From Escherichia coli (GTDB lineage: Bacteria > Pseudomonadota > Gammaproteobacteria > Enterobacterales > Enterobacteriaceae): a DNA stretch of 64,000 nt. Made by a program: the position numbers and the translations under genes. Of this stretch, positions 1 to 64,000 are shown in pieces. The stretch is taken from NCBI RefSeq assembly GCF_003334785.1, contig NZ_QOWV01000004.1; one strand, 5' to 3'. The notes beneath the pieces are model-generated. The model searched no databases. It saw only the letters and a program-made list of their open reading frames with translations, and was not told the DNA's origin. The first letter of the stretch is position 1. Each line of letters starts with the position of its first letter.

Positions 1-23727: not shown

Positions 23728-24882
23728 ATGCCAGAAAATTACACCCCTGCTGCCGCCGCAACCGGTACATGGACTGAAGAAGAGATCCGCCATCAGCCTC
23801 GCGCATGGATCCGTTCACTCACCAACATCGACGCGCTACGTTCCGCGCTCAATAACTTCCTTGAACCGTTACTGCGCAAAGAGAATCTGCGGATCATCCT
23901 GACCGGAGCCGGAACGTCGGCATTTATCGGTGACATCATCGCGCCGTGGCTCGCCAGCCATACCGGTAAAAACTTCAGCGCCGTACCGACCACCGATCTG
24001 GTCACCAATCCGATGGACTACCTGAACCCAGCTCATCCGCTGCTGTTGATCTCCTTCGGTCGATCCGGCAACAGCCCGGAAAGCGTCGCAGCCGTGGAAC
24101 TGGCAAATCAATTTGTACCGGAATGCTATCACCTGCCGATCACCTGCAACGAAGCGGGCGCTCTTTACCAAAACGCGATCAACAGCGATAACGCGTTTGC
24201 CCTGCTGATGCCCGCAGAAACGCACGATCGCGGCTTTGCGATGACCAGCAGCATTACCACCATGATGGCCAGCTGCCTCGCGGTTTTCGCACCTGAGACG
24301 ATCAACAGCCAAACCTTCCGCGACGTGGCGGATCGTTGCCAGGCGATCCTGACCTCACTGGGCGATTTCAGCGAAGGTGTGTTTGGTTACGCACCGTGGA
24401 AACGGATCGTTTATCTCGGTAGCGGTGGCTTACAGGGCGCAGCACGCGAGTCGGCGCTGAAAGTGCTGGAACTGACGGCGGGTAAACTGGCGGCCTTTTA
24501 TGATTCTCCAACCGGATTCCGTCATGGACCAAAATCGCTGGTCGATGACGAAACGCTGGTGGTGGTATTTGTCTCCAGCCACCCTTACACCCGTCAGTAT
24601 GATCTTGATCTGCTGGCTGAACTTCGCCGTGACAACCAGGCAATGCGTGTAATCGCCATCGCCGCGGAAAGCAGCGACATCGTCGCTGCCGGTCCACATA
24701 TCATCCTGCCACCGTCACGTCACTTTATCGACGTTGAGCAGGCATTTTGCTTCCTGATGTACGCCCAGACGTTTGCACTGATGCAGTCGCTGCACATGGG
24801 CAATACGCCGGATACCCCATCAGCCAGTGGCACCGTTAACCGCGTGGTGCAAGGCGTAATCATTCATCCGTGGCAGGCATAA
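23728..24882 (+). CDS. agaS: galactosamine-6-phosphate deaminase/isomerase (SIS domains)
   Basis: 384-aa ORF with tandem SIS domains. Confidence 0.9.
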   Translation: MPENYTPAAAATGTWTEEEIRHQPRAWIRSLTNIDALRSALNNFLEPLLRKENLRIILTGAGTSAFIGDIIAPWLASHTGKNFSAVPTTDLVTNPMDYLNPAHPLLLISFGRSGNSPESVAAVELANQFVPECYHLPITCNEAGALYQNAINSDNAFALLMPAETHDRGFAMTSSITTMMASCLAVFAPETINSQTFRDVADRCQAILTSLGDFSEGVFGYAPWKRIVYLGSGGLQGAARESALKVLELTAGKLAAFYDSPTGFRHGPKSLVDDETLVVVFVSSHPYTRQYDLDLLAELRRDNQAMRVIAIAAESSDIVAAGPHIILPPSRHFIDVEQAFCFLMYAQTFALMQSLHMGNTPDTPSASGTVNRVVQGVIIHPWQA

Positions 24883-25755
<873 letters not shown>

Positions 25756-25921
25756 TCATTAGTTTTTTATGATTTATCCCAATGTACTTCCCGATTAATA
25801 TCGGGGAGTGCCTTAATGGAAAAGGAGATAACTAAACCTTAATAAATACATCACTACAATATCGCAACAATAATATATTTAAAAAAATTATATTATTCAA
25901 CTTTATGGTGAGGATTACACA

Positions 25922-26398
25922 ATGACCAGTCCAAATATTCTCTTAACCCGTATTGATAACCGTCTGGTTCACGGTCAGGTTGGCGTGACCTGGACATCCA
26001 CCATCGGTGCAAATCTGCTGGTAGTCGTGGATGATGTTGTCGCTAACGATGATATTCAACAGAAATTAATGGGTATTACCGCGGAAACCTACGGCTTTGG
26101 CATTCGTTTCTTTACTATCGAAAAAACCATTAACGTCATCGGCAAAGCTGCACCACATCAGAAGATCTTCCTGATTTGCCGTACGCCACAAACGGTACGT
26201 AAATTGGTAGAAGGTGGTATTGACCTGAAAGATGTCAACGTCGGCAATATGCATTTCTCGGAAGGGAAAAAGCAAATCAGCAGTAAAGTTTATGTCGATG
26301 ACCAGGATCTCACGGACTTACGTTTTATTAAACAACGTGGCGTGAATGTTTTCATTCAGGACGTCCCTGGCGATCAAAAAGAACAAATCCCTGACTAA
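25922..26398 (+). CDS. agaB: PTS galactosamine-specific IIB
   Basis: 158-aa ORF, paralogous to agaV. Confidence 0.9.
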   Translation: MTSPNILLTRIDNRLVHGQVGVTWTSTIGANLLVVVDDVVANDDIQQKLMGITAETYGFGIRFFTIEKTINVIGKAAPHQKIFLICRTPQTVRKLVEGGIDLKDVNVGNMHFSEGKKQISSKVYVDDQDLTDLRFIKQRGVNVFIQDVPGDQKEQIPD

Positions 26399-26436
26399 AT
26401 CTAAAATCGCCTTAATATTGGTTTGAGGTAATAAAA

Positions 26437-27240
26437 ATGCATGAAATAACCCTACTTCAGGGATTATCCCTGGCGGCGTTAGTTTTTGTTCTGGGGATTG
26501 ATTTTTGGCTGGAAGCCTTATTTTTATTCCGCCCGATAATCGTTTGTACCCTAACTGGCGCTATTCTCGGTGATATTCAGACTGGCTTAATTACCGGTGG
26601 TCTGACAGAGTTGGCTTTCGCCGGATTAACCCCTGCAGGTGGTGTTCAGCCGCCCAACCCGATTATGGCGGGTCTGATGACCACCGTCATTGCATGGTCT
26701 ACGGGCGTTGATGCCAAAACAGCAATTGGTCTTGGCCTGCCGTTTAGTTTGTTAATGCAGTACGTCATTCTGTTCTTCTATTCCGCTTTCTCATTATTTA
26801 TGACCAAAGCCGATAAATGCGCGAAAGAGGCGGATACGGCAGCGTTTTCCCGGCTTAACTGGACAACGATGCTCATCGTCGCTTCAGCGTATGCGGTGAT
26901 TGCTTTCCTCTGTACTTACCTGGCACAGGGGGCGATGCAGGCGCTGGTGAAAGCGATGCCCGCCTGGCTGACCCACGGCTTTGAAGTGGCTGGCGGTATT
27001 CTGCCTGCCGTTGGTTTTGGCTTGCTGCTGCGCGTAATGTTCAAAGCGCAATATATCCCTTACCTGATCGCCGGTTTCCTGTTTGTTTGCTACATCCAGG
27101 TCAGCAACCTGTTGCCGGTTGCCGTACTGGGCGCAGGCTTTGCGGTGTATGAGTTTTTCAATGCGAAATCCCGGCAGCAAGCGCAACCGCAGCCCGTTGC
27201 CAGTAAAAATGAAGAAGAGGACTACAGCAATGGGATCTGA
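26437..27240 (+). CDS. agaC: PTS galactosamine-specific IIC
   Basis: 267-aa membrane ORF, paralogous to agaW. Confidence 0.9.
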   Translation: MHEITLLQGLSLAALVFVLGIDFWLEALFLFRPIIVCTLTGAILGDIQTGLITGGLTELAFAGLTPAGGVQPPNPIMAGLMTTVIAWSTGVDAKTAIGLGLPFSLLMQYVILFFYSAFSLFMTKADKCAKEADTAAFSRLNWTTMLIVASAYAVIAFLCTYLAQGAMQALVKAMPAWLTHGFEVAGGILPAVGFGLLLRVMFKAQYIPYLIAGFLFVCYIQVSNLLPVAVLGAGFAVYEFFNAKSRQQAQPQPVASKNEEEDYSNGI

Positions 27241-28021
27241 AATCAGTAAAAAAGATATCACCCGTCTGGGCTTTCGTTCGTCGCTGCTGCAAGCGAGCTT
27301 TAACTACGAAAGGATGCAGGCGGGCGGTTTTACCTGGGCGATGTTGCCGATCCTGAAAAAGATTTATAAGGACGACAAACCGGGCTTAAGCGCGGCGATG
27401 AAAGATAACCTCGAATTTATTAATACCCACCCGAATCTGGTCGGATTCCTGATGGGGTTATTAATTTCGATGGAAGAAAAAGGAGAAAACCGCGACACCA
27501 TTAAAGGCCTCAAAGTGGCACTGTTTGGCCCAATCGCCGGGATTGGCGATGCGATTTTCTGGTTTACTTTGTTGCCGATTATGGCGGGAATTTGCTCATC
27601 ATTTGCCAGCCAGGGAAACCTGCTGGGGCCGATTCTATTTTTCGCCGTTTACCTGCTTATCTTTTTCCTGCGCGTCGGCTGGACCCACGTCGGTTATTCA
27701 GTCGGCGTGAAGGCGATCGATAAAGTGCGAGAGAACTCGCAGATGATTGCCCGTTCGGCAACCATCCTCGGGATCACGGTAATCGGCGGGCTGATCGCTT
27801 CGTATGTGCATATTAACGTGGTGACATCGTTTGCCATCGACAATACCCACAGCGTTGCGCTGCAGCAGGATTTCTTCGATAAAGTCTTCCCGAACATTTT
27901 ACCGATGGCCTACACCCTGCTGATGTATTACTTCCTGCGGGTGAAAAAAGCGCATCCGGTGCTGTTAATCGGCGTGACTTTTGTGCTCTCTATTGTTTGT
28001 TCCGCATTCGGCATTTTGTAA
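27230..28021 (+). CDS. agaD: PTS galactosamine-specific IID
   Basis: ORF 27083-28021; start refined to MGSEISKKDITRLGFRSS; overlaps the agaC end. Confidence 0.9.
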   Translation: MGSEISKKDITRLGFRSSLLQASFNYERMQAGGFTWAMLPILKKIYKDDKPGLSAAMKDNLEFINTHPNLVGFLMGLLISMEEKGENRDTIKGLKVALFGPIAGIGDAIFWFTLLPIMAGICSSFASQGNLLGPILFFAVYLLIFFLRVGWTHVGYSVGVKAIDKVRENSQMIARSATILGITVIGGLIASYVHINVVTSFAIDNTHSVALQQDFFDKVFPNILPMAYTLLMYYFLRVKKAHPVLLIGVTFVLSIVCSAFGIL

Positions 28022-28777
28022 ATGGAACGAGGCACTGCGTCTGGTGGTGCCTCTTTACTTAAGGAATTTCATCCTGTGCAAACCCTTCAGCAAGTTGAAA
28101 ACTATACGGCGTTAAGTGAACGTGCCAGCGAATATTTATTGGCCGTGATCCGTAGCAAACCGAATGCCGTGATTTGCCTGGCGACCGGAGCCACGCCATT
28201 ACTGACGTATCATTATCTGGTAGAAAAAATCCACCAGCAGCAGGTTGATGTCAGCCAGCTCACCTTCGTGAAGCTCGACGAATGGGTGGATCTGCCATTA
28301 ACGATGCCAGGCACCTGCGAAACTTTCCTGCAACAGCATATCGTGCAGCCGCTGGGGCTACGTGAAGACCAGCTCATCAGCTTTCGCTCCGAAGAGATAA
28401 ATGAGACAGAGTGCGAACGGGTAACGAACCTGATTGCGCGCAAAGGCGGTCTGGATTTATGCGTTCTCGGATTGGGGAAAAACGGTCATCTTGGGCTGAA
28501 CGAACCGGGAGAAAGCCTGCAACCGGCCTGCCATATCAGTCAACTTGATGCCAGAACACAGCAACATGAGATGTTAAAAACCGCGGGTCGCCCCGTGACT
28601 CGTGGGATCACCTTAGGCCTGAAGGATATTCTCAATGCCCGCGAAGTTTTGTTACTGGTGACTGGCGAAGGAAAGCAGGATGCGACAGATCGTTTTCTCA
28701 CGGCTAAAGTCTCTACCGCTATCCCGGCTTCATTTTTATGGCTGCACAGTAACTTTATTTGTTTAATTAACACCTAA
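28022..28777 (+). CDS. agaI: putative galactosamine-6-phosphate deaminase/isomerase (NagB-like)
   Basis: 251-aa ORF starting immediately after the agaD stop. Confidence 0.85.
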   Translation: MERGTASGGASLLKEFHPVQTLQQVENYTALSERASEYLLAVIRSKPNAVICLATGATPLLTYHYLVEKIHQQQVDVSQLTFVKLDEWVDLPLTMPGTCETFLQQHIVQPLGLREDQLISFRSEEINETECERVTNLIARKGGLDLCVLGLGKNGHLGLNEPGESLQPACHISQLDARTQQHEMLKTAGRPVTRGITLGLKDILNAREVLLLVTGEGKQDATDRFLTAKVSTAIPASFLWLHSNFICLINT

Positions 28778-29177
28778 CCAGATGAAAAATTTGCTCAAAA
28801 TGTTTAAATTAACTTATGTAACAGTCACGCATTATATTAAATAACATTTGACTGGGTTGAACATAACGCCGATAGCAAAAGGAGTTATGTTCAACAATTT
28901 AATTTTAGATATACATATAACTTGTTCTATTAATAAATCACCTCGTATTCTGACTCGCCCCCTGGCGCAGCAAAGTCAGGCATTTATACTCTTTTGAATA
29001 CATAGAAAATTGATATCAATATAATGAAAATATCAAATATTTGCATATAAATATAATCTTAAAGTTCAGTCTATTTAATGTTCAATGAAATATTTCTGCC
29101 TGTATAATCTTTAAAGATGTTGAACATATATTCACATTAAATATGATTATGTACTTGTTACAAGGATAAGGTTATAT
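28778..29177. promoter_or_regulatory. AT-rich control region upstream of yraH with repeated 8-mer and a candidate -10 TATAAT
   Basis: 400 bp of very AT-rich non-coding DNA; tataat at about 29103-29108; four copies of ATGTTCAA/TTGAACAT. Confidence 0.45.
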
Positions 29178-29762
29178 ATGAATAAAGTTACAAAAACAGC
29201 TATTGCGGGCTTACTTGCGCTTTTCGCAGGTAATGCCGCTGCAACCGATGGTGAAATAGTTTTTGATGGCGAGATTTTAAAATCCGCTTGTGAAATCAAT
29301 GACTCTGATAAGAAAATTGAAGTTGCTCTTGGTCACTATAATGCCGAACAGTTTCGTAATATTGGCGAGCGTAGCCCAAAAATTCCATTCACTATTCCTT
29401 TAGTTAACTGCCCAATGACTGGGTGGGAGCACGATAACGGCAACGTTGAAGCGTCTTTCCGTCTATGGCTGGAAACGCGAGATAATGGCACCGTCCCTAA
29501 CTTCCCTAATCTGGCAAAAGTAGGCTCTTTTGCTGGCATAGCGGCAACAGGTGTGGGTATCCGTATTGACGATGCGGAAAGCGGAAACATTATGCCACTG
29601 AATGCTATGGGCAATGATAACACGGTTTATCAGATCCCGGCGGAATCCAATGGTATTGTCAATGTTGACCTCATCGCTTACTACGTATCAACCGTAGTTC
29701 CATCAGAAATCACCCCAGGGGAAGCAGACGCTATCGTTAACGTAACGCTGGATTACCGTTAA
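29178..29762 (+). CDS. yraH: fimbrial major subunit-like protein
   Basis: 194-aa ORF with signal peptide MNKVTKTAIAGLLALFAGNAAA; first gene of a chaperone-usher operon. Confidence 0.85.
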   Translation: MNKVTKTAIAGLLALFAGNAAATDGEIVFDGEILKSACEINDSDKKIEVALGHYNAEQFRNIGERSPKIPFTIPLVNCPMTGWEHDNGNVEASFRLWLETRDNGTVPNFPNLAKVGSFAGIAATGVGIRIDDAESGNIMPLNAMGNDNTVYQIPAESNGIVNVDLIAYYVSTVVPSEITPGEADAIVNVTLDYR

Positions 29763-29841
29763 TACGTTAGGGCGTTATCTGACCTGTCAGATAACGCCCT
29801 TTTCCTTCCTCTTTCTCGTTGTATCAGGTTGAAAAATAACT

Positions 29842-30537
29842 ATGTCAAAACGAACATTCGCGGTGATATTAACCTTGTTGTGTAGCTTCTGTATTGGCCA
29901 GGCGCTTGCAGGAGGAATCGTTTTACAGCGAACGCGAGTGATCTATGATGCCAGCCGCAAAGAGGCTGCGTTACCTGTCGCAAACAAAGGCGCAGAAACG
30001 CCTTATTTACTGCAATCATGGGTAGATAATATAGATGGTAAAAGCCGTGCCCCATTTATTATAACCCCACCGCTATTTCGTCTTGAGGCTGGCGATGACT
30101 CATCACTGCGAATTATTAAAACAGCTGATAACCTGCCTGAAAATAAAGAGTCGCTGTTCTACATTAATGTTCGTGCCATTCCAGCAAAGAAAAAATCAGA
30201 TGATGTTAATGCTAACGAGTTGACGCTGGTATTTAAAACACGGATCAAAATGTTTTATCGCCCCGCACACCTGAAGGGACGGGTAAACGATGCGTGGAAA
30301 TCACTGGAATTTAAACGTAGTGACCATTCACTCAATATATATAACCCAACTGAATATTACGTCGTATTTGCCGGACTGGCAGTCGATAAAACCGATCTCA
30401 CAAGCAAAATTGAATATATCGCGCCCGGAGAACATAAACAGTTACCACTTCCTGCATCTGGCGGAAAGAACGTGAAATGGGCTGCGATCAATGATTATGG
30501 CGGCAGTTCCGGGACAGAAACTCGTCCACTGCAATAA
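29842..30537 (+). CDS. yraI: periplasmic fimbrial chaperone (PapD-like)
   Basis: 231-aa ORF with signal peptide; pilus chaperone family. Confidence 0.85.
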
Positions 30538-30565
30538 AAAATATAAAAACACAGGTCATCAGGGA

Positions 30566-33082
30566 ATGCCACAACGACACCACCAGGGACATAAACGCAC
30601 ACCGAAACAGTTGGCGCTCATCATCAAACGTTGTTTGCCGATGGTGCTCACTGGCAGCGGCATGCTTTGCACTACCGCTAACGCCGAAGAGTATTATTTC
30701 GACCCCATTATGCTGGAAACCACAAAAAGTGGTATGCAAACAACCGATCTGTCGCGTTTTTCAAAAAAATATGCACAACTACCAGGAACTTATCAGGTTG
30801 ATATCTGGCTGAATAAAAAGAAGGTTTCACAGAAAAAAATTACATTTACCGCCAATGCAGAGCAACTTCTGCAGCCACAGTTTACGGTAGAACAACTACG
30901 TGAGCTGGGTATTAAGGTGGATGAAATCCCGGCGCTGGCTGAAAAAGATGACGATAGCGTGATCAACTCGCTTGAACAAATCATTCCCGGTACAGCTGCT
31001 GAATTTGATTTCAATCATCAGCAACTTAATTTGAGCATTCCCCAAATTGCACTGTACCGTGATGCAAGAGGTTACGTCTCCCCTTCTCGTTGGGACGATG
31101 GTATACCAACGCTGTTTACCAACTACTCGTTTACAGGTTCTGATAACCGTTACCGCCAGGGCAATCGTAGCCAACGACAGTACCTGAATATGCAAAATGG
31201 TGCTAATTTTGGCCCCTGGCGATTACGCAACTATTCCACATGGACACGCAACGATCAGACATCAAGCTGGAATACCATCAGTAGTTATTTACAACGTGAT
31301 ATCAAGGCGTTGAAGTCTCAGTTGCTTCTGGGAGAAAGCGCCACCAGCGGCAGTATTTTTTCCAGCTACACCTTTACTGGCGTGCAACTCGCTTCCGACG
31401 ATAATATGTTGCCAAACAGCCAGCGCGGATTTGCCCCAACGGTACGCGGTATCGCAAACAGTAGTGCAATCGTGACTATCAGGCAAAATGGTTATGTGAT
31501 CTATCAAAGCAACGTGTCAGCGGGTGCCTTTGAAATTAACGATCTCTACCCCTCTTCCAACAGCGGCGATTTAGAAGTCACGATTGAAGAAAGTGACGGT
31601 ACACAACGTCGCTTTATCCAGCCTTATTCTTCATTACCCATGATGCAGCGACCTGGGCATCTAAAGTATAGCGCGACCGCTGGACGCTATCGCGCTGATG
31701 CAAACAGTGATAGCAAGGAACCCGAATTTGCTGAAGCCACGGCAATATATGGTTTGAATAATACTTTTACGCTGTATGGCGGCCTGCTCGGTTCTGAAGA
31801 TTATTATGCGCTGGGGATCGGTATCGGCGGCACACTTGGCGCACTGGGCGCGTTGTCGATGGATATCAACAGAGCTGACACCCAATTCGATAACCAGCAC
31901 TCTTTTCATGGCTATCAATGGCGTACGCAGTACATCAAAGATATCCCGGAAACCAACACCAATATCGCTGTCAGCTACTATCGCTATACCAACGATGGCT
32001 ATTTTAGTTTTAATGAAGCCAATACCCGCAATTGGGACTATAACAGTCGCCAAAAAAGTGAAATTCAATTCAACATCAGCCAGACAATATTTGATGGGGT
32101 AAGTCTGTATGCCTCCGGTTCGCAGCAAGACTATTGGGGCAATAACGATAAAAACAGGAATATCTCTGTTGGGGTTTCCGGCCAGCAATGGGGAGTTGGT
32201 TACAGCCTGAATTATCAATACAGCCGCTACACTGATCAAAATAATGACCGCGCACTCTCTTTGAATCTCAGTATTCCGTTAGAACGCTGGTTACCGCGTA
32301 GCCGGGTTTCCTATCAGATGACCAGCCAGAAAGATCGCCCAACCCAACATGAAATGCGTCTTGATGGCTCACTGCTGGATGATGGTCGCCTGAGCTATAG
32401 CCTGGAACAAAGTCTGGATGACGATAACAACCATAACAGTAGCCTGAACGCCAGTTACCGTTCACCTTATGGCACCTTCAGTGCCGGATACAGCTACGGT
32501 AATGACAGCAGCCAATACAATTACGGCGTTACCGGCGGCGTGGTTATCCATCCTCATGGCGTGACGCTCTCGCAATATCTGGGCAACGCTTTTGCGCTTA
32601 TCGATGCTAACGGAGCATCTGGCGTGAGGATACAAAACTATCCGGGGATTGCTACCGATCCTTTTGGCTATGCAGTGGTTCCTTATCTCACAACTTATCA
32701 GGAAAACCGTCTCTCGGTAGATACTACGCAGCTGCCCGATAACGTCGATCTTGAACAAACAACACAGTTTGTGGTGCCCAACAGAGGTGCAATGGTAGCG
32801 GCGCGTTTCAACGCCAATATCGGTTATCGCGTACTTGTTACAGTCAGCGATCGCAACGGTAAACCGTTGCCCTTTGGCGCTCTTGCCAGCAACGATGATA
32901 CAGGGCAACAAAGTATCGTCGATGAGGGCGGCATACTATATCTCTCTGGGATATCGAGTAAATCACAAAGCTGGACTGTACGCTGGGGAAATCAGGCAGA
33001 TCAACAATGTCAGTTTGCTTTCAGTACACCGGATTCAGAACCTACAACCTCTGTATTACAAGGCACAGCGCAGTGCCATTAA
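30566..33082 (+). CDS. yraJ: outer-membrane fimbrial usher
   Basis: ORF 30491-33082; start refined to MPQRHHQ giving about 838 aa; usher family. Confidence 0.85.
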   Translation: MPQRHHQGHKRTPKQLALIIKRCLPMVLTGSGMLCTTANAEEYYFDPIMLETTKSGMQTTDLSRFSKKYAQLPGTYQVDIWLNKKKVSQKKITFTANAEQLLQPQFTVEQLRELGIKVDEIPALAEKDDDSVINSLEQIIPGTAAEFDFNHQQLNLSIPQIALYRDARGYVSPSRWDDGIPTLFTNYSFTGSDNRYRQGNRSQRQYLNMQNGANFGPWRLRNYSTWTRNDQTSSWNTISSYLQRDIKALKSQLLLGESATSGSIFSSYTFTGVQLASDDNMLPNSQRGFAPTVRGIANSSAIVTIRQNGYVIYQSNVSAGAFEINDLYPSSNSGDLEVTIEESDGTQRRFIQPYSSLPMMQRPGHLKYSATAGRYRADANSDSKEPEFAEATAIYGLNNTFTLYGGLLGSEDYYALGIGIGGTLGALGALSMDINRADTQFDNQHSFHGYQWRTQYIKDIPETNTNIAVSYYRYTNDGYFSFNEANTRNWDYNSRQKSEIQFNISQTIFDGVSLYASGSQQDYWGNNDKNRNISVGVSGQQWGVGYSLNYQYSRYTDQNNDRALSLNLSIPLERWLPRSRVSYQMTSQKDRPTQHEMRLDGSLLDDGRLSYSLEQSLDDDNNHNSSLNASYRSPYGTFSAGYSYGNDSSQYNYGVTGGVVIHPHGVTLSQYLGNAFALIDANGASGVRIQNYPGIATDPFGYAVVPYLTTYQENRLSVDTTQLPDNVDLEQTTQFVVPNRGAMVAARFNANIGYRVLVTVSDRNGKPLPFGALASNDDTGQQSIVDEGGILYLSGISSKSQSWTVRWGNQADQQCQFAFSTPDSEPTTSVLQGTAQCH

Positions 33083-33092
33083 GGATAAAAAA

Positions 33093-34184
33093 ATGAAAAG
33101 AGCGCCTCTTATAACAGGTCTTTTGTTGATATCCACATCCTGCGCTTATGCCTCCTCAGGAGGGTGTGGAGCCGACAGCACTAGCGGTGCGACAAATTAC
33201 AGCAGTGTGGTTGATGATGTTACGGTGAACCAGACAGATAACGTGACAGGACGGGAGTTTACCTCTGCAACGCTAAGTAGCACTAACTGGCAATACGCCT
33301 GTTCCTGCTCTGCGGGTAAGGCAGTTAAACTTGTCTATATGGTCAGCCCCGTACTTACCACCACTGGACATCAGACAGGATATTACAAACTCAATGACAG
33401 CCTGGATATTAAAACCACATTACAGGCAAACGACATTCCAGGACTCACAACCGACCAGGTTGTCTCTGTTAACACCCGATTCACACAGATAAAAAACAAC
33501 ACGGTATATTCTGCTGCAACCCAAACGGGTGTTTGCCAGGGTGATACGTCTCGTTATGGACCCGTTAATATTGGTGCGAACACCACCTTTACCCTGTATG
33601 TCACCAAGCCATTTCTCGGCTCGATGACCATTCCGAAAACGGATATTGCCGTCATTAAAGGCGCGTGGGTCGATGGAATGGGAAGCCCGTCTACAGGTGA
33701 CTTCCATGATTTAGTCAAGTTATCGATTCAGGGAAATCTCACCGCCCCACAGTCGTGCAAAATTAATCAGGGCGATGTTATTAAGGTTAATTTTGGATTC
33801 ATCAATGGTCAGAAGTTTACCACCCGCAATGCCATGCCAGACGGTTTTACTCCAGTAGACTTTGATATCACTTATGACTGTGGTGATACTTCAAAGATTA
33901 AAAACTCGTTGCAAATGCGCATCGACGGTACAACTGGGGTAGTAGACCAGTACAACCTGGTCGCCAGGCGAAGAAGTTCAGACAATGTGCCCGATGTCGG
34001 TATTCGTATTGAAAATCTCGGCGGCGGAGTTGCAAATATTCCTTTTCAGAACGGTATCCTTCCCGTTGATCCTTCCGGGCATGGCACCGTCAATATGCGC
34101 GCCTGGCCAGTTAATCTGGTCGGTGGTGAGCTGGAAACAGGAAAATTTCAGGGCACAGCCACCATTACCGTCATCGTGCGGTAA
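33093..34184 (+). CDS. yraK: fimbrial adhesin-like protein
   Basis: ORF 32835-34184; start refined to MKRAPLITGLLLISTSCAYA signal peptide. Confidence 0.8.
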   Translation: MKRAPLITGLLLISTSCAYASSGGCGADSTSGATNYSSVVDDVTVNQTDNVTGREFTSATLSSTNWQYACSCSAGKAVKLVYMVSPVLTTTGHQTGYYKLNDSLDIKTTLQANDIPGLTTDQVVSVNTRFTQIKNNTVYSAATQTGVCQGDTSRYGPVNIGANTTFTLYVTKPFLGSMTIPKTDIAVIKGAWVDGMGSPSTGDFHDLVKLSIQGNLTAPQSCKINQGDVIKVNFGFINGQKFTTRNAMPDGFTPVDFDITYDCGDTSKIKNSLQMRIDGTTGVVDQYNLVARRRSSDNVPDVGIRIENLGGGVANIPFQNGILPVDPSGHGTVNMRAWPVNLVGGELETGKFQGTATITVIVR

Positions 34185-34226
34185 AAGAAGACGTTGCGTT
34201 TTGATTAACGCAACGCTTCGGCACTG

Positions 34227-35087
34227 TTACCCCTGCTGCTCCAGCGCATACTTATACAGCGCATTTTTCTTCACGCCGTGAATTTCTGCGGCCAGCGCCG
34301 CCGCTTTTTTCAGCGGCAGTTCTGCCTGTAGCAGCGCCAGCGTGCGCAGGGCATCGGCGGGTAAGTCTTCTTCCTGTGCTTTATGACCTTCGACAATCAG
34401 CACCATTTCGCCTTTGCGACGGTTTTCATCTTCCTTTACCCACGCCAGCAGCTCGCCAACGGGCGCGCCGTGAATGGTTTCCCAGGTTTTGGTCAGCTCA
34501 CGCGCCAGAACCACGTAGCGGGATTCGCCTAATACCGCAACGATATCTTCCAGGCTATCTAACAGACGGTGGGTAGATTCATAAAAAATCAGCGTGCGCG
34601 GCTCCGCTTCAATGGCTTTTAGCGCATCACGGCGGCCTTTTGATTTGGCAGGTAAAAAGCCTTCGTAACAGAAACGGTCAGAGGGTAAACCCGCTGCGCT
34701 TAACGCAGTGATAGCAGCACACGGCCCGGGTAGCGGCACCACGCGGATCCCCGCTTCACGGCAGGTACGCACCAGATGGTAGCCAGGATCGTTAATTAGC
34801 GGCGTTCCGGCATCGGAAACCAGCGCAATGTTTTGCCCCTCTTGCAGCTTCGCCAGCAGCGTTTCAGCTTTTTGTTGTTCGTTATGGTCGTGCAGCGCAA
34901 ACAACCGGGCATTAATCCCAAAATGTTGCAGCAATAAACCGGTGTGACGAGTATCCTCGGCGGCAATCAGATCAACGGCCTGTAATACCTCTAACGCACG
35001 CTGGGTGATATCCGCCAGATTGCCGATTGGCGTCGGTACAATGTAAAGCTGGCCCTGAGAATTATCCGCCGATTGGTGTTGTTTCAT
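34227..35087 (-). CDS. rsmI: 16S rRNA (cytidine1402-2'-O)-methyltransferase
   Basis: 286-aa ORF, tetrapyrrole-methylase-fold SAM methyltransferase; divergent from lpoA. Confidence 0.9.
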
Positions 35088-35151
35088 TGTGTCGTCCGTA
35101 TTGCCGATTTAATATTGAGCATTGCGTAAAAAAAATATCACTGGATACATT

Positions 35152-47640: not shown

Positions 47641-47649
47641 AAAAGACAG

Positions 47650-47680
47650 AAAAAAAGCCCCGATGGTAAAAATCGGGGCT
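47650..47680 (-). terminator. intrinsic terminator of deaD
   Basis: Hairpin agccccgat-ggtaaaa-atcggggct with a T-run on the minus strand, about 40 nt after the deaD stop. Confidence 0.7.
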
Positions 47681-47722
47681 GTATATATTATTTTACAGAT
47701 TGTGTTCGCTGTTCAGCGATGA

Positions 47723-49612
47723 TTACGCATCACCACCGAAACGACGACGACCGGTAGAATCATCACGACGCGGAGCGCGGCCTTCACGACGTTCGCCGCT
47801 AAAACGACGACCATCACCACGGCCACCTTCACGGCGTTCACCGCTGAAGTTACGACCGCCTTCACGACGTTCGCCACCGAAACCACGACCACCGCCACGA
47901 CGCTCACCGCCAGTATGCGGCTGTGCATCGCCCAGTAACTGCATGTTCATCGGCTTGTTGAGAATGCGAGTGCGCGTAAAGTGTTGCAGCACTTCACCCG
48001 GCATACCTTTCGGCAGTTCGATGGTGGAGTGAGAAGCAAACAGCTTGATGTTACCAATGTAACGGCTGCTGATGTCGCCTTCGTTAGCAATCGCACCAAC
48101 GATATGACGAACTTCAACACCATCATCGCGGCCCACTTCAATGCGGTACAGCTGCATATCGCCAACATCACGACGTTCACGACGCGGACGATCTTCACGG
48201 TCACCACGCGGGCCACGGTCGTTACGATCGCGCGGACCACGGTCATCACGGTCACGGAATTCACGTTTCGGACGCATCGGCGCATCTGGCGGTACGATCA
48301 GAGTACGTTCACCCTGTGCCATTTTCAGCAGTGCCGCAGCCAGAGTTTCGAGATCCAGCTCTTCACCTTCAGCAGTCGGCTGAATTTTGCTCAGCAGTGC
48401 GCGGTATTGATCCAGATCGCTGCTTTCCAGCTGCTGCTGTACTTTAGCGGCGAATTTTTCCAGACGGCGTTTGCCTAGCAGTTCTGCGTTCGGCAGTTCT
48501 ACTTCCGGAATAGTCAGCTTCATAGTACGTTCAATGTTGCGCAGCAGACGACGCTCGCGGTTCTCAACGAACAGCAGCGCGCGGCCAGCACGACCCGCAC
48601 GACCGGTACGACCGATACGGTGAACGTAAGACTCAGAATCCATCGGGATATCGTAGTTAACTACCAGGCTGATACGCTCAACGTCCAGGCCACGGGCTGC
48701 AACGTCGGTCGCAATCAGGATGTCCAGACGACCATCTTTCAGGCGTTCCAGTGTCTGTTCACGCAGCGCCTGGTTCATGTCACCGTTCAGCGCGGCGCTG
48801 TTGTAGCCGTTACGCTCAAGAGCTTCAGCCACTTCCAGAGTCGCGTTTTTGGTACGAACGAAGATAATCGCCGCATCAAAATCTTCCGCTTCCAGGAAAC
48901 GTACCAGTGCTTCGTTTTTGCGCATACCCCAGACAGTCCAGTAGCTCTGGCTGATGTCAGGACGGGTAGTCACGCTGGACTGAATGCGCACTTCCTGCGG
49001 CTCTTTCATAAAGCGGCGGGTAATGCGACGAATCGCTTCCGGCATGGTTGCAGAGAACAGAGCGGTCTGATGACCTTCCGGGATCTGCGCCATAATGGTT
49101 TCAACGTCTTCGATGAAGCCCATGCGCAGCATTTCGTCAGCTTCATCCAGAACCAGACCGCTCAGTTTAGAGAGGTCCAGAGTGCCACGTTTCAGGTGGT
49201 CCAGCAGACGGCCCGGAGTACCGACAACGATCTGCGGCCCCTGACGCAGGGCGCGTAATTGCACGTCATAACGCTGGCCGCCGTACAGAGCAACCACATT
49301 TACGCCGCGCATGTGTTTAGAGAAATCCGTCATTGCTTCAGCAACCTGTACCGCCAGTTCGCGGGTCGGTGCCAGCACCAGAATCTGTGGTGCTTTCAGC
49401 TCAGGATCAAGATTCTGCAACAGAGGTAAAGAGAATGCTGCAGTTTTTCCGCTCCCCGTCTGGGCCATACCCAGAACGTCGCGGCCATTCAGCAGATGTG
49501 GAATACACTCTGCCTGAATTGGAGATGGTTTTTCGTAACCCAGATCGTTAAGGGCTTCAAGGATAGGAGCCTTCAGGCCCAGATCTGCAAAAGTGGTTTC
49601 GAATTCAGCCAT
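47723..49612 (-). CDS. deaD: DEAD-box ATP-dependent RNA helicase (CsdA) with Arg/Gly-rich repetitive C-terminus
   Basis: ORF 47723-49678; start refined to [16 protein letters not shown]; helicase motifs AQTGSGKT and DEAD. Confidence 0.9.
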
Positions 49613-49685
49613 GTAGTACGTGTGCCTCAAAATTAATGGCGGCCAGTCTACATAACTCATCATGAAATTGATCAGCAATTTTCAT
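49605..49685 (-). CDS. yrbN: small protein (26 aa) overlapping the deaD start
   Basis: Minus-strand ATG at 49683-49685 gives [26 protein letters not shown], stop TGA overlapping the deaD ATG; below the ORF-track size cut-off. Confidence 0.6.
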
Positions 49686-49791
49686 TGAAAAGTGTGAACC
49701 GGCTCAAAGTAGGTGTATTAACGAACAACAACGCCCTCACCCGTTAAGGTGATGGCAATCAAAAAAGATTACGGGCTGATGTGTACGTCAG

Positions 49792-50676
49792 CTATTGCTG
49801 GTCCGATTCTGCCAGGTCATCTTGGTCCTGGCCCAGGAGCGATAATTCCAACAATGCGTATCGGTGCTCAACAAAGTTATGAACGTTGTTGGCAACCGCC
49901 AGTTTGAACAGTGCCGTGGCGCTGTCCAAATCCCCCAGACTTAGGTAGTACTTACCTAAATAGAAGTTGGTTTCACTGAGATGCTCAGCGAGCGAGGTGT
50001 TATCCGTTGCGTCCGCCTTGAGCCTTTCCATTAACGTTTGTTCGCTAATGTTGCCCAGGTAGAACTCGACAATGTTCCATCCCCACTGTTCCTTATCCGA
50101 TTTTTCGAAGTGCTGTTTCAACACTTCTTTAGCCTGCTTCTCATCGAGCTTCTGCTCGGCGAGATAAAGCCACAGACTACGGAAAGGATCATTGGGATCG
50201 TCTTGATAAAACGCCAGCAGATCATCTTGCGCTAACTTGTCACGACCGCCGTAATATAATGCGATCCCGCGATTCAAGTGCGCGTAGTTGTAAGTTGGAT
50301 CAAGCTCAAGTACAGAATCAAACGCTTCATAGGCAGCATCAAAATTGCCTGCCTGCGTTAAATATATGCCTAAGTAATTGAATACTTCAGGCATATCCGG
50401 TCGGATTGCCAGCGCTTGCGAAAAATCGTTACGCGCTAATGCCCTCAGACCGAGACTATCATACAACACTCCGCGCTCATATAAAAGCTGTGCGCGTTCG
50501 TCATCGGTTAAAGCCCGACTGGCAAGGATTTGTTCCATACGTGCCAGAATCACTTCCTGCTGTAAAGTCGGTTGCAATGGTACCGCGAGGACTTCACTTT
50601 TACGCCAGGAAGTATTACTGCATCCTGCAAGCGTAAGTGCTGTCGCAACGAAACACCAGCGCAAAAAAGGCTTCAT
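49792..50676 (-). CDS. nlpI: TPR-repeat outer-membrane lipoprotein
   Basis: 294-aa ORF with lipobox LTLAGC and TPR repeats. Confidence 0.9.
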
Positions 50677-50784
50677 TTCCCACTCCCGAAGACCACGGTT
50701 GAATGAACGTCCTGTTCCCGGTTGCTAACAAGGCGTCCTGCCCGGTTAAAAGCCCCCCGCCGCAGCGGAGGGCAAATGGCAACC

Positions 50785-52920
50785 TTACTCGCCCTGTTCA
50801 GCAGCCGGAGCTTCCGGTGCTGCAGCAGGTTGAGACTGCTCAGTCGCTTCTTTAATGCTCAGACGGATACGGCCCTGGCGATCAACTTCCAGAACTTTCA
50901 CCGGTACTTCCTGACCCATCTGCAGGTAATCGGTCACTTTCTCAACGCGTTTGTCAGCGATTTGAGAGATGTGGACCAGACCTTCTTTACCGCCGCCGAT
51001 GGCAACAAATGCGCCAAAGTCAACGATACGGGTCACTTTACCAGTGTAGACGCGGCCCACTTCGATTTCTGCAGTGATCTCTTCGATACGACGAATAGCA
51101 TGTTTCGCTTTCTCGCCGTCGGTCGCTGCAATCTTCACAGTACCGTCATCTTCGATTTCGATGGTGGTGCCAGTTTCTTCGGTCAGAGCACGGATTACAG
51201 AACCGCCTTTACCGATAACATCTTTGATCTTGTCCGGGTTGATCTTGATGGTATGGATACGCGGTGCGAACTCAGAGATATCGCCACGCGGCGCGTTGAT
51301 CGCCTGTTCCATTACGCCCAGGATATGCAGACGCGCACCTTTAGCCTGGTTCAGCGCAACCTGCATGATCTCTTTGGTGATACCTTCAATTTTGATATCC
51401 ATCTGCAGTGCAGAGATACCGTCGCGGGAACCTGCAACTTTGAAGTCCATATCGCCCAGGTGATCTTCGTCGCCCAAAATGTCAGACAGTACAACGTAGT
51501 TGTCGCCTTCTTTCACCAGACCCATTGCGATACCCGCAACGGCAGCTTTGATCGGCACACCTGCGTCCATCAGCGCCAGAGACGCGCCGCACACGGAAGC
51601 CATAGAAGAGGAACCGTTGGATTCAGTGATTTCAGACACAACACGTACGGTGTACGGGAATTTGTCCATATCCGGCATGACTGCCAGCACGCCGCGCTTC
51701 GCCAGACGACCGTGACCAATTTCACGACGCTTCGGAGAACCGACCATGCCGGTTTCGCCTACGGAGTACGGAGGGAAGTTGTAGTGGAACAGGAAGGTAT
51801 CGGTACGTTCGCCCATCAGTTCATCAAGAACCTGCGCGTCACGAGCAGTACCCAGCGTTGCGGTAACCAGCGCCTGCGTTTCACCACGGGTGAACAGCGC
51901 AGAACCGTGAGTACGCGGCAGCACGCCAGTACGCACATCCAGACCACGGATCATATCTTTTTCACGACCGTCGATACGCGGTTCGCCTGCCAGTACGCGG
52001 CTACGAACAACGTTTTTCTCGATCGCGTGCAGAATTTCACCCAGTTCGTTTTCGTCCAGGGTTTCGTCTTCAGCAAGCAGCGTCGCGATGGTTTCAGATT
52101 TGATGACATCAACCTGCGCATAACGCTCTTGTTTGTCGGTGATGCGGTAAGCATCGCTCAGGCGAGCTTCAGCCAGTGCAGCAACGCGCGCGTTTAGCGC
52201 TTCGTTTACCGGCTCCGGCTGCCAGTCCCAACGCGGTTTACCGGCTTCTTTCACCAGTTCATTGATGTTCTGAATAACAACCTGCTGTTGTTCATGACCG
52301 AACACTACTGCGCCCAGCATCTGGTCTTCGCTCAGCAGTTGAGCTTCAGATTCAACCATCAGTACAGCGGCTTCAGTACCGGCAACAACCAGATCCAGTT
52401 TGCTCTCTTTCAGCTCGTCCTGAGTCGGGTTCAGTACGTACTGGTCATTGATGTAACCTACGCGGGCAGCACCAATCGGGCCATTGAACGGAATACCAGA
52501 CAGAGACAGCGCTGCGGAAGCACCAATCATCGCGACGATATCCGGGTTAACTTGCGGGTTAACAGAAACCACGGTGGCGATAACCTGAACTTCGTTGACG
52601 AAGCCTTCCGGGAACAGCGGGCGAATCGGGCGGTCAATCAGACGCGCGATCAGGGTTTCGCCTTCGCTTGGGCGGCCTTCACGACGGAAGAAGCTACCCG
52701 GGATACGACCAGCAGCGTAGGTACGCTCCTGATAGTTAACGGTCAGTGGGAAGAAGTCCTGACCTGGTTTGGCTTTTTTCTGGCCAACAACGGTAACGAA
52801 TACCGCGGTGTCATCCATGCTAACCATAACAGCGGCAGTAGCCTGACGAGCCATCATGCCGGTTTCCAGAGTCACGGTGTGTTGGCCGTACTGGAATTTA
52901 CGAACGATCGGATTAAGCAA
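50785..52920 (-). CDS. pnp: polynucleotide phosphorylase
   Basis: ORF 50785-53007; start refined to the TTG before [20 protein letters not shown], giving 711 aa; RNase PH, KH and S1 domains. Confidence 0.92.
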
Positions 52921-52992
52921 TGTAATATCCTTTCTCTTTCTTAGACAGTACCTTACGGCACTGGTGTTAATACCCGATCTTCTGCGCATCCT

Positions 52993-53050
52993 CGCGACTA
53001 ATGACAACCCTAACCCAGCTCTATGTGGGTAAAGCCTCTCATTAGCCGCG
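52993..53050 (-). promoter_or_regulatory. long stem-loop in the pnp 5' leader (RNase III autoregulation site)
   Basis: cgcgactaatgacaa...ctcattagccgcg form a long imperfect hairpin between rpsO and pnp. Confidence 0.6.
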
Positions 53051-53122
53051 CGAACCTCTGCAACGGAAGATCATTCATAGCAACAATACATTAGTTTCCA
53101 GTGAATTGCTGCCGTCAGCTTG

Positions 53123-53150
53123 AAAAAAGGGGCCACTCAGGCCCCCTTTT
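53123..53150 (-). terminator. rpsO intrinsic terminator
   Basis: aaaaaaggggcc-actca-ggccccctttt hairpin 17 nt downstream of the rpsO stop, T-runs on both strands. Confidence 0.75.
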
Positions 53151-53166
53151 CTGAAACTCGCAAGAA

Positions 53167-53532
<366 letters not shown>

Positions 53533-53584
53533 TTAAGCGGCAGTATTCTACTCGTAGCGACCTGTTATCGCAAGACGGTTAACA

Positions 53585-54529
53585 TTACGCCGGGTATTCA
53601 ACCACCAGGCGACGAGGCGCAACGCGGCCTTCATCGTCAATTTCGCCCATACCGATAAATTTGCCGTTCTCACCTTCCGTGACGCGAACCAGTCCTTCCA
53701 GTGGCGCACCAGATGTACGAACCGGGTTACCATTTTTGAAGTAAACAGAAGACGTTAACGGAAGATTCACCACCGGATAGTCCGAAGCTGGACTGTCCAT
53801 TGGCATCAGTAATGGATCAAGTAACTCCGCGGCTGGAATATCCTGCTGTTCAGCTTGCTCAACAAGTTCACGCAGGTGCTCCAGGGTCACCATCCGTTCA
53901 ACCGGATATTTACTTACCGCCAGACGGCGCAGGTAAATAACATGCGCGCCACAGCCGAGTTTTTCACCCAGGTCATCAATGATGGTGCGGATATAAGTGC
54001 CTTTTGAGCAGTGAATTTCCAGCTCCAGCTCATTGCCTTCATGGCGAATAAACAGCAATTCATAAACGGTAATCGGACGCGCTTCACGCGGAACTTCAAT
54101 GCCCTGACGCGCATATTCGTACAGTTTTTTGCCCTGATATTTCAGTGCTGAATACATCGAAGGGATCTGTTCGATATCGCCACGGAAAGTATCCAGTGCC
54201 GCTGCCAGCTGCTCTGCGCTAAAGGTTACCGGACGTTCTTCAACGATCTGTCCGTCGGCATCAGAAGTATCGGTACGCTGTCCAAGACGCGCAATGACCC
54301 GATAGCGTTTGTCGGAGTCCAGCAGATACTGGGAAAACTTCGTCGCTTCCCCGAGGCAAATCGGCAACATGCCGGTCGCCAGCGGGTCCAGCGCACCGGT
54401 ATGCCCGGCACGGTTGGCGTTATATATACGTTTCACTTTTTGCAGCGCATCGTTGCTGGACATACCCTGAGGTTTATCCAGCAACAAAACGCCGTTAATG
54501 TCGCGACCGCGACGACGAGGACGACTCAT
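53585..54529 (-). CDS. truB: tRNA pseudouridine(55) synthase
   Basis: 314-aa ORF with catalytic motif [12 protein letters not shown]. Confidence 0.92.
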
Positions 54530-54930
54530 TAGTCCTCCTTGCTGTCGTCCGGGTTAACACGACGTTCTTCGTCATGTTTGACCACGCTGGTCACCAGGTT
54601 TGACATGCGCATCCCTTCAACCAGAGAGTTGTCGTAGAAGAAGGTCAGTTCCGGCACGATACGCAGGCGCATCGCTTTCCCCAGCAGGCTGCGGATGAAA
54701 CCAGAAGCTTCTTGCAACGCTTTGATGCCCGCTTTAACCGCGTCTTCATCTTTGTCGTTGAGGAACGTCACATATACTTTGGCATACGCCAGGTCGCGAG
54801 ACATTTCGACACCGGAAACGGTGGTCATCATGCCCAGGCGAGGATCTTTAATTTCACGCTGCAGGATGAGAGCGATCTCTTTTTGCATTTCCTGCGCTAC
54901 GCGCTGCGGGCGACCAAATTCTTTCGCCAT
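54529..54930 (-). CDS. rbfA: ribosome-binding factor A
   Basis: ORF 54529-54948; start refined to [20 protein letters not shown]. Confidence 0.9.
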
Positions 54931-54944
54931 AATAAATTCTCCTG

Positions 54945-54975
54945 ACAAAAAAGGGGCTGTTAGCCCCTTTTTAAA
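54945..54975 (-). terminator. hairpin attenuator/terminator between infB and rbfA
   Basis: aaaaaaggggctg-ttagcccctttttaaaa, T-run on the minus strand. Confidence 0.55.
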
Positions 54976-55008
54976 ATTAATTTCAGGTGGAAGGGCTGTT
55001 CACGTTGA

Positions 55009-55080
55009 CCTGATAAGACGCGCCAGCGTCACATCAGGCAATCCATGCCGGATGCAGCGTAAACGCCTTATCCCGCATGG
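55009..55080. repeat. REP elements in the infB-rbfA intergenic region
   Basis: cctgataagacgcgccagcgtcacatcaggca and gccggatgcagcgtaaacgccttatcccgcatgg match REP consensus. Confidence 0.65.
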
Positions 55081-55093
55081 AACCCTAAAAACC

Positions 55094-57766
55094 TTAAGCA
55101 ATGGTACGTTGGATCTCGATGATTTCGAATACTTCGATCACATCGCCAGTGCGGACGTCGTTGTAGTTCTTAACGCCGATACCACATTCCATACCGTTAC
55201 GGACTTCGTTAACGTCATCTTTGAAGCGGCGCAGGGACTCCAGCTCGCCTTCGTAGATAACCACGTTGTCACGCAGAACGCGGATCGGGTTGTGACGTTT
55301 AACCACACCTTCGGTAACCATACAGCCTGCGATGGCACCAAATTTCGGCGATTTGAACACGTCACGAACTTCCGCCAGACCGATAATCTGCTGTTTCAGT
55401 TCCGGAGACAGCATACCGCTCATCGCCGCTTTCACTTCGTCAATCAGGTTATAGATGACGGAGTAGTAACGCAGATCCAGGCTTTCCGCTTCAATCACTT
55501 TACGTGCAGAGGCATCAGCACGTACGTTAAAGCCAACCAGGATGGCGTTGGACGCCGCAGCCAGGGTGGCGTCGGTTTCGGTGATACCACCTACGCCAGA
55601 ACCGATGATCTTCACTTTAACTTCGTCAGTAGACAGTTTCAGCAAGGAGTCGGAGATCGCTTCGACAGAACCCTGTACGTCTGCCTTCAGGACGATATTC
55701 ACTTCGTGAACTTCGCCTTCGGTCATGTTGGCGAACATGTTCTCGAGTTTAGATTTCTGCTGACGCGCCAGTTTAACTTCGCGGAATTTACCCTGACGAT
55801 AGAGTGCAACTTCACGCGCTTTCTTCTCGTCACGTACAACGGTAACTTCATCACCCGCAGCCGGTACGCCGGACAGGCCGAGGATTTCCACCGGAATGGA
55901 CGGACCCGCTTCCAGCACTTCCTGACCCAGTTCGTTACGCATCGCACGAACACGACCGTATTCGAAGCCACACAGAACGATATCGCCCTTGTGCAGAGTA
56001 CCTTCACGTACCAGAACGGTAGCAACCGGACCACGACCTTTATCGAGGAAGGATTCGATAACCGCACCGCTCGCCATACCTTTACGTACCGCTTTCAGCT
56101 CCAGAACTTCCGCCTGCAGCAGGATAGCGTCCAGCAGTTCATCGATACCGGTACCCGCTTTCGCAGATACGTGTACGAACTGGCTTTCACCGCCCCACTC
56201 TTCCGGCAGGATGCCGTACTGGGAGAGTTCGTTCTTAACGCGATCCGGATCAGCTTCTGGTTTATCGATCTTGTTCACTGCAACCACCACCGGTACCTGC
56301 GCCGCTTTCGCGTGCTGGATTGCTTCGATGGTCTGCGGCATCACACCGTCGTCGGCAGCAACAACCAGGACTACGATGTCCGTTGCCTGCGCACCACGAG
56401 CACGCATTGAAGTAAACGCGGCGTGCCCCGGGGTGTCCAGGAAGGTGATCATGCCGTTTTCAGTTTCAACGTGGTATGCACCAATGTGCTGGGTAATGCC
56501 GCCCGCTTCGCCAGAGGCCACTTTCGTTGAACGAATGTAGTCCAGCAGAGAGGTTTTACCGTGGTCAACGTGACCCATGATGGTCACAACCGGCGCGCGC
56601 GGTTCAGCCGCAGCACCCGTGTCACGGTCGCTCATTACCGCCTCTTCCAGCTCGTTTTCACGACGCAGGATAACTTTATGGCCCATCTCTTCAGCAACCA
56701 GCTGTGCGGTTTCCTGATCGATAACCTGGTTGATGGTTGCCATTGCGCCCAGTTTCATCATCGCTTTGATGACCTGAGAGCCTTTAACCGCCATCTTGTT
56801 CGCCAGTTCGCCAACGGTGATAGTTTCGCCGATCACAACGTCACGGTTAACGGCCTGAGCAGGCTTCTGGAAGCCTTGCTGCAGCGAAGAACCTTTACGT
56901 TTTCCGCCTTTACCGCCACGTACTGCTGCGCGTGCTTCTTCACGATCAGCTTTTGATTCAGCGTGTTTGTTGCCTTTCTTCGGACGCGCTGCTTTCGCGT
57001 TACGACCACGGCCACGGCCGCCTTCGACTTCACGATCGCTTTCGTCTTCTGCCTGGCGAGCATGTTGAGAAGTAGTGACGTGATAATCGCTGGAATCTTC
57101 AGTCGGTTCCGCGTTATCAGTCCATTTGTTTTCTTCCGCCATACGACGTGCTTCTTCAGCAACGCGACGTGCTTCTTCTTCGAGTTTACGACGCGCTTCT
57201 TCTTCAGCTTTACGCTTGAGCTCTGCAGCTTCCTGCTCACGGCGGGCTTTTTCAGCCTGGGCGTTTTTAGTCATATCGTCTTGTTGATTGCTCACTTTGT
57301 CTTTTTCCGCAGCTTCACGTTTCGCTTGTTCAGCAGCTTCACGCTTAGCTTGTTCTGCGGCCTCACGTTCAGCTTTTTGTTGCGCCTCGCGTTTAGCCGA
57401 TTCTTCTGCCTCACGACGGGCTTGCTCTTCCGCTTCACGCTGCGCTTGCTCTTCCGCTGCAAGGCGTTCAGCCTCTTGCGGATCGCGTTTCACAAAGGTG
57501 CGTTTCTTGCGGACTTCGATTTGTACCGATTTGCTTTTTCCACCGGTACCAGGAATGTTAAGGGTGCTGCGTGTTTTACGTTGCAGCGTCAATTTGTCCG
57601 GGCCTGAATTTTTCTGATTCAGGTGGTCAATCAAAGTCTGTTTCTCTTGTGCAGACACAGAGTCGTCAGCAGACTTCCGGATACCTGCATCAGCAAATTG
57701 CTGTACCAGGCGTTCCACGGAGGTCTGTCGCTCTGCGGCCAGCGTTTTAATCGTTACATCTGTCAT
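55094..57766 (-). CDS. infB: translation initiation factor IF-2
   Basis: 890-aa ORF with Lys/Glu/Ala-rich repetitive N-terminal domain and GTPase motifs GHVDHGKT and DTPGH. Confidence 0.95.
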
Positions 57767-57790
57767 GCTGTTCCTTCCTGCTACAGTTTA

Positions 57791-59278
<1,488 letters not shown>

Positions 59279-59305
59279 CGCGGGCTTTTCACCTCATCCA
59301 GACTA

Positions 59306-59758
59306 TTAAAAGTGGGGAACCAGGTTCGCCTTCTGGATATTACTCAGCGCGAACACTTCATCTTTACCTTCGACGGTAACTGTGATCATTTCACCGTCTA
59401 CCGCTTTGATAACGCCCTGCCATTTACGACGGTTTTGTACCGCCATACGGAGAACCAGAGTCACCTCTTCTCCGACAAAACGGGCGTAGTGTTCAGCCGT
59501 GAACAGTGGGCGATCGAGACCCGGTGAGGAGACTTCCAGGTTATAAGCAACGGTGATGGGATCTTCAACATCCAGCACAGCACTTACCTGGTGGCTCACA
59601 TCAGCACAATCATCAACATTGATGCCATCTTCACTATCAATATAGATGCGCAGTGTGGATGTGCGACCGCGAATAAATTCGATGCCAACCAGTTCAAAAC
59701 CCAGGGCCTCAACTGGCGCAGTAATCATCTCTGTTAATTTTTGCTCTAATGTGGACAA
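59306..59758 (-). CDS. rimP: ribosome maturation factor RimP
   Basis: ORF 59306-59770; likely TTG start giving 150 aa ([28 protein letters not shown]). Confidence 0.88.
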
Positions 59759-59964
59759 GCCCACCCCCAAGACATAAAAAAAGGGCCTAAAGCCCAGTTA
59801 TTCTGTAGTCAGATAACAAAAAACCCCGATAAATCGGGGCTTTATATAACTGAACCCTATAACCGCAACTGCGGTCTGGAGCACTTTCCAGAAGGATTTT
59901 TTCAAATCCCACTACGAAGGCCGAAGTCTTCACAGTATATTTGAAAAAGGACTCTAAGGGAAAG

Positions 59965-60041
<77 letters not shown>

Positions 60042-60301
60042 CCTGAAACGTGGCAAATTCTACTCGTTTTGGGTAAAAAATGCAAATACTGCTGGGATTT
60101 GGTGTACCGAGACGGGACGTAAAATCTGCAGGCATTATAGTGATCCACGCCACATTTTGTCAACGTTTATTGCTAATCATGTGAATGAATATCCAGTTCA
60201 CTTTCATTTGTTGAATACTTTTGCCTTCTCCTGCTCTCCCTTAAGCGCATTATTTTACAAAAAACACACTAAACTCTTCCTGTCTCCGATAAAAGATGAT
60301 T

Positions 60302-60337
60302 AAATGAAAACTCATTTATTTTGCATAAAAATTCAGT
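60302..60337 (+). promoter_or_regulatory. two adjacent ARG boxes (ArgR operator) in the argG promoter
   Basis: aaTGAAAActcATTtAtt and ttTGcATaaaaATTCAgt fit the 18-bp ARG box pattern tnTGAATnnnnATTCAnt, about 50 bp upstream of argG. Confidence 0.6.
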
Positions 60338-60373
60338 GAGAGCGGAAATCCAGGCTCATCATCAGTTAATTAA

Positions 60374-61732
<1,359 letters not shown>

Positions 61733-61739
61733 TTCGACA

Positions 61740-64000: not shown

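Follow-up and report, generated by a model that had tools for sequence, protein, structure and literature searches.

Overlapping gene pairs such as trpE-trpD and trpB-trpA are translationally coupled by termination-reinitiation, and in translation attenuation of the ermC/cat type, a leader ORF unfolds a sequestered ribosome-binding site; the cspA leader is a long structured 5′ UTR that acts as an RNA thermosensor and contains no translated ORF. DeaD (CsdA) is a major cold-shock helicase on which ribosome assembly and the remodelling of mRNA depend at low temperature, and its tight autoregulation operates via an unusually long leader in which yrbN is, to our knowledge, the only translated element known. 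Coupling through an upstream ORF (uORF) is also described for iraD, under CsrA control (PMC5574718). For yrbN itself, the 8-nt overlap with deaD and a possible leader-peptide role were described, as a suggestion, in a 2021 preprint, and the coupling idea is thus already in print.

The stretch analysed here (the window) comprises 64,000 nt of Escherichia coli DNA (contig NZ_QOWV01000004.1, assembly GCF_003334785.1), and all of the features described below lie on its minus strand. The initial annotation had called a 26-codon ORF with its ATG at 49685-49683, and sequence and translation bear this out: yrbN spans 49605-49685, with 26 codons followed by a TGA at 49607-49605, and it sits between nlpI and deaD on the same strand, ending at the start of deaD. 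The name given to it was also right; the annotation 'yrbN: protein YrbN' is present in 5426 of 5426 complete E. coli genomes, the peptide matches NCBIfam NF033440 ('small_YrbN') with 76.3 bits (cut-off 33) over residues 1-26 of 26, and the orthologous small genes of Dickeya, Lonsdalea, Musicola, and Ewingella carry Pfam PF28071. We found no difference from the YrbN family (E. coli b4685; NF033440; PF28071), sequence, length, and nlpI-deaD position all being identical, and the yrbN described here is the founding member. An ORF of this kind is by itself not more than expected by chance, the 4.5 kb surrounding yrbN containing 76 ORFs of 20 aa or more, and we judge yrbN to be real because of its annotation and conservation, not the presence of an ORF alone; it is a previously known annotated gene, and the 26-codon frame is real.

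As read from its sequence, YrbN has no membrane-spanning hydrophobic stretch, its longest hydrophobic run being ~5 residues because charged and polar residues (K2, D5, Q6, H8, D9, E10, R13, N18, E20, H22, and H25) interrupt it. Hemm and coworkers are said to have found in 2008 that inner-membrane proteins are the majority class of small proteins, and the tagged YrbN protein was reportedly detected by epitope tagging in that work. We also considered the label 'yrbN_PAIR_0', which appears in a figure legend of PMC6001520, as a possible YrbN paralogue and rejected it; the cold-induced protein meant is YnfR, which adjoins cspI and has no similarity to YrbN.

The deaD gene spans 47723-49612, with its ATG at 49612-49610 and a protein beginning MAEFETTF. 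The yrbN stop had been described as overlapping the deaD initiation codon, which is right for the ORFs, as these overlap by 8 nt (ATGGCTGA, 49605-49612), but not for the codons, as the TGA lies 2 nt past the ATG and has no base in common with it. The deaD Shine-Dalgarno (SD) sequence, GAGG (49625-49628), lies within yrbN codons 20-21 at a long spacing, 11-12 nt before the deaD ATG; it is invariant in both of our alignments (A1 and A2), and its duplex with the anti-SD is calculated at -5.6 kcal/mol at spacing 11. We found no usable SD for yrbN here, its best anti-SD duplex being discontinuous and only -3.9 kcal/mol.

Placement of yrbN within the deaD leader is in accord with the published transcription start site (TSS; ~50450), 838 nt 5′ of the deaD ATG, with mutagenesis of the -10 element (PMC7430678). 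A promoter scan locates the promoter of the long deaD/yrbN transcript, TTTATA and TATGAT separated by 16 nt, inside nlpI (50450-50485); it is the sole promoter-like site in 49500-50600, the same as the published deaD promoter, and the scan found no promoter-like or terminator-like site between yrbN and deaD. With this TSS and no further promoter-like site, yrbN and deaD are on one transcript, and the two are co-induced in Erwinia amylovora RNA-seq. Rho and RNase E act on the leader, which is also the route of DeaD autoregulation; the determinants lie in several regions upstream of -101, a construct without -820 to -101 lost nearly all regulation, and all constructs kept the last 100 nt of the leader, yrbN included (PMC7430678). 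GFP fusions with 738 or 838 nt of the deaD leader were both silent in the 2021 preprint, so the yrbN segment added no visible activation, which counts against the coupling model. The accessible literature contains no report of yrbN translation affecting DeaD synthesis, nor of a specific tie to cold induction, and we found in it no yrbN start-codon or premature-stop mutants with a deaD reporter.

To compare the locus among relatives, we used 84 Enterobacterales loci from four families, with 51 distinct leaders, picked and registered by an anchor consisting of the first 13 nt of a conserved block (block U, see below) upstream of yrbN. A search with E. coli DeaD gave relatives in E. coli and Salmonella only, and the loci of two 50%-identity representatives, P0239 and P0240 (56% identity), were without nlpI synteny and without the motifs. 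The nlpI-yrbN-deaD arrangement is common to the 84 loci, the yrbN ATG is invariant (84/84), and the frame is kept in all 51 distinct leaders. None of the 30 distinct variants of yrbN codons 3-8 has a stop in the yrbN frame, as against 13 of them in each of the other two frames. Wherever the ORF extends to deaD, indels preserve the frame, and the two ATGs are then 73, 70, or 67 nt apart. Ahead of the SD, the variable segment measures 9 or 6 nt, except for 10 nt in Dickeya and Musicola, whose yrbN has stopped by that point.

Across the 51 distinct leaders, the yrbN stop falls between -16 and +11 nt relative to the deaD ATG, and the 8-nt overlap is found in 46 of them. Lonsdalea has an 8-nt overlap ending in TAA (ATGACTAAG) beside a different deaD codon 3, Serratia and Ewingella have an 11-nt overlap (ATGACTACTGA), and yrbN stops 11-16 nt short of the deaD ATG in Dickeya, Musicola, and Pantoea eucrina, and reinitiation through the overlap is therefore not universal. 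Codon 2 of deaD is NCT in all overlapping cases, where a TGA or TAA must be formed, and Dickeya and Musicola, with their earlier yrbN stop, have GCA; where the deaD N-terminus changes, the stop is re-created as TAA or shifted by one codon. The comparison shows yrbN to be conserved as an ORF, with its stop staying next to the deaD start.

The peptide itself undergoes radical changes at positions 3-6, 9, 12, 17-19, and 22, and in the Cedecea/Buttiauxella group, C12 is replaced by R. Ahead of the stop, the sequence is variable (HVLHG, LVLHG, LALHG, RVHDY, HVLHD), and Dickeya, Musicola, and Pantoea lack these residues; the loss of the C-terminus cuts YrbN to 18-19 aa in three genera. A core, F-[HL]-D-E-L-C-R-L-A-A-I, is kept as amino acids across four families, and the conserved residues map exactly onto RNA blocks that are invariant in nucleotides. 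Block M (GAGTTATGTAGACTGGCCGCC, 49638-49658), which covers yrbN codons 10-16, is nearly nucleotide-invariant, wobble positions included: four of five codons with invariant amino acids are also invariant in nucleotides, versus three of 52 in deaD (Fisher p=4e-4), and the variants inside the block are mostly non-synonymous.

An M-like block is also kept in the Orbaceae irrespective of reading frame. The Orbus uORF is frame-shifted, such that the block is read in another frame, Gilliamella has the block with the ORF absent, and Frischella has L-R-K-L-A at the matching place in different codons, within a peptide that NF033440 does not recognise. The RNA element can therefore function in the absence of yrbN, the block being kept in Orbaceae where no ORF is conserved. 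The alignments show that block M is constrained at the RNA level, and the conservation of the YrbN peptide is largely secondary to RNA conservation. The 3′ part of nlpI has the same kind of synonymous-site conservation.

Block U (GAGCCGGTTCACACTTTT, 49688-49705) lies just 5′ of the yrbN ATG and is nearly invariant, the sole change being one C>T in Serratia symbiotica, although its first 13 nt are the locus-selection anchor; block D (GAGGCACACGTACTACATG, 49610-49628) is the deaD translation initiation region (TIR). Block M is predicted to have two pairing options, either with block U as the 5′ arm of hairpin A (-18.5 kcal/mol in E. coli) or with the deaD SD/AUG region, block D then being the 3′ arm of hairpin B (-13.7 kcal/mol in E. 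coli), in which the AUG and three of the four SD bases are buried; yrbN codons 11-16 are the ones predicted to pair with the deaD SD and AUG. Hairpin A has 99.8% of cells paired across the leaders, without covariation, and hairpin B has 94.7% paired across the 51 leaders, with zero compensatory changes and the U64-A90 pair broken in 17 of the 51. Neither RNAalifold nor explicit pair counting found a compensatory pair in either hairpin, and because every pair is invariant or changed on one side only, both remain predictions.

The M:D duplex is calculated at -12 to -16 kcal/mol in seven lineages with differing TIR sequences, versus -6 to -7.5 for shuffled M, and is 2.4-4.7 sd stronger than these controls; for the Gilliamella duplex (-13.4 kcal/mol), no shuffled control was run. 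U:M pairing was no better than its shuffled controls in Enterobacterales when the whole upstream region was the search space, and only M:D was. These calculations show the pairings to be possible in each lineage examined. A further predicted hairpin, inner to these (UGAAA(A).../...UUUCA, 49664-49683), would bury the G of the yrbN AUG and hold the variable codons 3-7 in its loop, and the alignment contains bulge-to-pair changes in Klebsiella/Raoultella and Franconibacter. With no SD and a partly buried AUG, yrbN is perhaps only weakly translated. Folding of the E. coli segments in silico at 37°C and 15°C gave no clear temperature switch, and an Rfam search of 47500-51500 on both strands at permissive thresholds gave no credible match, the only one being anti-hemB, located elsewhere, with 18 bits against a gathering score of 49.5.

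Our preferred reading, to which we give a probability of about 0.45, is that yrbN is a genuine leader ORF, translated from the long deaD mRNA and coupled in cis to deaD initiation, with the peptide secondary; the comparative data suggest that it is mainly a translated leader over a conserved RNA element that controls the deaD start. A coupling or upstream-ORF role was already proposed in the initial annotation, and it fits the anatomy and the comparative data, since the stop stays within -16 to +11, deaD codon 2 follows the pattern described above, and codons 11-16 are predicted to pair with the deaD start. When untranslated, block M would form hairpin B, engaging the SD and AUG of deaD, or else hairpin A, with block U as its partner. 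Ribosomes starting at the yrbN AUG would then traverse the invariant block M and terminate 2 nt past the deaD AUG, so that yrbN translation would unfold the deaD initiation region and release ribosomes there, feeding the deaD start. Translational coupling would thus consist of unfolding together with termination-reinitiation and would make up for the poor spacing of the deaD SD. The U/M/D pairings would presumably form in vivo; we infer that translating yrbN has a positive rather than a negative effect on deaD translation, and the same goes for any link to the cold.

We also considered that the yrbN region could be a three-block RNA switch (U, M, and D) lying under a translated leader that senses ribosome speed, which we regard as improbable. 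Ribosomes slowed on yrbN, by cold or by elongation inhibitors, would sit on block M, and a ribosome held at the AGA codon would keep M off the deaD SD and AUG, switching on DeaD synthesis. The rare codons in yrbN, which hint at programmed stalling, are AGA (codon 13), UUA, and CUA; the AGA is invariant and is ~20 nt 5′ of the deaD SD. According to work cited in PMC11890864, cold-shock proteins, including DeaD, are induced by cold as well as by antibiotics of the chloramphenicol type, and a switch of this kind would, if true, be a concrete mechanism for DeaD induction by both. The same switch could be the point where DeaD helicase activity feeds back on its own translation.

Among other explanations, YrbN might be a small protein acting in trans, for example as a partner or modulator of DeaD, the ribosome, or the degradosome, with the overlap only ensuring co-expression. 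The ORF is conserved and matched by curated protein models (NF033440 and PF28071), the core is kept at the amino acid level in four families, Frischella arrives at L-R-K-L-A through different codons, and the tagged protein was reportedly detected; however, the conserved residues are those of the nucleotide-invariant blocks, with wobble positions fixed, and the rest of the peptide changes radically or, in three genera, is cut short. The replacement of C12 by R, the reading of the block in another frame in Orbus, the missing ORF in Gilliamella, and the failure of NF033440 to recognise the Frischella peptide further argue against a trans-acting protein, and we consider it unlikely. A frame open all the way to the deaD start, leaving no untranslated gap, is also what would be seen if yrbN translation mainly shielded the end of the leader and the deaD junction from Rho-dependent termination and RNase E, instead of opening the deaD start or supplying it with ribosomes. 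Such shielding would suit a leader that is a Rho and RNase E target with DeaD autoregulation, and one in which deletion of -820 to -101 abolished nearly all regulation while the yrbN-containing last 100 nt was always retained, but yrbN spans only 81 of the 838 leader nucleotides, the autoregulation determinants map upstream of -101, and the nucleotide invariance of block M and its complementarity to the deaD start are left unexplained; we think this explanation unlikely.

The nucleotide invariance beyond coding needs could also mean that the ORF is incidental and the conserved thing is a non-coding RNA element, comprising U, M, and D and acting as a structural switch or a protein-binding site, with yrbN not meaningfully translated. 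The M-like block without a conserved ORF in Orbaceae, the lack of an SD together with a partly paired AUG (as predicted), and the similar synonymous-site conservation in the 3′ part of nlpI are consistent with this; yet an incidental ORF would not account for the avoidance of stops in the yrbN frame alone across the variable segments, for in-frame indels and ATG-ATG distances of 73, 70, or 67 nt, for a stop that is re-created or moved by one codon as the deaD N-terminus changes, or for the reported detection of the tagged protein, and we hold an RNA-only element to be unlikely. Lastly, the upstream region could be an N-terminal extension of DeaD, from an in-frame ATG or TTG, with no separate gene, as in legacy models of 646 and 651 aa. 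The deaD frame is open back to a TTG at 49678 in E. coli, and many database entries give DeaD 646 or 651 aa, but current RefSeq models begin at MAEFETT, the invariant GAGG precedes the downstream ATG, and in Tenebrionibacter (L054), LSJC7 (L066), and a MAG (L072), a TAG two codons 5′ of the deaD ATG interrupts the extension and leaves the yrbN frame intact. We therefore rejected the extension, which is very improbable indeed.

As a genome-scan finding, yrbN is ordinary, being annotated everywhere and with the coupling idea published before; the result of the analysis is that the conservation of the YrbN peptide largely follows from that of the RNA. If yrbN couples ribosomes to the deaD start or senses their speed, it would place a translational layer atop the control by Rho and RNase E, and it would be a tidy case of a small 'protein gene' in which translation as such, not the peptide, is the true product.

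Of the systems described to date, arrest peptides (SecM, TnaC, SpeFL) are unlike YrbN, in which the residues before the stop are variable or absent. Like cspA, deaD is a cold-shock gene with a long conserved leader, which has a cold-box-like motif downstream of nlpI and alternative predicted structures that would expose or hide the start region; unlike that of cspA, the deaD leader carries yrbN, and its folding in silico at 15°C and 37°C is without a clear switch. The resemblance to ermC/cat and iraD is that a short leader ORF holds the 5′ arm of a predicted hairpin covering the downstream SD and AUG, such that a ribosome on the yrbN leader would free those of deaD. In contrast to those systems, yrbN has no known stalling signal or inducer, it runs through the regulated start site rather than ending before it, and its hairpin is predicted only, without covariation. 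Compared with the coupled pairs trpE-trpD and trpB-trpA, yrbN is a 26-codon ORF without an SD rather than a full-size gene, its overlap with deaD is 8 nt rather than 1 or 4, and deaD has an SD of its own; as in those pairs, however, the stop of yrbN and the start of deaD are a few nucleotides apart on one mRNA, and the overlap is kept, being restored where the N-terminus of the downstream protein differs.

The 26-codon ORF reported ahead of deaD runs from an ATG at 49685-49683 to a TGA at 49607-49605 (minus strand), and sequence, translation, and annotation all bear it out. Such an ORF is unremarkable by itself, because the surrounding 4.5 kb contain 76 ORFs of at least 20 aa; it is, however, the known gene yrbN and a YrbN family member by every feature tested here, an already known feature and not a new one as a scan finding. 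Many complete E. coli genomes match the region at 100% identity, and 'yrbN: protein YrbN' is annotated at the locus in 5426 of 5426 complete RefSeq E. coli genomes. The peptide scores 76.3 bits (cut-off 33) against NCBIfam NF033440 'small_YrbN', Pfam PF28071 'YrbN' is assigned to orthologous small genes in other genera, and UniRef holds a YRBN_ECOLI cluster with 229 Enterobacteriaceae members and a further Yersiniaceae cluster with 32. The deaD ATG is at 49612-49610 (minus strand; protein MAEFETTF...), and the two frames have 8 nt in common (ATGGCTGA). The ORFs thus overlap, but the yrbN stop does not overlap the deaD start codon as the initial annotation had it: the two share no base, and the stop lies 2 nt downstream of the ATG.

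The placement of yrbN in a long deaD leader also holds, with the promoter inside nlpI, 838 nt upstream (Ojha and Jain, PMC7430678). We recovered this promoter (TTTATA-16-TATGAT, 50485-50458, TSS ~50450, minus strand) in the window, and found no second promoter-like site and no terminator-like site there between it and deaD. A 2021 preprint (10.1101/2021.03.08.434349) credits the discovery of yrbN to Hemm et al. 2008, places it within the 838-nt csdA/deaD leader with the 8-nt overlap, and raises a leader-peptide role as a possibility, without a functional test.

Other parts of the leader also stand out. Among 72 Enterobacterales species, the 3′ two-thirds of nlpI (49792-50450, minus strand) contains nucleotide islands that are near-invariant, wobble positions included, strongest at ~49792-50020 and at codons 111-125, 151-165, and 221-245, unlike the first 80 deaD codons, which have ordinary wobble variation. 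The internal deaD promoter is upstream of all these islands, so this stretch of nlpI seems to serve both as coding sequence and as conserved leader RNA of deaD. Directly 3′ of the nlpI stop codon, TGACGTACACA (49780-49790, minus strand) resembles the cold box of the cspA leader, an 11-nt element (TGACGTACAGA). Its 5′ part, CTGACG, is conserved across Enterobacterales, and the site is close to position -173, which PMC7430678 cites as the '5′ end' from earlier primer extension.

To the 80 nlpI-deaD loci sampled at one genome per species (Enterobacteriaceae, Serratia, Rahnella, Pantoea, and Edaphovirga) we added seven from Pectobacteriaceae and Yersiniaceae; the leader is present in 84 loci, with 51 distinct sequences. 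The yrbN ATG is invariant in all 84. Codons 3-8 are variable, and none of their 30 distinct nucleotide variants has a stop in the yrbN frame, versus 13 of 30 in each other frame. The variable segment before the deaD Shine-Dalgarno (SD) sequence comes in 18 variants of 9 nt and 9 variants of 6 nt, the sole 10-nt variant being that of Dickeya and Musicola, where yrbN has already ended. In 46 of the 51 leaders the yrbN stop ends at +8 of deaD. Lonsdalea has AAG as deaD codon 3, and the stop is re-created as TAA (ATGACTAAG); Serratia and Ewingella, whose YrbN peptide is the same as that of Yersinia, have an extra deaD codon and a stop ending at +11 (ATGACTACTGA). The yrbN TGA of Dickeya and Musicola overlaps the SD, 11-12 nt upstream of the deaD ATG, and the TAA of Pantoea eucrina is 16 nt upstream of it. 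Codon 2 of deaD is GCT or ACT in all overlapping cases and GCA in Dickeya and Musicola, as would be expected if its T is held to form the yrbN stop.

The peptide itself is mostly not conserved. Radical changes are found at positions 3-6, 9, 12, 17-19, and 22 (ADQ, TLN, VPI, AQK; D9V; C12R; INF, NDI, IYS), and the C-terminus is missing in three genera. Conserved residues fall on three invariant or near-invariant nucleotide blocks (minus strand): U (49688-49705, GAGCCGGTTCACACTTTT), directly 5′ of the yrbN ATG, whose first 13 nt are the anchor that picked and registered the loci; M (49638-49658, GAGTTATGTAGACTGGCCGCC), which is yrbN codons 10-16; and D (49610-49628, GAGGCAC..GTACTACATG), the deaD SD and start, or translation initiation region (TIR). 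Within yrbN codons 1-16, an invariant degenerate amino acid also has an invariant codon in four of five cases, versus 3 of 52 in the first 80 alignable deaD codons (Fisher p=4e-4). Within M, most of the variants alter the amino acid (E>K, L>V, C>R, A>T), against a single synonymous type (GCC>GCT), a pattern opposite to that of ordinary protein-level selection. Codons 19 and 22 (columns 78/81 and 90/91 of leader alignment A2, ~49622-49634, minus strand) change together with few exceptions, being TTT...CAC (F...H) in some genera and ATC/ATT/ATA...CTT/CTC (I...L) elsewhere; in the I...L group the coupled bases make a small predicted hairpin, CGAG/CUUG, right over the deaD SD. This coupling could be RNA-level covariation, an i/i+3 peptide contact, or shared ancestry.

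In the predicted folds M has two alternative partners, which exclude each other. In hairpin A it pairs with U (GCCGGUU/GACUGGC and so on; -18.5 kcal/mol for E. coli, -16 to -21 across all 51 leaders), and an enclosed inner hairpin (UGAAA/UUUCA), whose loop is made up of the variable codons 3-7, buries the yrbN AUG G. In hairpin B, M pairs with D (UAUGUAG/CUACAUG, and GGCC with the two Gs at the end of GAGG; -13.7 kcal/mol); if formed, this hairpin would hide the deaD AUG and most of its SD. Across the 51 aligned leaders, paired cells make up 99.8% for hairpin A and 94.7% for hairpin B, a third of the leaders break one pair of B, and compensatory changes are absent from both, so covariation speaks neither for nor against them. 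At its best, the M:TIR duplex reaches -12.3 to -16.3 kcal/mol, versus -6 to -7.5 (sd ~2.3) for shuffled M, in E. coli, Serratia, Dickeya, Pectobacterium, Pantoea, Frischella, and Orbus; lineages with different D sequences (GUACUACAUG, GUGUACAUG, AGUUUACAUG) thus give the predicted M:D pairing independent support. U:M pairing is no better than its controls in Enterobacterales. The deaD SD is an invariant GAGG 11-12 nt from the ATG, and yrbN lacks a usable SD (its best anti-SD duplex is discontinuous, at -3.9 kcal/mol).

In the Orbaceae, gammaproteobacteria of the bee gut whose DeaD shares ~72% identity with the E. coli protein, pnp, nlpI, and deaD stand in the same order, with a long nlpI-deaD spacer (220-350 nt) that contains conserved blocks. 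We compared the 60-320 nt upstream of deaD in Frischella perrara, Orbus hercynius, and Gilliamella apicola. The TIR (AAGCGAGTTTACATGACAAAAG) is identical among them, and an M-like block, UUACGUA[AG][GA]CUGGCAU, is conserved; in Frischella it is part of a uORF of 28 codons whose end is 12 nt upstream of deaD, in Orbus a 1-nt difference shifts it to another frame, that of a 21-codon ORF, and in Gilliamella it is 143 nt upstream, without an ORF (M:TIR duplex -13.4 kcal/mol, without shuffled control). NF033440 does not recognize the Frischella peptide. Frischella and Orbus have an upstream CATGCCAGT block complementary to M, and pairing of their upstream GCCAGU block with M gives a comparable signal. 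Since the upstream ORF is not conserved among the three loci, the deeply conserved object is, on this comparison, the RNA, on which the yrbN frame is superimposed and maintained in Enterobacterales. An 857-aa 'ATP-dependent RNA helicase DeaD-like' entry (P0462) with TPR domains, listed under the stalk-eyed fly Teleopsis dalmanni, shares 83% identity with Frischella DeaD; it is apparently an nlpI-deaD fragment from contaminating Orbaceae that was mis-modelled as a single gene in the insect assembly.

The sequences demonstrate both the pattern of conservation and that the pairings are possible; from this we tentatively propose, at a probability of about 45%, that yrbN acts in cis, as a translated leader. 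Ribosomes passing over M would block its pairing with the deaD start region and would terminate 2 nt past the deaD AUG, so that yrbN translation would both open the deaD initiation site and supply it with ribosomes. The coupling or upstream-ORF role suggested in the initial annotation is accordingly plausible, with partial support from the comparative evidence; the structures in vivo, the direction of the effect on deaD, and any cold connection are what we infer. We count against the cis-acting leader the lack of covariation, the broken B pair, the weak yrbN initiation signals, the non-overlapping stops in three genera, the Orbaceae RNA block without an ORF, and a GFP fusion that was not activated when extended by the yrbN segment (10.1101/2021.03.08.434349). 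A switch sensitive to ribosome speed or helicase, built of yrbN and the three blocks, is doubtful; if true, it would account for DeaD induction by cold and elongation inhibitors.

A trans-acting small protein is an unlikely reading of a frame that stays open while its residues change radically. Somewhat less probable is that ribosomes on yrbN protect the distal part of the leader against Rho and RNase E, through which DeaD represses itself via the leader; the determinants of this autoregulation are scattered along the leader, and the paper describing them nowhere mentions yrbN, although the last 100 nt of the leader, yrbN included, are present in all its constructs (PMC7430678). An element that is purely non-coding, its ORF being incidental, would suit the Orbaceae loci, but the stop-codon and indel statistics speak against it, and we consider it improbable. 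That the region is an N-terminal extension of DeaD is refuted. Many database entries (P0008-P0025, P0047, and others) give DeaD 646 or 651 aa, starting from an in-frame upstream ATG or TTG and crossing yrbN (49613-49678, minus strand) in another frame; these legacy models fail in three taxa with a TAG two codons before the deaD ATG, where the yrbN frame is open, and the extensions are therefore annotation artefacts. Two metagenome gene calls, P0001 (829 aa) and P0002 (742 aa), match most of the E. coli DeaD sequence at 100% identity yet exceed it by 110-200 residues, and are probably mis-called or chimeric ORFs.

No Rfam family matched the yrbN region. YrbN differs from ribosome arrest peptides, because its residues before the stop vary, and from small membrane proteins, because it has no hydrophobic span. 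By analogy, the yrbN-deaD arrangement may be likened to translationally coupled overlapping gene pairs, and to leader-ORF systems that unfold a sequestered ribosome-binding site, whether of the ermC/cat type or as in the coupling of the iraD uORF (PMC5574718).
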